IMG/VR virus record: IMGVR_UViG_3300025294_000010
Coordinates: 1 to 44,536 of that record
Origin: a virus
Direction: 5' to 3' (one strand)
DNA: 44,536 nt
The notes beneath the pieces were generated by a model, which saw only the letters and a list, made by a program, of their open reading frames with translations, made no database searches and was not told where the DNA came from. Below, in pieces: positions 1 through 44,536 of the stretch. The translations under genes and the position numbers were made by a program. How positions within the stretch are numbered: the stretch's first letter is position 1; the number at the start of each line of letters is the position of its first letter.

Positions 1-127
1 CGCCTGCCGCCGCGGGAGTGGGCCGCGGCCTACAAGGAGGCCTACATGGGCTTCCAGTACACGCCGCCGCCTGCCGCGCGCGCCGCGCCCGCGCCCACGC
101 CGCTGCGACACCAGCCTCTGCGCCCCA
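1..127. repeat. Exact 127-bp duplicate of the window end (44410..44536): circular-closure overlap or terminal redundancy
   Basis: Base-by-base reading shows 1..127 (cgcctgccgccgcgggagtgg...cagcctctgcgcccca) equals 44410..44536. The ORF that runs off the 3' end stays in frame into base 1. Confidence 0.95.
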
Positions 128-237
128 GCGCCGTGCCTGGAGGCGCCGCCGCCGCGCCGGTACAGACGGAAGCTGACGTGGTGGCCGAGGCGCTGCGCCA
201 GGCCGCCGCGCTCGATGGTGTGCCGTTCAAGGGTTGA
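1..237 (+). CDS. Scaffolding-like protein, C-terminal 78 codons (continuation of 43531..44409 across the junction)
   Basis: Frame 1 is open from base 1 to TGA 235..237 (RLPPREWAAAYKEAYMGFQYTPPP...DGVPFKG*). Position 44410 is a codon start of the ORF beginning at ATG 43531, so the two pieces form one 371-aa protein between the portal and capsid genes. Confidence 0.75.
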   Translation, partial: RLPPREWAAAYKEAYMGFQYTPPPAARAAPAPTPLRHQPLRPSAVPGGAAAAPVQTEADVVAEALRQAAALDGVPFKG

Positions 238-266
238 CACGCCCTGATCTATACCGATACGTTATA

Positions 267-287
267 GGCGCCCCGCCATGGGGCGCC
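267..287 (+). promoter_or_regulatory. All-GC hairpin in the scaffold-capsid spacer
   Basis: GGCGCCCC (267..274) pairs with GGGGCGCC (280..287) as a perfect 8-bp stem with a 5-nt loop gccat. No T tract follows, so this is an mRNA structure or attenuator rather than a classical terminator. Confidence 0.45.
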
Positions 288-397
288 CGCTACAGGTCTA
301 GGCCGGGATGACCTCCGGTAGCGTCGGAAGTTCGAGCATGACGCGGCTCGAAGCGGACAGGTGAACACACCCTTTCCTTCTTCCAGAGAGCGCCAAC

Positions 398-1456
398 ATG
401 CCTTTCAACCAGACGCAGATCGACCAGATCGGTCACTACGCGATCAACTTCTACGCCAAGAATGAACCCGTGGACCAGGTGAACACCGGCCACCCGTTCT
501 ACGACTGGCTGGTGCGCAACAAGCAGGAGGAGCCGGCCGTCGGCCAGTTCTTCAGCGAGAACATCTACATCTCCAACGACTCGAACGGCCAGAACTACTT
601 CGGCGCCGATCAGGTCACCTACAACAGCCGTGACCCGGGCCGCCAGACCCAGTGGGCCTGGTACAACTACCACAACGGCTTCGGCTTCGATGAGGACACC
701 CTGAAGGCGGCTGGCGTCATCAAGACCGACGACCGCGAAGCGCAGGCGTCCGAGGCCGAGCGCTCCATCCTGATGAACCGCCTGAAGGTCGCGTACATGT
801 CGATGCGCCTGGGCACGCAGGAAGACCTGGCCATCGAGTTCCTGTGGGACGGCACCCAGTCCACCAAGGCCGTGCCGGGCGTGGGTAATATCATCTCGCT
901 GACCCCGAACACCGGCACCGTCGGAGGCATCGACGCGGGCACCAACACCTACTGGCGCAACAACACCAGCCTGGGCATCGTGACCAGCACGCCGGCCAAC
1001 GGCAACATCAACGCCGCGCTGAAGTCGATGTGGCGCGCCAACACGCGCCGCGGCGGCGCCGCCCCGACCGTAATCTTCGCCGGCCAGGCCTTCATCGAAG
1101 CCCTGGAAGCCGAGAACCGCGCCATCTCGCACCTGAACGTGACGATGGACAACAGCGGCCGCGGCACCAGCTACGACGGCGGCGTCAACAAGACCGACTT
1201 CAACGGCATCCCGGTCATCTGGGACCCGACGTTCGAGACGATCGACGCCAAGTACAGCCCGGCCACCCCGTACACCAAGCGCGCCTACATGGTGTCCGAG
1301 CGCGCGCTGGTGCTGCGCCCGGTCCAGGGCTTCTGGATGCTGGATCGCAAGCCGCCGCGCGTCTACGACCGCTACGTCCACTACTGGGGCCGCACCGCGT
1401 CGTACCGCCTGACCACCAACCGCCGCAACGGCCTGGCCGTTCTGTCGATCGCCTGA
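398..1456 (+). CDS. Major capsid protein (HK97-fold type inferred)
   Basis: 352-aa ORF directly after the scaffold-like gene, in portal-scaffold-capsid order. It is followed 8 nt later by a strong intrinsic terminator. The call rests on size and position; no profile search was possible. Confidence 0.8.
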   Translation: MPFNQTQIDQIGHYAINFYAKNEPVDQVNTGHPFYDWLVRNKQEEPAVGQFFSENIYISNDSNGQNYFGADQVTYNSRDPGRQTQWAWYNYHNGFGFDEDTLKAAGVIKTDDREAQASEAERSILMNRLKVAYMSMRLGTQEDLAIEFLWDGTQSTKAVPGVGNIISLTPNTGTVGGIDAGTNTYWRNNTSLGIVTSTPANGNINAALKSMWRANTRRGGAAPTVIFAGQAFIEALEAENRAISHLNVTMDNSGRGTSYDGGVNKTDFNGIPVIWDPTFETIDAKYSPATPYTKRAYMVSERALVLRPVQGFWMLDRKPPRVYDRYVHYWGRTASYRLTTNRRNGLAVLSIA

Positions 1457-1464
1457 TCCTGAGC

Positions 1465-1495
1465 AGCCCGGCCAGCCTATACTGGCCGGGCTTTT
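1465..1495 (+). terminator. Rho-independent terminator after the capsid gene
   Basis: AGCCCGGCCAG (1465..1475) pairs with CTGGCCGGGCT (1482..1492) as an 11-bp stem with a 6-nt loop, followed by TTT. Confidence 0.85.
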
Positions 1496-1520
1496 CCAGA
1501 CCTTTTCCGGAGAATTTGCA

Positions 1521-1838
1521 ATGACCATGCTCAAGAATCTGCCGAACGTCGACATGACGGCGGTGGCGGCACAGGCGGCGGTGAAGCTGGGTGAAACCCC
1601 GTTCTTCCCGGGCGGCAACTGCATCCTCAACCTCGATGAGCCGATCGGCGGTGCCGGCGTGCTGCTGGTCGAAGGCTCGGCAGACGGTTCGACCAACTGG
1701 TCCACCCTGGCCACCCTCAACGCGGCCACCACCGCGCCCCTTCACGTCGAGATTTCGCCGAATCCGCTATGGATTCGCACGCGCGTGACCACCGTGGGCA
1801 CGGGCACCCTGTCCCCGACTCTCGAAGGTATCCAGTGA
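1521..1838 (+). CDS. Hypothetical small virion-module protein (head decoration is only a positional guess)
   Basis: 105 aa. A GGAGAA RBS lies 6 nt upstream of the ATG. The frame is GC3-rich and lies between the capsid terminator and the next coupled ORF. Confidence 0.65.
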   Translation: MTMLKNLPNVDMTAVAAQAAVKLGETPFFPGGNCILNLDEPIGGAGVLLVEGSADGSTNWSTLATLNAATTAPLHVEISPNPLWIRTRVTTVGTGTLSPTLEGIQ

Positions 1839-2458
1839 TGGCCAGCAACCAGAACAAGCCGGCGGAAGCCGACAAGACCAACGACACCCCCGCCACCGGC
1901 CTGGGTGAGGCCCTGCGCGCGCCGGACGTGCGCGCCGATGGCCTGACCGCCGAGCAGGCGGCAGCAGCCACCGCGCCGGCCCCGGACGGCCCGCCGGTGC
2001 CCTCGCAGCAGGCCGGCCTCAACGTCACCCGCAAGGTGAAGGACGAGGACAAGGACGGCCACCAGGATCCGGTCGGTCCTCGCAAGACCGTGGGCGTCTA
2101 CCACATCCTGGTCGAGCGTTCGAACAACGAGAAGATCTCCTCCGAAGCGCTCGCGCACGAGATCCCGATCCTGTACGCGCTGCATGGCGAGGATCACGTC
2201 ACCTTCCCGGGTTACGACGTGGACACCGACGTGAGCGACGTGGAGCCGATCTACGAGGTGGAGATCGACGACGATCCGCAGTCGATCCTGGACACCCTGC
2301 GCCTGAAGTTCAACAACAAGTCCGACGGCGACGTGGTGATGCGCGTCTACCGCGACGCCGATGAACTTGCCAGCAAGGCTGGCTTCACCAAGCGCAAGGG
2401 CAAGGCGAAGGTGCGACCGCAGTCCGACAACACCGACGCGCGCCGCAAGGCCAGGTAA
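1838..2458 (+). CDS. Hypothetical acidic protein
   Basis: 206 aa. ATG 1838 overlaps the upstream stop (TGATG). The N-terminus is Ala/Pro/Asp-rich and is followed by an acidic globular part. The longer track start at 1769 lies inside the upstream CDS. Confidence 0.65.
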   Translation: MASNQNKPAEADKTNDTPATGLGEALRAPDVRADGLTAEQAAAATAPAPDGPPVPSQQAGLNVTRKVKDEDKDGHQDPVGPRKTVGVYHILVERSNNEKISSEALAHEIPILYALHGEDHVTFPGYDVDTDVSDVEPIYEVEIDDDPQSILDTLRLKFNNKSDGDVVMRVYRDADELASKAGFTKRKGKAKVRPQSDNTDARRKAR

Positions 2459-2464
2459 CCAGGC

Positions 2465-2486
2465 AGGGGCGGGAAACCGCCCCTTC
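2465..2486 (+). terminator. Terminator-like hairpin with GAAA tetraloop
   Basis: AGGGGCGG (2465..2472), loop GAAA, CCGCCCCT (2477..2484). Only a short TT follows, so any terminator would be weak or leaky. Confidence 0.45.
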
Positions 2487-2503
2487 CTGCAAGGGGAGCC
2501 GTG

Positions 2504-3013
2504 ATGTCGTTCGAGCAAGCACACCGCCTGATCCTGGAGTTCGAAGGCGGAAAGTCCGACGATCCGAGGGATCCGGGTGGGCGCACCAATCTTGGCGTGA
2601 CCCAGCAGACCCTGGACACCTTCCGGAAGAAAAACCCCTCCTGGGGGTTGCCGGCGGACGTGTTTGATTTGAACGTGGGCGAGTCCGGCATGATCTACAA
2701 GCAAGGCTACTGGGACGAGATGCGATGCGACGAAATGCCGGGGGGCATCGCGCTGATGGCGTTCGACTGCGCGGTCAATCAGGGGTCGGGGCGAGCCAAG
2801 CGGCTGCTTCAGACATCGGCCAAGGTGACGGCGGACGGGATCATCGGGCCGGCGACACTGAATGCGGTGAAGGCGGCCGACCAGGAGAAGCTGCGGGCCG
2901 AGTTCGCGGCCCAGCGCGTGATGGCATACATCAGCACCGGCAGGATGGCCACGTTCGGGCTTGGCTGGATGAGGCGCTTGATGCGCGTCCTCCAGGTAGC
3001 CGGGAGCCAGTGA
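2504..3013 (+). CDS. Endolysin, GH108-type muramidase with C-terminal peptidoglycan-binding motif
   Basis: LILEFEGGKSDDPRDPGGRTNLGVT matches the GH108 N-terminal signature (EGG...DPGG.T..G.T). DGIIGPATLNAV matches PG_binding_3-type motifs. An AAGGGGAG RBS precedes ATG 2504. The N-terminus is hydrophilic, with no signal or SAR segment. Confidence 0.85.
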   Translation: MSFEQAHRLILEFEGGKSDDPRDPGGRTNLGVTQQTLDTFRKKNPSWGLPADVFDLNVGESGMIYKQGYWDEMRCDEMPGGIALMAFDCAVNQGSGRAKRLLQTSAKVTADGIIGPATLNAVKAADQEKLRAEFAAQRVMAYISTGRMATFGLGWMRRLMRVLQVAGSQ

Positions 3014-3336
3014 TGGAGCTGGAGCCGCGCGAAGGCGGTCGCATGCACTTCAAGCTCGGTCCGATCGAGCTTTGGGTCGTAGGGATCATCGCCTTTGCCT
3101 TCATCGGTGGCTGCGGAAAATTCGTCAATAGCATCAACTCCAAGATGGACGAGATGGTCAAGGCGCAGCAGCAGCTGACCACGCAGCAGGCGGTGACCAA
3201 CCAGCAGATCCTGACCCTCTCGGCGCAGCTCTCCGACGTGCCGGCGCTCTCCCAACGCGTGAGTAAGCTGGAGGTGCAGATGGAACAGCAGACCGCGGAG
3301 ACGGCTGAACTGAGGCGACTGAGGGGGTTGAAATGA
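3013..3336 (+). CDS. Membrane protein of the lysis cassette (holin/antiholin candidate)
   Basis: 107 aa. The ATG overlaps the endolysin stop (TGATG). There is one TM helix (LWVVGIIAFAFIGGCG) followed by a Gln-rich coiled coil. Confidence 0.6.
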   Translation: MELEPREGGRMHFKLGPIELWVVGIIAFAFIGGCGKFVNSINSKMDEMVKAQQQLTTQQAVTNQQILTLSAQLSDVPALSQRVSKLEVQMEQQTAETAELRRLRGLK

Positions 3337-3680
3337 AGGACCAGCAGGAGGTACTGAACCTGGGCGGCGCGTCCATCGCCATGGCGCTGGTGGCGATCCT
3401 GGCCTACCTGTGCTGGACCCTGGCCACGCAGGAGATCCCTGCCTCCAACGAGAACATCCTGTTCGCCGTGGTCGGCGTGGTGGCCACGCAGATTACGCAG
3501 ATCGTGAGCTTCTTCTTCGGGTCCAGCCAGTCCTCCAAGAAGCAGTCCGAGACGATCGACAAGCTGGCGCAGACCACCCACCAGGCCCAGTCCGCGGCGC
3601 TTCCGTCGGATAAGGCCACTGTCACCCTGGCGCCCGGCGCCAGCGCCACCGTGGAGGCGTCCGATGGCGGCCATCCTTGA
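3333..3680 (+). CDS. Holin candidate (two TM helices)
   Basis: 115 aa. Its ATG overlaps the upstream stop as ATGA. TM1 is ASIAMALVAILAYLCWTLA and TM2 is ILFAVVGVVATQITQIVSFFFG, followed by a hydrophilic C-tail. Confidence 0.65.
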   Translation: MKDQQEVLNLGGASIAMALVAILAYLCWTLATQEIPASNENILFAVVGVVATQITQIVSFFFGSSQSSKKQSETIDKLAQTTHQAQSAALPSDKATVTLAPGASATVEASDGGHP

Positions 3681-4068
3681 CCCCGTGCGCCCGTATCTGT
3701 GGGCGCTGAAGCTGGCCGGCTGGTGCCTGCTGGCGGCGGTGCTGGTACTGGGCGGCTGCCGCTGGGAGCATGCCCGCATGCAGGGCAAGGTCGAGCAGGC
3801 CCAGGCCAAGCAGAAGGCGGCCGAGGACCAGGCCGACGGCTACGTCCGTACCCTGAACACAATTAACGACCAGACCAAGGCGGCCGTGGCCGCCGCGGCG
3901 CAGGAGAAGGCCAAGGCCGACGCGGCGGTGAAATCCGCGCAGAAGGTGGCCGAGGAGTCGCGCCAGCGCGCTGCCAGCGCCGAGGCAGCGCTGCAGGCGG
4001 CCAAGCGCAACCCCACCTGCCGGTCCCAACTCGAGATGCAGCTATGCGACTCCATCCCCTTGCTGTGA
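3664..4068 (+). CDS. Rz: Inner-membrane spanin (i-spanin, Rz-like)
   Basis: 134 aa. It has an N-terminal TM anchor (LKLAGWCLLAAVLVLGG), a long Ala/Gln/Lys coiled coil and C-terminal Cys residues. The lipoprotein gene starts inside its 3' end. Confidence 0.8.
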   Translation: MAAILDPVRPYLWALKLAGWCLLAAVLVLGGCRWEHARMQGKVEQAQAKQKAAEDQADGYVRTLNTINDQTKAAVAAAAQEKAKADAAVKSAQKVAEESRQRAASAEAALQAAKRNPTCRSQLEMQLCDSIPLL

Positions 4069-4298
4069 TCGCCGCGGCGGCTCTGGCCGGCTGCTCACCG
4101 GCGCGCCCGGATCCGCCGAAGGTGGTCTACGTGACCGTCGAGAAGACCGTGGCCGTGCCCGAGCAGCTGACCCGTCCATGCCCGGTGACGCGCCCGAAGC
4201 AGCGCCGCGTCGAGGATGTGGTGAGCGCCTACAACGCCAACGTGGAGAGCCTGACGCGCTGCAACGACCAGCTGGACAAGGTGCGGGAGCTGAGGTGA
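4044..4298 (+). CDS. Rz1: Outer-membrane lipoprotein spanin (o-spanin, Rz1-like)
   Basis: 84 aa. It has a signal peptide with lipobox LAGC (Cys17) and a Pro-rich mature N-terminus (SPARPDPPK). It begins 25 nt before the Rz stop in another frame, giving the overlapped spanin architecture. Confidence 0.8.
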   Translation: MRLHPLAVIAAAALAGCSPARPDPPKVVYVTVEKTVAVPEQLTRPCPVTRPKQRRVEDVVSAYNANVESLTRCNDQLDKVRELR

Positions 4299-4798
4299 TC
4301 GACTTCCACGTCCTCACGATGCCGGACATGCGGCAGGACTGGCTCAACCAGTCGGTCCTCAGCATCCTGGACGCTGCCAAGCAGGCGCAGGTTCCGGTGT
4401 CCGTCCGGCTGCTGCCCGGCATCGAGGGCCACATCGGTCGCGCGCGCAAGCAGGCATTCGCGGCCGGAACCCACCCATGGGTGTCGTGGGTCGATGGGGA
4501 CGACTGGATCTCCCGCGATGCCATCGCCATGCTGGCCAGCCATATGGACGCCGCCCGCGCGGTCAGCGGCCGCGGAATCCATGTCCATGAGGACGGGCGC
4601 ATGGTGCGCGCCTCGCGCGGGCTGGTGCTTGCGCGCCGGGAGGATGCGGACATATTCGACTGGGAGCGCTACCCGTACTGCGGCACCTGTTCGTTCCAGG
4701 ATTCCCTCGGCGGCGTGCACGTCGACCACCATGGGTACTACCGCCGGAGGTATGATTCACCGGCACGCAAGCTGCGGGGTGATGCGCCATGTGGGTGA
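4295..4798 (+). CDS. Short GT-A (family 2-like) glycosyltransferase candidate
   Basis: 167 aa from GTG 4295, which overlaps the Rz1 stop as GTGA (an ATG at 4319 is an alternative start). GHIGRARKQAFAAGTHPWVSWVDGDDWISRDAIAML follows the GT2 pattern G.a.arN.g...A.g.wv.flD.DD.i..dal, including a DxD motif (DGDD). Confidence 0.5.
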   Translation: MIDFHVLTMPDMRQDWLNQSVLSILDAAKQAQVPVSVRLLPGIEGHIGRARKQAFAAGTHPWVSWVDGDDWISRDAIAMLASHMDAARAVSGRGIHVHEDGRMVRASRGLVLARREDADIFDWERYPYCGTCSFQDSLGGVHVDHHGYYRRRYDSPARKLRGDAPCG

Positions 4799-6006
4799 AC
4801 ATTTTCGAGCTGGGGACCGGATACCGGACCTGGGGCCAGCGCTCCAGTGACAACTGGTTCTGGGCGGGGGGCACGCCTTTCGCCATCAACAGCGCTGCGG
4901 ATGCGGTGATGGTCGATGACTGCGACCCGGTGTTCTCCTACCAGGCCAGCGACCATGCGGTGATCCGCACGCAGTTCCCCAGCACCGCAGGCGTCAACAT
5001 CCTGTACCTGGAGATCCCCGGGTGGGGTGTCGGCTCCAACAACTTCCGCATCCGGTGTGAAAGCGACGCCACGGACAGCGCGAATTTCGATCTGTGCCAG
5101 ATGGCGATCGATGGCACCGACACGCCGGTCATCGGCACCATCATCAACAACTTCATGACGCCATCGGCGCCGCTTGAGATCGCCGTTTCTGGCAACGACG
5201 GAAACGACGGCATCGCCATCAAGGTGACCGAAAGCCAGGCCAACCAGCCGGCAAACTTCTTCGTGGAGCAATGGGTGGACAGTCCGGAAGAAGTCTCCTA
5301 CAACTGCGAGTGCGACGACGAGTATCCGCGCAAGACGCTGGCGGAGATGCGCAAGTACGTGCTAACCCGGCTCGGCATGTATACGCCGACGCTGCTTCCT
5401 GGCACCAAGGACCTGATCGACGCCTTCATCGTGGATGCGCAGGAGCAGCTGTCCGAGGCGTACAAGGTCTTCCGCATGGAGCGCTTCTTCACCTGGAACC
5501 TGGTTCCCGGGGTGCGCTTCTACGACCTGGACGCCAACGCTGACACCTGCACCAAGAAGCTGGATCCGCGCATGCTGACGTGGGTCGGCATCTCGCAGCA
5601 GGATAATTTCTGGAGACCGCTGGTGTGCGGAATCCGGCCGGAGTTCTACTACTCCAACATCGAGTCATGGCCGACGCACTACGAGATCCGTCAGTGCATC
5701 GAGCTGTGGCCCGCGCCGTCGGACGAGAACTGGAAGCTTCGCATCAAGGGCTACTTCGGCCTGATGCCGCTGGTCGATGACGAGGACTACTCCACCATCG
5801 ACTACCAGGCCATCCAGCTTTTCGCGCTTGCCAATGCCAAGGCGCACTACCAGCAGCCGGATGCGGCCAACATCATGGCGCAGGCCAACGCCTACATCAA
5901 AAGCTTGGTGGCAGGCCAGCACCAGACGCGCCGGTACATCCCCGGCGTGGACCTGTACGTGCCGCCGCCGCTTCCGGTGCTTACCGGTTATCCGGGTGAC
6001 CCATGA
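4789..6006 (+). CDS. Virion structural protein (head-tail adaptor / tubular-A-like by position)
   Basis: 405 aa, overlapping the upstream gene by 10 nt. The N-terminal half looks like a beta-sandwich and the C-terminal half is helical. It is the first gene of the tail block, so the function is positional inference only. Confidence 0.55.
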   Translation: MWVNIFELGTGYRTWGQRSSDNWFWAGGTPFAINSAADAVMVDDCDPVFSYQASDHAVIRTQFPSTAGVNILYLEIPGWGVGSNNFRIRCESDATDSANFDLCQMAIDGTDTPVIGTIINNFMTPSAPLEIAVSGNDGNDGIAIKVTESQANQPANFFVEQWVDSPEEVSYNCECDDEYPRKTLAEMRKYVLTRLGMYTPTLLPGTKDLIDAFIVDAQEQLSEAYKVFRMERFFTWNLVPGVRFYDLDANADTCTKKLDPRMLTWVGISQQDNFWRPLVCGIRPEFYYSNIESWPTHYEIRQCIELWPAPSDENWKLRIKGYFGLMPLVDDEDYSTIDYQAIQLFALANAKAHYQQPDAANIMAQANAYIKSLVAGQHQTRRYIPGVDLYVPPPLPVLTGYPGDP

Positions 6007-6794
6007 GGGACTTTGCGATCTCCAGCGCGAAGTCCGGCATGAACCGCCAGCGCAACAAGGGCGGCGCGCCGAAGGACTCGTTCTACTCGCTGAAGGAGTG
6101 CTACGTCACCTCCGACCGCAGCGTGGTGCCGCGCCCCGGCACCGTGCGCGACGTGGCGCTGCCGGTTGGCACGAAGGGACTCATGGCCTTCCGAGGGAGG
6201 CTATGGGTGTTCTCCAGCGAGCCGCTGACCTCGCCGGACCCGAAGTACGTCATCTCCACCCTGCAGCACCCGGACCCGGCATCCACGGCCAACCTGAAGG
6301 AGATCCACTTCGCGCAGCCGTTCCTCGGCTTCCCCTACGTCGTGGCGGAGTTCGATGACGACCCGACGAAGTTCTACCACTACTGGCTGCAGGACACCGG
6401 CACCTGGCTGCCGAACCACATCTACGCCATCGGCGAGGTGGTGCAGCCCACGTCCCCGAACGGATACACCTACACCGCCACGCGCCTGGGCGCAGCCAAC
6501 CCAGTGTGGGCTGCCGGACAGCCGCGCGCGATCGGTGACGTGATCGAGCCGACGGTGGCCAACGGCTACCAGTACCGCGTCATCGACGTGGCCGGCGACA
6601 ACCCGGTGTCCGGGTCCATCGAGCCGGCATGGATCGCGCAGGATGGCGCCATCGTCTACGAGGACAACGACACCACCGGCACTTCCAGCGGCAGCGCTGC
6701 GCCGACCGTCCCGCCGTCGGTGAGCGACCGCTACAGCAACCAGGGCGGCTCTGGCGGCGCGATGACCAACAGCAACACGACGCAGGCGAACTGA
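6003..6794 (+). CDS. Tail-associated protein with NGY / EPxW repeat motifs
   Basis: 263 aa with an ATGA start overlap. It carries two copies of G(E/D)V(V/I).PT..NGY.Y motifs and SGSIEPAWIAQDGAIVYED (aa 144-222). Confidence 0.6.
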   Translation: MRDFAISSAKSGMNRQRNKGGAPKDSFYSLKECYVTSDRSVVPRPGTVRDVALPVGTKGLMAFRGRLWVFSSEPLTSPDPKYVISTLQHPDPASTANLKEIHFAQPFLGFPYVVAEFDDDPTKFYHYWLQDTGTWLPNHIYAIGEVVQPTSPNGYTYTATRLGAANPVWAAGQPRAIGDVIEPTVANGYQYRVIDVAGDNPVSGSIEPAWIAQDGAIVYEDNDTTGTSSGSAAPTVPPSVSDRYSNQGGSGGAMTNSNTTQAN

Positions 6795-8596
6795 TGGCCA
6801 CCCCTGTATGGACTCCCGGCACTCTCTACCCGAACGGCTCGATCGTCCGGCCGACTGCGCCGTCCGCGCCAGGGCCGGCCGTCATCGCCAACCCGACTTT
6901 CGATGCCGGGTCGACGGGCTGGGACCTGAGCGGCGTGGCCGCCTGGTCGGCGACCGGCGGCTTCTCCACCCCGGGCTGCATCCAGTGCACCAACGGCATC
7001 GGCGCTGTCTACCTGTCGGCATTCACCCCGGTGAACCCTGGCCAGTCGGTGACGGCCAGCTGCATGATCGGCACGCCAAACGGCAGCCCCGGCAGCGGCG
7101 GCGACGTGAACATCAACTGGTACACCGCCGCTGACGTTTTCATCTCCCAGTCGCAGGGGAACACCGTAAACCGGAATGGCGGCACCGGCTTCCGCATGTC
7201 GGCAGTGACCGCCAGCGCGCCGGCCAATGCCGCCAAGTACAAGATCGGCGCCGACGTGCAGACGGCCGGCACCGGCGCCATCGTGCGAGTGGACAACTTC
7301 ACTACCTCCGTCTCCGGCGGCACGCTCTCTGGCCTGGTCTACCGCGCCACGCAGTCCGGCGTCGGCACCAGCGGCAGCAGCGAGCCGGCGTGGCCCGGCG
7401 CGGCCGGCGTCACCGTCAACGACGGCACCGTGGTGTGGGAGGGCGTGGTCGCAACCCGCATCACCTACCAGGCCGAGCCGATCCTGAAGTCCGGATCTGT
7501 CGAGCCGACCTGGCCCAGCGTGGTCGGCAACGCCGTGGCAGACGGGACGATCTCCTGGGTCGCCACCACGCGCCAGGTCACTGCGGCGCCGAACTCCAAG
7601 GTGGTGGCGATCGACTCCTCCAAGGTCTACGCCGCCGACAAGGACATCATCCGCTACAGTGCCACGGTCAACCCGCTGGACTGGACCACTCGGGATGATG
7701 CCGGCTACCTGCCCTCCGGCCTGACGCAGTACGGCAGCAACGACACCGCGGTGCTGAACCTGTACCGCGCCAACCTGGTGTCCTGGTCGGCCTCCACCTT
7801 CCAGAACTGGCAGGTCGATCCCGACCCGGCCAACATGGACAAGCTGGACGAGATGCAGGGCATCGGCTCGATCTACCAGCAGGCTGCGCAGCCGGTGGCA
7901 AAGGATCTGTTCTTCCTCGCCGCGCTCGGCTTCCGCACAGTCGGCATCTCCGCCGGCAGCACCAACCTGGTGAACGGTGATGCGGGCATGCCCATCGACC
8001 CGCTTGTGCGCGAGGAGATCGGCGATCTGACCACCAATGGCTACACGCCGCGTGGCCTGTACTACCCGTCGCTGGGCCAGTACTGGGGCGCCTTCGGGCC
8101 GCGTACCTTCGTCTACACGTTCGCCCAGCTCGGCTCGGTCGGCGCCTGGTCGGAGTACAACTTCCCGTGGCCTGTCGAGGGCCAGGCGCAGCTCGGAGAT
8201 GACCTGTACCTGCGCTCCGGCGATGCGGTCTACCGAGTGGATCCGTCGCGGCTGGCGGACCAGAACGCCGACGGCGCCGACGTGGAGGTCGTGGCTGAGA
8301 TCCAGAGCCACTACCTGGACATGAACAGCCCCGGGGTGATGAAGCAGATGCTCGGCTTCGACCTGGTGGGCAACGGCGTCGTGCGCGTCAGCTTCGGCAT
8401 CAACCAGAGCGACCTGTCGGTATTCACCGACGACGCCAGCATCCCCTCGGACACCGTGCCAGGCATGGTGATCCCCATCCCGCTGATGGCGCCGTCGTTC
8501 TCTATGCGTCTTCGTTATAGCTCAACCGATAATCCGCAAGGATGGGAATGGCTCGCCTCGAACCTGTACCTGCAGGACATGAGGAAGATGTCGTGA
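6794..8596 (+). CDS. Tail tubular-B / nozzle-like protein with N-terminal carbohydrate-binding-like domain
   Basis: 600 aa from ATG 6794 (TGATG overlap; the track start at 6629 lies inside the upstream CDS). Residues ~33-172 resemble a CBM/jelly-roll domain (FDAGSTGWDL...IVRVDNFT). Residues 180-258 repeat the SG.SEP.WP...G..V.DGT..W motif twice. Confidence 0.6.
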   Translation: MATPVWTPGTLYPNGSIVRPTAPSAPGPAVIANPTFDAGSTGWDLSGVAAWSATGGFSTPGCIQCTNGIGAVYLSAFTPVNPGQSVTASCMIGTPNGSPGSGGDVNINWYTAADVFISQSQGNTVNRNGGTGFRMSAVTASAPANAAKYKIGADVQTAGTGAIVRVDNFTTSVSGGTLSGLVYRATQSGVGTSGSSEPAWPGAAGVTVNDGTVVWEGVVATRITYQAEPILKSGSVEPTWPSVVGNAVADGTISWVATTRQVTAAPNSKVVAIDSSKVYAADKDIIRYSATVNPLDWTTRDDAGYLPSGLTQYGSNDTAVLNLYRANLVSWSASTFQNWQVDPDPANMDKLDEMQGIGSIYQQAAQPVAKDLFFLAALGFRTVGISAGSTNLVNGDAGMPIDPLVREEIGDLTTNGYTPRGLYYPSLGQYWGAFGPRTFVYTFAQLGSVGAWSEYNFPWPVEGQAQLGDDLYLRSGDAVYRVDPSRLADQNADGADVEVVAEIQSHYLDMNSPGVMKQMLGFDLVGNGVVRVSFGINQSDLSVFTDDASIPSDTVPGMVIPIPLMAPSFSMRLRYSSTDNPQGWEWLASNLYLQDMRKMS

Positions 8597-8598
8597 GG

Positions 8599-9090
8599 AT
8601 GGCCATGCCCGCCCGCGTGCGCGACTGCCGGCTGGAAGACCTGCAGGCGGTGTGCGCCGACATGCGCGAGGACGAGATCGAGCAGACGCTGGCGCTGGGC
8701 GTAAACGATCGCTACGACGCCAGCGCGGCGGCAGCGTCCCTGTGGCGCTCGCCAGGTCCAAAGATCACCATCCTGGATACCACGGGCGCCCCCATCCTGT
8801 GCGGAGGCGCCATGGAGGTATCCACTGGCGTGTACGAGGGCTGGCAGGTGGCCACAAAGACAGCCTGGGACGGCAACTGGCGGCACATCACCCGCGTGAC
8901 CCGGTGGTTCATGGCCCGCATGTTCCTGCTCGGCGCCCATCGGATGCAGATCAACTCGCTTGCCAGTCGCCGCGGTGCTTGCCAGTGGTATGCCAAAGGT
9001 CTGAAAATGACCTTTGAGGGTATTCGCAGGGGTTATGGCCGCTGCGGGGAGGACATTGCCGAATATGCACGCCTGAGGAGTGATCCATGA
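8599..9090 (+). CDS. Acetyltransferase-fold-like small virion-block protein (start ATG 8599 or GTG 8593)
   Basis: 163 aa. The N-terminal R..RLEDL pattern and the C-terminal HRMQINSLASRRGACQWYAKGLKMTFEGIRRGYGRCGEDIAEYARL resemble the GNAT C-terminal pattern (N..a...Y.k.GF..EG..r.....G.D). A canonical motif A is not evident. Confidence 0.45.
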   Translation: MAMPARVRDCRLEDLQAVCADMREDEIEQTLALGVNDRYDASAAAASLWRSPGPKITILDTTGAPILCGGAMEVSTGVYEGWQVATKTAWDGNWRHITRVTRWFMARMFLLGAHRMQINSLASRRGACQWYAKGLKMTFEGIRRGYGRCGEDIAEYARLRSDP

Positions 9091-9698
9091 GCGGTCCCAA
9101 CAACAGCGCGCAGCGTGCAGCCCAGCGGCAGGAGCAAGAGCGGCAGGCCGCGATCACCCGCACCTCGCAAGGCATCGAGGACATCTTCTCCTCGCCAGAG
9201 CGCCAGCAGCAGTACGCCGATTTCGAGAACGCCACCCGCACCCTCGGGATGCAGGACCTTGCCGAGCAGAAGCGCCAGGCTGACCTGGGCAACAAGTTCG
9301 CGCTGGCACGCTCCGGCCTGACCGGCGGCTCGCGCGCGCGGGATCTCGGAACGGCCACCGGCGAGGACTACACCAAGGGCCTGCTGACGGTTTCCCAGCG
9401 CGCGCAAGCGGCCTCGGCGGACCTGATGAGCGCCGACCAGACCGCCAAGAACAACCTCCTGGCGCTGGCGCAGAGTGGCCTGGACCTGACCACGGCATCG
9501 CAGAATGCCGCCTCGGCCATGCGGGCCAACCTACAGGCCGGCGAGGGATCTCGGCTGGCCGGCGGCATCGGCGACGTGTTCGGCACCGCCGCGGCGGTCA
9601 AGCAGGCGTCCGACGAAGCGCGCATCCGCCGCCAGGCCGAGCAGCAGTACGGCCAAAGCAACTACTCCCCCTTCTACAGCTACGGGGCCAAGGGATGA
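9087..9698 (+). CDS. Internal virion protein candidate
   Basis: 203 aa with an ATGA start overlap. It is Gln/Ala/Arg-rich and helical, and sits in the block between the tubular-like genes and the giant ejection protein. Confidence 0.55.
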   Translation: MSGPNNSAQRAAQRQEQERQAAITRTSQGIEDIFSSPERQQQYADFENATRTLGMQDLAEQKRQADLGNKFALARSGLTGGSRARDLGTATGEDYTKGLLTVSQRAQAASADLMSADQTAKNNLLALAQSGLDLTTASQNAASAMRANLQAGEGSRLAGGIGDVFGTAAAVKQASDEARIRRQAEQQYGQSNYSPFYSYGAKG

Positions 9699-10093
9699 GC
9701 GACCTGACGCTACGACCGCAGATCAAGGCGTTGCAGGCCACGTTGGAGTCCATGCCGCAGTCGCGCGACTTCGAGGCGTCGGTGGAGCATTTCTTCGGCG
9801 ACGGCACGTACAGCAGGCTCATGCGCCTCAAGGCCGACGACCTGATCGTGGGCAAGACCCATCGGCTGGATCACGTCGTGGTGGTGCTGGCCGGCGAGAT
9901 CGAGCTGGCCTGCGTCAGTGGCACTCGCACGCGCGTCATGGGCGGCCAGGTGTTCGAGTCCAAGGCTGGGGCCAAGCGTGCCATGTACGCTGTGACCGAC
10001 TGCGCGGTGCTGACCATTCACCCCAATCCGACCAACACCCGCGACATGGCCGAGCTGGAATCGGCCCTGATCGCGCCGGAGGACGCACCATGA
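9695..10093 (+). CDS. Cupin-fold-like protein
   Basis: 132 aa with an ATGA start overlap. HFFGDGTYSRLMRLKADDLIVGKTHRLDHVVVVLAGEIEL...GGQVFESKAGAKRAMYAVTDCAVLTIH follows the two-motif cupin beta-barrel pattern. Confidence 0.5.
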   Translation: MSDLTLRPQIKALQATLESMPQSRDFEASVEHFFGDGTYSRLMRLKADDLIVGKTHRLDHVVVVLAGEIELACVSGTRTRVMGGQVFESKAGAKRAMYAVTDCAVLTIHPNPTNTRDMAELESALIAPEDAP

Positions 10094-10707
10094 GCTGGGT
10101 AGCCATCGGAATCGCCGCTGCCGGTGCGCTGGCTGGACTGGCGCAGACGCAGCATGTAGCGCATCAGCAGGACCGCGCGCTGGCCGCGCAGATCACCGCG
10201 AAGGGCGCTCTCCAGAAGACCGCCGACGCCAAGATCGCACAGGCGGTGCAGGCCATGGCCGGCTCCAATGATGCCGCCGCGCGCCAGCAGTCGCAGCAGG
10301 CATACCTGGATACGCTGCAGCTCGCCAACCCGGGATCCGGCATCAACCAGGGGCCGGGCGCCTTCAGCGCTCAGTACCGGCAGGATGCGGCCAACGATGA
10401 CGCGGCGCTGCGCCAGTACGGAGCCGACCGCGCCGCGCTGATGGCGCGCCTTGATGCTCCGAAGCTGCAGCGCATGAACGAAGGCATCCTGTTCGACAAC
10501 ACCCGCAACGACCTGCGGCTGATCGGCCGGGATGCTTCCGGTCAGGCATACCTGGACCAGCTCAAGTACAACTCCATCCAGAAAGACCCCTGGGTCACCG
10601 CCGGCATCCAGCTGGCGCAAGCCTATGGGACCTCCAAGGCGATGGGCGGCGGCGCCACCTCGGATCCCTACGTCATCCAGCGCGAGCCGATCGCGCTCCA
10701 GTACTGA
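10090..10707 (+). CDS. Internal virion protein candidate with N-terminal TM helix
   Basis: 205 aa from ATG 10090 (ATGA overlap; the track start at 9505 is in the wrong context). It has an N-terminal WVAIGIAAAGALAGLA helix followed by a Gln/Ala-rich region. Confidence 0.6.
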   Translation: MSWVAIGIAAAGALAGLAQTQHVAHQQDRALAAQITAKGALQKTADAKIAQAVQAMAGSNDAAARQQSQQAYLDTLQLANPGSGINQGPGAFSAQYRQDAANDDAALRQYGADRAALMARLDAPKLQRMNEGILFDNTRNDLRLIGRDASGQAYLDQLKYNSIQKDPWVTAGIQLAQAYGTSKAMGGGATSDPYVIQREPIALQY

Positions 10708-10716
10708 GGCGCAGAC

Positions 10717-11907
10717 ATGGCAGGCAACGGATGGGCAAAGCTGGGCGAGGCGCTGGCGGGGGTTTCCCCGGCGCGGCGCGCGCAGATCGAGCAGGAGACG
10801 CAGAGCCGGCTGGCCCAGCGCGACCAGCGCGTGGCGCTCGCGCAGCAGGCGGTGATGAAGGCCCGCGACCAGGAGGGCTTGGGCCGCGCGTTCGCCGACC
10901 TGGGCATCGACAACCCGGACGCCGTGGCGGTCGTGGCGCGCTCCGGCGTCAACCCGGCGCTGACCACCCGGGCGCTGGGCGACGTGCAGGAGCAGCGCTT
11001 CCGACAGGCGGCGGTGGATGCCGCGGCCGGAGGCGACTTCGGCGCGTCCAATGCGCAGCTGATGGGCGTGGCCAGCGGCCCGGTCGAGGTCCCTAAGGTG
11101 TCCGGCGGCGTGCTGCTGGCCAACCGACTGATCCCCGGTGGCGGTGCGGTCACGGTCACGCCGGTGGGCGCGGCGCAGATCGCCGCCGACGACGCGCGCG
11201 GCCAGGCCGCCCTCATTCGCGCCCACCGGCCTGCGGCTGCCCGGAGCGGCGGCAGCGGCTCCAGCACGCCGCGCCTGTCGGACGTGGACAAGGTTGCGCT
11301 CCGCTCGGAACTGGCCGACCTGAAGCCGGAGATGGACGCGGCTCTGGATGCCGTGGCGCTCAACCAGGGCGCCACCTCCGGCCCCGGCGTGCGCAAGCTG
11401 GCCGATGCCCAGGCGGCGCTGGCGCGCCTGCAGCAGCGCCGGGACGCCATCATCCGGCGCTACGGCGGCACCGGCGGTGCCCAGCCGCCCGAGGAGGCCG
11501 GGGTCGACATCTACGGTGTGGCGATCCCGCCCGGATACACGCAGGAGCAGTTCTCCGCACTGCGCGACATCAACCTGGACCGACGCGCGCGTGGGCAGCC
11601 GTACCTCAACGGTGCGCAGGCCGAGCAGTTCCGCCGCACCGGTGCTGTGTCCATGGCAGAGCCGAACGTGCCGGCCAACGTCCCGGTGGTGGCGGGGCCT
11701 GCCGCTGCAGCGCCGGCTGCCGGCCTCGGGCGCTTGGCGCCGGCCTATGATTTCGTCAATGGCGGCTTCCAGGGCCAGAGCCAGGCGCCAGCGCAGGCAC
11801 GCGGCGCGCCGGCCTCGAACGACACGCCTCCCATGGCCGGCGCACGCAAGGCCAAGGACGGGAAATGGTACATTCAGCGCGGTGGGCAATACTTCCGGGT
11901 GGACTGA
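10717..11907 (+). CDS. Internal virion protein candidate
   Basis: 396 aa with a GAGG RBS. It is Ala/Gly/Arg-rich and lies directly upstream of the giant protein, like gp15 before gp16 in T7-type order. Confidence 0.55.
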   Translation: MAGNGWAKLGEALAGVSPARRAQIEQETQSRLAQRDQRVALAQQAVMKARDQEGLGRAFADLGIDNPDAVAVVARSGVNPALTTRALGDVQEQRFRQAAVDAAAGGDFGASNAQLMGVASGPVEVPKVSGGVLLANRLIPGGGAVTVTPVGAAQIAADDARGQAALIRAHRPAAARSGGSGSSTPRLSDVDKVALRSELADLKPEMDAALDAVALNQGATSGPGVRKLADAQAALARLQQRRDAIIRRYGGTGGAQPPEEAGVDIYGVAIPPGYTQEQFSALRDINLDRRARGQPYLNGAQAEQFRRTGAVSMAEPNVPANVPVVAGPAAAAPAAGLGRLAPAYDFVNGGFQGQSQAPAQARGAPASNDTPPMAGARKAKDGKWYIQRGGQYFRVD

Positions 11908-11910
11908 TTC

Positions 11911-14900
11911 ATGGCAAAGCTGACGGCGGTTGACTTCGATCCGTTCGATGAGAAGAAGACCGCCCCGTCACTGACGCCGGTGGACTTCGACCCGTTCTCG
12001 GATGCGCCGCGCGCCGACTTCTCCGGGGTCAGTTCGCGGGTTATCCCAGCGGCACCGGAAGGGTTCCTTGACCGCACTGGCGACTACCTGCGCCAGCAGC
12101 AGGCCAAGCCACTGGCCCAGCGCCTGCAGGAGACGCCCGGGCAGATCCTGGGTGGCGTCGAGAGCTTTGGCCGTGGCTTGGCCTCCGGCTTCAACAACCT
12201 CGGCGGCAGCGCGGCGCTGATCGGCGCCATGCCCGTCGCCGCCGGCATCGACCTGCTGACCGGACACGCTCCCGGCACCGGGCCGGCAGGCGAGGCGGTG
12301 GGGCGCTACGTGGACTCTTCCTATGCCAATGCCCAGCGGCTGCTGGCGGAGGATCCGCGGCGCGACAACCCGCTAACCATCATCCCGCAGGCGGCCGGCG
12401 CCGTTATCCCGGACCTGGCGGCCGCCATGGCCACCGGCGGTGAGTCCGCGGCGGTGCGGCCGGCAATCCAGACCGGGCTGCGCGATGCTGTGCTGGCCAG
12501 CGCCGAGCGCGCCGTGGACCAGGGCGTGCGCGCCAGCATCATCCCCTCAGTCAACCGTGGCACGCAGCTGGGCCAGCAGGTCATCCAAGCCGGCGGCACT
12601 CCGGCGGAGGCCATGGCGGCGCTCGGCAGCGGCGCGGCAGCCAACTCGCTGGCGTTCCTGGCCCCGGCGGCGACCAGCGGCTCCCTGCCGGCGCGGCTGG
12701 CGCAGGGCGCCCTGGTGGAACCAGCGGCGGGCTACCTGCAGACCCAGCTGGAGAACCTGGCGCTCCCCGACCGTCTGGGCCTGGACCAGCAGTACGACGC
12801 ACAGCAGGCCATCACCGATGCCTTCATGGGCGCCGGCCTGGGAGGCATGACCGGAGAGCGGGCGCCGGAGCCGTTGAACGACCCGGTGGCGATGCGCGGC
12901 GCGCCCGCACCGGTGAGCGACCTGTCGCCGTCGGCTCGCGCTGTCGGCGGATTCGATGAGGCGCGCCTGACGCCGGTGGAGCGTGCCCCGGAATTCGTGG
13001 ATGAGCCGGCGCCGCGCGCCGCCGTCACGGCGCCTGCACCCGAAGCGCGAGAGACTGCACGCCCCTCCCCTGCGCCTGATGTGCGCGAGTCCGTCGCCCC
13101 CGACAGCGGCGCCGCGACGCTGGCGCGGGAGGAGGTTCTTTCTGAGCCGGCGACGGACACCCGGGTTGCGCTTGAGCCGCAGGCACCGCAGGAAACCCGT
13201 GAGGTGGTGGCCAAGACGCCTCGGGGCGAATTCCGCTTGGAGGACCGCCCTGCCGTCGCCGGCCGCGACTTCAGCGAGTTCGGACAGATCCGAGAGGTGA
13301 CGGCCTACGATGGTGATACGCCCATCGGCACGCTGGTATATGCGAATGACGGAACCCCTCCAACCGTTGAGGTGAATCCGGAATACCAGCGCCGCGGCGT
13401 GGCAACGGCCATGCTGAAGCTGGCGCGAGAGCAGGGTGGCGTGCTTGGTGCTGCGGATACCGGAATGTCCGGCCGTGGGCGTCCAACCTACCGGACCGAT
13501 GAAGGGCAGGCATTCCGCAGCGCGGCAGACGAATCCAGCGTGCAGTTCTTTGCCCCTGAACAGCAGGCTTCCCCAGCCGCCCCAGCCACTCCCCAGGCAG
13601 AGGAGGCGCTGGCTCCGGTTTCCCAGCCTATCCCCATGCCGGCAGCACCGCCGGCGGCCGAGGCGCCCCCGCCCGCGCCGCGCGAGTCCACCGGAATCAA
13701 GCATGCCGTCACCGACATGGAGCGCGCGCGCGAGGGCCGCGACCCAATCTCCCGCGAGCTGCGCCAGTCCAACGAGCAGACCTACGGCGAGGCGATGCAG
13801 CGGCGCACCGAGGATCCAACCTGGACGGCCTCGCTGATCGAGCGGCACAAGACCTCCACTACGCCGGGCACGCTGACGGCGACCGAGCAGATGGCGCTCC
13901 TGCAGGACAAGGTGGCGCTTCGCCAGGAGCGCGACGCCGCCGCCACCCGTGTGGGCAACGACAGGCTGCCGGAGAGCGAGCGCGCCGCGGCCAAAGCGGC
14001 GTGGCTGCGGGCAGAGCAGGCCATCAACGACATCGACGTGGTGACCAGCGAGGCCGGCTCGAACATCGGCCGCGCGCTGCAGATCCGCCAGCGCATGCTG
14101 CGCGACGACTTCAGCCTGGAAGCCATGGAGCGCCGCGAGCGCGCCGTGCGCGGTCGCCCTCTGACGCAGGCCGAGCATGCCCAGCTGGTGCAGCTGTCCG
14201 AGCGAATCAAGGGGCTGGAGCGCGACCTGGAGGCCGCACGCAAGGCTGTGGAGGACCATGACGCCACCCGGGGCGTGAAGCAGGCATACGAGTCCATCCT
14301 GAAGGAGGTGGTCGGCCAGTCGCGCACCGCGGCGCGCGCCGGCAAGCCGAAGCTCGATGTCATGCGCGAGCGGGCGGAGAAATCCCGCGCCGAGATCCGC
14401 AAGTCCCTGGGCCAGTTCAACTCGGGCGTGGACCCTGCCCTATTTGGGCACCTGGTCAACATCGGCGCCTACCACGTCGCCGACGGCGCGGTGCGCCTGA
14501 AGGACTGGATGACCCGGATGAAGGCCGAGCTGGGCGACGTGTTCGAGCGCGTGCGCGACATCCTGCCGGACGTGTTTGCCGCCAGTCGGATGAGCGATCG
14601 CGCGGCGGAAACCCAGTTCAAGGCCGATGCGCGCACCGGCGAGGCGCTGACGCCTACCGACATCGCCGCCGAGGTCGACCCGGAGAACGTCACCACGGCC
14701 AACGTGCGCGACCTGGCGCTGGCCCACATCCGGTCCGGCCTGCGTGGCGAGGATGCCGTCATGAAGGCCGTGCACGGCGATCTGGAGGACGCTGGCGCCG
14801 GCCTGACCGAGCGGGAGGTGCGTCAGCTGTTCTCCGAATACGGCCGGCAGCGCAATCCGACGCGGGATGCCGATCGCGCCGAGCTGGGGCGCCTGCGCCA

Positions 14901-17361
14901 GCTGGTGAAGCTGCAGGAGAGCATCGACCGCCTGACCACCGGCCAGAAGCCGCTGACCGGAGCGCGCCGCGGGCAGGTGGCTGAGGAGGTGCGCCAGAAG
15001 CGTGCGCAGCTCAACCAGATGCTGAAGCAGGCCGGCCTGAACCCGGCAGCATCACCAGAGCGCCAGGCCGCGCTGCGCCAGAAGCGCATCGAGAACTTGA
15101 ACGCGCGGATCGCCGACCTGCAGGACCAGATCGCCACCGGGCGCCGGCCGGCGGGGCGCCAGCGCGCTGCCAGCGGCGATGCCGAGATCCAGGCGCTGCG
15201 CAACCGCATTAACGATCTGACCGCCGAGCGCAATGCCGTCGATGCCGAGGCGCGCCGCGCCGCGCGCGACCCGGAGGCCATCTACCAGGGCCAGCGCGGC
15301 CGCGCCATCGAGAGGGAGATCGAGAAGATCCAGGCACGCATCAAGGCCGACGACTACGCCCATGCGCCGCGCATGCCGCGCCAGCTGTCCGAGGCCAACC
15401 AGCGGGCCGCCTACGAACTGGACAAGGCGCGGCAGGAGTTCCGCAACCGGCAGTTCATGGCCGACCTGGCCAACCGCTCCGGCTGGGCCAAGGCGCTGGA
15501 CAACACCAAGTCCGGCGTGAACCTGGCGCGCGCCATCCAGACCGGCCTTGACCTGTCCGGCCTGCTGCGCCAGGGCGGCGTGGTGACGTTCTCCCACCCC
15601 ATCCGCGCCGGCTCTGCGATCCCGGACATGCTTCGCTCGTTCATTTCTGAGCGGAAGGCGCACGCCATCGAGCAGGACCTGAAAGCGCGGCCAAACGCGC
15701 CGCTGTACCGCAAGGCCGGCCTGGACATCACCGAATCCCACGGCGAGATGTCCAAGATGGAGGAGCAGTACATGACCAGGTGGCTGGATAGGCTGAACTA
15801 CCAGCCAGGCCAGCCGGTGCGCAACGCAGCGCGCCGTACGGTCAACATCGCCCTTGGCCCGATACGCGGCTCGGGGCGCGCCTACGGAACCGTCCTGAAC
15901 AAGCTGCGCGCCGACACCTTCGATGCGATGGTGGCCACGCTCTCGCGCGACGGTCAGGCGCCAACGATGGATGAGGCCAAGGCCATCGCCAACTACGTCA
16001 ACGTGGCCACCGGCCGCGGCAACCCCGGTCGGATGAAGCAGTTCGCCTCGGACCTCAACACGGTGTTCTTTGCGCCGCGCCTGGTCCTGAGCCGTTTCCA
16101 GTTCCTGACCGGCCAGCCGCTGTATGGCGGCACGGCGCGCACGCGCGCGCTGGTCGCGCAGGAGTATGCCCGCTACCTGACCGGCATGTCGCTGGTCTAC
16201 GGCCTTGGCTACTTGTGGCACCATGCCCAGGACGAGGACAAGGACGAGGAGCGCCCCTTCATCGAGACGGACCCGCGCAGCACCATGTTCGGGCGGATGC
16301 GATTCGGCGACACCTACCTGGACCCGCTCTCGGGCCTGGGCGGCATCACCACCTTCCTGTCGCGGCTGGCGACCGGCGAAACGAAGTCCTCCGGCGGCGG
16401 CGACATCAACCCGCTGCGCGACCAAGGGCGGCTGACGAACGCTCTGTACGGCGCTGGGCAAGCGCTGGATCGCGCCGGCTTCAACGAGCTGGCCGCCCGC
16501 TTCCCGGATGCGCCGAACTATGACCGACTCAAGTATGGTGACCCGACCGAGCAGGACACCATGGCCAGCTTCCTGCGATCCAAGCTCGCCCCGGTGCCTG
16601 GCGCCGTGGTCAGCTCGGTGGTGGGCAAGGATCCGACCGGGCAGTCGACCGATCCGGGCCAGCAGGCCGCTGGCCTGATCGCGCCTATGAGCCTGGGCAA
16701 CATCGCCGACGTGATGCGCGCCAATGGCACCGGCACCGGCCTTGCCCTCAACGCGCTGCAGCTGCTTGGCATGGGAACTACCGTGACCGACCGCGCGACC
16801 TACAAGGCGCCGGATTACGCCACGCTGGGTCCGCAGCAGCGTGCGGAGTACAACGACTACCTCAAGCGCGCCCAGCGCATGAAGTCCCAGCTCGATGACC
16901 TGCGCGATCTGGCTAACAGCTTCCCTGCTGACACCCCGGCTGCGGACGTTCGTGAGGCCGTGGAGGCAAAGGCGCAGGCGCTGGGGATTGATGGCGTCGG
17001 GGTCGAGCAGTACAAGCGCCGCACTACCGCGCGCGATGCCTCTGGTGCCCGGCGCTCCGGCCTGCAGCAAACCGAGAGTGGCAAGGTAAAGCTGAAGATC
17101 GCCAAGGACTCGGTGGTCGGCGAACTGCAGAAGACCGAGGACACCATCTCCGACCTCAACAAACAGATCACCAGCCTGATGGATGCGCCGATCACCAACG
17201 GCGACCTGCAGGCGATCTACAGCAAGTACCAGTCCGGATCACTTGGCGGGGATGCTGGTGAGGAGGCGCCGACTTCGGCGAAAATGAAGGTGATTCAGGC
17301 GCTGGCCAATGAGCGCGGCCGGCTTATCCAAGCTTTCATGTCATCCGACAATGAGGAGTGA
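11911..17361 (+). CDS. Giant internal virion / DNA-ejection protein (gp16-like by position) with an embedded GNAT-type motif; polyvalent-protein-like
   Basis: 1816-aa single ORF. It has an N-terminal duplicated VDFDPF motif. Residues 438-537 contain VNPEYQRRGVATAMLKLAREQG, which fits GNAT motif A (Q/R-x-x-G-x-G/A). A ~500-aa Arg/Glu/Ala coiled coil follows, then a C-terminal ~650-aa part with hydrophobic segments. Confidence 0.7.
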   Translation: MAKLTAVDFDPFDEKKTAPSLTPVDFDPFSDAPRADFSGVSSRVIPAAPEGFLDRTGDYLRQQQAKPLAQRLQETPGQILGGVESFGRGLASGFNNLGGSAALIGAMPVAAGIDLLTGHAPGTGPAGEAVGRYVDSSYANAQRLLAEDPRRDNPLTIIPQAAGAVIPDLAAAMATGGESAAVRPAIQTGLRDAVLASAERAVDQGVRASIIPSVNRGTQLGQQVIQAGGTPAEAMAALGSGAAANSLAFLAPAATSGSLPARLAQGALVEPAAGYLQTQLENLALPDRLGLDQQYDAQQAITDAFMGAGLGGMTGERAPEPLNDPVAMRGAPAPVSDLSPSARAVGGFDEARLTPVERAPEFVDEPAPRAAVTAPAPEARETARPSPAPDVRESVAPDSGAATLAREEVLSEPATDTRVALEPQAPQETREVVAKTPRGEFRLEDRPAVAGRDFSEFGQIREVTAYDGDTPIGTLVYANDGTPPTVEVNPEYQRRGVATAMLKLAREQGGVLGAADTGMSGRGRPTYRTDEGQAFRSAADESSVQFFAPEQQASPAAPATPQAEEALAPVSQPIPMPAAPPAAEAPPPAPRESTGIKHAVTDMERAREGRDPISRELRQSNEQTYGEAMQRRTEDPTWTASLIERHKTSTTPGTLTATEQMALLQDKVALRQERDAAATRVGNDRLPESERAAAKAAWLRAEQAINDIDVVTSEAGSNIGRALQIRQRMLRDDFSLEAMERRERAVRGRPLTQAEHAQLVQLSERIKGLERDLEAARKAVEDHDATRGVKQAYESILKEVVGQSRTAARAGKPKLDVMRERAEKSRAEIRKSLGQFNSGVDPALFGHLVNIGAYHVADGAVRLKDWMTRMKAELGDVFERVRDILPDVFAASRMSDRAAETQFKADARTGEALTPTDIAAEVDPENVTTANVRDLALAHIRSGLRGEDAVMKAVHGDLEDAGAGLTEREVRQLFSEYGRQRNPTRDADRAELGRLRQLVKLQESIDRLTTGQKPLTGARRGQVAEEVRQKRAQLNQMLKQAGLNPAASPERQAALRQKRIENLNARIADLQDQIATGRRPAGRQRAASGDAEIQALRNRINDLTAERNAVDAEARRAARDPEAIYQGQRGRAIEREIEKIQARIKADDYAHAPRMPRQLSEANQRAAYELDKARQEFRNRQFMADLANRSGWAKALDNTKSGVNLARAIQTGLDLSGLLRQGGVVTFSHPIRAGSAIPDMLRSFISERKAHAIEQDLKARPNAPLYRKAGLDITESHGEMSKMEEQYMTRWLDRLNYQPGQPVRNAARRTVNIALGPIRGSGRAYGTVLNKLRADTFDAMVATLSRDGQAPTMDEAKAIANYVNVATGRGNPGRMKQFASDLNTVFFAPRLVLSRFQFLTGQPLYGGTARTRALVAQEYARYLTGMSLVYGLGYLWHHAQDEDKDEERPFIETDPRSTMFGRMRFGDTYLDPLSGLGGITTFLSRLATGETKSSGGGDINPLRDQGRLTNALYGAGQALDRAGFNELAARFPDAPNYDRLKYGDPTEQDTMASFLRSKLAPVPGAVVSSVVGKDPTGQSTDPGQQAAGLIAPMSLGNIADVMRANGTGTGLALNALQLLGMGTTVTDRATYKAPDYATLGPQQRAEYNDYLKRAQRMKSQLDDLRDLANSFPADTPAADVREAVEAKAQALGIDGVGVEQYKRRTTARDASGARRSGLQQTESGKVKLKIAKDSVVGELQKTEDTISDLNKQITSLMDAPITNGDLQAIYSKYQSGSLGGDAGEEAPTSAKMKVIQALANERGRLIQAFMSSDNEE

Positions 17362-17364
17362 TTC

Positions 17365-17646
17365 ATGGCCAGCATCATCAATACCAGCGTCAATGCCGAC
17401 ACGTCTGCCGACATCGTGCTTACCAACGGGCAGGCAGCGGTGATCTCCCTGCGCGCGGTCGGCGGCGGCCAGGTGCCGAGCGGGTGTTCCGCCTTCATCG
17501 ACATCAAGAACTCCGACGGCACCTATGGCCCGGTTCCCAAGGGGGAACTCGGCCCGTCGAACCATGCGGTGCGACTCGTCGCTGCCGGCACGTATCGCGT
17601 GCGCAAGCTGGCCAGCACCTCCCCCTTCGGTGTCGATCAGGTGTAG
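17365..17646 (+). CDS. Hypothetical small beta-rich protein
   Basis: 93 aa with an AGGAG RBS 10 nt upstream, in a GC3-rich frame. Confidence 0.65.
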   Translation: MASIINTSVNADTSADIVLTNGQAAVISLRAVGGGQVPSGCSAFIDIKNSDGTYGPVPKGELGPSNHAVRLVAAGTYRVRKLASTSPFGVDQV

Positions 17647-17648
17647 CC

Positions 17649-18407
17649 ATGATCCAGGACTTGGTGTACCCGCTGGTGCTGCCCATCAACACGCAGCTTG
17701 TGGACGTGCAGCCATTCGAGGGAAGCGTGGCGCCGCCGACGCCGCCGCAGCCGCTGGGAATGACCGCCGCAGCGCTGAACAATGCCACGCCGTTCACCGT
17801 GAACTACCGCACGGTGTCGGGGAACGTGGTGGTGCGCTTCGCCGGCCGCAACGCCGCGGCGGTGGCGCAGAACCTGTCGGCAACCTACGGGGGCGTGGCG
17901 ATGACGCGCGTGGATCAGCCGTCGCCGTCGGTTGCGCTGAACGACGCGTGGCTGGTGGCCTTCGTCATCCGCGGTGCATCGGCTGGCGCTGCTGACCTGG
18001 TTATCTCCGCAGCGGCTGGAAGCTCGCTTGTGGACTGCATCATCCGCATCGGCGACATCTCCGTCCTTCCGGCTGACTGGCAGGGCGCTGTGTCCGGGTA
18101 TGGTGGCGCCTTCAGCTACGAGCTTGACGACGACATCTCGCCGGTATCGCCAGGCAACAATGTCCTCGCCAGCATCTCCGCATGGTCGGATGCGCGCGCG
18201 TATCCGATTGGCTTGGAGATCGACTCGCGCGATGAAGAAACCGAACAGTGGAACACCTCGTTCGGGGAGATGGCCGCGCGCTTCGGATACCTGGATGATG
18301 CTGGGAACAACCTGGGCCTGTACGTCTTCTGGACCAACAACTTCTCCGGCATCAACATGCGTGGCGGTGCCATGTTCCTATTCGAGCTTAAGGGAGCAAC
18401 CGTGTGA
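17649..18407 (+). CDS. Tail fibre-associated / adaptor protein (positional)
   Basis: 252 aa from ATG 17649, 2 nt after the upstream stop. Its stop overlaps the tail-fibre GTG start (GTGA). Confidence 0.55.
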   Translation: MIQDLVYPLVLPINTQLVDVQPFEGSVAPPTPPQPLGMTAAALNNATPFTVNYRTVSGNVVVRFAGRNAAAVAQNLSATYGGVAMTRVDQPSPSVALNDAWLVAFVIRGASAGAADLVISAAAGSSLVDCIIRIGDISVLPADWQGAVSGYGGAFSYELDDDISPVSPGNNVLASISAWSDARAYPIGLEIDSRDEETEQWNTSFGEMAARFGYLDDAGNNLGLYVFWTNNFSGINMRGGAMFLFELKGATV

Positions 18408-20287
18408 AAATTGAGGTCCATCTGCTTGGCGGGACCAGGAAGGTCATCGACATCACGCCTGGCGCAACCGTGGGCGCGACGATCGGCAAGGACGTTTTCA
18501 ATGCAGATGGCACTCTGTTCTCTCCGTCGACCGGCGGCAGCAGCGGTGGCCAGGTAGGAATTTCCGACTGGACCCTGCTGCTGAACATCCCGCCGAATGT
18601 GCAGGCGCTCGGCAACTTCGGCGACACCGGGCTGTACGTCATCACGGGCACCGGCACCAGCGTGTCGCGCGAGATCACCGGCGCGGCCGGGCAGATCACC
18701 GTGCAGTTCGGCGATGGCGTGACTGCTGACCCTCTGCTTGGACTTGCCGACGTGGCCGATGCCGGCGGCGGCGTGCTGCAGCGGACGGCATTCGACGCCA
18801 AGGGCAGGAAGACGGGTAGCTCTGCCGCCACGACGGACGACCTGACCGAGGGAGCATCCAACCTATACTTCACGCAGGCCCGCGTTCGTTCCACGGTACT
18901 GACCGGACTGTCGGTTGCCACCGGCGGCGCCATCGTGGCCACCGATTCGGTTCTGGCTGCTTTCGGCAAGCTGCAGAACCAGGTATCGCTGCGCCTGACC
19001 GACGCGCCAAGCGACAGCAGCACCTATGGTCGCCGGAACGGGGCATGGGTGACCACCATCGGTGAAGCACCGATCGACGGATCCACCTATGGCCGCAAGG
19101 ATGGCGCATGGGTGGTGGTGACTGGTGGTGGCGGTGGCGGGGGCACTGTCACATCCGTCAGCGGCTCTGGCGGGACCACAGGGCTTACGCTTACTGGCGG
19201 CCCAATCACCGGGTCTGGAACCCTGACCCTTGGCGGAACACTGGCTATCGCCAGCGGTGGCACTGGCGCCACGACGGCGGCTGCGGCCAGGACTGCGCTC
19301 GGCGCCACGACGGTCGGCGGAAACCTGTTCACGCTCTCCAATCCGTCCGCCGTAACCTTCCTGCGCGTCAACGCCGACAACAGCGTGAGCGCGCTGGACG
19401 CGTCGACCTTCCGCTCCGCCATTGGCGCCGGCACTGGCGGCGGATCTGTGACCTCTGTGGCCGTCTCCGGGGGAACCACTGGCCTGACCACCAGTGGCGG
19501 CCCAATTACCAGCTCCGGCACGATCACGATCTCAGGAACGCTTGCAGTGGCGAATGGCGGAACTGGCGCTACCACCGCTGCAGGCGCCCCGTGGGTACTC
19601 CGCTCCGGCGATACCATGTCCGGCGGCTTGACTGCGCCCACGCTTACCGCCACGGGGACCATCACCTCCGGAACATCCTTCCAGTCGTCCACATCCAACG
19701 TGGTGTTGGCGCCAGGGTCTGCGGGCGGCGTGATCCTTCGCCCGAACGGCATGGGCTACAGCGCTGGGCAGGCTGCACTTGACACCTCCGGCTCCTTTTC
19801 CACATTCCAGCTGATTGCCACTGGCGGAGTTGTGGCTGGCGGAGCTACGTTCCTTATCCTGGGACCAACCGCAGCAAGCACCGTTCGCCTTCGGCCAAGC
19901 GGAACCGGATCCACCACCGGCGAAGTGACCGTAGACCCGACGATCGTCTCCTTCTCGCAGGCGCTGACTGTCGGCAGCACCATCACGGCCAACACCACGT
20001 TTGCATCCTCTACTGCGAACGTCGTTCTTGCGCCCGCATCAACCGGGTCAGTAATCTTCCGCCCAAATGGAGCTGGTTCAACGTCCGGACAGGCGTTCAT
20101 CTCGTCAAGCGGCGACCTGACGGTATCTGGAAACGTGAGCGCCAACGGGGCATCACTCACTGCTGCCGGGCATGAGTTCTACCGCGCCGCCGCGAATTCA
20201 ACGACGCTTACTCGCCAGCCGAGGATTTGGGTTGGCGGATCCGACCCTGGCGCTGCTGCTGCTGACGGAGACATCTGGATACCATGA
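18404..20287 (+). CDS. Tail fibre protein
   Basis: 627 aa with a GTG start. The sequence is Gly/Thr/Ser-rich. Internal repeats include G(T/S)VTSV..SGGTTGLT..GGPIT.SGT.T..GTLA.A.GGTGATTAA twice (aa 247-300 and 347-396), STYGR(R/K).GAWV twice, a Gly7 linker, and a reiterated module S(T/S)(S/A)NVVLAP.S.G.VI.RPNG. Confidence 0.8.
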   Translation: MKIEVHLLGGTRKVIDITPGATVGATIGKDVFNADGTLFSPSTGGSSGGQVGISDWTLLLNIPPNVQALGNFGDTGLYVITGTGTSVSREITGAAGQITVQFGDGVTADPLLGLADVADAGGGVLQRTAFDAKGRKTGSSAATTDDLTEGASNLYFTQARVRSTVLTGLSVATGGAIVATDSVLAAFGKLQNQVSLRLTDAPSDSSTYGRRNGAWVTTIGEAPIDGSTYGRKDGAWVVVTGGGGGGGTVTSVSGSGGTTGLTLTGGPITGSGTLTLGGTLAIASGGTGATTAAAARTALGATTVGGNLFTLSNPSAVTFLRVNADNSVSALDASTFRSAIGAGTGGGSVTSVAVSGGTTGLTTSGGPITSSGTITISGTLAVANGGTGATTAAGAPWVLRSGDTMSGGLTAPTLTATGTITSGTSFQSSTSNVVLAPGSAGGVILRPNGMGYSAGQAALDTSGSFSTFQLIATGGVVAGGATFLILGPTAASTVRLRPSGTGSTTGEVTVDPTIVSFSQALTVGSTITANTTFASSTANVVLAPASTGSVIFRPNGAGSTSGQAFISSSGDLTVSGNVSANGASLTAAGHEFYRAAANSTTLTRQPRIWVGGSDPGAAAADGDIWIP

Positions 20288-20784
20288 CCTTCTACGTCAA
20301 GTCAGGAGGGTCCAATGTCGCAAAGAACGACATCAGAAAGCGACTCAGCGGTGCGTGGGCGTCGGCTGGGGTAGCGTTCAAAAGAGCATCGGCGGCGTGG
20401 GTGAATTTCATCTCAGGCGTGCAGCTGACAAACCTGACTATTTCACTCACCGGGGCCACGCCCACCGTTACGCAGGGGGCGTCTTTCGCATCCAGCGGAT
20501 TCATCACCGACTCCGCGCTATCCAACGTATACCAGTGGCTACTTGCCGGATCGCCGACAAGTTATCAGGTTCGATGGACGCCCATCTCTGGGTCGCTGGA
20601 TATATCCAGCTCACCCGTCAACACCTGGATTGATCTCGGCCTTGCGGGCGCGCCAACGTGGTCTGTCTCAATCAGCTCCCCTGCCACCGGAACCGTCACG
20701 GCGCAAGGGACCGCGCAAATACGCGACAAAACCACCGGGACCATACTTGCGACGGGCGTCATCACCCTCAACGCAACCAGGTAG
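20284..20784 (+). CDS. Distal tail fibre / fibre-accessory protein (hypothetical)
   Basis: 166 aa with an ATGA start overlap with the fibre gene. It is the last gene of the rightward virion block. Confidence 0.55.
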   Translation: MTFYVKSGGSNVAKNDIRKRLSGAWASAGVAFKRASAAWVNFISGVQLTNLTISLTGATPTVTQGASFASSGFITDSALSNVYQWLLAGSPTSYQVRWTPISGSLDISSSPVNTWIDLGLAGAPTWSVSISSPATGTVTAQGTAQIRDKTTGTILATGVITLNATR

Positions 20785-20785
20785 T

Positions 20786-20804
20786 GCCCCGGTATCGTCG
20801 GGGC
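20786..20804. terminator. Weak hairpin in the convergent gap between the virion block and the recT operon
   Basis: GCCCCG (20786..20791) pairs with CGGGGC (20799..20804) around a 7-nt loop. There is no T tract on either strand. Confidence 0.3.
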
Positions 20805-20952
20805 CACACGGCAGGTTCACCAGGGTTATGACTAGGTTCGCACGGAAGGCGGCGTTAGCGCGCTGCCAGCAGCGAAAGTACCAGCCCGCGACGCGGATGC
20901 ACCCCAGGGCCTGCTGCCGGTGTTACTCGCCACCTCCGGCTGGGCGCCCACA

Positions 20953-21867
20953 TTAGAAATAGTCGTCAGCTGCGCGCTGTCGCGGCGACTCATCAACAGG
21001 CTCTGCCACCTGCACCTCATCCGTCGCTTCCGGCGGGTTGACCTCGCCAGTACGCGTGTCCACCACGTCCTCGCCGCCAGCTGCGTTCACCACGCGCTGC
21101 AGCACGGACGGCCTGCTGGTGCGCGTCGATGTCGGCGCCGCAGATGGATTCGCGGGTTCGGCCGCAGGATCCTCCGGCGGAAACTCCTCGAACTCCGGGT
21201 CCATCGCAGCATTGCCCACGCGTGCGTCCTGGTCGCTGATGTTGTAGAGAGGAAGCGACTTCCACAGGCGACGAACGACGGTCTTGCGCGCCATCTCGCC
21301 CCACTGGTTGACCCACGGGCCGGATGACTTGGCGCGGCTGATTGCGCGAATCTTCTCCACCTCGGAAGTGGACATCACCTCCAGGTACAGCTGCCCGGAC
21401 TTGTCGATGGCCTCCGCCCACGCGCCGATGGCCTTGCCACGGTCCTCGCCAAGCTTCGGCGGCTTGTGGGTCTTCGTCGGCTGCACGCCAAGTTCATACT
21501 CGAAGAAGTCGTTCTCGTATACGACGCCGCTGGCGATGTTCACGCCATACTTCGCGGCCACCTTGCGCAGACCGCCGACCATCGGCATGTACTGAACTTG
21601 GTTTCCGAAGGCGACCAGCGCGGCCTCGCGGCCATCCGGCATCAGGCCATCCTGTGCGCAGCGGCGCACGGCGTTGTAGAGGCTGCCGCGGTCCTTGTTC
21701 AGTAGGTCGGGGTTGTTCTGCACGGCCATGACGGCGGCGCGCGCGAAGCGATCCACGGGGATCTCCGGCGGCAGCATCTGTGCAAGCTGTCGCTTGGAGT
21801 CCGGAGTCATCAAAACGGCTTCGACCGCCTTGATCTTGGTGGTGAGTTCCTGGGAGGTCATGGTCAT
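20953..21867 (-). CDS. recT: RecT-family single-strand annealing protein
   Basis: 304 aa. The pattern ...RFARAAVMAVQNNPDLL...RCAQDGLMPDGREAALVAFGNQVQYMPMVGGLRK... is typical of RecT-type SSAPs. It lies in one operon with a YqaJ-type exonuclease. Confidence 0.8.
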   Translation of the reverse strand: MTMTSQELTTKIKAVEAVLMTPDSKRQLAQMLPPEIPVDRFARAAVMAVQNNPDLLNKDRGSLYNAVRRCAQDGLMPDGREAALVAFGNQVQYMPMVGGLRKVAAKYGVNIASGVVYENDFFEYELGVQPTKTHKPPKLGEDRGKAIGAWAEAIDKSGQLYLEVMSTSEVEKIRAISRAKSSGPWVNQWGEMARKTVVRRLWKSLPLYNISDQDARVGNAAMDPEFEEFPPEDPAAEPANPSAAPTSTRTSRPSVLQRVVNAAGGEDVVDTRTGEVNPPEATDEVQVAEPVDESPRQRAADDYF

Positions 21868-22148
21868 TCTCGGTTGACGCCGTACAGGCGTATGGAGTGG
21901 TAGCGGATATGGTCAGCAAGGCCGGGGCACTGCATTACGGAATCTAGACCGCAAAGCACCTGGCACTGAATCTGGTCTTCGTCAGCGACTCGGAAGTGAC
22001 AGTCCCTGCAGTCGCTGTGCATGTTCGACTCGAAAAACACCTCGATGAAAGCGGCGCCGTTGCAGGCGCCGCCCATCTGCCGATGCGGGAACGGGTAGCT
22101 CCCACACAGGCAAACTACTTCTCCGTCACGCCTCTTCCGCTTCGCCAT
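21864..22148 (-). CDS. Cys/His-rich hypothetical protein (metal-binding candidate)
   Basis: 94 aa with an ATGA overlap with recT. It carries CLCGSYPFPHRQMGGAC plus further Cys/His clusters (HSDCRDCH, CQVLC). Confidence 0.6.
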   Translation of the reverse strand: MAKRKRRDGEVVCLCGSYPFPHRQMGGACNGAAFIEVFFESNMHSDCRDCHFRVADEDQIQCQVLCGLDSVMQCPGLADHIRYHSIRLYGVNRE

Positions 22149-22371
22149 GGGGAAGCTCCAGGTTGCCCTGGTCGTCGGAGATGTAATCCTTCTCGGAAAG
22201 GATTGCCTTGCCGTCGGTCACGATCTGCGCCACGCGCGTTCCGGACAGCTTTTCGACGGTGACGTGCTTCAGCGCCAGCGTGCGCGCCTGCGGCTTGCCC
22301 TTCGCTTCGACGTAGGCGATGTGCTGGCCGTTGACCTGGACTTCGAACACCTCATTGGACTTCTCACTCAT
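22126..22371 (-). CDS. Hypothetical protein
   Basis: 81 aa from ATG 22371, which overlaps the exonuclease stop by 8 nt. The longer track start at 22431 lies inside the exonuclease CDS. Confidence 0.6.
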   Translation of the reverse strand: MSEKSNEVFEVQVNGQHIAYVEAKGKPQARTLALKHVTVEKLSGTRVAQIVTDGKAILSEKDYISDDQGNLELPHGEAEEA

Positions 22372-23359
22372 TGCTGCTTGCCTCCTTCGGCTTGGGGTAA
22401 CTTCTGGCCATCCGGTAGCCCTTGCGACCACCGATGTGGGTTCCGACCATGTCGGCGGTGATGAGGGTGCCGGGGCTGTCCTTGGTCTGCGTCAGTACGA
22501 CCTTGCCGCCGTCCCACAGCAGCGTGGCGGCGTCGCCTGCGTAGTCCAGGATCTTGGCCTTGAAAATCTCCTTCTGCTGCTCCAGCGCCTTGATCTGCGC
22601 ACTCACGTCGTCGTATCCGGCGCACAGTAGTCCGATGGCGTCATCCCCGCGCGCGTCCGCAATACTGCCGTCGCTGAACTGGTGCATTGAGATGACCACT
22701 TCCGCATCGTCCGGATAGATGATGGGCGGCGCCTGGTCCTCATCCACCGAGCGCCAGAACTTGCGGATCTCGTTGCGCAGCACCTGGCCGAACTCTGCGT
22801 TGCGCTCGCGCACGTAGGTTTCCAGCTTGTTGCCGCCAACCAGCGCGACCACAGCGCCCCACCCATGCCGGGTTAGTTCGAGCTGGTGCTGCAGCTGGAT
22901 CTCGATGTGGGCCGGAGTTTCGTCGTCCATCCACTTGCGCTTGAACACCAGCCCATCGACGTTCTTGCACTCGATGATGCCGGGGCCGAGATCGTTGAAG
23001 AAGTCGCGCAGCGTATGGTCGGTGACATCGTTCTCCGTCACCCCGGTGACCAGGTAGTCGAACGAGGACCCCATGCGATCCTGCACATCACGCGCATAAC
23101 GCTTGAACGGCTCCACGACCACGCCGTAGCGCTCCGCCACCAGTGATGCGATGGCGGGCTCGATGTGCCGACCCGCCTGCACGCGGTCGTTGTCCTCGAA
23201 GTCTTCTGGCAAAATGCCGCGCTTCTTATGCCACAGTTCGTACCTGGTGCTGTACGGACTCATGTTGAACAACGCGCTGGCCTCGGTTGAGGTCAGGTCG
23301 TTGCGTCGCATTTCCAGCCAGTGTGCTTCGCTTTCGGGTGTGATGTATTCAGTAGCCAC
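22364..23359 (-). CDS. YqaJ / lambda-Exo-like recombination exonuclease with C-terminal extension (start uncertain)
   Basis: SEAHWLEMRRNDLTSTEASALFNMSPYSTRYELWHKKRG fits the YqaJ N-terminal signature. GIIECKNV supplies an E.K nuclease motif. GTG 23359 with a GAGG 9 nt upstream is preferred, and the longest ORF reaches 23491. The last ~130 aa lie beyond a usual YqaJ domain. Confidence 0.75.
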   Translation of the reverse strand: MATEYITPESEAHWLEMRRNDLTSTEASALFNMSPYSTRYELWHKKRGILPEDFEDNDRVQAGRHIEPAIASLVAERYGVVVEPFKRYARDVQDRMGSSFDYLVTGVTENDVTDHTLRDFFNDLGPGIIECKNVDGLVFKRKWMDDETPAHIEIQLQHQLELTRHGWGAVVALVGGNKLETYVRERNAEFGQVLRNEIRKFWRSVDEDQAPPIIYPDDAEVVISMHQFSDGSIADARGDDAIGLLCAGYDDVSAQIKALEQQKEIFKAKILDYAGDAATLLWDGGKVVLTQTKDSPGTLITADMVGTHIGGRKGYRMARSYPKPKEASSNE

Positions 23360-23612
23360 TAAGCTTGGCCTCGCGATAAGCGCCAGATGCGCACAGCGAG
23401 TTATCAAGATCCCGCCAGTAATCATGGCCCTGCGGCGTTTTGTACCAAGTGAATGCGGCGCAAACCGTGTTTGGGCGACTGAAATCAGCATAAGCCTTAT
23501 TTTCGTCGATCAGTGAAAGCATTCTCGCAAACTCCGCGCGATCCTTGGCGACGATGTATGGAGCCAAAGCCATGTAGAACTTCGACTTTCTGATTTGCTT
23601 GATGGTGGCCAC
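23349..23612 (-). CDS. Hypothetical protein, first gene of the leftward recombination operon
   Basis: 87 aa with a GTG start preceded by GGGAGAA. Its GC content is visibly lower than the genome average. Confidence 0.6.
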   Translation of the reverse strand: MATIKQIRKSKFYMALAPYIVAKDRAEFARMLSLIDENKAYADFSRPNTVCAAFTWYKTPQGHDYWRDLDNSLCASGAYREAKLSGY

Positions 23613-23788
23613 TTCATTCTCCCGTCAGAGTGGTTAAGTTAAGACCGTAACGTGGGGCAGCCGGAGTCCAGGTTGGGAGGGCTTATACGATTCGCCAACT
23701 TCCGGTTTCCCGGCGGTCTGCCCTTGACCTACATCCCCAGCCGAACTAGCTGCTGGACTTGGAATAAATATCATCACACCAAAAACCA

Positions 23789-23817
23789 CTTGTCAACTAC
23801 TTTTTTCTGTGCCAGTA
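23789..23817 (+). promoter_or_regulatory. Candidate sigma70-type promoter for the rightward replication operon
   Basis: TTGTCA (23789..23794), a 17-nt spacer, then CAGTAT (23812..23817), in an AT-rich divergent gap 30 nt upstream of GTG 23847. The -10 element matches poorly. Confidence 0.3.
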
Positions 23818-23846
23818 TCAGCTCATTGACAACCCCGGAGGACACC

Positions 23847-24029
23847 GTGAGAGATCGAAAGAAGCTACTGGCCGAGCGCAAGCGGGAATCCGCCAAGCTC
23901 AAGGCCGCCATCATCAAGCAGCTGCGCACCACCGACCTGTCGTATGTCGCCATCGGCTACGGCCTTGGCGTCTCGCCGGCCTACGTGGGGCAGGTGAACC
24001 GGGCGGAGAAGGTTCGTGAGCGAGGATAA
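23847..24029 (+). CDS. Mini helix-turn-helix regulator 1 (Cro-like candidate)
   Basis: 60 aa from GTG 23847, with a GGAGG RBS 5 nt upstream. LSYVAIGYGLGVSPAYVGQVNR reads as an HTH. The upstream part of track ORF 23652 runs through AT-rich promoter DNA. Confidence 0.65.
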   Translation: MRDRKKLLAERKRESAKLKAAIIKQLRTTDLSYVAIGYGLGVSPAYVGQVNRAEKVRERG

Positions 24030-24168
24030 GATTGGCATTAGCCCCAAAAGGAAGATTCTTGCCATGCTTAAGACTTCCAATAGGACATACGGCGAGATCG
24101 CAAAATTGGTTGGGGTTTCTAGGCAGTATGTGGCACAACTAGCAAAGAGGGCTGGCTTAACATGGTAG
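24016..24168 (+). CDS. Mini helix-turn-helix regulator 2 (paralogue of 23847..24029; below the ORF-track size cutoff)
   Basis: 50 aa (VSEDKIGISPKRKILAMLKTSNRTYGEIAKLVGVSRQYVAQLAKRAGLTW). GTG 24016 overlaps the end of the upstream gene, and an ATG at 24049 is an alternative start. It shares the L.T...Y..I...LGVS..YV.Q pattern with regulator 1 and is conspicuously AT-rich. Confidence 0.5.
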   Translation: MSEDKIGISPKRKILAMLKTSNRTYGEIAKLVGVSRQYVAQLAKRAGLTW

Positions 24169-24350
24169 CTCCTGACTTCCGCCTGTTCCGCGTCCGCGCC
24201 GACTACTCCCTGTGGATCAACGCTGGCGCCAGCGCGTTCCTGTACGACATGCCGCGCGAGTCCAACCCGGAAACCGATGAGCGCTACCGCGCCGCATGGT
24301 TCTTCGGCTACGACGACACGAAGGCTGCTCAGGAGGGGCGTGCTGCGTGA
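24162..24350 (+). CDS. Hypothetical protein
   Basis: 62 aa. Its ATG overlaps the upstream TAG, and its stop overlaps the helicase GTG start (GTGA). Confidence 0.6.
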   Translation: MVAPDFRLFRVRADYSLWINAGASAFLYDMPRESNPETDERYRAAWFFGYDDTKAAQEGRAA

Positions 24351-26800
24351 CCATCCAGCTGCGCCACTACCAGGAAGACCTGGTATCCGGCATACGCACC
24401 GCTATGGGCAACGTGCAGCGCGTTCTGGCCGTCCTTCCCACGGGCGGCGGGAAGTGCCTGGCTGCCGGAACTCCAGTCATGCTACATGACGGCCGCGTCA
24501 TATCGGTTGAGAATGTCCGCGTTGGCGATCTTCTCATGGGTCCTGATAGTCAACCTAGAAAGGTTGAATCGCTTGCGCGAGGCCGCGAGGCGCTGTACCG
24601 GGTTACCCCCGTCAAGGGTGAAAGTTACACGGTCAACGAGTCCCATATATTGTCGCTAAAGATGACTGTTACCGGGGAAATAAAGAACATCGAGGTACGC
24701 GACTACTTGGGGTCAAGTAAGACATTCAAGCATTGCGCAAAGGGGTGGCGCGTCGCTGTGGACTTCCCGCCACACTCGGATCAATTAGCGATTCCAGCCT
24801 ACATGCTTGGAGTTTGGTTGGGCGATGGTAATAGTAGGAATTTCAGCATCACTACTGGTGATCCAGAGATTGCCTATGAGGTTGCGCGATATGCAGATTC
24901 AATTGATATGAAGATTCGCGTTGAGCACAACTCCCCAGGGTCGGTGATAATGCATGTTAGCGGAGGCCCCGTGCCGCCTGGCCGAGGGGGTGGAACCATG
25001 GGGAATTCCCTCCGCAAATACAATCTGACCAACAACAAGCACATACCGCACAGATATAAAACCGGATCTCGCCATGAACGCCTAGAACTGCTTGCTGGAA
25101 TCATAGATACCGATGGACACATGGGAGGGAAGGGTTTTGACCTGACACTAAAGTCAGAGCGGCTCATGGATGATGTTATTTTCGTAGCACGCTCTTTGGG
25201 ATTCTCTGCCTATAAGAGAGAGTGCAAAAAGACCTGCGGGAATAATGGAAAGGTTGGAACATACTGGCGATGCCACATAAACGGACCAGTAGAATCTGTA
25301 CCTTGCCGTGTTGCGCGCAAGCGTGCAGATCCTCGGCGCCAGATAAAAGATCCGCTCGTAACGGGTATCACTGTAGAGCCTGCTGGATACGGTGAATATT
25401 ATGGGTTCGAGGTCTCTGGAAATGATCGCCTATTCCTACTGGGTGACTTTACTGTCACTCATAACACCGTGTGCTTCAGCTACATGGCATCCCGCGCGCG
25501 AGAGCGTGGCCGCAGGATCGGAATCTTTGCCCACCGAGCCGAGCTGCTTACGCAAATCAGTGACACACTGCGCGCATTCCGCGTACCGCACCAGATCATC
25601 GGGCCGAATACCGGGCAGCCTGATCGCAGGCATACCGTGTTCGTTTGCTCCGCGCAGACCTACGCGCGCCGCGCCGCGCAGATGCCGGAGTTCGACCTCA
25701 TCATCGTGGACGAGGCGCACCATGCGACGCAGGGATCGACATGGGACCAATGCCTGCAGCGCTCAGTGCTGGCCAAGGTCATCGGCGTGACGGCCACCCC
25801 GCAGCGTCTGGATGGGCGCGGCTTAGGGGAGACGTTCCAGGAGATGGTCATCGGCCCGCGTCCTCATGAGCTGATCCAGATGGGGCACCTGTCCAAGTAT
25901 CGCCTCCTATCCCCCGGCAAGATCGACCTGTCCGGGGTTCGGATGCTGGGCGGCGACTATAACAAGGGCCAGGTCAACGAGGCCGTGGACAAGCCGGCGA
26001 TCACCGGCGACATCGTGAAGCACTACCGGGACTACCTCAATGGCGCGCCGAGCGCTGCCTTCTGCGTTACCGTGGCCCATGCCCAGCATGTCGCGGAGCA
26101 TTTCCGCGCATCCGGGTATACCGCGGCATCCATCGACGGGAAGATGGAGAAGTTCGAGCGCGCACAGATCGTGCGGGACTTCCGCGAAGGGCGGCTCAAC
26201 CTCATCACCTCAGCGGAGATCCTGTCCGAGGGCTTCGACGTGCCTGGCATGTTCGGCGCCATCCTGATCCGACCAACGAAGTCCCTGTCCCTGTATCTGC
26301 AGCAGGTCGGGCGCGCGCTGCGCACGGCGCCTGGCAAGGACCGAGCGATCATTCTGGACCACGTTGGCAACTCCGACGACGACAACCACGGCCTGCCATG
26401 CGCTGACCGGCACTGGACGCTGGAAGGTGGCGCCGCGCCGCGCGCCAAGGGTGAGGTATCCACCTACCGCGAGTGCATGAAGTGTCGCACCCGCTCCCCG
26501 CTCTACCACGCGAAGTGCCCGGAGTGCGGAACTCCGTTCCCGGTGCGCGTGCGAGAGATCGAGGAGCGCGACGGAACGCTGATCGAGCAGGACATCGAGG
26601 AGCGGCGCGAGAAGGCGAAGAAGGAAATCTCCCCGCAGATGCGCGAACAGCAGAAGACCCGTAGTAAGGAAGGGCTCGCGTCGCTGTTCCAGCGTCAGAT
26701 GAGTGAAAAGTTGGGCCGCGCCCTCACGCCTGATGAGATGGCTTCCCAGGTCAGGCGCGCCGGGCATGTGATGGATGCGCGCGCGAGGAAGGAATGGTGA
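24347..26800 (+). CDS. SF2 (DEAH-box) DNA helicase precursor interrupted by an intein; C-terminal zinc ribbon
   Basis: GTG 24347 has an AGGAGGGG RBS 8 nt upstream. The exteins give LPTGGGK|TVCF (motif I), IIVDEAHH (II), GVTATP (III) and QQVGRALR (VI). CMKCRTRSPLYHAKCPECG is a CxxC-x10-CxxC ribbon. The precursor is 817 aa and the spliced product would be 480 aa. Confidence 0.9.
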   Translation: MTIQLRHYQEDLVSGIRTAMGNVQRVLAVLPTGGGKCLAAGTPVMLHDGRVISVENVRVGDLLMGPDSQPRKVESLARGREALYRVTPVKGESYTVNESHILSLKMTVTGEIKNIEVRDYLGSSKTFKHCAKGWRVAVDFPPHSDQLAIPAYMLGVWLGDGNSRNFSITTGDPEIAYEVARYADSIDMKIRVEHNSPGSVIMHVSGGPVPPGRGGGTMGNSLRKYNLTNNKHIPHRYKTGSRHERLELLAGIIDTDGHMGGKGFDLTLKSERLMDDVIFVARSLGFSAYKRECKKTCGNNGKVGTYWRCHINGPVESVPCRVARKRADPRRQIKDPLVTGITVEPAGYGEYYGFEVSGNDRLFLLGDFTVTHNTVCFSYMASRARERGRRIGIFAHRAELLTQISDTLRAFRVPHQIIGPNTGQPDRRHTVFVCSAQTYARRAAQMPEFDLIIVDEAHHATQGSTWDQCLQRSVLAKVIGVTATPQRLDGRGLGETFQEMVIGPRPHELIQMGHLSKYRLLSPGKIDLSGVRMLGGDYNKGQVNEAVDKPAITGDIVKHYRDYLNGAPSAAFCVTVAHAQHVAEHFRASGYTAASIDGKMEKFERAQIVRDFREGRLNLITSAEILSEGFDVPGMFGAILIRPTKSLSLYLQQVGRALRTAPGKDRAIILDHVGNSDDDNHGLPCADRHWTLEGGAAPRAKGEVSTYRECMKCRTRSPLYHAKCPECGTPFPVRVREIEERDGTLIEQDIEERREKAKKEISPQMREQQKTRSKEGLASLFQRQMSEKLGRALTPDEMASQVRRAGHVMDARARKEW
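24455..25465 (+). mobile_element. Intein (337 codons) with LAGLIDADG-type homing endonuclease core, inserted in the helicase P-loop
   Basis: It starts with Cys (CLAAGTPVML) right after GGGK and ends ...LLGDFTVTHN, followed by a +1 Thr. TVNESH provides a block-B-like His. Two LAGLIDADG-type motifs are present (LGVWLGDGNS and LLAGIIDTDGH). The insert is visibly lower in GC than the flanking extein DNA. Confidence 0.85.
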
Positions 26801-27066
26801 ACGAGCGCGACCGCAACCGGGCGCTATACCCTGACTTCGCCTTTGCCATAGACGAGATGCGCAGGCTTGGCTGGAAGATCGACGCAGCATGGATCGAAAA
26901 CCCGGAGACAGGCGCGGTCATCGCCGGCAACCGCCCACGCGGCGCGCACGACGGCGTGGAGTACAGCGCCGATGCCTGGATCCGACATCACAATGCCCTC
27001 GCGGAGAACCGCCGCTTGCGCGAGGAAGCAACCATCAAGCGGCAAAAACGAGGGTTCAGGTCATGA
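26794..27066 (+). CDS. Hypothetical protein
   Basis: 90 aa. ATG 26794 overlaps the helicase end by 7 nt, in a GC3-rich frame. Confidence 0.6.
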   Translation: MVNERDRNRALYPDFAFAIDEMRRLGWKIDAAWIENPETGAVIAGNRPRGAHDGVEYSADAWIRHHNALAENRRLREEATIKRQKRGFRS

Positions 27067-27305
27067 CGGATTGGAAAAGCATCAACGACGCGCCGAAGGA
27101 TGGCCGCCCCGTGTGGGCGCGCGGCTACAACGGCGGCAGCATTCTCAACGGCTACCACTACGCGCTGGTGTACTGGCACGAAGACGAGCGGCTTCCGGTG
27201 AATGGCTGGTGGACCACAGCGCCGGTTATGGAACACATGGAGTTCCTGGTGGAGTACCTGCCAACCGCGTTCACCGAGGCTGCGCCGAGGATCCTGCTGT
27301 CATGA
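27063..27305 (+). CDS. DUF551-like small phage protein
   Basis: 80 aa from ATG 27063 (ATGA overlap). WKSINDAPKDGRPVWARG resembles the N-terminal motif of DUF551-type proteins. Confidence 0.5.
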   Translation: MTDWKSINDAPKDGRPVWARGYNGGSILNGYHYALVYWHEDERLPVNGWWTTAPVMEHMEFLVEYLPTAFTEAAPRILLS

Positions 27306-27763
27306 GCGAAACCAGCATCATGAAGGCGATCCGCGACAAGCTCAGTCGCGGCGCGGTTCGCCTGTACCGCAACAACGTCGGCCAGGGCCTGATGGTCTAT
27401 CACAAGCACGCGCAGACGAAGCAGACCATCATCACCAGATGCATCGCACTGGCCAACGAACTTGGTGGCTCCGCATCCCGCCTGTCATTCGGCCTGGGCG
27501 TCGGGACGGGCGACCTGATCGGCTACCAGCGCATCCGCATCACGCCGGAGATGGTCGGGCGCGACATGCTGGTGTTCGTGTCGTGCGAGGTAAAAACGGA
27601 CGCCGGCGCATCGCGCGAAGAACAGGTGGCGTGGGCCGAACACGTCTGCGCAATGGGCGGGAAGGCATTCGTGGCCCGCTCGGTCGAACAGGCCCAACAA
27701 GAACTTGACAAGCCCTTCATTGGAGTGGAAGCTTCGGGTTCCACCACCGGAGAAACCGAATGA
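27302..27763 (+). CDS. VRR-NUC domain nuclease
   Basis: 153 aa from ATG 27302 (ATGA overlap). GDLIGYQ...VFVSCEVKTDAGASREEQVAWAEHVCAMGGKAFVARSVEQA fits the VRR-NUC signature (D..G....vEvK...g.ls..Q..w...l...G..a.va.s.eea). Confidence 0.8.
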   Translation: MSETSIMKAIRDKLSRGAVRLYRNNVGQGLMVYHKHAQTKQTIITRCIALANELGGSASRLSFGLGVGTGDLIGYQRIRITPEMVGRDMLVFVSCEVKTDAGASREEQVAWAEHVCAMGGKAFVARSVEQAQQELDKPFIGVEASGSTTGETE

Positions 27764-27936
27764 GCCTGGACACCATCCCACCGAGCAAGAAGGCCGAGAG
27801 CGAGCGGCTGCAGCGCGACCTGCAGCAGTTCCTCGATGCCGGCAAGATGACCGAGATCCTTTCCGCACCCGTGGCGCCGCCGACCCTGCGCGGCCAGCCG
27901 CATCCCTACCGCCGCTTCAACTCAGGAGCCAACTGA
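27760..27936 (+). CDS. Hypothetical 58-aa protein (below the ORF-track cutoff)
   Basis: MSLDTIPPSKKAESERLQRDLQQFLDAGKMTEILSAPVAPPTLRGQPHPYRRFNSGAN. Its ATG overlaps the upstream stop (ATGA), and a GGAGAA RBS lies 5 nt upstream. Confidence 0.5.
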   Translation: MSLDTIPPSKKAESERLQRDLQQFLDAGKMTEILSAPVAPPTLRGQPHPYRRFNSGAN

Positions 27937-27937
27937 A

Positions 27938-28240
27938 ATGGCATTCCGCAAAACCCATGACCTTGCCGTAAAGACCGGAGAGTACACCGATGCACAGGGC
28001 AACACGAAGGGCCGCTACGAGAACGTCGGTCACATCCTGCGCGATGGCGACAACCGGATGATCTGCCTCAAGCGCACGTTCAACCCGGCAGGCGTCCCCA
28101 ACCCGGATGGGCGCGATACCGTGGTCGTGTCCGCCTTCGAGGTGAAGGAGGATGGGGGGAAGCAGCAGCAGTCAGCGCCCCGCCAGCAGCAGCGGCCGGC
28201 GCCGCCGGCGCAGACTGCCGACGACGACATTCCGTTCTGA
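27938..28240 (+). CDS. Small ssDNA-binding-protein candidate carrying a bacterial SSB C-terminal tip
   Basis: 100 aa with an AGGAG RBS. A ~75-aa beta-rich core is followed by a Gln/Pro-rich linker and the terminal hexapeptide DDDIPF (28220..28237), which is identical to the conserved SSB-Ct motif. Confidence 0.65.
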   Translation: MAFRKTHDLAVKTGEYTDAQGNTKGRYENVGHILRDGDNRMICLKRTFNPAGVPNPDGRDTVVVSAFEVKEDGGKQQQSAPRQQQRPAPPAQTADDDIPF

Positions 28241-28264
28241 TCCACCAACGCCCAGGAGGGCAAA

Positions 28265-28627
28265 ATGAGCAACGACAGCGACATCGAAAAAGAACTCCAG
28301 GCCAAGGGCCTCATCGCTCCGCGCGTGACGCCGGCTGACATCGAGGCCGAGATTACCAGCGAGTTCTACTTCACGGCCGCAGACGGCTGCGCCGGAGCGA
28401 GCGGGCACCGGCCGACAAGCCAGCGAGCAGGCACTGCACTGGGCCTGCTGACGTTCTGCGTGCTGGTGCTGCGCAACGGCTTCACCGTCACCGGTGAATC
28501 GGCCTGCGCCAGCCCTGAAAACTTCGACGCCGAGTTGGGCCGCAAGATCGCCCGCCAGAACTCGGTGCAGAAGATCTGGCCACTCCTCGGCTTCCGCCTG
28601 CGCGACAAGCTGACGGCTTCACAGTAA
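28265..28627 (+). CDS. N4 Gp49 / Sf6 gene 66 family protein
   Basis: 120 aa with an AGGAGGG RBS. LTFCVLVLRNGFTVTGESACASPENFDAELGRKIARQNSVQKIWPLLGFRLRDKL matches the family core as I remember it. Confidence 0.7.
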   Translation: MSNDSDIEKELQAKGLIAPRVTPADIEAEITSEFYFTAADGCAGASGHRPTSQRAGTALGLLTFCVLVLRNGFTVTGESACASPENFDAELGRKIARQNSVQKIWPLLGFRLRDKLTASQ

Positions 28628-28712
28628 TATCTCCCCGCCGGGACAGCGCCTCCCCTGCGTTGCTGGTGCCGTCACACCAGCTTACCGGCACCTATCCGCC
28701 TGACGGGGCCAA

Positions 28713-30665
28713 ATGAACGCCACACCCGAACTACCGCATTCGACCGAGGCGGAACAATCCGTCCTCGGCGCGCTGATGATGTCCCCGGAGTCGCTGCCGT
28801 CCGTGCGCGCCCAGCTCCGCGAGGACCACTTCTTCCATTCCAGCCACCGGGCCATCTTCAAGGCCGCGATGGGCCTGGCTGATGCCAAGCGCCCCGTTGA
28901 CCCAACCACCGTGGCGGACGCCCTGGAGAGCGCCGAGACGGCCGCCTACGCGCTGGAGATCGCCGCCGGCCACTACTCCGTGGCCAACCTACCGGGGTAC
29001 GTCGACCTGGTGCGCCGGTCTGCCGCCAAGCGGCGCCAGGTGCAGATCGGCCAGGAGCTGATCGAGCGCGGCATGAACTGTGCCGAGCCGGAGGACATCG
29101 CCGCCTACGGCATCTCCTCCCTGTCCGGGATCCTGACGACATTCTCCAAGAGCCGCGGCGAGCCGATGGACGTGTTCGGCGACTCGCCGACCACTGAACT
29201 GCAGCCGGAGTGGTTGCCGCCTGGCATTGCTGAATACGCAATCGACCAAGGCCGCGTGATCGGCGTGCACCCGGAGATGATCGCCATGGGCTGCCTGACG
29301 ACTATCGCCGCCGCACTTGACGATGCCTTCGTCATCTGCCCAAAGCCCAATGAGCCGAAGTGGCGCGAGCGCGCCTGCCTGTGGGCCATGGTCATCGCGC
29401 CGCCTGGCAGCAAGAAGTCGGTTGCCATCCGCCGTCCGATGGAGCCGCTGTCCAAGATCAACAACGCCATGATCTCCGAGTTTACGCGGGACATGGGCGA
29501 GTACATGCCGAAGCTGCGGGAATTCAACATCCGCGAGCGTTCGGCGGAGAAGCGCCGCGCCAATGGTGAAGGATTCGAGGAGCGCGAGGACGCACCATCC
29601 AAGCCTGCGCAGCGCCGCATCATCATCAACGACGTGACCACCGAGAAGCTGGGCGAGCTGTTCCAGGACAACACCCGCGGGATGCTCTACAGCACCGACG
29701 AACTGGCGCTATGGTTCAGCCTGTTCGACGCCTACTCCAAGAACGGTGGCGGAAAGGACCGCGCCTATGCGCTGCGCGCGTATGAGGGTGGCGAAACCAC
29801 CTTCGACCGCAAGGGATCGGGCACCACGCATGTCACCAACTGGAGCTATTCCGTCGTCGGCACCACGCAGCCGGATAAGATCCGGGAGATCGCGCGGGAC
29901 TCTGCGGACGACGGCCTGTTCCAGCGCTTCATGTGCGTGGAGGTGAGCCGCAAGGGCGTTCAGGCGGATTTTGACCACCCGGAGAACGAGGCGCTTGCGC
30001 GCGACTACACCCGCGCGATCCAAGACATCTACGCCATGAAGCCTGGCAACGACCCCGTGGTGAAGATGGGGCCTGAGGCAGCGTCCATGTACCGGGAGTT
30101 CTGTGGCTGGGTGGAGCGCATGTCCACCAACGATAGCCTCTCTCCCATGCTGCTCGGTCACCTTGGAAAGTGGTCCGGACTGTGGGCGCGACTGTGCCTG
30201 GTCTACCACGCCTACGGCTGCGCGCTGGCCGGAAAGTACCCGGCGACAACTCCCATCGCGGCGCGCACCGCGGAGCGCGTCACAGCCTTCATGCAGCGCT
30301 TCCTGCTGCCACAGGCGTTGCGCTTCTACGGCAGCACCATCGCCGAGGGGAACAAGCTGTTCAGCATGGCTCAGTCTGTGGCGGCCATGATCCTGTCGGA
30401 CGGGTTGATGACGGTGACGAGCCGGGAGATCCACTTCGGCTGCGGAGCCTGGCGCACGGCGACCGAGTGGCAGCGCAAGGCGGCTATCGGCCTCCTGCGC
30501 GACGGGAACTGGCTGTCAGATGGCGAGTCGGCCTGGGTGGTCAATCCCATGGTGCATGGCCGCTATGCAGAGCGCGCGCTGATGGAGCGCGACAGACGGA
30601 CGGATGCGGCGGAGAAGCTGCGAGAGCTTCGGGAGTTGGCCAGAGGAAACAGGGTGGCGGAATAG
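28713..30665 (+). CDS. Replication protein: DnaB N-terminal-like domain fused to a DUF3987-type P-loop ATPase (helicase/primase-associated)
   Basis: 650 aa. PHSTEAEQSVLGALMMSPESL...HFFHSSHRAIFKA fits the DnaB N-terminal domain signature. A central Walker A (VIAPPGSKKS) sits in a region resembling DUF3987-type phage/plasmid replicative ATPases. Confidence 0.75.
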   Translation: MNATPELPHSTEAEQSVLGALMMSPESLPSVRAQLREDHFFHSSHRAIFKAAMGLADAKRPVDPTTVADALESAETAAYALEIAAGHYSVANLPGYVDLVRRSAAKRRQVQIGQELIERGMNCAEPEDIAAYGISSLSGILTTFSKSRGEPMDVFGDSPTTELQPEWLPPGIAEYAIDQGRVIGVHPEMIAMGCLTTIAAALDDAFVICPKPNEPKWRERACLWAMVIAPPGSKKSVAIRRPMEPLSKINNAMISEFTRDMGEYMPKLREFNIRERSAEKRRANGEGFEEREDAPSKPAQRRIIINDVTTEKLGELFQDNTRGMLYSTDELALWFSLFDAYSKNGGGKDRAYALRAYEGGETTFDRKGSGTTHVTNWSYSVVGTTQPDKIREIARDSADDGLFQRFMCVEVSRKGVQADFDHPENEALARDYTRAIQDIYAMKPGNDPVVKMGPEAASMYREFCGWVERMSTNDSLSPMLLGHLGKWSGLWARLCLVYHAYGCALAGKYPATTPIAARTAERVTAFMQRFLLPQALRFYGSTIAEGNKLFSMAQSVAAMILSDGLMTVTSREIHFGCGAWRTATEWQRKAAIGLLRDGNWLSDGESAWVVNPMVHGRYAERALMERDRRTDAAEKLRELRELARGNRVAE

Positions 30666-30697
30666 AAAAACCCCGGTGATGAGCCGGGGTTTTGTTT
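30666..30697. terminator. Bidirectional rho-independent terminator between convergent operons
   Basis: AAAACCCCGG (30667..30676) pairs with CCGGGGTTTT (30684..30693) around a 7-nt loop. It is flanked by an A5 run on one side and TTTTGTTT on the other, so it can work on both strands. Confidence 0.9.
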
Positions 30698-30717
30698 ACT
30701 CGGGCTGGGCGTGCCAC

Positions 30718-30900
30718 TTAGCCATGGGGGTTCTCCTTCATCGCCTTGCGCATCTGCGGCTCCGTGAACTCGTGGTAGCGATTGCATGAGCTGCAACGCG
30801 CGGTATAAATCTTGGACCGACCACGGCGGATGAAGGTCAGGATATGGCCGATCATTGCCCAGTTATACTGGCCATTCTTGCAGCAGGCGGTAGCCATCAC
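30718..30900 (-). CDS. Cys-rich basic mini-protein (zinc-binding candidate), last gene of the leftward operon
   Basis: 60 aa. It has CC near the N-terminus plus CSSC, and its ATG overlaps the upstream stop (ATGA). GC is visibly lower than in its neighbours. Confidence 0.6.
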   Translation of the reverse strand: MMATACCKNGQYNWAMIGHILTFIRRGRSKIYTARCSSCNRYHEFTEPQMRKAMKENPHG

Positions 30901-31514
30901 TCCCCTCCCGCCGCGCCGGCTGCGGCGATCATGGCCTTGTAGATGAGGCAGGCGATGGTGCCTTTCTCCATAGCGTGATCTTTCGCGCGCGAGTCGCCAA
31001 GTTCGGCCTCAAGCCACGCAGGAATTGTCTCCCCGCAGCGGTCAAGATGCTTGCGCAACGATTCCGGCGTGTGCCGGTTGTAAGCCTGCATCCACATCAC
31101 GATGTCGCGGGCCAGTCCTGCCCACATCGCCTCCGTCGGCTCCATCGGCACCAGGGCGTGGCCGGGCGGGGGCTGCGGCAGTGACTTGGGAGAGAACTTC
31201 CCGTCGTATCCATCACCCCAAAGCACGCGCTGCTCCAATGCCGCCAGCAGCGTTCCAACCGTGCAGCCCTTATTGATCGTGCTGGCTGGCGGTAGACGAA
31301 CGTCGCACGGGAGCTTGTCCTCTGGCTGCAGGTGCCAATCCTGCCCGCCGGCCTTCTGGCCCTCGCGGAGCGCGGCGGTGATGGCGCGTAGGGCCGCACT
31401 GATCGGAACAATCCCGCCCTTCCAGTCTTCTGTCAGCCAGTGCTGAGGCACGCCTTCGGCTTCCGCCAGCAGCTCCCTTGCCCGCGCCTCCAGCGCCTGG
31501 TCGTTCTCGCTCAT
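30897..31514 (-). CDS. Hypothetical protein
   Basis: 205 aa from ATG 31514 (ATGA overlap with the upstream stop). The track start at 31562 lies inside the upstream CDS. Confidence 0.65.
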   Translation of the reverse strand: MSENDQALEARARELLAEAEGVPQHWLTEDWKGGIVPISAALRAITAALREGQKAGGQDWHLQPEDKLPCDVRLPPASTINKGCTVGTLLAALEQRVLWGDGYDGKFSPKSLPQPPPGHALVPMEPTEAMWAGLARDIVMWMQAYNRHTPESLRKHLDRCGETIPAWLEAELGDSRAKDHAMEKGTIACLIYKAMIAAAGAAGGE

Positions 31515-31675
31515 GACACCCTCCCTCCAGCGTTGAGGAAGTCGCGCAAGGTGACGCGGCAACCGTCGTAGAACATGACACCGCTCACAAGCTCGGCAGG
31601 CCAGATGCCGCCGTTTGCGATCACGGCAGAGTAGACGCTAGGGTCCAGTGCCTGGTCGTGGTTATCGGTGGTCAT
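31511..31675 (-). CDS. Hypothetical mini-protein (start 31675 or 31702)
   Basis: 54 aa from ATG 31675, which overlaps the upstream stop by 14 nt. The frame is GC3-rich. Confidence 0.5.
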   Translation of the reverse strand: MTTDNHDQALDPSVYSAVIANGGIWPAELVSGVMFYDGCRVTLRDFLNAGGRVS

Positions 31676-31952
31676 GGCTGAATCCTTGGTCGATGCGCGC
31701 AAGCTCGCGCCGGTTGTCGTTCTCGATGACCTGCCGATGCGGTTCCCGAAGCATCTGCGAAACGTAGTCGGCCATGGATTCGCCGGGGTCGCCCGACAGT
31801 TCCAGCAGGTCGGCCACCATCTGACAGGCCCACGCGTCTTTGCTGACCATGTAGAGCAATTCGGCGGACTGCCGGCGCTCCCACGGCATCGGCTGCTTAC
31901 GCCTGAACAGGCGGCGCCAGCGTTGAATGATTCTGCTGATAGCGTCAGCCAT
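31662..31952 (-). CDS. Hypothetical protein
   Basis: 96 aa from ATG 31952, with an 8-nt overlap with the upstream stop. The track start at 32033 lies inside the upstream CDS. Confidence 0.6.
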   Translation of the reverse strand: MADAISRIIQRWRRLFRRKQPMPWERRQSAELLYMVSKDAWACQMVADLLELSGDPGESMADYVSQMLREPHRQVIENDNRRELARIDQGFSHDHR

Positions 31953-32139
31953 TCCCGCTCCCCTTGTTCTGGTCAGCCCCGGACGATTCGTGGATCGGAT
32001 CGCGATCTTCGGGGTCAGCCGGGGACAGTTCATCCCAGCGGCAGCGCGGGCACTGGCCTACGTCGTCGGTAAGCGTGCCGACGTAACCGCACATGCCACA
32101 CTTTCTGCGCACGTTGGTTTCGATCAGGTCGCCCATCAC
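31945..32139 (-). CDS. Zinc-ribbon mini-protein
   Basis: 64 aa. CGMCGYVGTLTDDVGQCPRC is a CxxC-x14-CxxC motif. The start has an ATGA overlap. Confidence 0.65.
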   Translation of the reverse strand: MMGDLIETNVRRKCGMCGYVGTLTDDVGQCPRCRWDELSPADPEDRDPIHESSGADQNKGSGNG

Positions 32140-32669
32140 ACCTTCCCCTTGTTCTGGTCTGACATGGCGGCCATCACACGACGAGCGAGACTGCGGTAAT
32201 ACTCGCGGTCCGGGCCTTCATGCTCGATGCCAGCGATCTTCCACGGCTCATCCGTAGCTTCCTCGTACAGCAGGGCCGCGATACGCTCCGCATCCTGCGT
32301 ATTCCGCGCATCCTCCGCCCCAGCGCTTACGGGGCGACCTATCTTTTCACCATGCGCGGTCAGGTAGTCGTAACGTGCCCGGCAGCACGCCACGGTCGTG
32401 TAGTCGGAACCACAAAAGTCGCAACGGGCAACACCAGCGCCGCCGTTGGGCTGGTGGCGGGTGTTCAGTGCCTCCTCGATCACGTCAAGGCAGTTGATGG
32501 CCGCTTTTCGGTCAACCTCACTTGAGAAGCTGGCTTTTGACAGATACTGGCGCAAGTTTCGGCGCGCCACTTCGAGCATGTATTCAGACATTGAGGGCCA
32601 CCCAAAATGAAGCTGCTGCGATGAGGAGGTAGGAAAGCAGGAACATGCGCATGTGTCGGCATTGCTCAC
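32136..32669 (-). CDS. Hypothetical Cys-containing protein (start GTG 32669 or, more likely, ATG 32591)
   Basis: The ORF is open from 32669. The region 32592..32669 has weak GC3 bias, so MSEYMLEVARRN... (151 aa) is the safer product. It contains a CDFCGSDYTTVACC cluster. Confidence 0.6.
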   Translation of the reverse strand: MSNADTCACSCFPTSSSQQLHFGWPSMSEYMLEVARRNLRQYLSKASFSSEVDRKAAINCLDVIEEALNTRHQPNGGAGVARCDFCGSDYTTVACCRARYDYLTAHGEKIGRPVSAGAEDARNTQDAERIAALLYEEATDEPWKIAGIEHEGPDREYYRSLARRVMAAMSDQNKGKV

Positions 32670-32683
32670 ACGGCTTCAGTTCT

Positions 32684-33307
32684 TCAGCCACGGTCGGCTC
32701 CTTGCTGGTTGATGATTTCCAACAGGCTGGTCAGCTTGTCCCACTGCCATTGATCCTCGGGATCGAAGTCATTGGGTCGGAATGCGCCAATCTGCGAACG
32801 CGCGGCGCGAATGCATTCGGCATACGAATCCACGTTGACTCTCGGGTCGCTTCCGATCTGGCTCAGCTCATCCACCCCAGCGCGGGCGGTGGCGGGGTGG
32901 GTGTAGACGGGGACAACAACCTCGTCATCGGCAACAACGTTTCCCGGCTCCCGCGCCATGCACGCGACGGTATTGCCATTACGCTGGATAAGCCACGCCA
33001 CCGCCCCCCCACCCCCAGCCATGCGAGCGGCGAGGGCGGAGGCAGTGTAGAGTTTCGTGCCGCGCGGCAAATCTTCAACACCATCCGCAAGGTATCCCCA
33101 CATTTCCGTGGTGCCTTTCGGCGTCAGTCGGCGTCCCGAATACGTGACCACCGGATCCCCGCCAACGCTCGACAGGAAGGCGGTGAGGGCGGCGCGCATG
33201 CCTTCCAGTAGAACAACGTCTGCGTCTGGATTTCCGCCAACTGCGCGCATCCTGGCGAGGCTGGCCTCCAGCGCCACCCGCACCTGGTCGTCTGTGATCT
33301 GGCTCAT
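32684..33307 (-). CDS. Hypothetical protein
   Basis: 207 aa from ATG 33307 (ATGA overlap). The track start at 33394 lies inside the upstream CDS. Confidence 0.65.
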   Translation of the reverse strand: MSQITDDQVRVALEASLARMRAVGGNPDADVVLLEGMRAALTAFLSSVGGDPVVTYSGRRLTPKGTTEMWGYLADGVEDLPRGTKLYTASALAARMAGGGGAVAWLIQRNGNTVACMAREPGNVVADDEVVVPVYTHPATARAGVDELSQIGSDPRVNVDSYAECIRAARSQIGAFRPNDFDPEDQWQWDKLTSLLEIINQQGADRG

Positions 33308-33597
33308 TCCTGCGGCTCCTTGGAAAGCTCGGCCAGGAGGGCGTCTGCGTATTCTGCTGCCGACTTGGCGATGTAGGCGCCGGTGTCGATGCATTTTTCT
33401 TTGCAGACAAGCTCTACCGCCTGAATTACCTCCACGCTACCCGTAACGCCAGTAACGATTGCCTGCATCGCAATCGCCGCGAACAGCTCGCGCTTGGTGA
33501 GGCCTGGATGCTGCCACGTGTGCGTGCTGTTCTGATATCCACCATTCTCGCCAAGCGTTACCGGCATTGCCGGCATGTCTCCGTGGTTCGTCTTCAT
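33304..33597 (-). CDS. Hypothetical protein with GLTKRELFAA motif
   Basis: 97 aa from ATG 33597 (ATGA overlap). The upstream part of track ORF 33304..33828 is an Arg/Gly-rich out-of-context frame that overlaps the membrane-protein gene. Confidence 0.65.
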   Translation of the reverse strand: MKTNHGDMPAMPVTLGENGGYQNSTHTWQHPGLTKRELFAAIAMQAIVTGVTGSVEVIQAVELVCKEKCIDTGAYIAKSAAEYADALLAELSKEPQE

Positions 33598-33821
33598 GCC
33601 TTCTCTCCCATCCCAACAAAGAAGCTGCCAGTGGCAGCGATCAGCAGACCCGCAGCGCCGGCCACCATCGGGCCGAACACGAAGACCGCCAGCCCGGTGA
33701 AGAACGACTCCTTCACCGCGATCACCACGCCTAGGAACATCGCGACGGTGGATCCCAGGCCGCCGACCAGCCATGCCAGCGCGATCAGTATCACACCGAT
33801 CCCCATCATCATAAATTTCAT
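33594..33821 (-). CDS. Small integral membrane protein
   Basis: 75 aa, almost entirely hydrophobic (GIGVILIALAWLVGGLG, VAMFLGVVIAV, LAVFVFGPMVAGAAGLLIAA). The start has an ATGA overlap. Confidence 0.7.
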   Translation of the reverse strand: MKFMMMGIGVILIALAWLVGGLGSTVAMFLGVVIAVKESFFTGLAVFVFGPMVAGAAGLLIAATGSFFVGMGEKA

Positions 33822-34138
33822 TTGCCACCTTCCAGGGTGAGTTCGCCAGTCGGAATTTTCATCAGCTTGCGGTCGATTCGGTACTCGACCTCTCGGGTAT
33901 GGTCGACCTCCCCGTCGAACTCATACGTCATGGCCCCGGCCTTGACGGCGCAGTGCGTGCCCGAGTCAGTGAGCGTGAGCGTGACGAAGCGGTGCCCGGT
34001 CTGTAGCGCCCAGGCGATGACGTGGTCCGGCACCTTGATGCAGCGCCAGCGGTCGCCCAGCAGCGCGTGGCCGGCGGCCAGCTGCGCCACGGTGTCGGAG
34101 AGAAGGATGGTGGGAAGGCGGGTGGAGAAGTCAGTCAT
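33818..34138 (-). CDS. Hypothetical protein
   Basis: 106 aa. ATG 34138 overlaps the upstream stop by 8 nt (ATGACTGA). Confidence 0.65.
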   Translation of the reverse strand: MTDFSTRLPTILLSDTVAQLAAGHALLGDRWRCIKVPDHVIAWALQTGHRFVTLTLTDSGTHCAVKAGAMTYEFDGEVDHTREVEYRIDRKLMKIPTGELTLEGGK

Positions 34139-34274
34139 TGCGAACCCCGATGAGGAAGCCGGCGGTGAAGCTGGTGAGGATGGTGAAGGGCCATGGCGAG
34201 ACGCCGATGGCGAAGGCGGCAGGCAGGAGGGTTAGGCACAAGGCGCGTGCCACGCGGTCGCGGCGGGTGATCAC
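34131..34274 (-). CDS. Membrane mini-protein (47 aa)
   Basis: GTG 34274 overlaps the upstream TGA (GTGA). It has a hydrophobic core (LCLTLLPAAFAIGVSPWPFTILTSFTAGFLIG) and its codons are GC3-rich. Confidence 0.5.
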   Translation of the reverse strand: MITRRDRVARALCLTLLPAAFAIGVSPWPFTILTSFTAGFLIGVRND

Positions 34275-34492
34275 GGCAGCCACCCCCGCGGTCCGATGCT
34301 CCGGCGCAGCCATGCTGCGTGTGCCGCCTTGGGATCGGCACGCCAGCAGGGCTTGGTGCCCATGACCCAGCGGCGGACCTGGGCCAGGTTGGACAGCTGG
34401 CGATCCACCGGGCCGGTCTGCGGCAGCGGGAAGATGTTGCGCGCGGCCAGCAGCCGGCGGCGGTGGTGCTTGATGGGGGCCGGGACGGTCAT
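34271..34492 (-). CDS. Hypothetical basic protein
   Basis: 73 aa from ATG 34492 (ATGA overlap). GC3 is very high in this frame, whereas the competing frame 34131..34499 is Pro/Gly/Ala junk. Confidence 0.6.
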   Translation of the reverse strand: MTVPAPIKHHRRRLLAARNIFPLPQTGPVDRQLSNLAQVRRWVMGTKPCWRADPKAAHAAWLRRSIGPRGWLP

Positions 34493-34662
34493 GCTCCACC
34501 CCACATGCGCAGCTCGTACGCCTCGTTGTCGCGTTCCAGGCCGGCGGTGGTCATGCCACAGTGCATGCCGGTGTAGGCCCAGCTGATCGCGTCCAGGCTG
34601 ATGTGGTCATAGCCCAGCATCACCAGGCAGCGAATCACATGCAGGTAGGTCGCCCTAGTCAT
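34489..34662 (-). CDS. Hypothetical mini-protein
   Basis: 57 aa from ATG 34662, with an 8-nt overlap with the upstream stop. Confidence 0.5.
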   Translation of the reverse strand: MTRATYLHVIRCLVMLGYDHISLDAISWAYTGMHCGMTTAGLERDNEAYELRMWGGA

Positions 34663-34816
34663 GGTCCGACTCCCAACGGTTGCCGCAGACGGTGCGCCCG
34701 AAGGCTTCCTCACGCATGAAGGCGGTGCGGTCCTGCCACGCCAGGTAGCGCAGCGGGGCGATGGCGCGGCCGATGCCGTAGGCGATGACGGCGGCGCAGA
34801 TGATGATGGCGGTCAC
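34655..34816 (-). CDS. Membrane mini-protein (53 aa)
   Basis: GTG 34816 overlaps the upstream TGA (GTGA), and GGAGGAAA lies 6 nt upstream. It has an N-terminal TM helix (AIIICAAVIAYGIGRAIA). Confidence 0.55.
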   Translation of the reverse strand: MTAIIICAAVIAYGIGRAIAPLRYLAWQDRTAFMREEAFGRTVCGNRWESDHD

Positions 34817-35073
34817 GGCTGTTTCCTCCGGTTGCGGTAGCGTGGATTGATGGCGCCGATGCGGTCGCCGGTGAATGCGTCGCGGTAGATGGCACGCGCT
34901 CCGGCATATGCCCTGGCGTCCACCTCCTGAAACCAAAGCTTGGTTCCGAATTCGTGGTTGAACGGCGGGTTCCAGTCCGGGCCGCGGACCCAAGCCTGCT
35001 TCCCGACGAAGGCCCCCGGCCGCCAGTTCCACCTGGCCGAGCGGTATAGGGCGCGCCACTGTTCCTTGTTCAT
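34813..35073 (-). CDS. Hypothetical Trp/Arg-rich protein
   Basis: 86 aa from ATG 35073 (ATGA overlap). The track start at 35289 lies inside upstream genes. Confidence 0.6.
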   Translation of the reverse strand: MNKEQWRALYRSARWNWRPGAFVGKQAWVRGPDWNPPFNHEFGTKLWFQEVDARAYAGARAIYRDAFTGDRIGAINPRYRNRRKQP

Positions 35074-35264
35074 GACCGCCCCCCGAAGCCGGCCAGGACG
35101 GCAAGCACCAGCAGCGCGACGGCCAGCCAGCCGACCCAGCGCGGGACGTAGGCGCGCGGCGCCCAGGTCCACAGGGTGCACGGCATGGCGCGCTCGACCT
35201 CCCAGCAGACGGCCATGGCCAGCTTCCGGTCGGGCTTGCCCCAAGGGATGGGATGGAGGGTCAC
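35070..35264 (-). CDS. Mini-protein with C-terminal TM helix
   Basis: 64 aa from GTG 35264 (GTGA overlap). The C-terminus is WVGWLAVALLVLAVLAGFGG. Confidence 0.5.
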   Translation of the reverse strand: MTLHPIPWGKPDRKLAMAVCWEVERAMPCTLWTWAPRAYVPRWVGWLAVALLVLAVLAGFGGRS

Positions 35265-35623
35265 GACTCCCTCCCCTTCCAGTAGGCAACGAATTCGGCG
35301 AACGATCGCGCCTCCATGTCGCCGGCCCACACTTGCTTGCGGTTGAAGCAAATGAAGGTCAGCGGGTGTTCGTTGTCGCACAGCTCGCCGACCGACAGGC
35401 CGTAGCCGGTTTCCTCGTCGCGCCCCGGCTTGGTCAGCTGGTCGACCACGATGCGGCGACCATATGCCGGGTCATCCCAGCGGCCGCGGGCGGCTTCCAG
35501 TGCTTCGGCCAGGTCACTGAGCCGGCTTTCACCGCCCCAGTGTGAGTACAGCACCATGCAGCCTTCGATGCTGGCATCGCCAGCGGGCTTGTCAGTGAAA
35601 ACGAAGTTGCAGCGGTCGCCCAT
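35261..35623 (-). CDS. Hypothetical protein (LYSHWGGE motif)
   Basis: 120 aa from ATG 35623, with a GGAGAA RBS. It is preceded by a 50-nt gap containing (CACCAA)x3. Confidence 0.65.
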   Translation of the reverse strand: MGDRCNFVFTDKPAGDASIEGCMVLYSHWGGESRLSDLAEALEAARGRWDDPAYGRRIVVDQLTKPGRDEETGYGLSVGELCDNEHPLTFICFNRKQVWAGDMEARSFAEFVAYWKGRES

Positions 35624-35673
35624 TTCAGTTCTCCAGTGTGTTGGTGTTGGTGTTGGTGAGCGGCAGATGGTGG

Positions 35674-36000
35674 TCACGCACCCCCGACGCTGGCGAGGGC
35701 GGCATCGAAGTCGAGCAACCACGACTCGAACCGGCCGCCGGTACGCAGCGAAGCCCACGTCGCGAGGTCTCCATTCAGGTGCAGGCCATTCACGCCATCG
35801 CTGTTGTCGATGACGGCAGCAACTGCCTCCAGACCCTTGCGCAGCGCATCGCGCTCGGCGATCAGCTCGGCCACGACATCGCGGGCTTCCTCCATGGACT
35901 CGACGTATGCCCCGCCGTTCGGGATCAGGATGTTGTTGATCGCGTCATCCATCACCGCCAGCACATCGACCGGGGCGCCGGTCACGCCGGGGGCGGTCAT
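35674..36000 (-). CDS. Hypothetical acidic protein
   Basis: 108 aa from ATG 36000 (ATGA overlap). Confidence 0.6.
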   Translation of the reverse strand: MTAPGVTGAPVDVLAVMDDAINNILIPNGGAYVESMEEARDVVAELIAERDALRKGLEAVAAVIDNSDGVNGLHLNGDLATWASLRTGGRFESWLLDFDAALASVGGA

Positions 36001-36347
36001 GCCGCCACCTGCTGGCGGTCCAGCCACTGCCGGGCCGCTTCCTTTGCGAGGCAAACGCCGTGGGACGTGGTGTAGTAATCGCCGGCCTTGCGGAACCCGG
36101 CGCTGCCCGGAAGCTGCGGCACAAGCCGGTCCCAGCGGGAAAGCGGGATGTCGTTCATGTGCGGATCCGTGGATGCCCGCAGGGTGTCCGCACCGATAGC
36201 CGCGACAACGCGCGAGATGGTGGATTCGGTGACGAACTGGCCGAAGTAAGCGCGATGCGCGGCGTGGCCGTCCTCACGCGATGCTTCCATGTATTCGGAT
36301 CGAGTCATCAGTGCACCGGGCTGGGCATAGATGGTGGGCTTGCTCAT
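35997..36347 (-). CDS. Hypothetical protein
   Basis: 116 aa, matching the full track ORF, in a GC3-rich frame. Confidence 0.65.
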   Translation of the reverse strand: MSKPTIYAQPGALMTRSEYMEASREDGHAAHRAYFGQFVTESTISRVVAAIGADTLRASTDPHMNDIPLSRWDRLVPQLPGSAGFRKAGDYYTTSHGVCLAKEAARQWLDRQQVAA

Positions 36348-36376
36348 GAGGGTGTCTCCGGGTGGGTGGGAATGGG

Positions 36377-36598
36377 TTACAGGCCAAGCTCGGCCAGCAG
36401 CTGCTCGTCGGACATGGCCGACAGGGCCACCTCCTCCGGCAGGCCCAGGAAACGGCGTTCGGCAGCGATCTCCCGCTCAAGCTGGGCGATCCACACCTGC
36501 CGCAGCTCCAGCTCGCTGGGACGGCAGTCGTGGGCGCGCGCCACTTCCCGCGCCAGGCGCTCCTGAAGGGCATGCAGGTGGGTTAGGTCGGTGGTCAT
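36377..36598 (-). CDS. Hypothetical protein, first gene of the leftward small-ORF operon
   Basis: 73 aa from ATG 36598. The longer track start at 36643 would lie upstream of the predicted transcription start. Confidence 0.6.
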   Translation of the reverse strand: MTTDLTHLHALQERLAREVARAHDCRPSELELRQVWIAQLEREIAAERRFLGLPEEVALSAMSDEQLLAELGL

Positions 36599-36641
36599 GT
36601 GAGGCGGTCCAGGTAGATCCGGCGATGCGGCGAGTGGGACC

Positions 36642-36670
36642 ATTATTCAAACGAATCCGGCCTCGATCAA
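36642..36670 (-). promoter_or_regulatory. Sigma70-type promoter for the leftward small-ORF operon
   Basis: On the minus strand: TTGATC (36670..36665), an exact 17-nt spacer, then AATAAT (36647..36642). This places a start near 36635, about 36 nt upstream of ATG 36598. The -10 and spacer coincide with one ATTATTCAAACGA repeat copy. Confidence 0.55.
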
Positions 36671-36773
36671 CACTACGGATGGAATTATTCGTTCCATGGA
36701 TAGAACAGTCTCCGATGGTCACGCCACCAGGTGGCCCAATTACTCAAACGAACACGTATTCGTCGTTATTAAG

Positions 36774-36825
36774 ATTTGTAGCACATGTGACACGCCGGCC
36801 CATACCTGTCACACCTGCTACAAAT
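36774..36825. promoter_or_regulatory. 19-bp-arm inverted repeat (operator or origin-like element A)
   Basis: ATTTGTAGCACATGTGACA (36774..36792), a 14-bp GC-rich spacer, then TGTCACACCTGCTACAAAT (36807..36825). 17 of 19 arm positions are complementary. Confidence 0.7.
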
Positions 36826-36874
36826 CTAAATAACTTTTGTGATTGAGCGTGGCTTCGATCAAGTTAAATAGGGG

Positions 36875-37003
36875 GATAACGATTCGAATAGCAGATGTGA
36901 CTTTCAGGAAAGTAAAATTTGGAAAAAACACTTACCCTATGGTCAACTACACACACACGTGTCTAGGAATTTTTCAGTCACACCTGTTATTCGAATCGAT
37001 AAC
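36875..37003. promoter_or_regulatory. 28-bp-arm inverted repeat with 73-bp AT-rich spacer (element B)
   Basis: GATAACGATTCGAATAGCAGATGTGACT (36875..36902) versus the reverse complement of AGTCACACCTGTTATTCGAATCGATAAC (36976..37003) gives 24 of 28 identical. The spacer contains an A6 run and the palindrome ACACGTGT (36955..36962). Confidence 0.7.
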
Positions 37004-37050
37004 CCATTTCGGCATCCGAAGCCTTGCTCGTTTGAGTAATTCGGGTTACC

Positions 37051-37455
37051 ATGAGCGCCATGGCCCGACCGACCGTTCCCTACAACCCCGAGCTTGCCGA
37101 GGCGATCCTGGCCGAGCTGCAGGCCGGGGTGAAGCTGTGCGAGCTGAAGCGCCTGGGCGCGGTGCCGACCTGGCACGTCCTGAAGCGCTGGCGTGCGCAG
37201 GTGCCGAAGTTCGATTACTATTTCCGCCTGTACTCGCATCGGAAGCTCCCCGTGGGAGACACGCCGAGCGAGCTACTGTTCCAGCTGGACGTGGATCGGG
37301 CGCTCAAGGCCAGGGGCTTTGCGTACCGGCGCTGGGATGAGGTTGAGGAGCAGATGCGGCTCGGGATGGGCCGCGGAGAGCGCCTGATCGACGTTGATGG
37401 CTTGGCTGAGGCTGGGGCGCGGTTCGACCCCGAGGACCCGGAGAGCGCGTTTTGA
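37051..37455 (+). CDS. HTH protein related to the N-terminal DNA-binding domain of the TerS-like protein
   Basis: 134 aa. PELAEAILAELQAGVKLCELKRLGAVPTWHVLKRWRAQVPKF aligns by eye with LEQAEQILMHLAQGQRITHIAAMPDIPAYWVIAKWKREHPWF of 37742..38335. There is no clear SD, and the start could also be ATG 37060. Confidence 0.65.
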   Translation: MSAMARPTVPYNPELAEAILAELQAGVKLCELKRLGAVPTWHVLKRWRAQVPKFDYYFRLYSHRKLPVGDTPSELLFQLDVDRALKARGFAYRRWDEVEEQMRLGMGRGERLIDVDGLAEAGARFDPEDPESAF

Positions 37456-37465
37456 GTGACATGCG

Positions 37466-37552
37466 GCGCAGGTCAGGTGAGGGTGCCGGCATCGCCGGCG
37501 CGGCCGGTTCGAGTCCGGACGGAAACAGGCGGTTCGAATCCGCCCCTGCGCT
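37466..37552 (+). ncRNA. tRNA-like element (canonical acceptor stem and T-arm, non-canonical D region)
   Basis: GCGCAGG (37466..37472) pairs perfectly with CCTGCGC (37545..37551). The T-arm is GGCGG-TTCGAAT-CCGCC (37528..37544). There are two further hairpins: GCCGG-CATCG-CCGGC (37485..37499) and CCGG-TTCGAGT-CCGG (37504..37518). A 12-nt linker takes the place of a normal D-arm junction, and no CCA is encoded. Confidence 0.55.
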
Positions 37553-37598
37553 TTCCCGCCTGCCTGGCTTCAGGGAGGTGGCGGAGATCCCGCCAGGC

Positions 37599-37745
37599 AT
37601 GGGCGGCGTCGGACAGCCGGCATTCGTGCACCACATGGCCGGGACCACGCTCACGGTCGAGGGCGGCAGGCTGAGCTATGCGCTGTCACTCCGCCAGAGA
37701 CGCCTGGCAATCCACCGCCGCCGCGCCGCCAGGGGCCGCCAGTGA
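37599..37745 (+). CDS. Possible 48-aa arginine-rich peptide
   Basis: ATG 37599 has a GGAGA 11 nt upstream. GC3 is about 87 percent by my count, and the stop overlaps the GTG start of the next gene (GTGA). The C-terminus is LRQRRLAIHRRRAARGRQ. Its small size makes the call tentative. Confidence 0.35.
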   Translation: MGGVGQPAFVHHMAGTTLTVEGGRLSYALSLRQRRLAIHRRRAARGRQ

Positions 37746-38335
37746 GCGAGCTTCGCCGCCTGCGCCCCACCGTCGAGGCCCGCATCGAAGCCCGGCAGGA
37801 GCTTCGCGCCGAGCGCCTTGCGCCGCCGCTGGTGCTAGAGCAGGCAGAGCAGATCCTGATGCACCTGGCGCAGGGCCAGCGGATCACGCACATTGCCGCC
37901 ATGCCCGACATCCCAGCCTATTGGGTCATCGCCAAGTGGAAGCGCGAGCACCCCTGGTTCGCCGAGGCCGTGGCCGATGCCGAGCGCGCGGGCGCGGAGA
38001 AGATGCTGTGGGACATGCTGGAGATCGCCGACGACGAGAACCGGGCGCCAGCCTGCAGGGAGGTGTCCATCAAGGCGCGCCAGTTCGCGGTGAAGGTGCT
38101 GGACCGCAAGCGCTTCGACCCGGCCGTCAAGGTCGAGGTCAGCCAGGGCGGGGTGAATGCGGACGAGCTGTCCGACGCCGAGCTGGCCAGGATCGTGAGG
38201 CAGCGGGAGCGGGGCCAGGCTGAGGCGATCGACGCGGCGACCCCGGGGAGCCCCCCGCTGGCGGACCCGGGGGCGTCGAAACGAGATGCCCCCCCACTAT
38301 CCCCGCCATCCCAAAAACCTTTTTCAAACGAATAG
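37742..38335 (+). CDS. Terminase small subunit-like DNA-binding protein
   Basis: 197 aa with a GTG start. An N-terminal HTH is followed by ERAGAEKMLWDMLEIADDENRAPACREVSIKARQFAVKVLDRKRFDP. This follows the pattern I associate with a common phage TerS family (A......L..IA.D.........R...........K.....). Confidence 0.6.
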   Translation: MSELRRLRPTVEARIEARQELRAERLAPPLVLEQAEQILMHLAQGQRITHIAAMPDIPAYWVIAKWKREHPWFAEAVADAERAGAEKMLWDMLEIADDENRAPACREVSIKARQFAVKVLDRKRFDPAVKVEVSQGGVNADELSDAELARIVRQRERGQAEAIDAATPGSPPLADPGASKRDAPPLSPPSQKPFSNE

Positions 38336-38398
38336 CCGCTCGCCGAGGAAACATGGTAGGCTCCCACCCCGGCATCGGCATAAGCACTGGAGGCATGT

Positions 38399-38725
38399 AT
38401 GAAGTATCGGCAGCGCGGCACGGAGGTATCGGCGATGGGCTGGACGGGCGGCTCGGCCTCGGCGGCGGAGGTGGTGGCGTGGCTGGGTGACGTGGGCTGG
38501 CGGGCGGCGTATGTGCCGGCCACGGGAGCCGCTCCTGCACCGGCCGCGGAGGAGCAGGGCGCGCCTACCGACCCGGCATACCGTCCGGAGGCCATCTTCC
38601 TTGAGTCCCAGGTCAGCGGCGCGCAGACGGTGGTGGCGCCGGCATGGTTCGCGCTGGAGGCGGATGGGGTGCGGGTGTACAGCCCGGAGGCGTTCGAGGA
38701 GCGGTATGAGGAGGTGATGCCGTGA
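38399..38725 (+). CDS. Hypothetical protein
   Basis: 108 aa with a GGAGG RBS 6 nt upstream. Confidence 0.65.
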   Translation: MKYRQRGTEVSAMGWTGGSASAAEVVAWLGDVGWRAAYVPATGAAPAPAAEEQGAPTDPAYRPEAIFLESQVSGAQTVVAPAWFALEADGVRVYSPEAFEERYEEVMP

Positions 38726-39045
38726 GCGACTACATGCAGCAGCTCAAGCAGCAGAACGCGCTGGCGCAGCATCCTGCGGCCTCGCGCAGCGGCTCTATCG
38801 TCGCCACCCGCCCCATCGTGGTGGAGGGGGTGAGTTTCCTGGTGGCGGAGATCGTGATCCCGGCGCCAGACGACGTGCACGACGCCCATGTCTTCCGGTC
38901 GGTGCAGCCGTTGAATACGGATGCAGCCACGGCTTCCAGTGTCGCGCGGAAGGAGCTGGCGAGGAAGCTTCTTGCCGCCATCGGCGTTCGTCCCGAGGAC
39001 CTGTTGCCTACTCAGTACACCACCAACCATGGGAAAGGCGCATGA
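38722..39045 (+). CDS. Hypothetical protein
   Basis: 107 aa. The GTG start overlaps the upstream stop (GTGA). Confidence 0.6.
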   Translation: MSDYMQQLKQQNALAQHPAASRSGSIVATRPIVVEGVSFLVAEIVIPAPDDVHDAHVFRSVQPLNTDAATASSVARKELARKLLAAIGVRPEDLLPTQYTTNHGKGA

Positions 39046-39419
39046 CCATCACCCCCGAGCAGCTGGAAACGATCGGCCCACTGTGGGCGCGGCTGAAGGA
39101 GCTGGAGTCTGCGCGGATGCTGCTGGCGCGGGCCGGGCATCTGGCGGTGACGGTGGTGGATGGGACCGAGGCGCAGGGTACGGCGCAGGCGCCCCCCAGC
39201 TTCACCATGGGCGGCACCCCGCAGGAGCTGGCCGGCGTCGCTGGTGCGGTGGCTGCGGCGCTGGAGGCGCAGGCCGCGGCGGTGAGGGAGGAGCTGGCGT
39301 TGCTGGGGGTGAAGCCGTCGGTGGAGCGCGCCGCCCATGACGCGTCGGACGTGGTTGCCGCCGCACTTGTCACGACTGCGCCTCGCAAAAGCGCCAAGCC
39401 TGCTGGCAGGAAGCGCTGA
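39042..39419 (+). CDS. Hypothetical Ala-rich protein
   Basis: 125 aa with an ATGA start overlap. The C-terminal tail is basic (PRKSAKPAGRKR). Confidence 0.6.
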   Translation: MTITPEQLETIGPLWARLKELESARMLLARAGHLAVTVVDGTEAQGTAQAPPSFTMGGTPQELAGVAGAVAAALEAQAAAVREELALLGVKPSVERAAHDASDVVAAALVTTAPRKSAKPAGRKR

Positions 39420-39512
39420 TGGACTGGCTGGTGATGCTGGCGGTGGTTGGCCTGGCCCTGGCGGCGGAATGGCGCTGGGGGCCGGTGGTGCGGGAGGCGG
39501 AGCGACACCTGC

Positions 39513-41183
39513 ATGCGGATTGAGCATGCCCATGACGCCGCACAACTCCTGCAGCGCCGCCGCGCCGCACGCGCATCGCTGGAGGACTACGCCGGCTACA
39601 TCGAGATCCCCGACCGCCCGGTAAGCGAGGACGTGGACGAGGATAGCTTCGAGGTCTACGACGGGCCGATGGCGCTGCACCACCGGGTCATCTGCCGCGC
39701 CATCCAGCGCTGCGTGCACAAGCGGCATGGGCGCTTGATGATCATGGCCCCACCCGGCGCGGCCAAGTCCACATTTACCTCGGTGGTGGCGCCGACCTGG
39801 ATCATGGGCGCCATCCCGCGCTCCAAGCTCATCCTGGCGTCGTATGCGTCGGAGCTGGCCGAGCGGCAGTCCCGCAAGGCGCGGCAGATCGCCCGCTCCC
39901 AGCGCTTCAACACGCTGTTCGATACCGCCATCCCGACCGACAACCGCGCCGCCGACGAGTGGGGGCTGACCAACGGGTCGACCTTCATGTGCGGCGGCAT
40001 CCTCTCCGGCCTCACCGGCAACCGCGCCACGGTGGCCATCGCCGATGACCTGATCAAGGGCCGCAACGAGGCTGAGTCCGAGACGCTGCGCAAGCGCACC
40101 TGGGAGGCATACCGCGACGACCTGCGTTCGCGCCTGGTGTCCGGCGGCTCGCTGATCCTGATGAACACCCGCTGGCACATGGAAGACGTGTCCGGGATGA
40201 TCCTGCCGCGCGAGTGGAATGGCGAGAGCGGCACCTTCATGGGGTCCGACGGCCTGGAGTGGGAGGTGATCTCCCTGCCGGCCAAGGTGGAGACGTCGCT
40301 GCAGGAAGCCACCGACCCGCTTGGCCGCAAGGTGGGCGACTACCTGTGGCCGGAGAACTGGGACCGCGGCCACTGGGTGCAGTCCGACCCGGCGCTGGGC
40401 GCGCGCGACACCAACACGCCGACCGGCCGGCGTGCCTGGTATTCCATGTACCAGCAGGTACCGCACCCGGACGACGGCATCCTGTTCCGGCGCGAGGACT
40501 TCCGCTGGTACGAGCGCGGCGAGGCGCCGTCCCGCCTGCGGCACTACATGGCCGCCGACTGGGCGCTGTCCGACCAGCTGCTGTCCACCGACCCGGACTG
40601 GACGCGGGTGGTGGTGGCTGGCCTTGACGACGGCAAGAACGAGGACCTGCTGCCGCGGCTGTACCTGCTGGACGCCTACAGCGCGCGCAAGGGCGAGGAG
40701 ATCACGGTGCCTGCCGTGGTGCGGCTGATGAAGAAGTGGCGGCGCAAGCTGCGCAAGTACATCGGCGAGCATGGCAACATCGAGAAGCTGATCGCCGGCC
40801 TGATCCGCCGCGAGTGCAAGGACCAGAAGGTGCCGGAGGTGCCGCGCCTGATCCTGCCAACGGCCGGCGCCGGCAACAAGGTGGCCAAGGCCGGCGCATT
40901 CCGCAAGCTGGTGGAGGAGGGGCGCGTCTACCTGCCGATCGGCGAGGCATGGGCCGAGGAGTTCGTGGCCGAGTGCTGCGCCTTCCCGGGCGGGGCGCAT
41001 GATGACTTCGTGGACGTGGGCAGCCTGTTCGGCCGGGCCATGGGCGAGATGCTCAACGCGCCGGGCGCCGCCACCGCCGAGGAGCGGGAGAAGCCGCTGA
41101 CCCCGCTGACGTACGAATGGTGGGAGCGGCAGGCCAAGTATGAGAACATCGAGCGCGCCGAGCGCGAACGGCAATTCCGATGA
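39513..41183 (+). CDS. terL: Terminase large subunit
   Basis: 556 aa from ATG 39513; the track start at 39447 adds an Arg/Gly/Trp-rich leader. It has Walker A (LMIMAPPGAAKST) and a Walker B-like segment (ATVAIADDLIKG), followed by a C-terminal nuclease-type region. It lies directly upstream of the portal gene. Confidence 0.85.
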   Translation: MRIEHAHDAAQLLQRRRAARASLEDYAGYIEIPDRPVSEDVDEDSFEVYDGPMALHHRVICRAIQRCVHKRHGRLMIMAPPGAAKSTFTSVVAPTWIMGAIPRSKLILASYASELAERQSRKARQIARSQRFNTLFDTAIPTDNRAADEWGLTNGSTFMCGGILSGLTGNRATVAIADDLIKGRNEAESETLRKRTWEAYRDDLRSRLVSGGSLILMNTRWHMEDVSGMILPREWNGESGTFMGSDGLEWEVISLPAKVETSLQEATDPLGRKVGDYLWPENWDRGHWVQSDPALGARDTNTPTGRRAWYSMYQQVPHPDDGILFRREDFRWYERGEAPSRLRHYMAADWALSDQLLSTDPDWTRVVVAGLDDGKNEDLLPRLYLLDAYSARKGEEITVPAVVRLMKKWRRKLRKYIGEHGNIEKLIAGLIRRECKDQKVPEVPRLILPTAGAGNKVAKAGAFRKLVEEGRVYLPIGEAWAEEFVAECCAFPGGAHDDFVDVGSLFGRAMGEMLNAPGAATAEEREKPLTPLTYEWWERQAKYENIERAERERQFR

Positions 41184-41201
41184 CCAGCCAGGGCTACCCG
41201 A

Positions 41202-43520
41202 ATGTCCACCACGCCTGAAGAACTGCAGATCGCCGCCGCCGCCACGCAGGCGGCCAACGCCATGACCGACGAAGCGGCCGGCGTGGACGCCAAGAATCGC
41301 GCCGCCGAGCGAGAGCAGGTCAAGCGCTGGCAGCGCACCATCTCCGAGGCGCGGGACTTCGACAAGGCCGCCTACAGCATGATGGGCACCTGCCGCGGCT
41401 ACGCCGCCGGCCTGTCCGCCTACGAGGTGTCGGTCAACGTCCTGGGCTCCAACATCGACATCATGAAGGCGTTCCTGTACGCGCGGAACCCACAGGTGGC
41501 GGTGACGCCGGCGCGGCAGACCTCATTGCCGCCGGTGGAGCGGCCGCAGGCCCCGGTGCCGCCGGAAAACCCGATGGACAAGCTGCTGCAGCTGCCAGGG
41601 GTGGCCGGCGCCACGCAGGATCCGGCGCAGGCACAGGCGCTGCTGCAAAGCCCGGAGGTGGCAGCGCGCGTGGGCCCGAAGCTGACCGAGTACCAGATGC
41701 AGTACGCGCAGTACCAGATGCACCTGGACATGTACACCGCGCAGATGCAGGCGTATGGCCAGGAGATGCGCAAGCGCGCCATGCTGCGCAATGAGCGCAA
41801 GCGCTTCGCCGAAACGCTGGACATCCTGGTGTCCAAGAGCTGGGACCTGGCCGAGCTGAAGGAGGAGATGCGCGCCAACATCAGCACCGCGCTGACCTGC
41901 GGGCTTGGCTGGATCAAGATGGTGTGGCAGGAAGACAATGGGATGGACCCCATTGCGCTGAAGAAGCTCAACTCGCTGCAGGAGAACATGCAACTGGTGG
42001 AGGAACTGCGCAAGCAGGCCACCGACCCGACCAGCACGCCACATCTGGACCAGCTGCAGCAGCGCATCGCCGAGATCATCGCCGGCATGCAGCAGCAGAA
42101 GGAGGTGGTGGTTGCGCGAGGCCTGGTGGTGGACAACATCTCACCGGAAGACATCACGGTGCCGCTTGGCGTGACACGCGTGTCGAAGGTGTCCAGCTAC
42201 CCGTGGATCGACCAGCGCGCTTTCATGCGCCTGGAGGCGGCGAAGGTTCGCTACCGCGGGCACGACGATGAGACATGGCGCAAGGCCACGCGCTACAGCC
42301 AGCGCAAGCCCACGATCCGCCTGAACGTCGCCGCTGCCGATCATCCCAGCTGGGAACTGACCGACGCCTCCAGCGCATCGCAGTTCACCGCCAGCAGCGA
42401 CGGCAAGATGGTGGCGATGTGCGAGAGCAGCGGTGGCGACTTCATCTGCGTGCACGAAACCTGGGACAAGGTGGACGGCCTGATCCGCACCTGGGCCGAG
42501 GGGATGGACTGCTACCTGCTGCCGCCTCATGCGCCGGAAGTGCCGATCACCCGCTTTTTCCCGTTCTTCTGCGTGGCGCCAATCGAAGTGGATGGAGAGC
42601 GTTACCCGCAGTCCAACGTACAGCGCAGCTACCAGCTGCAGGACGAGCGCAACTCGCGCCTCACCGCCATGAAGCGCCAGCGTGACCGCGCGCGGCAGGG
42701 CATCCTGGGCGACGCCGGCGCCATCGACAAGGACGAGGCCGGCAAGATCAACGAGTCGGTGGAAGGCGAGATCACCTACGTCTCCACCACTGGCGACAAG
42801 CCGATCCAGAACGTGTTCATGGCCAAGCCCGTGGTCCAGCTGGACCCGGCGCTGTACCAGGTAGAGACGATCGACCGCGACATCGAGCGCATCTGGGGCG
42901 TGCAGCAGGCGCTCCAGGGCACCGTGCGTGTCGAGCAGACCGCCACCGAGTCGGAGATCCAGCAGCAGGGGTTCTCGGCGCGGACCGCCTATATGCGCGA
43001 GCCCATGGAGGCCGCGCTGTCGGACATGTCGGTGGCCACCTCGGAGATCCTGCTGCAGCGGCTGACCCCGGAAGATGCCATGGCATATGCCGGCCCGGGT
43101 GCGGTGTGGCCGGAAGCCACCTCGGTGTCGGACCTGGCCTCACTGGTCACCGTGTCCATCAAGGCCGGAAGCTCCGGCAAGCCCAACCTGTCGGCCGAGC
43201 GCCAGGCGTGGTCCACGCTGCTTCCGCTGGCCCAGGGCCTGATCCAGCAGATCGGCCAGCTGCGCAACTCCGACCCGGCCAACGTCGCCGACACGTTCGA
43301 ACACCTGCTGTCCATCACCATGGACCTGTCCGGCGTGCAGAACATCCCGATCGACGAGATCACCCCGCGCGAGTCCATGCCGCAGCCTCAGCCACAGCAG
43401 GCCGATGCCGGCGCGCCACCGGCTTTCCCCGCGCCGCATAACGCCGCACCACCCATGCCCGATGACTTCGCCGCCGGCCCGACCGGCCCGAACAACCCCA
43501 ACCCCAACATGCTGAATTGA
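41202..43520 (+). CDS. Portal protein
   Basis: 772-aa ORF between terL and the scaffold-like gene. Size and position fit, and it has a Pro/Gln-rich C-terminal tail. No profile search was possible. Confidence 0.8.
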   Translation: MSTTPEELQIAAAATQAANAMTDEAAGVDAKNRAAEREQVKRWQRTISEARDFDKAAYSMMGTCRGYAAGLSAYEVSVNVLGSNIDIMKAFLYARNPQVAVTPARQTSLPPVERPQAPVPPENPMDKLLQLPGVAGATQDPAQAQALLQSPEVAARVGPKLTEYQMQYAQYQMHLDMYTAQMQAYGQEMRKRAMLRNERKRFAETLDILVSKSWDLAELKEEMRANISTALTCGLGWIKMVWQEDNGMDPIALKKLNSLQENMQLVEELRKQATDPTSTPHLDQLQQRIAEIIAGMQQQKEVVVARGLVVDNISPEDITVPLGVTRVSKVSSYPWIDQRAFMRLEAAKVRYRGHDDETWRKATRYSQRKPTIRLNVAAADHPSWELTDASSASQFTASSDGKMVAMCESSGGDFICVHETWDKVDGLIRTWAEGMDCYLLPPHAPEVPITRFFPFFCVAPIEVDGERYPQSNVQRSYQLQDERNSRLTAMKRQRDRARQGILGDAGAIDKDEAGKINESVEGEITYVSTTGDKPIQNVFMAKPVVQLDPALYQVETIDRDIERIWGVQQALQGTVRVEQTATESEIQQQGFSARTAYMREPMEAALSDMSVATSEILLQRLTPEDAMAYAGPGAVWPEATSVSDLASLVTVSIKAGSSGKPNLSAERQAWSTLLPLAQGLIQQIGQLRNSDPANVADTFEHLLSITMDLSGVQNIPIDEITPRESMPQPQPQQADAGAPPAFPAPHNAAPPMPDDFAAGPTGPNNPNPNMLN

Positions 43521-43530
43521 CGGAGAGAGC

Positions 43531-44536
43531 ATGAGTACGAAAGAGATCACCGCCGAGATGACCGAGGCGGACGTGGTGAACGCGGCGCTGGCCGCGGCCG
43601 AGCTGGAAGAAGCCCCGCCTGCCCAGGTGGAGGACCCGGCGCCGGCTGAAGAAGCCGAGCCGACTGACCCGCCGCCGCCTGCCGAAGACGCCCCGCCGGC
43701 CGAGGATCCGGCCCCGGAGGAGCCCACACCCGAGGAAGTGCCGCCGGAGGAGCCGCCGCCGGCCGAGGAGCTGACCGAGGAGCAGAAGGCCAACCAGGAG
43801 GCCGACGAGGCGGCCAAGGCCATCGGCATCCGGTCGGAGCGCTCCACCGAGAAGTTCCGCGAGGTCTACAACGACGCCAAGAAGGTGCTTCCGGCGGTGC
43901 GCGCAGAGCTGGAGCAGGTCCGCCCGGCCGCCGAGCGCTGGGAACACACCATGCGCTTCGTGCAGGAGCACAACATCTCCCCGGAGATGTACGGACAGGC
44001 CATGAACATGATGGCCGGCCTTGCTTCCAACGACCTGGGCGTGCTGGAGAAGGTCGCAGGCGCCCTGGAGGCCGAACTGCAGCGCGTCAACCAGCGCCTT
44101 GGCCGGGAGGGCGCCGGTTTCGACCCGCTCTCCACGCCGGAGAACCACGACCTGCGCATGCGCGTGGAGACCGGGGAGATCGACCGCTCCGCGGCGCTGG
44201 AGATAGGCCGCCTGCGCCATGCCAACAGCCACAACGAGCAGGTGCGAGCAGAGCAGCAGCGACGGCAGCAGGAGGCAGACAGCGCGGCTGAGGCGCGCAA
44301 CCAAGCTGTGGCCGAGCTTGACAGGCTCGGCGAGGAGCTGTCGAAGCTGGACCCGAACTTCGCGGCAAAGTCCGCCGCCATCGAGCCGTCCATGAAGGCG
44401 ATGATCGCCCGCCTGCCGCCGCGGGAGTGGGCCGCGGCCTACAAGGAGGCCTACATGGGCTTCCAGTACACGCCGCCGCCTGCCGCGCGCGCCGCGCCCG
44501 CGCCCACGCCGCTGCGACACCAGCCTCTGCGCCCCA
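43531..44536 (+). CDS. Scaffolding-like protein, N-terminal part (runs off the window end and continues at base 128 of the circular map)
   Basis: ATG 43531 has a GGAGAG RBS, and there is no stop before the window end, which is why it is absent from the ORF track. An acidic Pro/Glu/Ala-rich N-terminus is followed by long helical/coiled-coil sequence. It lies between the portal and capsid genes. Confidence 0.75.
   Translation, partial: MSTKEITAEMTEADVVNAALAAAELEEAPPAQVEDPAPAEEAEPTDPPPPAEDAPPAEDPAPEEPTPEEVPPEEPPPAEELTEEQKANQEADEAAKAIGIRSERSTEKFREVYNDAKKVLPAVRAELEQVRPAAERWEHTMRFVQEHNISPEMYGQAMNMMAGLASNDLGVLEKVAGALEAELQRVNQRLGREGAGFDPLSTPENHDLRMRVETGEIDRSAALEIGRLRHANSHNEQVRAEQQRRQQEADSAAEARNQAVAELDRLGEELSKLDPNFAAKSAAIEPSMKAMIARLPPREWAAAYKEAYMGFQYTPPPAARAAPAPTPLRHQPLRP
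44410..44536. repeat. Second copy of the 127-bp end overlap (equals 1..127)
   Basis: Identical by direct reading. Confidence 0.95.

Follow-up and report, generated by a model that had tools for sequence, protein, structure and literature searches.

The stretch 37466-37552 on the + strand of the analysed 44,536-nt viral DNA (referred to as the window) is probably a non-coding RNA gene whose product mimics a tRNA, lacks an anticodon and belongs to a recurrent double T-arm family carried by phages, a reading which is derived from sequence and to which we assign a probability of roughly 0.68. The borders of this 87-base element agree with those of the original prediction, and the acceptor stem, the T-arm, the second T-like hairpin and the G+C-rich hairpin named there all lie exactly where they had been placed. 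The acceptor stem on the canonical T-arm (T2) represents the "top half" of a tRNA; the anticodon and variable arms are replaced by a short, capped hairpin (H2), another complete T-arm (T1) and a conserved GG..AA linker. The parts are listed below with their assignment by two covariance models, R1, built from three cyanophage copies, and R2, built from 65 family members with the window left out.

37466..37472, + strand: acceptor stem 5' strand GCGCAGG, perfectly paired with 37545-37551 and aligned to the acceptor helix of R1 and R2
37473..37484, + strand: D-like region UCAGGUGAGGGU, vestigial 2-bp hairpin UC-AGGU-GA with a GG loop
37485..37499, + strand: hairpin H2, GCCGG-CAUCG-CCGGC, aligned to the capped hairpin of the family (R1, R2)
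37500..37503, + strand: junction GCGG between H2 and T-arm 1 (R2 alignment), family consensus AGA
37504..37518, + strand: T-arm 1, CCGG-UUCGAGU-CCGG, the second T-arm, with a loop fitting the T-loop consensus
37519..37527, + strand: linker ACGGAAACA, carrying the GG..AA motif of the family
37528..37544, + strand: T-arm 2, GGCGG-UUCGAAU-CCGCC, a canonical T-arm abutting the acceptor 3' strand
37545..37552, + strand: acceptor 3' strand CCUGCGC and discriminator U (T at 37552), CCA not encoded

All Watson-Crick pairs of the acceptor stem (7/7) and of T2 (5/5) as well as the five pairs of H2 are intact in the window. H2 is extendable to 8 bp with a 3-nt loop in a constrained fold and has no anticodon-type loop. 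The window contains two copies of the motif GGTTCGARTCC, both within the element, whereas 0.04 occurrences were expected, and none of 100 shuffles contained two matches. The original prediction described a D-arm replaced by the GCCGG hairpin after a 12-nt linker. Both the hairpin and the 12 nt (TCAGGTGAGGGT, between the acceptor 5' strand and the G+C-rich hairpin) exist, but the GCCGG hairpin is a separate helix of the family, namely H2, and the supposed linker contains the vestigial D-like hairpin. The stem of the latter comprises 2 bp only and is scored as unpaired in the R2 alignment, the family norm being 3-4 bp; at locus L157 the counterpart in the same place is AC-AGGU-GU. The T1 stem consists of 4 bp plus an outer G.A mismatch, and its loop is closed by G-C. 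Because of the short D-like hairpin and the imperfect T1 stem, we regard the window copy as a divergent member, which could be decaying. In the proposed comparison of folding energies with shuffled controls the plain minimum free energy (MFE) corresponds to a z-score of only -2.3. The unconstrained MFE structure (-47.4 kcal/mol) pairs the palindromic T-loops of T1 and T2 with each other, and a cloverleaf-like fold is optimal, at -44.0 kcal/mol, once both T-loops are constrained to be unpaired.

Standard tRNA finders miss the element, as had been anticipated. ARAGORN made no tRNA or tmRNA call for it and Rfam gave no match at gathering score, so that the Y-RNA-like module also considered in the original prediction found no counterpart, nor did a tmRNA. 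In a relaxed Rfam search the only match spanning the element was tRNA-Sec (RF01852) with 23.1 bits compared to a gathering score of 47; the score with the Rfam tRNA model (RF00005) was below these 23.1 bits, and the other three relaxed matches (E up to 10) were noise with E-values of 6-9. The earlier description as a tRNA-like non-coding RNA which is neither a canonical class I nor a class II tRNA is borne out by the anatomy, in which an anticodon arm is absent.

The layout of the window element recurs in more than 60 elements, each 80-100 nt long, which were retrieved from IMG/VR by two pattern scans. From 5' to 3' they consist of the acceptor strand, a small D-like hairpin with a GG loop, a short capped hairpin, T-arm 1, a GG..AA linker, T-arm 2 and the acceptor 3' strand. 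The family pattern GGTTCGANTCC-N3-8-GGNAA-N2-9-GGTTCRANTCC was found in 69 IMG/VR stretches, whereas cellular genomes totalling 596 Gb contained only 10, and several of these 10 look phage-derived, for example an 8-kb stretch with 18 tRNAs and a short contig with three tRNAs. The family is almost confined to phage DNA. It spans at least 20 sequence groups with compositions from AT-rich up to 72% G+C; one cultured cyanophage is among the carriers. The D-like hairpin of the family comprises 3-4 bp with a YUGGU loop, and H2 is often capped by a C-GACG-G tetraloop. T1 loops read UUCGAUU (the consensus), UUCGAAU or UUCGACU, some members carry UUCAAUU on the same scaffold, and the UUCGAGU of the window is also present in L157 and L181. 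The linkers, among them UUGGCAAU, UGGUAAAU, GGUAAC and GGAAA, are about 6-10 nt long.

Most family members are located in phage tRNA arrays, 2-8 nt from the adjacent tRNAs. The copy of Synechococcus phage S-CREM1 (OP535465.1, 44482-44570) occupies precisely the gap that the annotation leaves between tRNA-Phe and tRNA-Ile; with RF00005 this archetype reaches 20.2 bits compared to a gathering score of 29. About a dozen members are solitary, the window element among them. In JGI metagenomes a window-like pattern gave no matches and a G+C-biased family pattern retrieved two loci only, L208, a weak match with 28.8 bits, and L207, for which no R2 match at E <= 0.001 was obtained. A scan independent of T1 (CGACGG...GGNAA...T2) recovered mostly tRNA-Tyr genes, but also a few new members. 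When the ORFs located up to 5 kb from 41 elements (the window and 40 family loci) were compared all against all, no conserved protein partner emerged; the neighbors are merely scattered and include metallophosphoesterase, RNA ligase, HNH and portal genes. This observation points to host factors. In a full-text literature search no tRNA-like RNA with a doubled T-arm was encountered; the recurrent family is apparently undescribed so far.

For the covariation analysis a seed alignment of 65 matches was used, which comprise 39 different sequences falling into 20 groups at 80% identity, with a GC content of 0.42-0.64. MAFFT alignments of the diverse members were structurally unreliable and were replaced by a covariance model that was seeded with three near-collinear copies, followed by re-alignment. 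All five helices of the family covary. Because the model structure guided the alignments and the search pattern dictated two G-C pairs per T-arm, the pair statistics lean towards structure: 97.1% of the alignment cells are paired compared to 66% after shuffling, both sides change in 22 of the 26 pairs, and the covariation score amounts to 0.75, compared to 0.17 for shuffled alignments and at most 0.13 with the partners slid. The T-loop character of T1 goes beyond the bias of the search, because in L225, L272 and L226, whose T1 stems break the GG/CC search pattern, TTCGAYT loops are still present; the same applies to L054:4468-4564.

With R1 the element is the sole match in the window (30.3 bits), and with R2 it is the only significant match on both strands of the 44.5 kb, with 45.1 bits and E = 1.5e-9, a score which in part reflects generic tRNA-likeness, since both models also give ordinary tRNAs 20-36 bits. 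When R2 was run on 873 kb of tRNA-rich phage DNA, the top three matches were other double T-arm elements (43.8, 40.7, and 38.1 bits); the best tRNA-sized match there reached 35.9 bits, below the 45.1 bits of the window, and the tRNAs of T4 and T5 scored at most 27.1 bits. Scores similar to that of the window were obtained for G+C-rich members not included in the seed (L157 44.5, L141 43.7, and L181 43.1 bits).

The element lies between genes of the same strand, and no promoter-like or terminator-like site adjoins it:

37051..37455, + strand: upstream gene of 134 aa, ending 10 nt 5' of the element; its C-terminus (...ESAF) is kept in syntenic relatives
37578..37745, + strand: probable true extent of the downstream small ORF, starting with GTG at 37578 or ATG at 37599
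37742..38335, + strand: gene for the small terminase subunit (terS), PF20901 Sf6_terminase, E = 1.7e-13

The candidate starts of the small ORF are located 25-46 nt 3' of the element, and its stop overlaps the terS start. At 10 loci from six terS relatives (47-56% identical) there is no intergenic gap and no tRNA-like match at this position; the next gene begins at, or a few bases from, the end of the upstream gene, which terminates in EEAF or EENF compared to ESAF in the window. A 58-65 aa ORF or none is found there, and the small ORF of the window has no convincing homology to the small ORFs of the relatives. The element is a lineage-specific insertion, absent from the terS relatives. A DNA search with 37000-38400 against 50,697 GenBank phages gave no match, and the loci found via the terS and upstream proteins were either identical copies (L002-L004, L291, L292) or relatives without the element. 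As all five independent copies of this phage region, from five samples, are identical, there is no covariation within the lineage of the window. Compensatory changes, which the original prediction suggested checking in related phages, were found across the wider family.

Four other explanations have to be weighed against a non-decoding RNA gene. That the stretch is protein-coding, as the N-terminus of an ORF at 37452/37461-37745 with a merely coincidental RNA-like fold, is so improbable that we give it next to no weight. The frame is open, and gene callers in three public collections report a 94- or 97-aa ORF across the element. However, the positional GC over 37461-37552 is flat (0.68/0.74/0.73), whereas the real genes of the window show GC3 values of 0.81-0.93 and GC2 values of 0.44-0.58, and the coding (GC3 frame) signal begins at about 37560. 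Neither the relatives, with their shorter ORF or none, nor the covariance-model E-value of about 1e-9, nor the two T-loop 11-mers fit a coding origin, and for the 94-aa product no homologue but itself was found among 5.8 billion proteins. The doubts expressed earlier about this ORF were well founded; it is probably not translated through the element. Highly improbable as well is an aberrant yet decoding tRNA-Ser(CGA)-like molecule, in which CCGG-UUCGAGU-CCGG is the anticodon arm, as the original prediction had considered, and the extra hairpin an insertion in the D-region. In its favour, the loop of 7 nt has a U where U33 would lie and the purine G at 37, and ARAGORN labels several family members tRNA-Ser(cga) or tRNA-Leu, but these calls rest on shifted acceptor stems and the window copy is not called. 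Moreover, in 18 of the 20 seed groups the would-be nucleotide 37 is a pyrimidine (U; C in one group), which to our knowledge is essentially never found in decoding tRNAs, the loop with its closing pair G53-C61 corresponds to the T-loop consensus, and the UUCAAUU of some members would alter the "anticodon". A conserved "variable loop" of 7-10 nt with GG..AA and an additional helix are foreign to tRNAs, and the low scores with the Rfam tRNA model argue in the same direction.

In the remaining two explanations the RNA has no function of its own. According to one, the element is an inert relic, either a degenerated tRNA gene or the trace of a recombination or integration event, such as an attP-type tRNA fragment. 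Its absence in relatives, the degenerate D-like hairpin, the mismatch in T1 and the many tRNA fragments held by phage tRNA arrays are compatible with this, which we nevertheless hold to be unlikely: the pairs of acceptor, H2 and T2 are all intact, the fit to the covarying family is better than that of any tRNA, and the sequence is identical across five samples. An attachment-site remnant, also envisaged in the original prediction, was rejected on comparison of the 3' end with tRNA 3' ends, as the exact 24-mer occurs neither in the 185,579 species genomes of the GTDB representatives, a set which may not include the host, nor in IMG/VR; in addition, the 5' acceptor strand is present, and tests of ten large ORFs located between 17 and 34 kb revealed no integrase. 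According to the other, the primary role is in cis, as RNase P / RNase Z "punctuation" by which the late mRNA is cut between the 134-aa gene and the small-ORF and terminase genes and a functionless RNA is released. The position directly between these genes on the same strand agrees with such a role, as do the orientation of the solitary members, identical to that of both flanking ORFs in all 10 cases, and the location of L149/L183 in a packaging/head module directly after the portal gene. We consider it quite unlikely as the main function, because an acceptor/T-arm minihelix would be enough for RNase P and the conservation of T1, H2, linker and D-like loop over 20 groups would be left unexplained; in the tRNA arrays, where most members reside, an extra processing site is needless.

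With canonical tRNAs (RF00005) the element shares the 7-bp acceptor stem, the discriminator, a 5-bp T-stem with GGUUCGAAUCC loop abutting the acceptor 3' strand, a GG-containing D-like loop and, for the family, the occurrence in arrays at tRNA spacing. Unlike them, it has no anticodon arm (the H2 loop comprises 3-5 nt and T1 follows the T-loop consensus) and carries a second T-arm, the conserved GG..AA linker and an extra capped hairpin. The nearest conceptual precedent are T4 rnaC/rnaD (species 1 and 2 RNA) and T5 RNA1-3, likewise small phage RNAs among tRNA genes, which GenBank records label as stable or tRNA-like RNAs of unknown function. They are, however, a different family. Except for T5 RNA3 (73 nt) they are longer, 103-172 nt, a double T-arm was not detected in any of the five, and as family members they were rejected with R2 scores of at most 20.3 bits (T4 rnaC; about 14 and 12 bits for stretches within T5 RNA1 and RNA2). 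The tRNA-like domain of tmRNA also mimics the top half of a tRNA with acceptor stem, T-arm, reduced D-loop and no anticodon, but the 87-nt element has no mRNA-like region, pseudoknots, tag ORF or G3:U70 pair. The tRNA-like module of YrlA and bacterial Y-RNAs is another anticodon-less tRNA mimic, and YrlA-type RNAs occur in some phages too; in YrlA both ends together make up the Ro/Rsr-binding stem, whereas the termini of the element form a free acceptor stem, and no Ro60 gene was noticed in the window, the gene annotation of which is partial. Finally, tRNA-Sec (RF01852) is a long tRNA-like molecule with an extra arm ahead of the T-arm, but the element has a 7/5 instead of an 8/5 acceptor/T geometry and no UCA anticodon loop, and the D and anticodon parts of the window align poorly to the model.

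As an anticodon-less tRNA mimic the element would probably be transcribed together with the flanking late genes, given the common strand and the absence of promoter-like and terminator-like sites alongside. It might then be released like a tRNA, with an RNase P cut at its 5' end followed by 3' trimming and CCA addition, the latter proposed since the gene lacks a CCA. The acceptor/T-arm minihelix, the occurrence in arrays and the missing CCA lead us to infer that the RNA may be a substrate of RNase P and the CCA-adding enzyme, and a handle for these enzymes or a decoy, both named as possible roles in the original prediction, are compatible with the evidence. Without an anticodon loop the element would be unable to decode. 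It would most likely act through its tRNA-like elbow, T-arm and acceptor surfaces by occupying or recruiting a factor that recognizes these parts of tRNAs; candidate targets are a host defence enzyme directed at tRNAs, for which the RNA would be a decoy, or else an enzyme that processes or modifies tRNAs. Excision would also sever, as a by-product, the polycistronic mRNA immediately 5' of the small ORF and the terminase genes. Tentatively, and with the odds rather against it, the family may be seen as a class of virus-specific "two-elbow" tRNA mimics without an anticodon, not described before, which phages would deploy as trans-acting RNAs. Such RNAs could be decoys or inhibitors of host enzymes recognizing elbow, T-arm or acceptor, like tRNA-targeting defence nucleases and nucleotidyltransferases, or adaptors hijacking tRNA-processing or modification enzymes.

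The "tRNA-like stable RNAs" of T4 and T5, of unknown function, have been known for decades, and phage tRNA genes were recently recognized as counter-measures to tRNA-cleaving defences. The present family keeps the top half of a tRNA, doubles the T-arm and drops the anticodon. Well-defined, covarying and widely distributed, it offers a concrete, testable RNA class with which the role of non-decoding tRNA mimics during infection can be addressed, and it represents a class of genes which tRNA finders and Rfam currently miss or to which they give a wrong tRNA-Ser or tRNA-Leu label. For structural biology, too, a natural RNA containing two T-loop/GG modules is of interest. If true, a decoy or adaptor role would add an RNA-based strategy beside the full phage tRNAs which are directed against anticodon nucleases.

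The acceptor stem, the T-arm, the second T-like hairpin and the G+C-rich hairpin of the 87-nt tRNA-like element were all recovered where the original prediction had placed them. The elements of this locus are as follows:

37466-37472 and 37545-37551, + strand: acceptor stem, GCGCAGG with CCTGCGC, 7 bp with 0 mismatches
37485-37499, + strand: G+C-rich capped hairpin (H2), GCCGG-CATCG-CCGGC
37504-37518, + strand: second T-like hairpin (T1), CCGG-TTCGAGT-CCGG
37528-37544, + strand: T-arm (T2), GGCGG-TTCGAAT-CCGCC, directly adjoining the acceptor 3' strand
37552, + strand: discriminator T, 3' of the acceptor strand
37742-38335, + strand: small terminase subunit gene terS (PF20901), with a small ORF just upstream and the large subunit gene terL also nearby

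The T-loop 11-mer GGTTCGARTCC has an expected count of 0.04 in the 44.5-kb window and occurs twice, both copies lying within the element and 25 nt apart. Thermodynamic folding gave a z of -2.3, which is unimpressive alone. Since both loops contain the palindrome UUCGA, the minimum-free-energy structure (-47.4 kcal/mol) pairs the T1 loop with the T2 loop; when both are kept unpaired, as in the T-loop motif, a cloverleaf-like fold becomes optimal at -44.0 kcal/mol. As had been anticipated, standard tools missed the element: ARAGORN called no tRNA or tmRNA in the whole window, and no Rfam model matched at gathering thresholds. With relaxed thresholds the only match spanning the element was tRNA-Sec (23.1 bits vs. 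a cut-off of 47), and three further matches at E up to 10 were noise.

IMG/VR was first scanned for pairs of T-loop motifs separated by 8-30 nt, which returned at least 120 stretches. Among the matches listed, many represented a tRNA followed by a stray T-arm fragment, and a subset had the window's layout, i.e., a 7-bp acceptor stem around both T-arms and a total length of 80-100 nt. Common to this subset, yet not demanded by the pattern, were a small YUGGU-loop hairpin right after the acceptor stem, a short capped H2 hairpin (often C-GACG-G), an AGA junction and a GG..AA linker between T1 and T2 (UUGGCAAU, UGGUAAAU, GGUAAC and similar). A stricter pattern including the linker motif matched 69 stretches in IMG/VR, whereas 596 Gb of cellular genomes yielded only 10, several of which look as if they came from phages: 18 tRNAs lie in one of these, an 8-kb stretch, and another is a prophage-like island of Bradyrhizobium huanghuaihaiense. 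The latter isolate genome (L141, NZ_VLLA01000003.1) carries at 6079-6151 a double T-arm element that is short (73 nt) and has no H2; a tRNA-Leu gene lies 2.7 kb away and the adjoining ORFs look prophage-derived.

Three near-collinear copies from cyanophages served to build a covariance model (R1), with which all matches were realigned; this yielded 65 matches with 39 distinct sequences in 20 groups at 80% identity, in the following termed the double-T family. Standard pairs occupied 97.1% of the alignment cells vs. 66% after shuffling, 22 of 26 pairs changed on both sides, and the covariation score was 0.75 vs. 0.17 shuffled and at most 0.13 with partners slid; in reading these values, the alignment is model-fitted and the two G-C pairs adjoining each T-loop were set by the search pattern. 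The T-loop identity of T1 is more than ascertainment: in L225, L272 and L226, recovered via other features, the T1 stems break the GG/CC pattern and the loops are still TTCGAYT, and a locus recovered by the model alone (L054:4468-4564) has the same T1 loop.

In the window, R1 matched solely the element (30.3 bits, E = 8e-6), a result that is not decisive alone because ordinary tRNAs also receive 20-32 bits. A second model (R2), made from 65 family sequences with the window left out, scored the element at 45.1 bits (E = 1.5e-9); the second-best match within the window reached 11.7 bits. Within 873 kb of tRNA-rich phage DNA the top three R2 matches were other double-T elements (43.8, 40.7, and 38.1 bits) and the best tRNA-sized match had 35.9 bits, while tRNAs of T4 and T5 reached at most 27.1 bits. 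The R2 alignment paired 7/7 positions of the acceptor stem, 5/5 of H2, 4/5 of T1 and 5/5 of T2, and aligned the GG..AA linker. The sole unpaired helix was the D-like stem, of which the window has a 2-bp version, UC-AGGU-GA, at the place of AC-AGGU-GU in the G+C-rich family member L157. The UUCGAGU loop of T1 is common to the window, L157 and L181, and the latter two, neither of them in the seed, obtained 44.5 and 43.1 bits with R2, near the window's score. The score, the aligned helices, the likeness to L157 and L181 and the 2-bp D-like stem therefore led us to file the element as a somewhat reduced family member.

Gene callers put a 94- or 97-aa ORF across the element, whose questionable nature had been suspected and is borne out here. 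Over 37461-37552 the three codon positions hardly differ in GC (0.68/0.74/0.73); genuine genes in the window have a GC3 of 0.81-0.93 and a GC2 of 0.44-0.58, and this signature starts only at about 37560. The 94-aa product had no homolog but itself among 5.8 billion proteins. In six syntenic relatives, which share 47-56% identity with the window in the small terminase, the EEAF/EENF end of the gene corresponding to the upstream 134-aa gene aligns with its C-terminus ...ESAF, and the following gene begins at this end or a few bases from it, with no gap; a search of the same relatives for tRNA-like elements gave no match. These four results argue against translation across the element. It follows that the element is an insertion specific to this lineage, about 100-120 nt long, separating the 134-aa gene from the small ORF, which probably starts at GTG 37578 or ATG 37599. 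By eye, CCGCCTGCCTGG ... CCAGGCATGGGCGG can pair as a hairpin (37553-37612) that would enclose a GGAGG Shine-Dalgarno-like run (about 37575-37579), include ATG 37599 and may exert translational control just 3' of the tRNA-like element. Just upstream of the 134-aa gene, between divergent gene blocks, G+C falls sharply at 36600-37050 (0.33-0.5 vs. 0.66-0.70), which probably marks the late operon's regulatory or promoter region.

The phage region is represented by five independent metagenomic copies from three repositories, and since these show 100% identity across the 1.7-6.6 kb surrounding the element, covariation is unreadable within this lineage. The same phage was assembled as contigs of 44,550 and 44,421 bp (L002, L003), whose different start points suggest a complete genome that is circularly permuted or terminally redundant.

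Most family members reside within phage tRNA arrays, 2-8 nt from adjacent tRNAs. The element of the cultured Synechococcus phage S-CREM1 (44482-44570) exactly fills the unannotated gap between the end of tRNA-Phe (44478) and the start of tRNA-Ile (44576), and the Rfam tRNA model gave this copy 20.2 bits vs. a cut-off of 29. ARAGORN missed family members or, with the ends shifted, reported them as tRNA-Ser(cga) or tRNA-Leu. About a dozen members, the window element included, are solitary; all 10 of those examined have the same orientation as the ORFs on either side, and in L149/L183 the element lies directly 3' of the portal gene, i.e., in the packaging/head module as for the window copy. No CCA is encoded 3' of the discriminator in the copies inspected. 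No recurrent neighboring protein family was found near the elements across groups; scattered neighbors include a metallophosphoesterase, an RNA ligase and HNH endonucleases. An RNA ligase (PF09414) or a calcineurin-like metallophosphoesterase 0.5-2 kb from some members (L110 1799-2131, +; L152 4974-5531, +; L077 11604-12122, -) may indicate a link to RNA repair, with an association that is inconsistent across the family. A cyanophage contig bearing a double T-arm element also carries a wcaG RNA motif (L036 7677-7774, -; Rfam RF01761, 104.5 bits). Many phage tRNA arrays also have, within about 10-25 nt after a normal tRNA, a lone T-arm-like hairpin that carries a short tail resembling an acceptor (L010, L029, L047, L055, L028, L071, L120, L059/L095/L114) and could be either a scar of recombination or a minihelix element.

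The element is real and is a phage-encoded tRNA-like RNA. It reproduces the top half of a tRNA, with acceptor stem, T-arm and GG loop, has no anticodon loop, bears a second T-arm that has a GG-containing neighbor of its own, is conserved by covariation and is located where tRNA-processing enzymes act. The CCGG-UUCGAGU-CCGG hairpin had been proposed to present anticodon CGA, and a decoding tRNA is unlikely because this loop conforms to the T-loop consensus and has a pyrimidine, usually U, at the would-be position 37, some members have UUCAAUU in the same scaffold, and tRNA models reject the molecule. The suggested remnant of an attachment site was likewise abandoned: the 24-nt T-arm and acceptor 3' end had no exact match in 185,579 species (one genome each) or 2.9 million IMG/VR contigs, none of ten large ORFs at 17-34 kb encodes an integrase, and the element also keeps the 5' acceptor strand, needless for an attP core. 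The ten ORFs include RecT, a YqaJ exonuclease, a DUF3987/DnaB-N protein and an intein-containing helicase; four have no recognized domain and one has only a sub-threshold fibritin match. The helicase (24296-26800, +) is an 834-aa ResIII/DEAD-box protein split by a Hom_end-associated Hint intein with a LAGLIDADG homing endonuclease. There is some chance that the window copy is a decaying insertion, because it is reduced and solitary.

The tRNA-like RNA would share the transcript of the late operon, neither a promoter-like nor a terminator-like site having been found adjoining the window element; RNase P and 3' processing would then release it, and CCA would be added. Its action most likely depends on proteins that recognize the elbow, T-arm and acceptor surfaces, not on decoding; it could serve to decoy tRNA-directed defence enzymes or to capture tRNA-modification or processing enzymes. 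Excision would necessarily sever the mRNA ahead of the small ORF and terS; such cutting could be a secondary role and is less likely the primary one.

The nearest precedents are the "tRNA-like" stable RNAs of T4 (rnaC, rnaD) and T5 (RNA1, RNA2, RNA3), annotated as function-unknown in tRNA clusters. They were rejected as members of the same family, T4 rnaC scoring 20.3 bits with R2 and stretches in T5 RNA1 and RNA2 about 14 and 12. The tRNA-like domain of tmRNA and YrlA are functional analogies, both being anticodon-less mimics of the top half, whose defining features are absent from the element according to ARAGORN and Rfam; the idea of a Y-RNA-like module was dropped on this ground, there being no Rfam match either. 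The double-T family is absent from Rfam 15 and unannotated in the sole GenBank phage carrying it, and no description was found in the literature covered, beyond which one may exist. The window element leads to a sizeable, covarying and virus-enriched family with a double T-arm architecture and no anticodon, and is more interesting than one odd set of hairpins.
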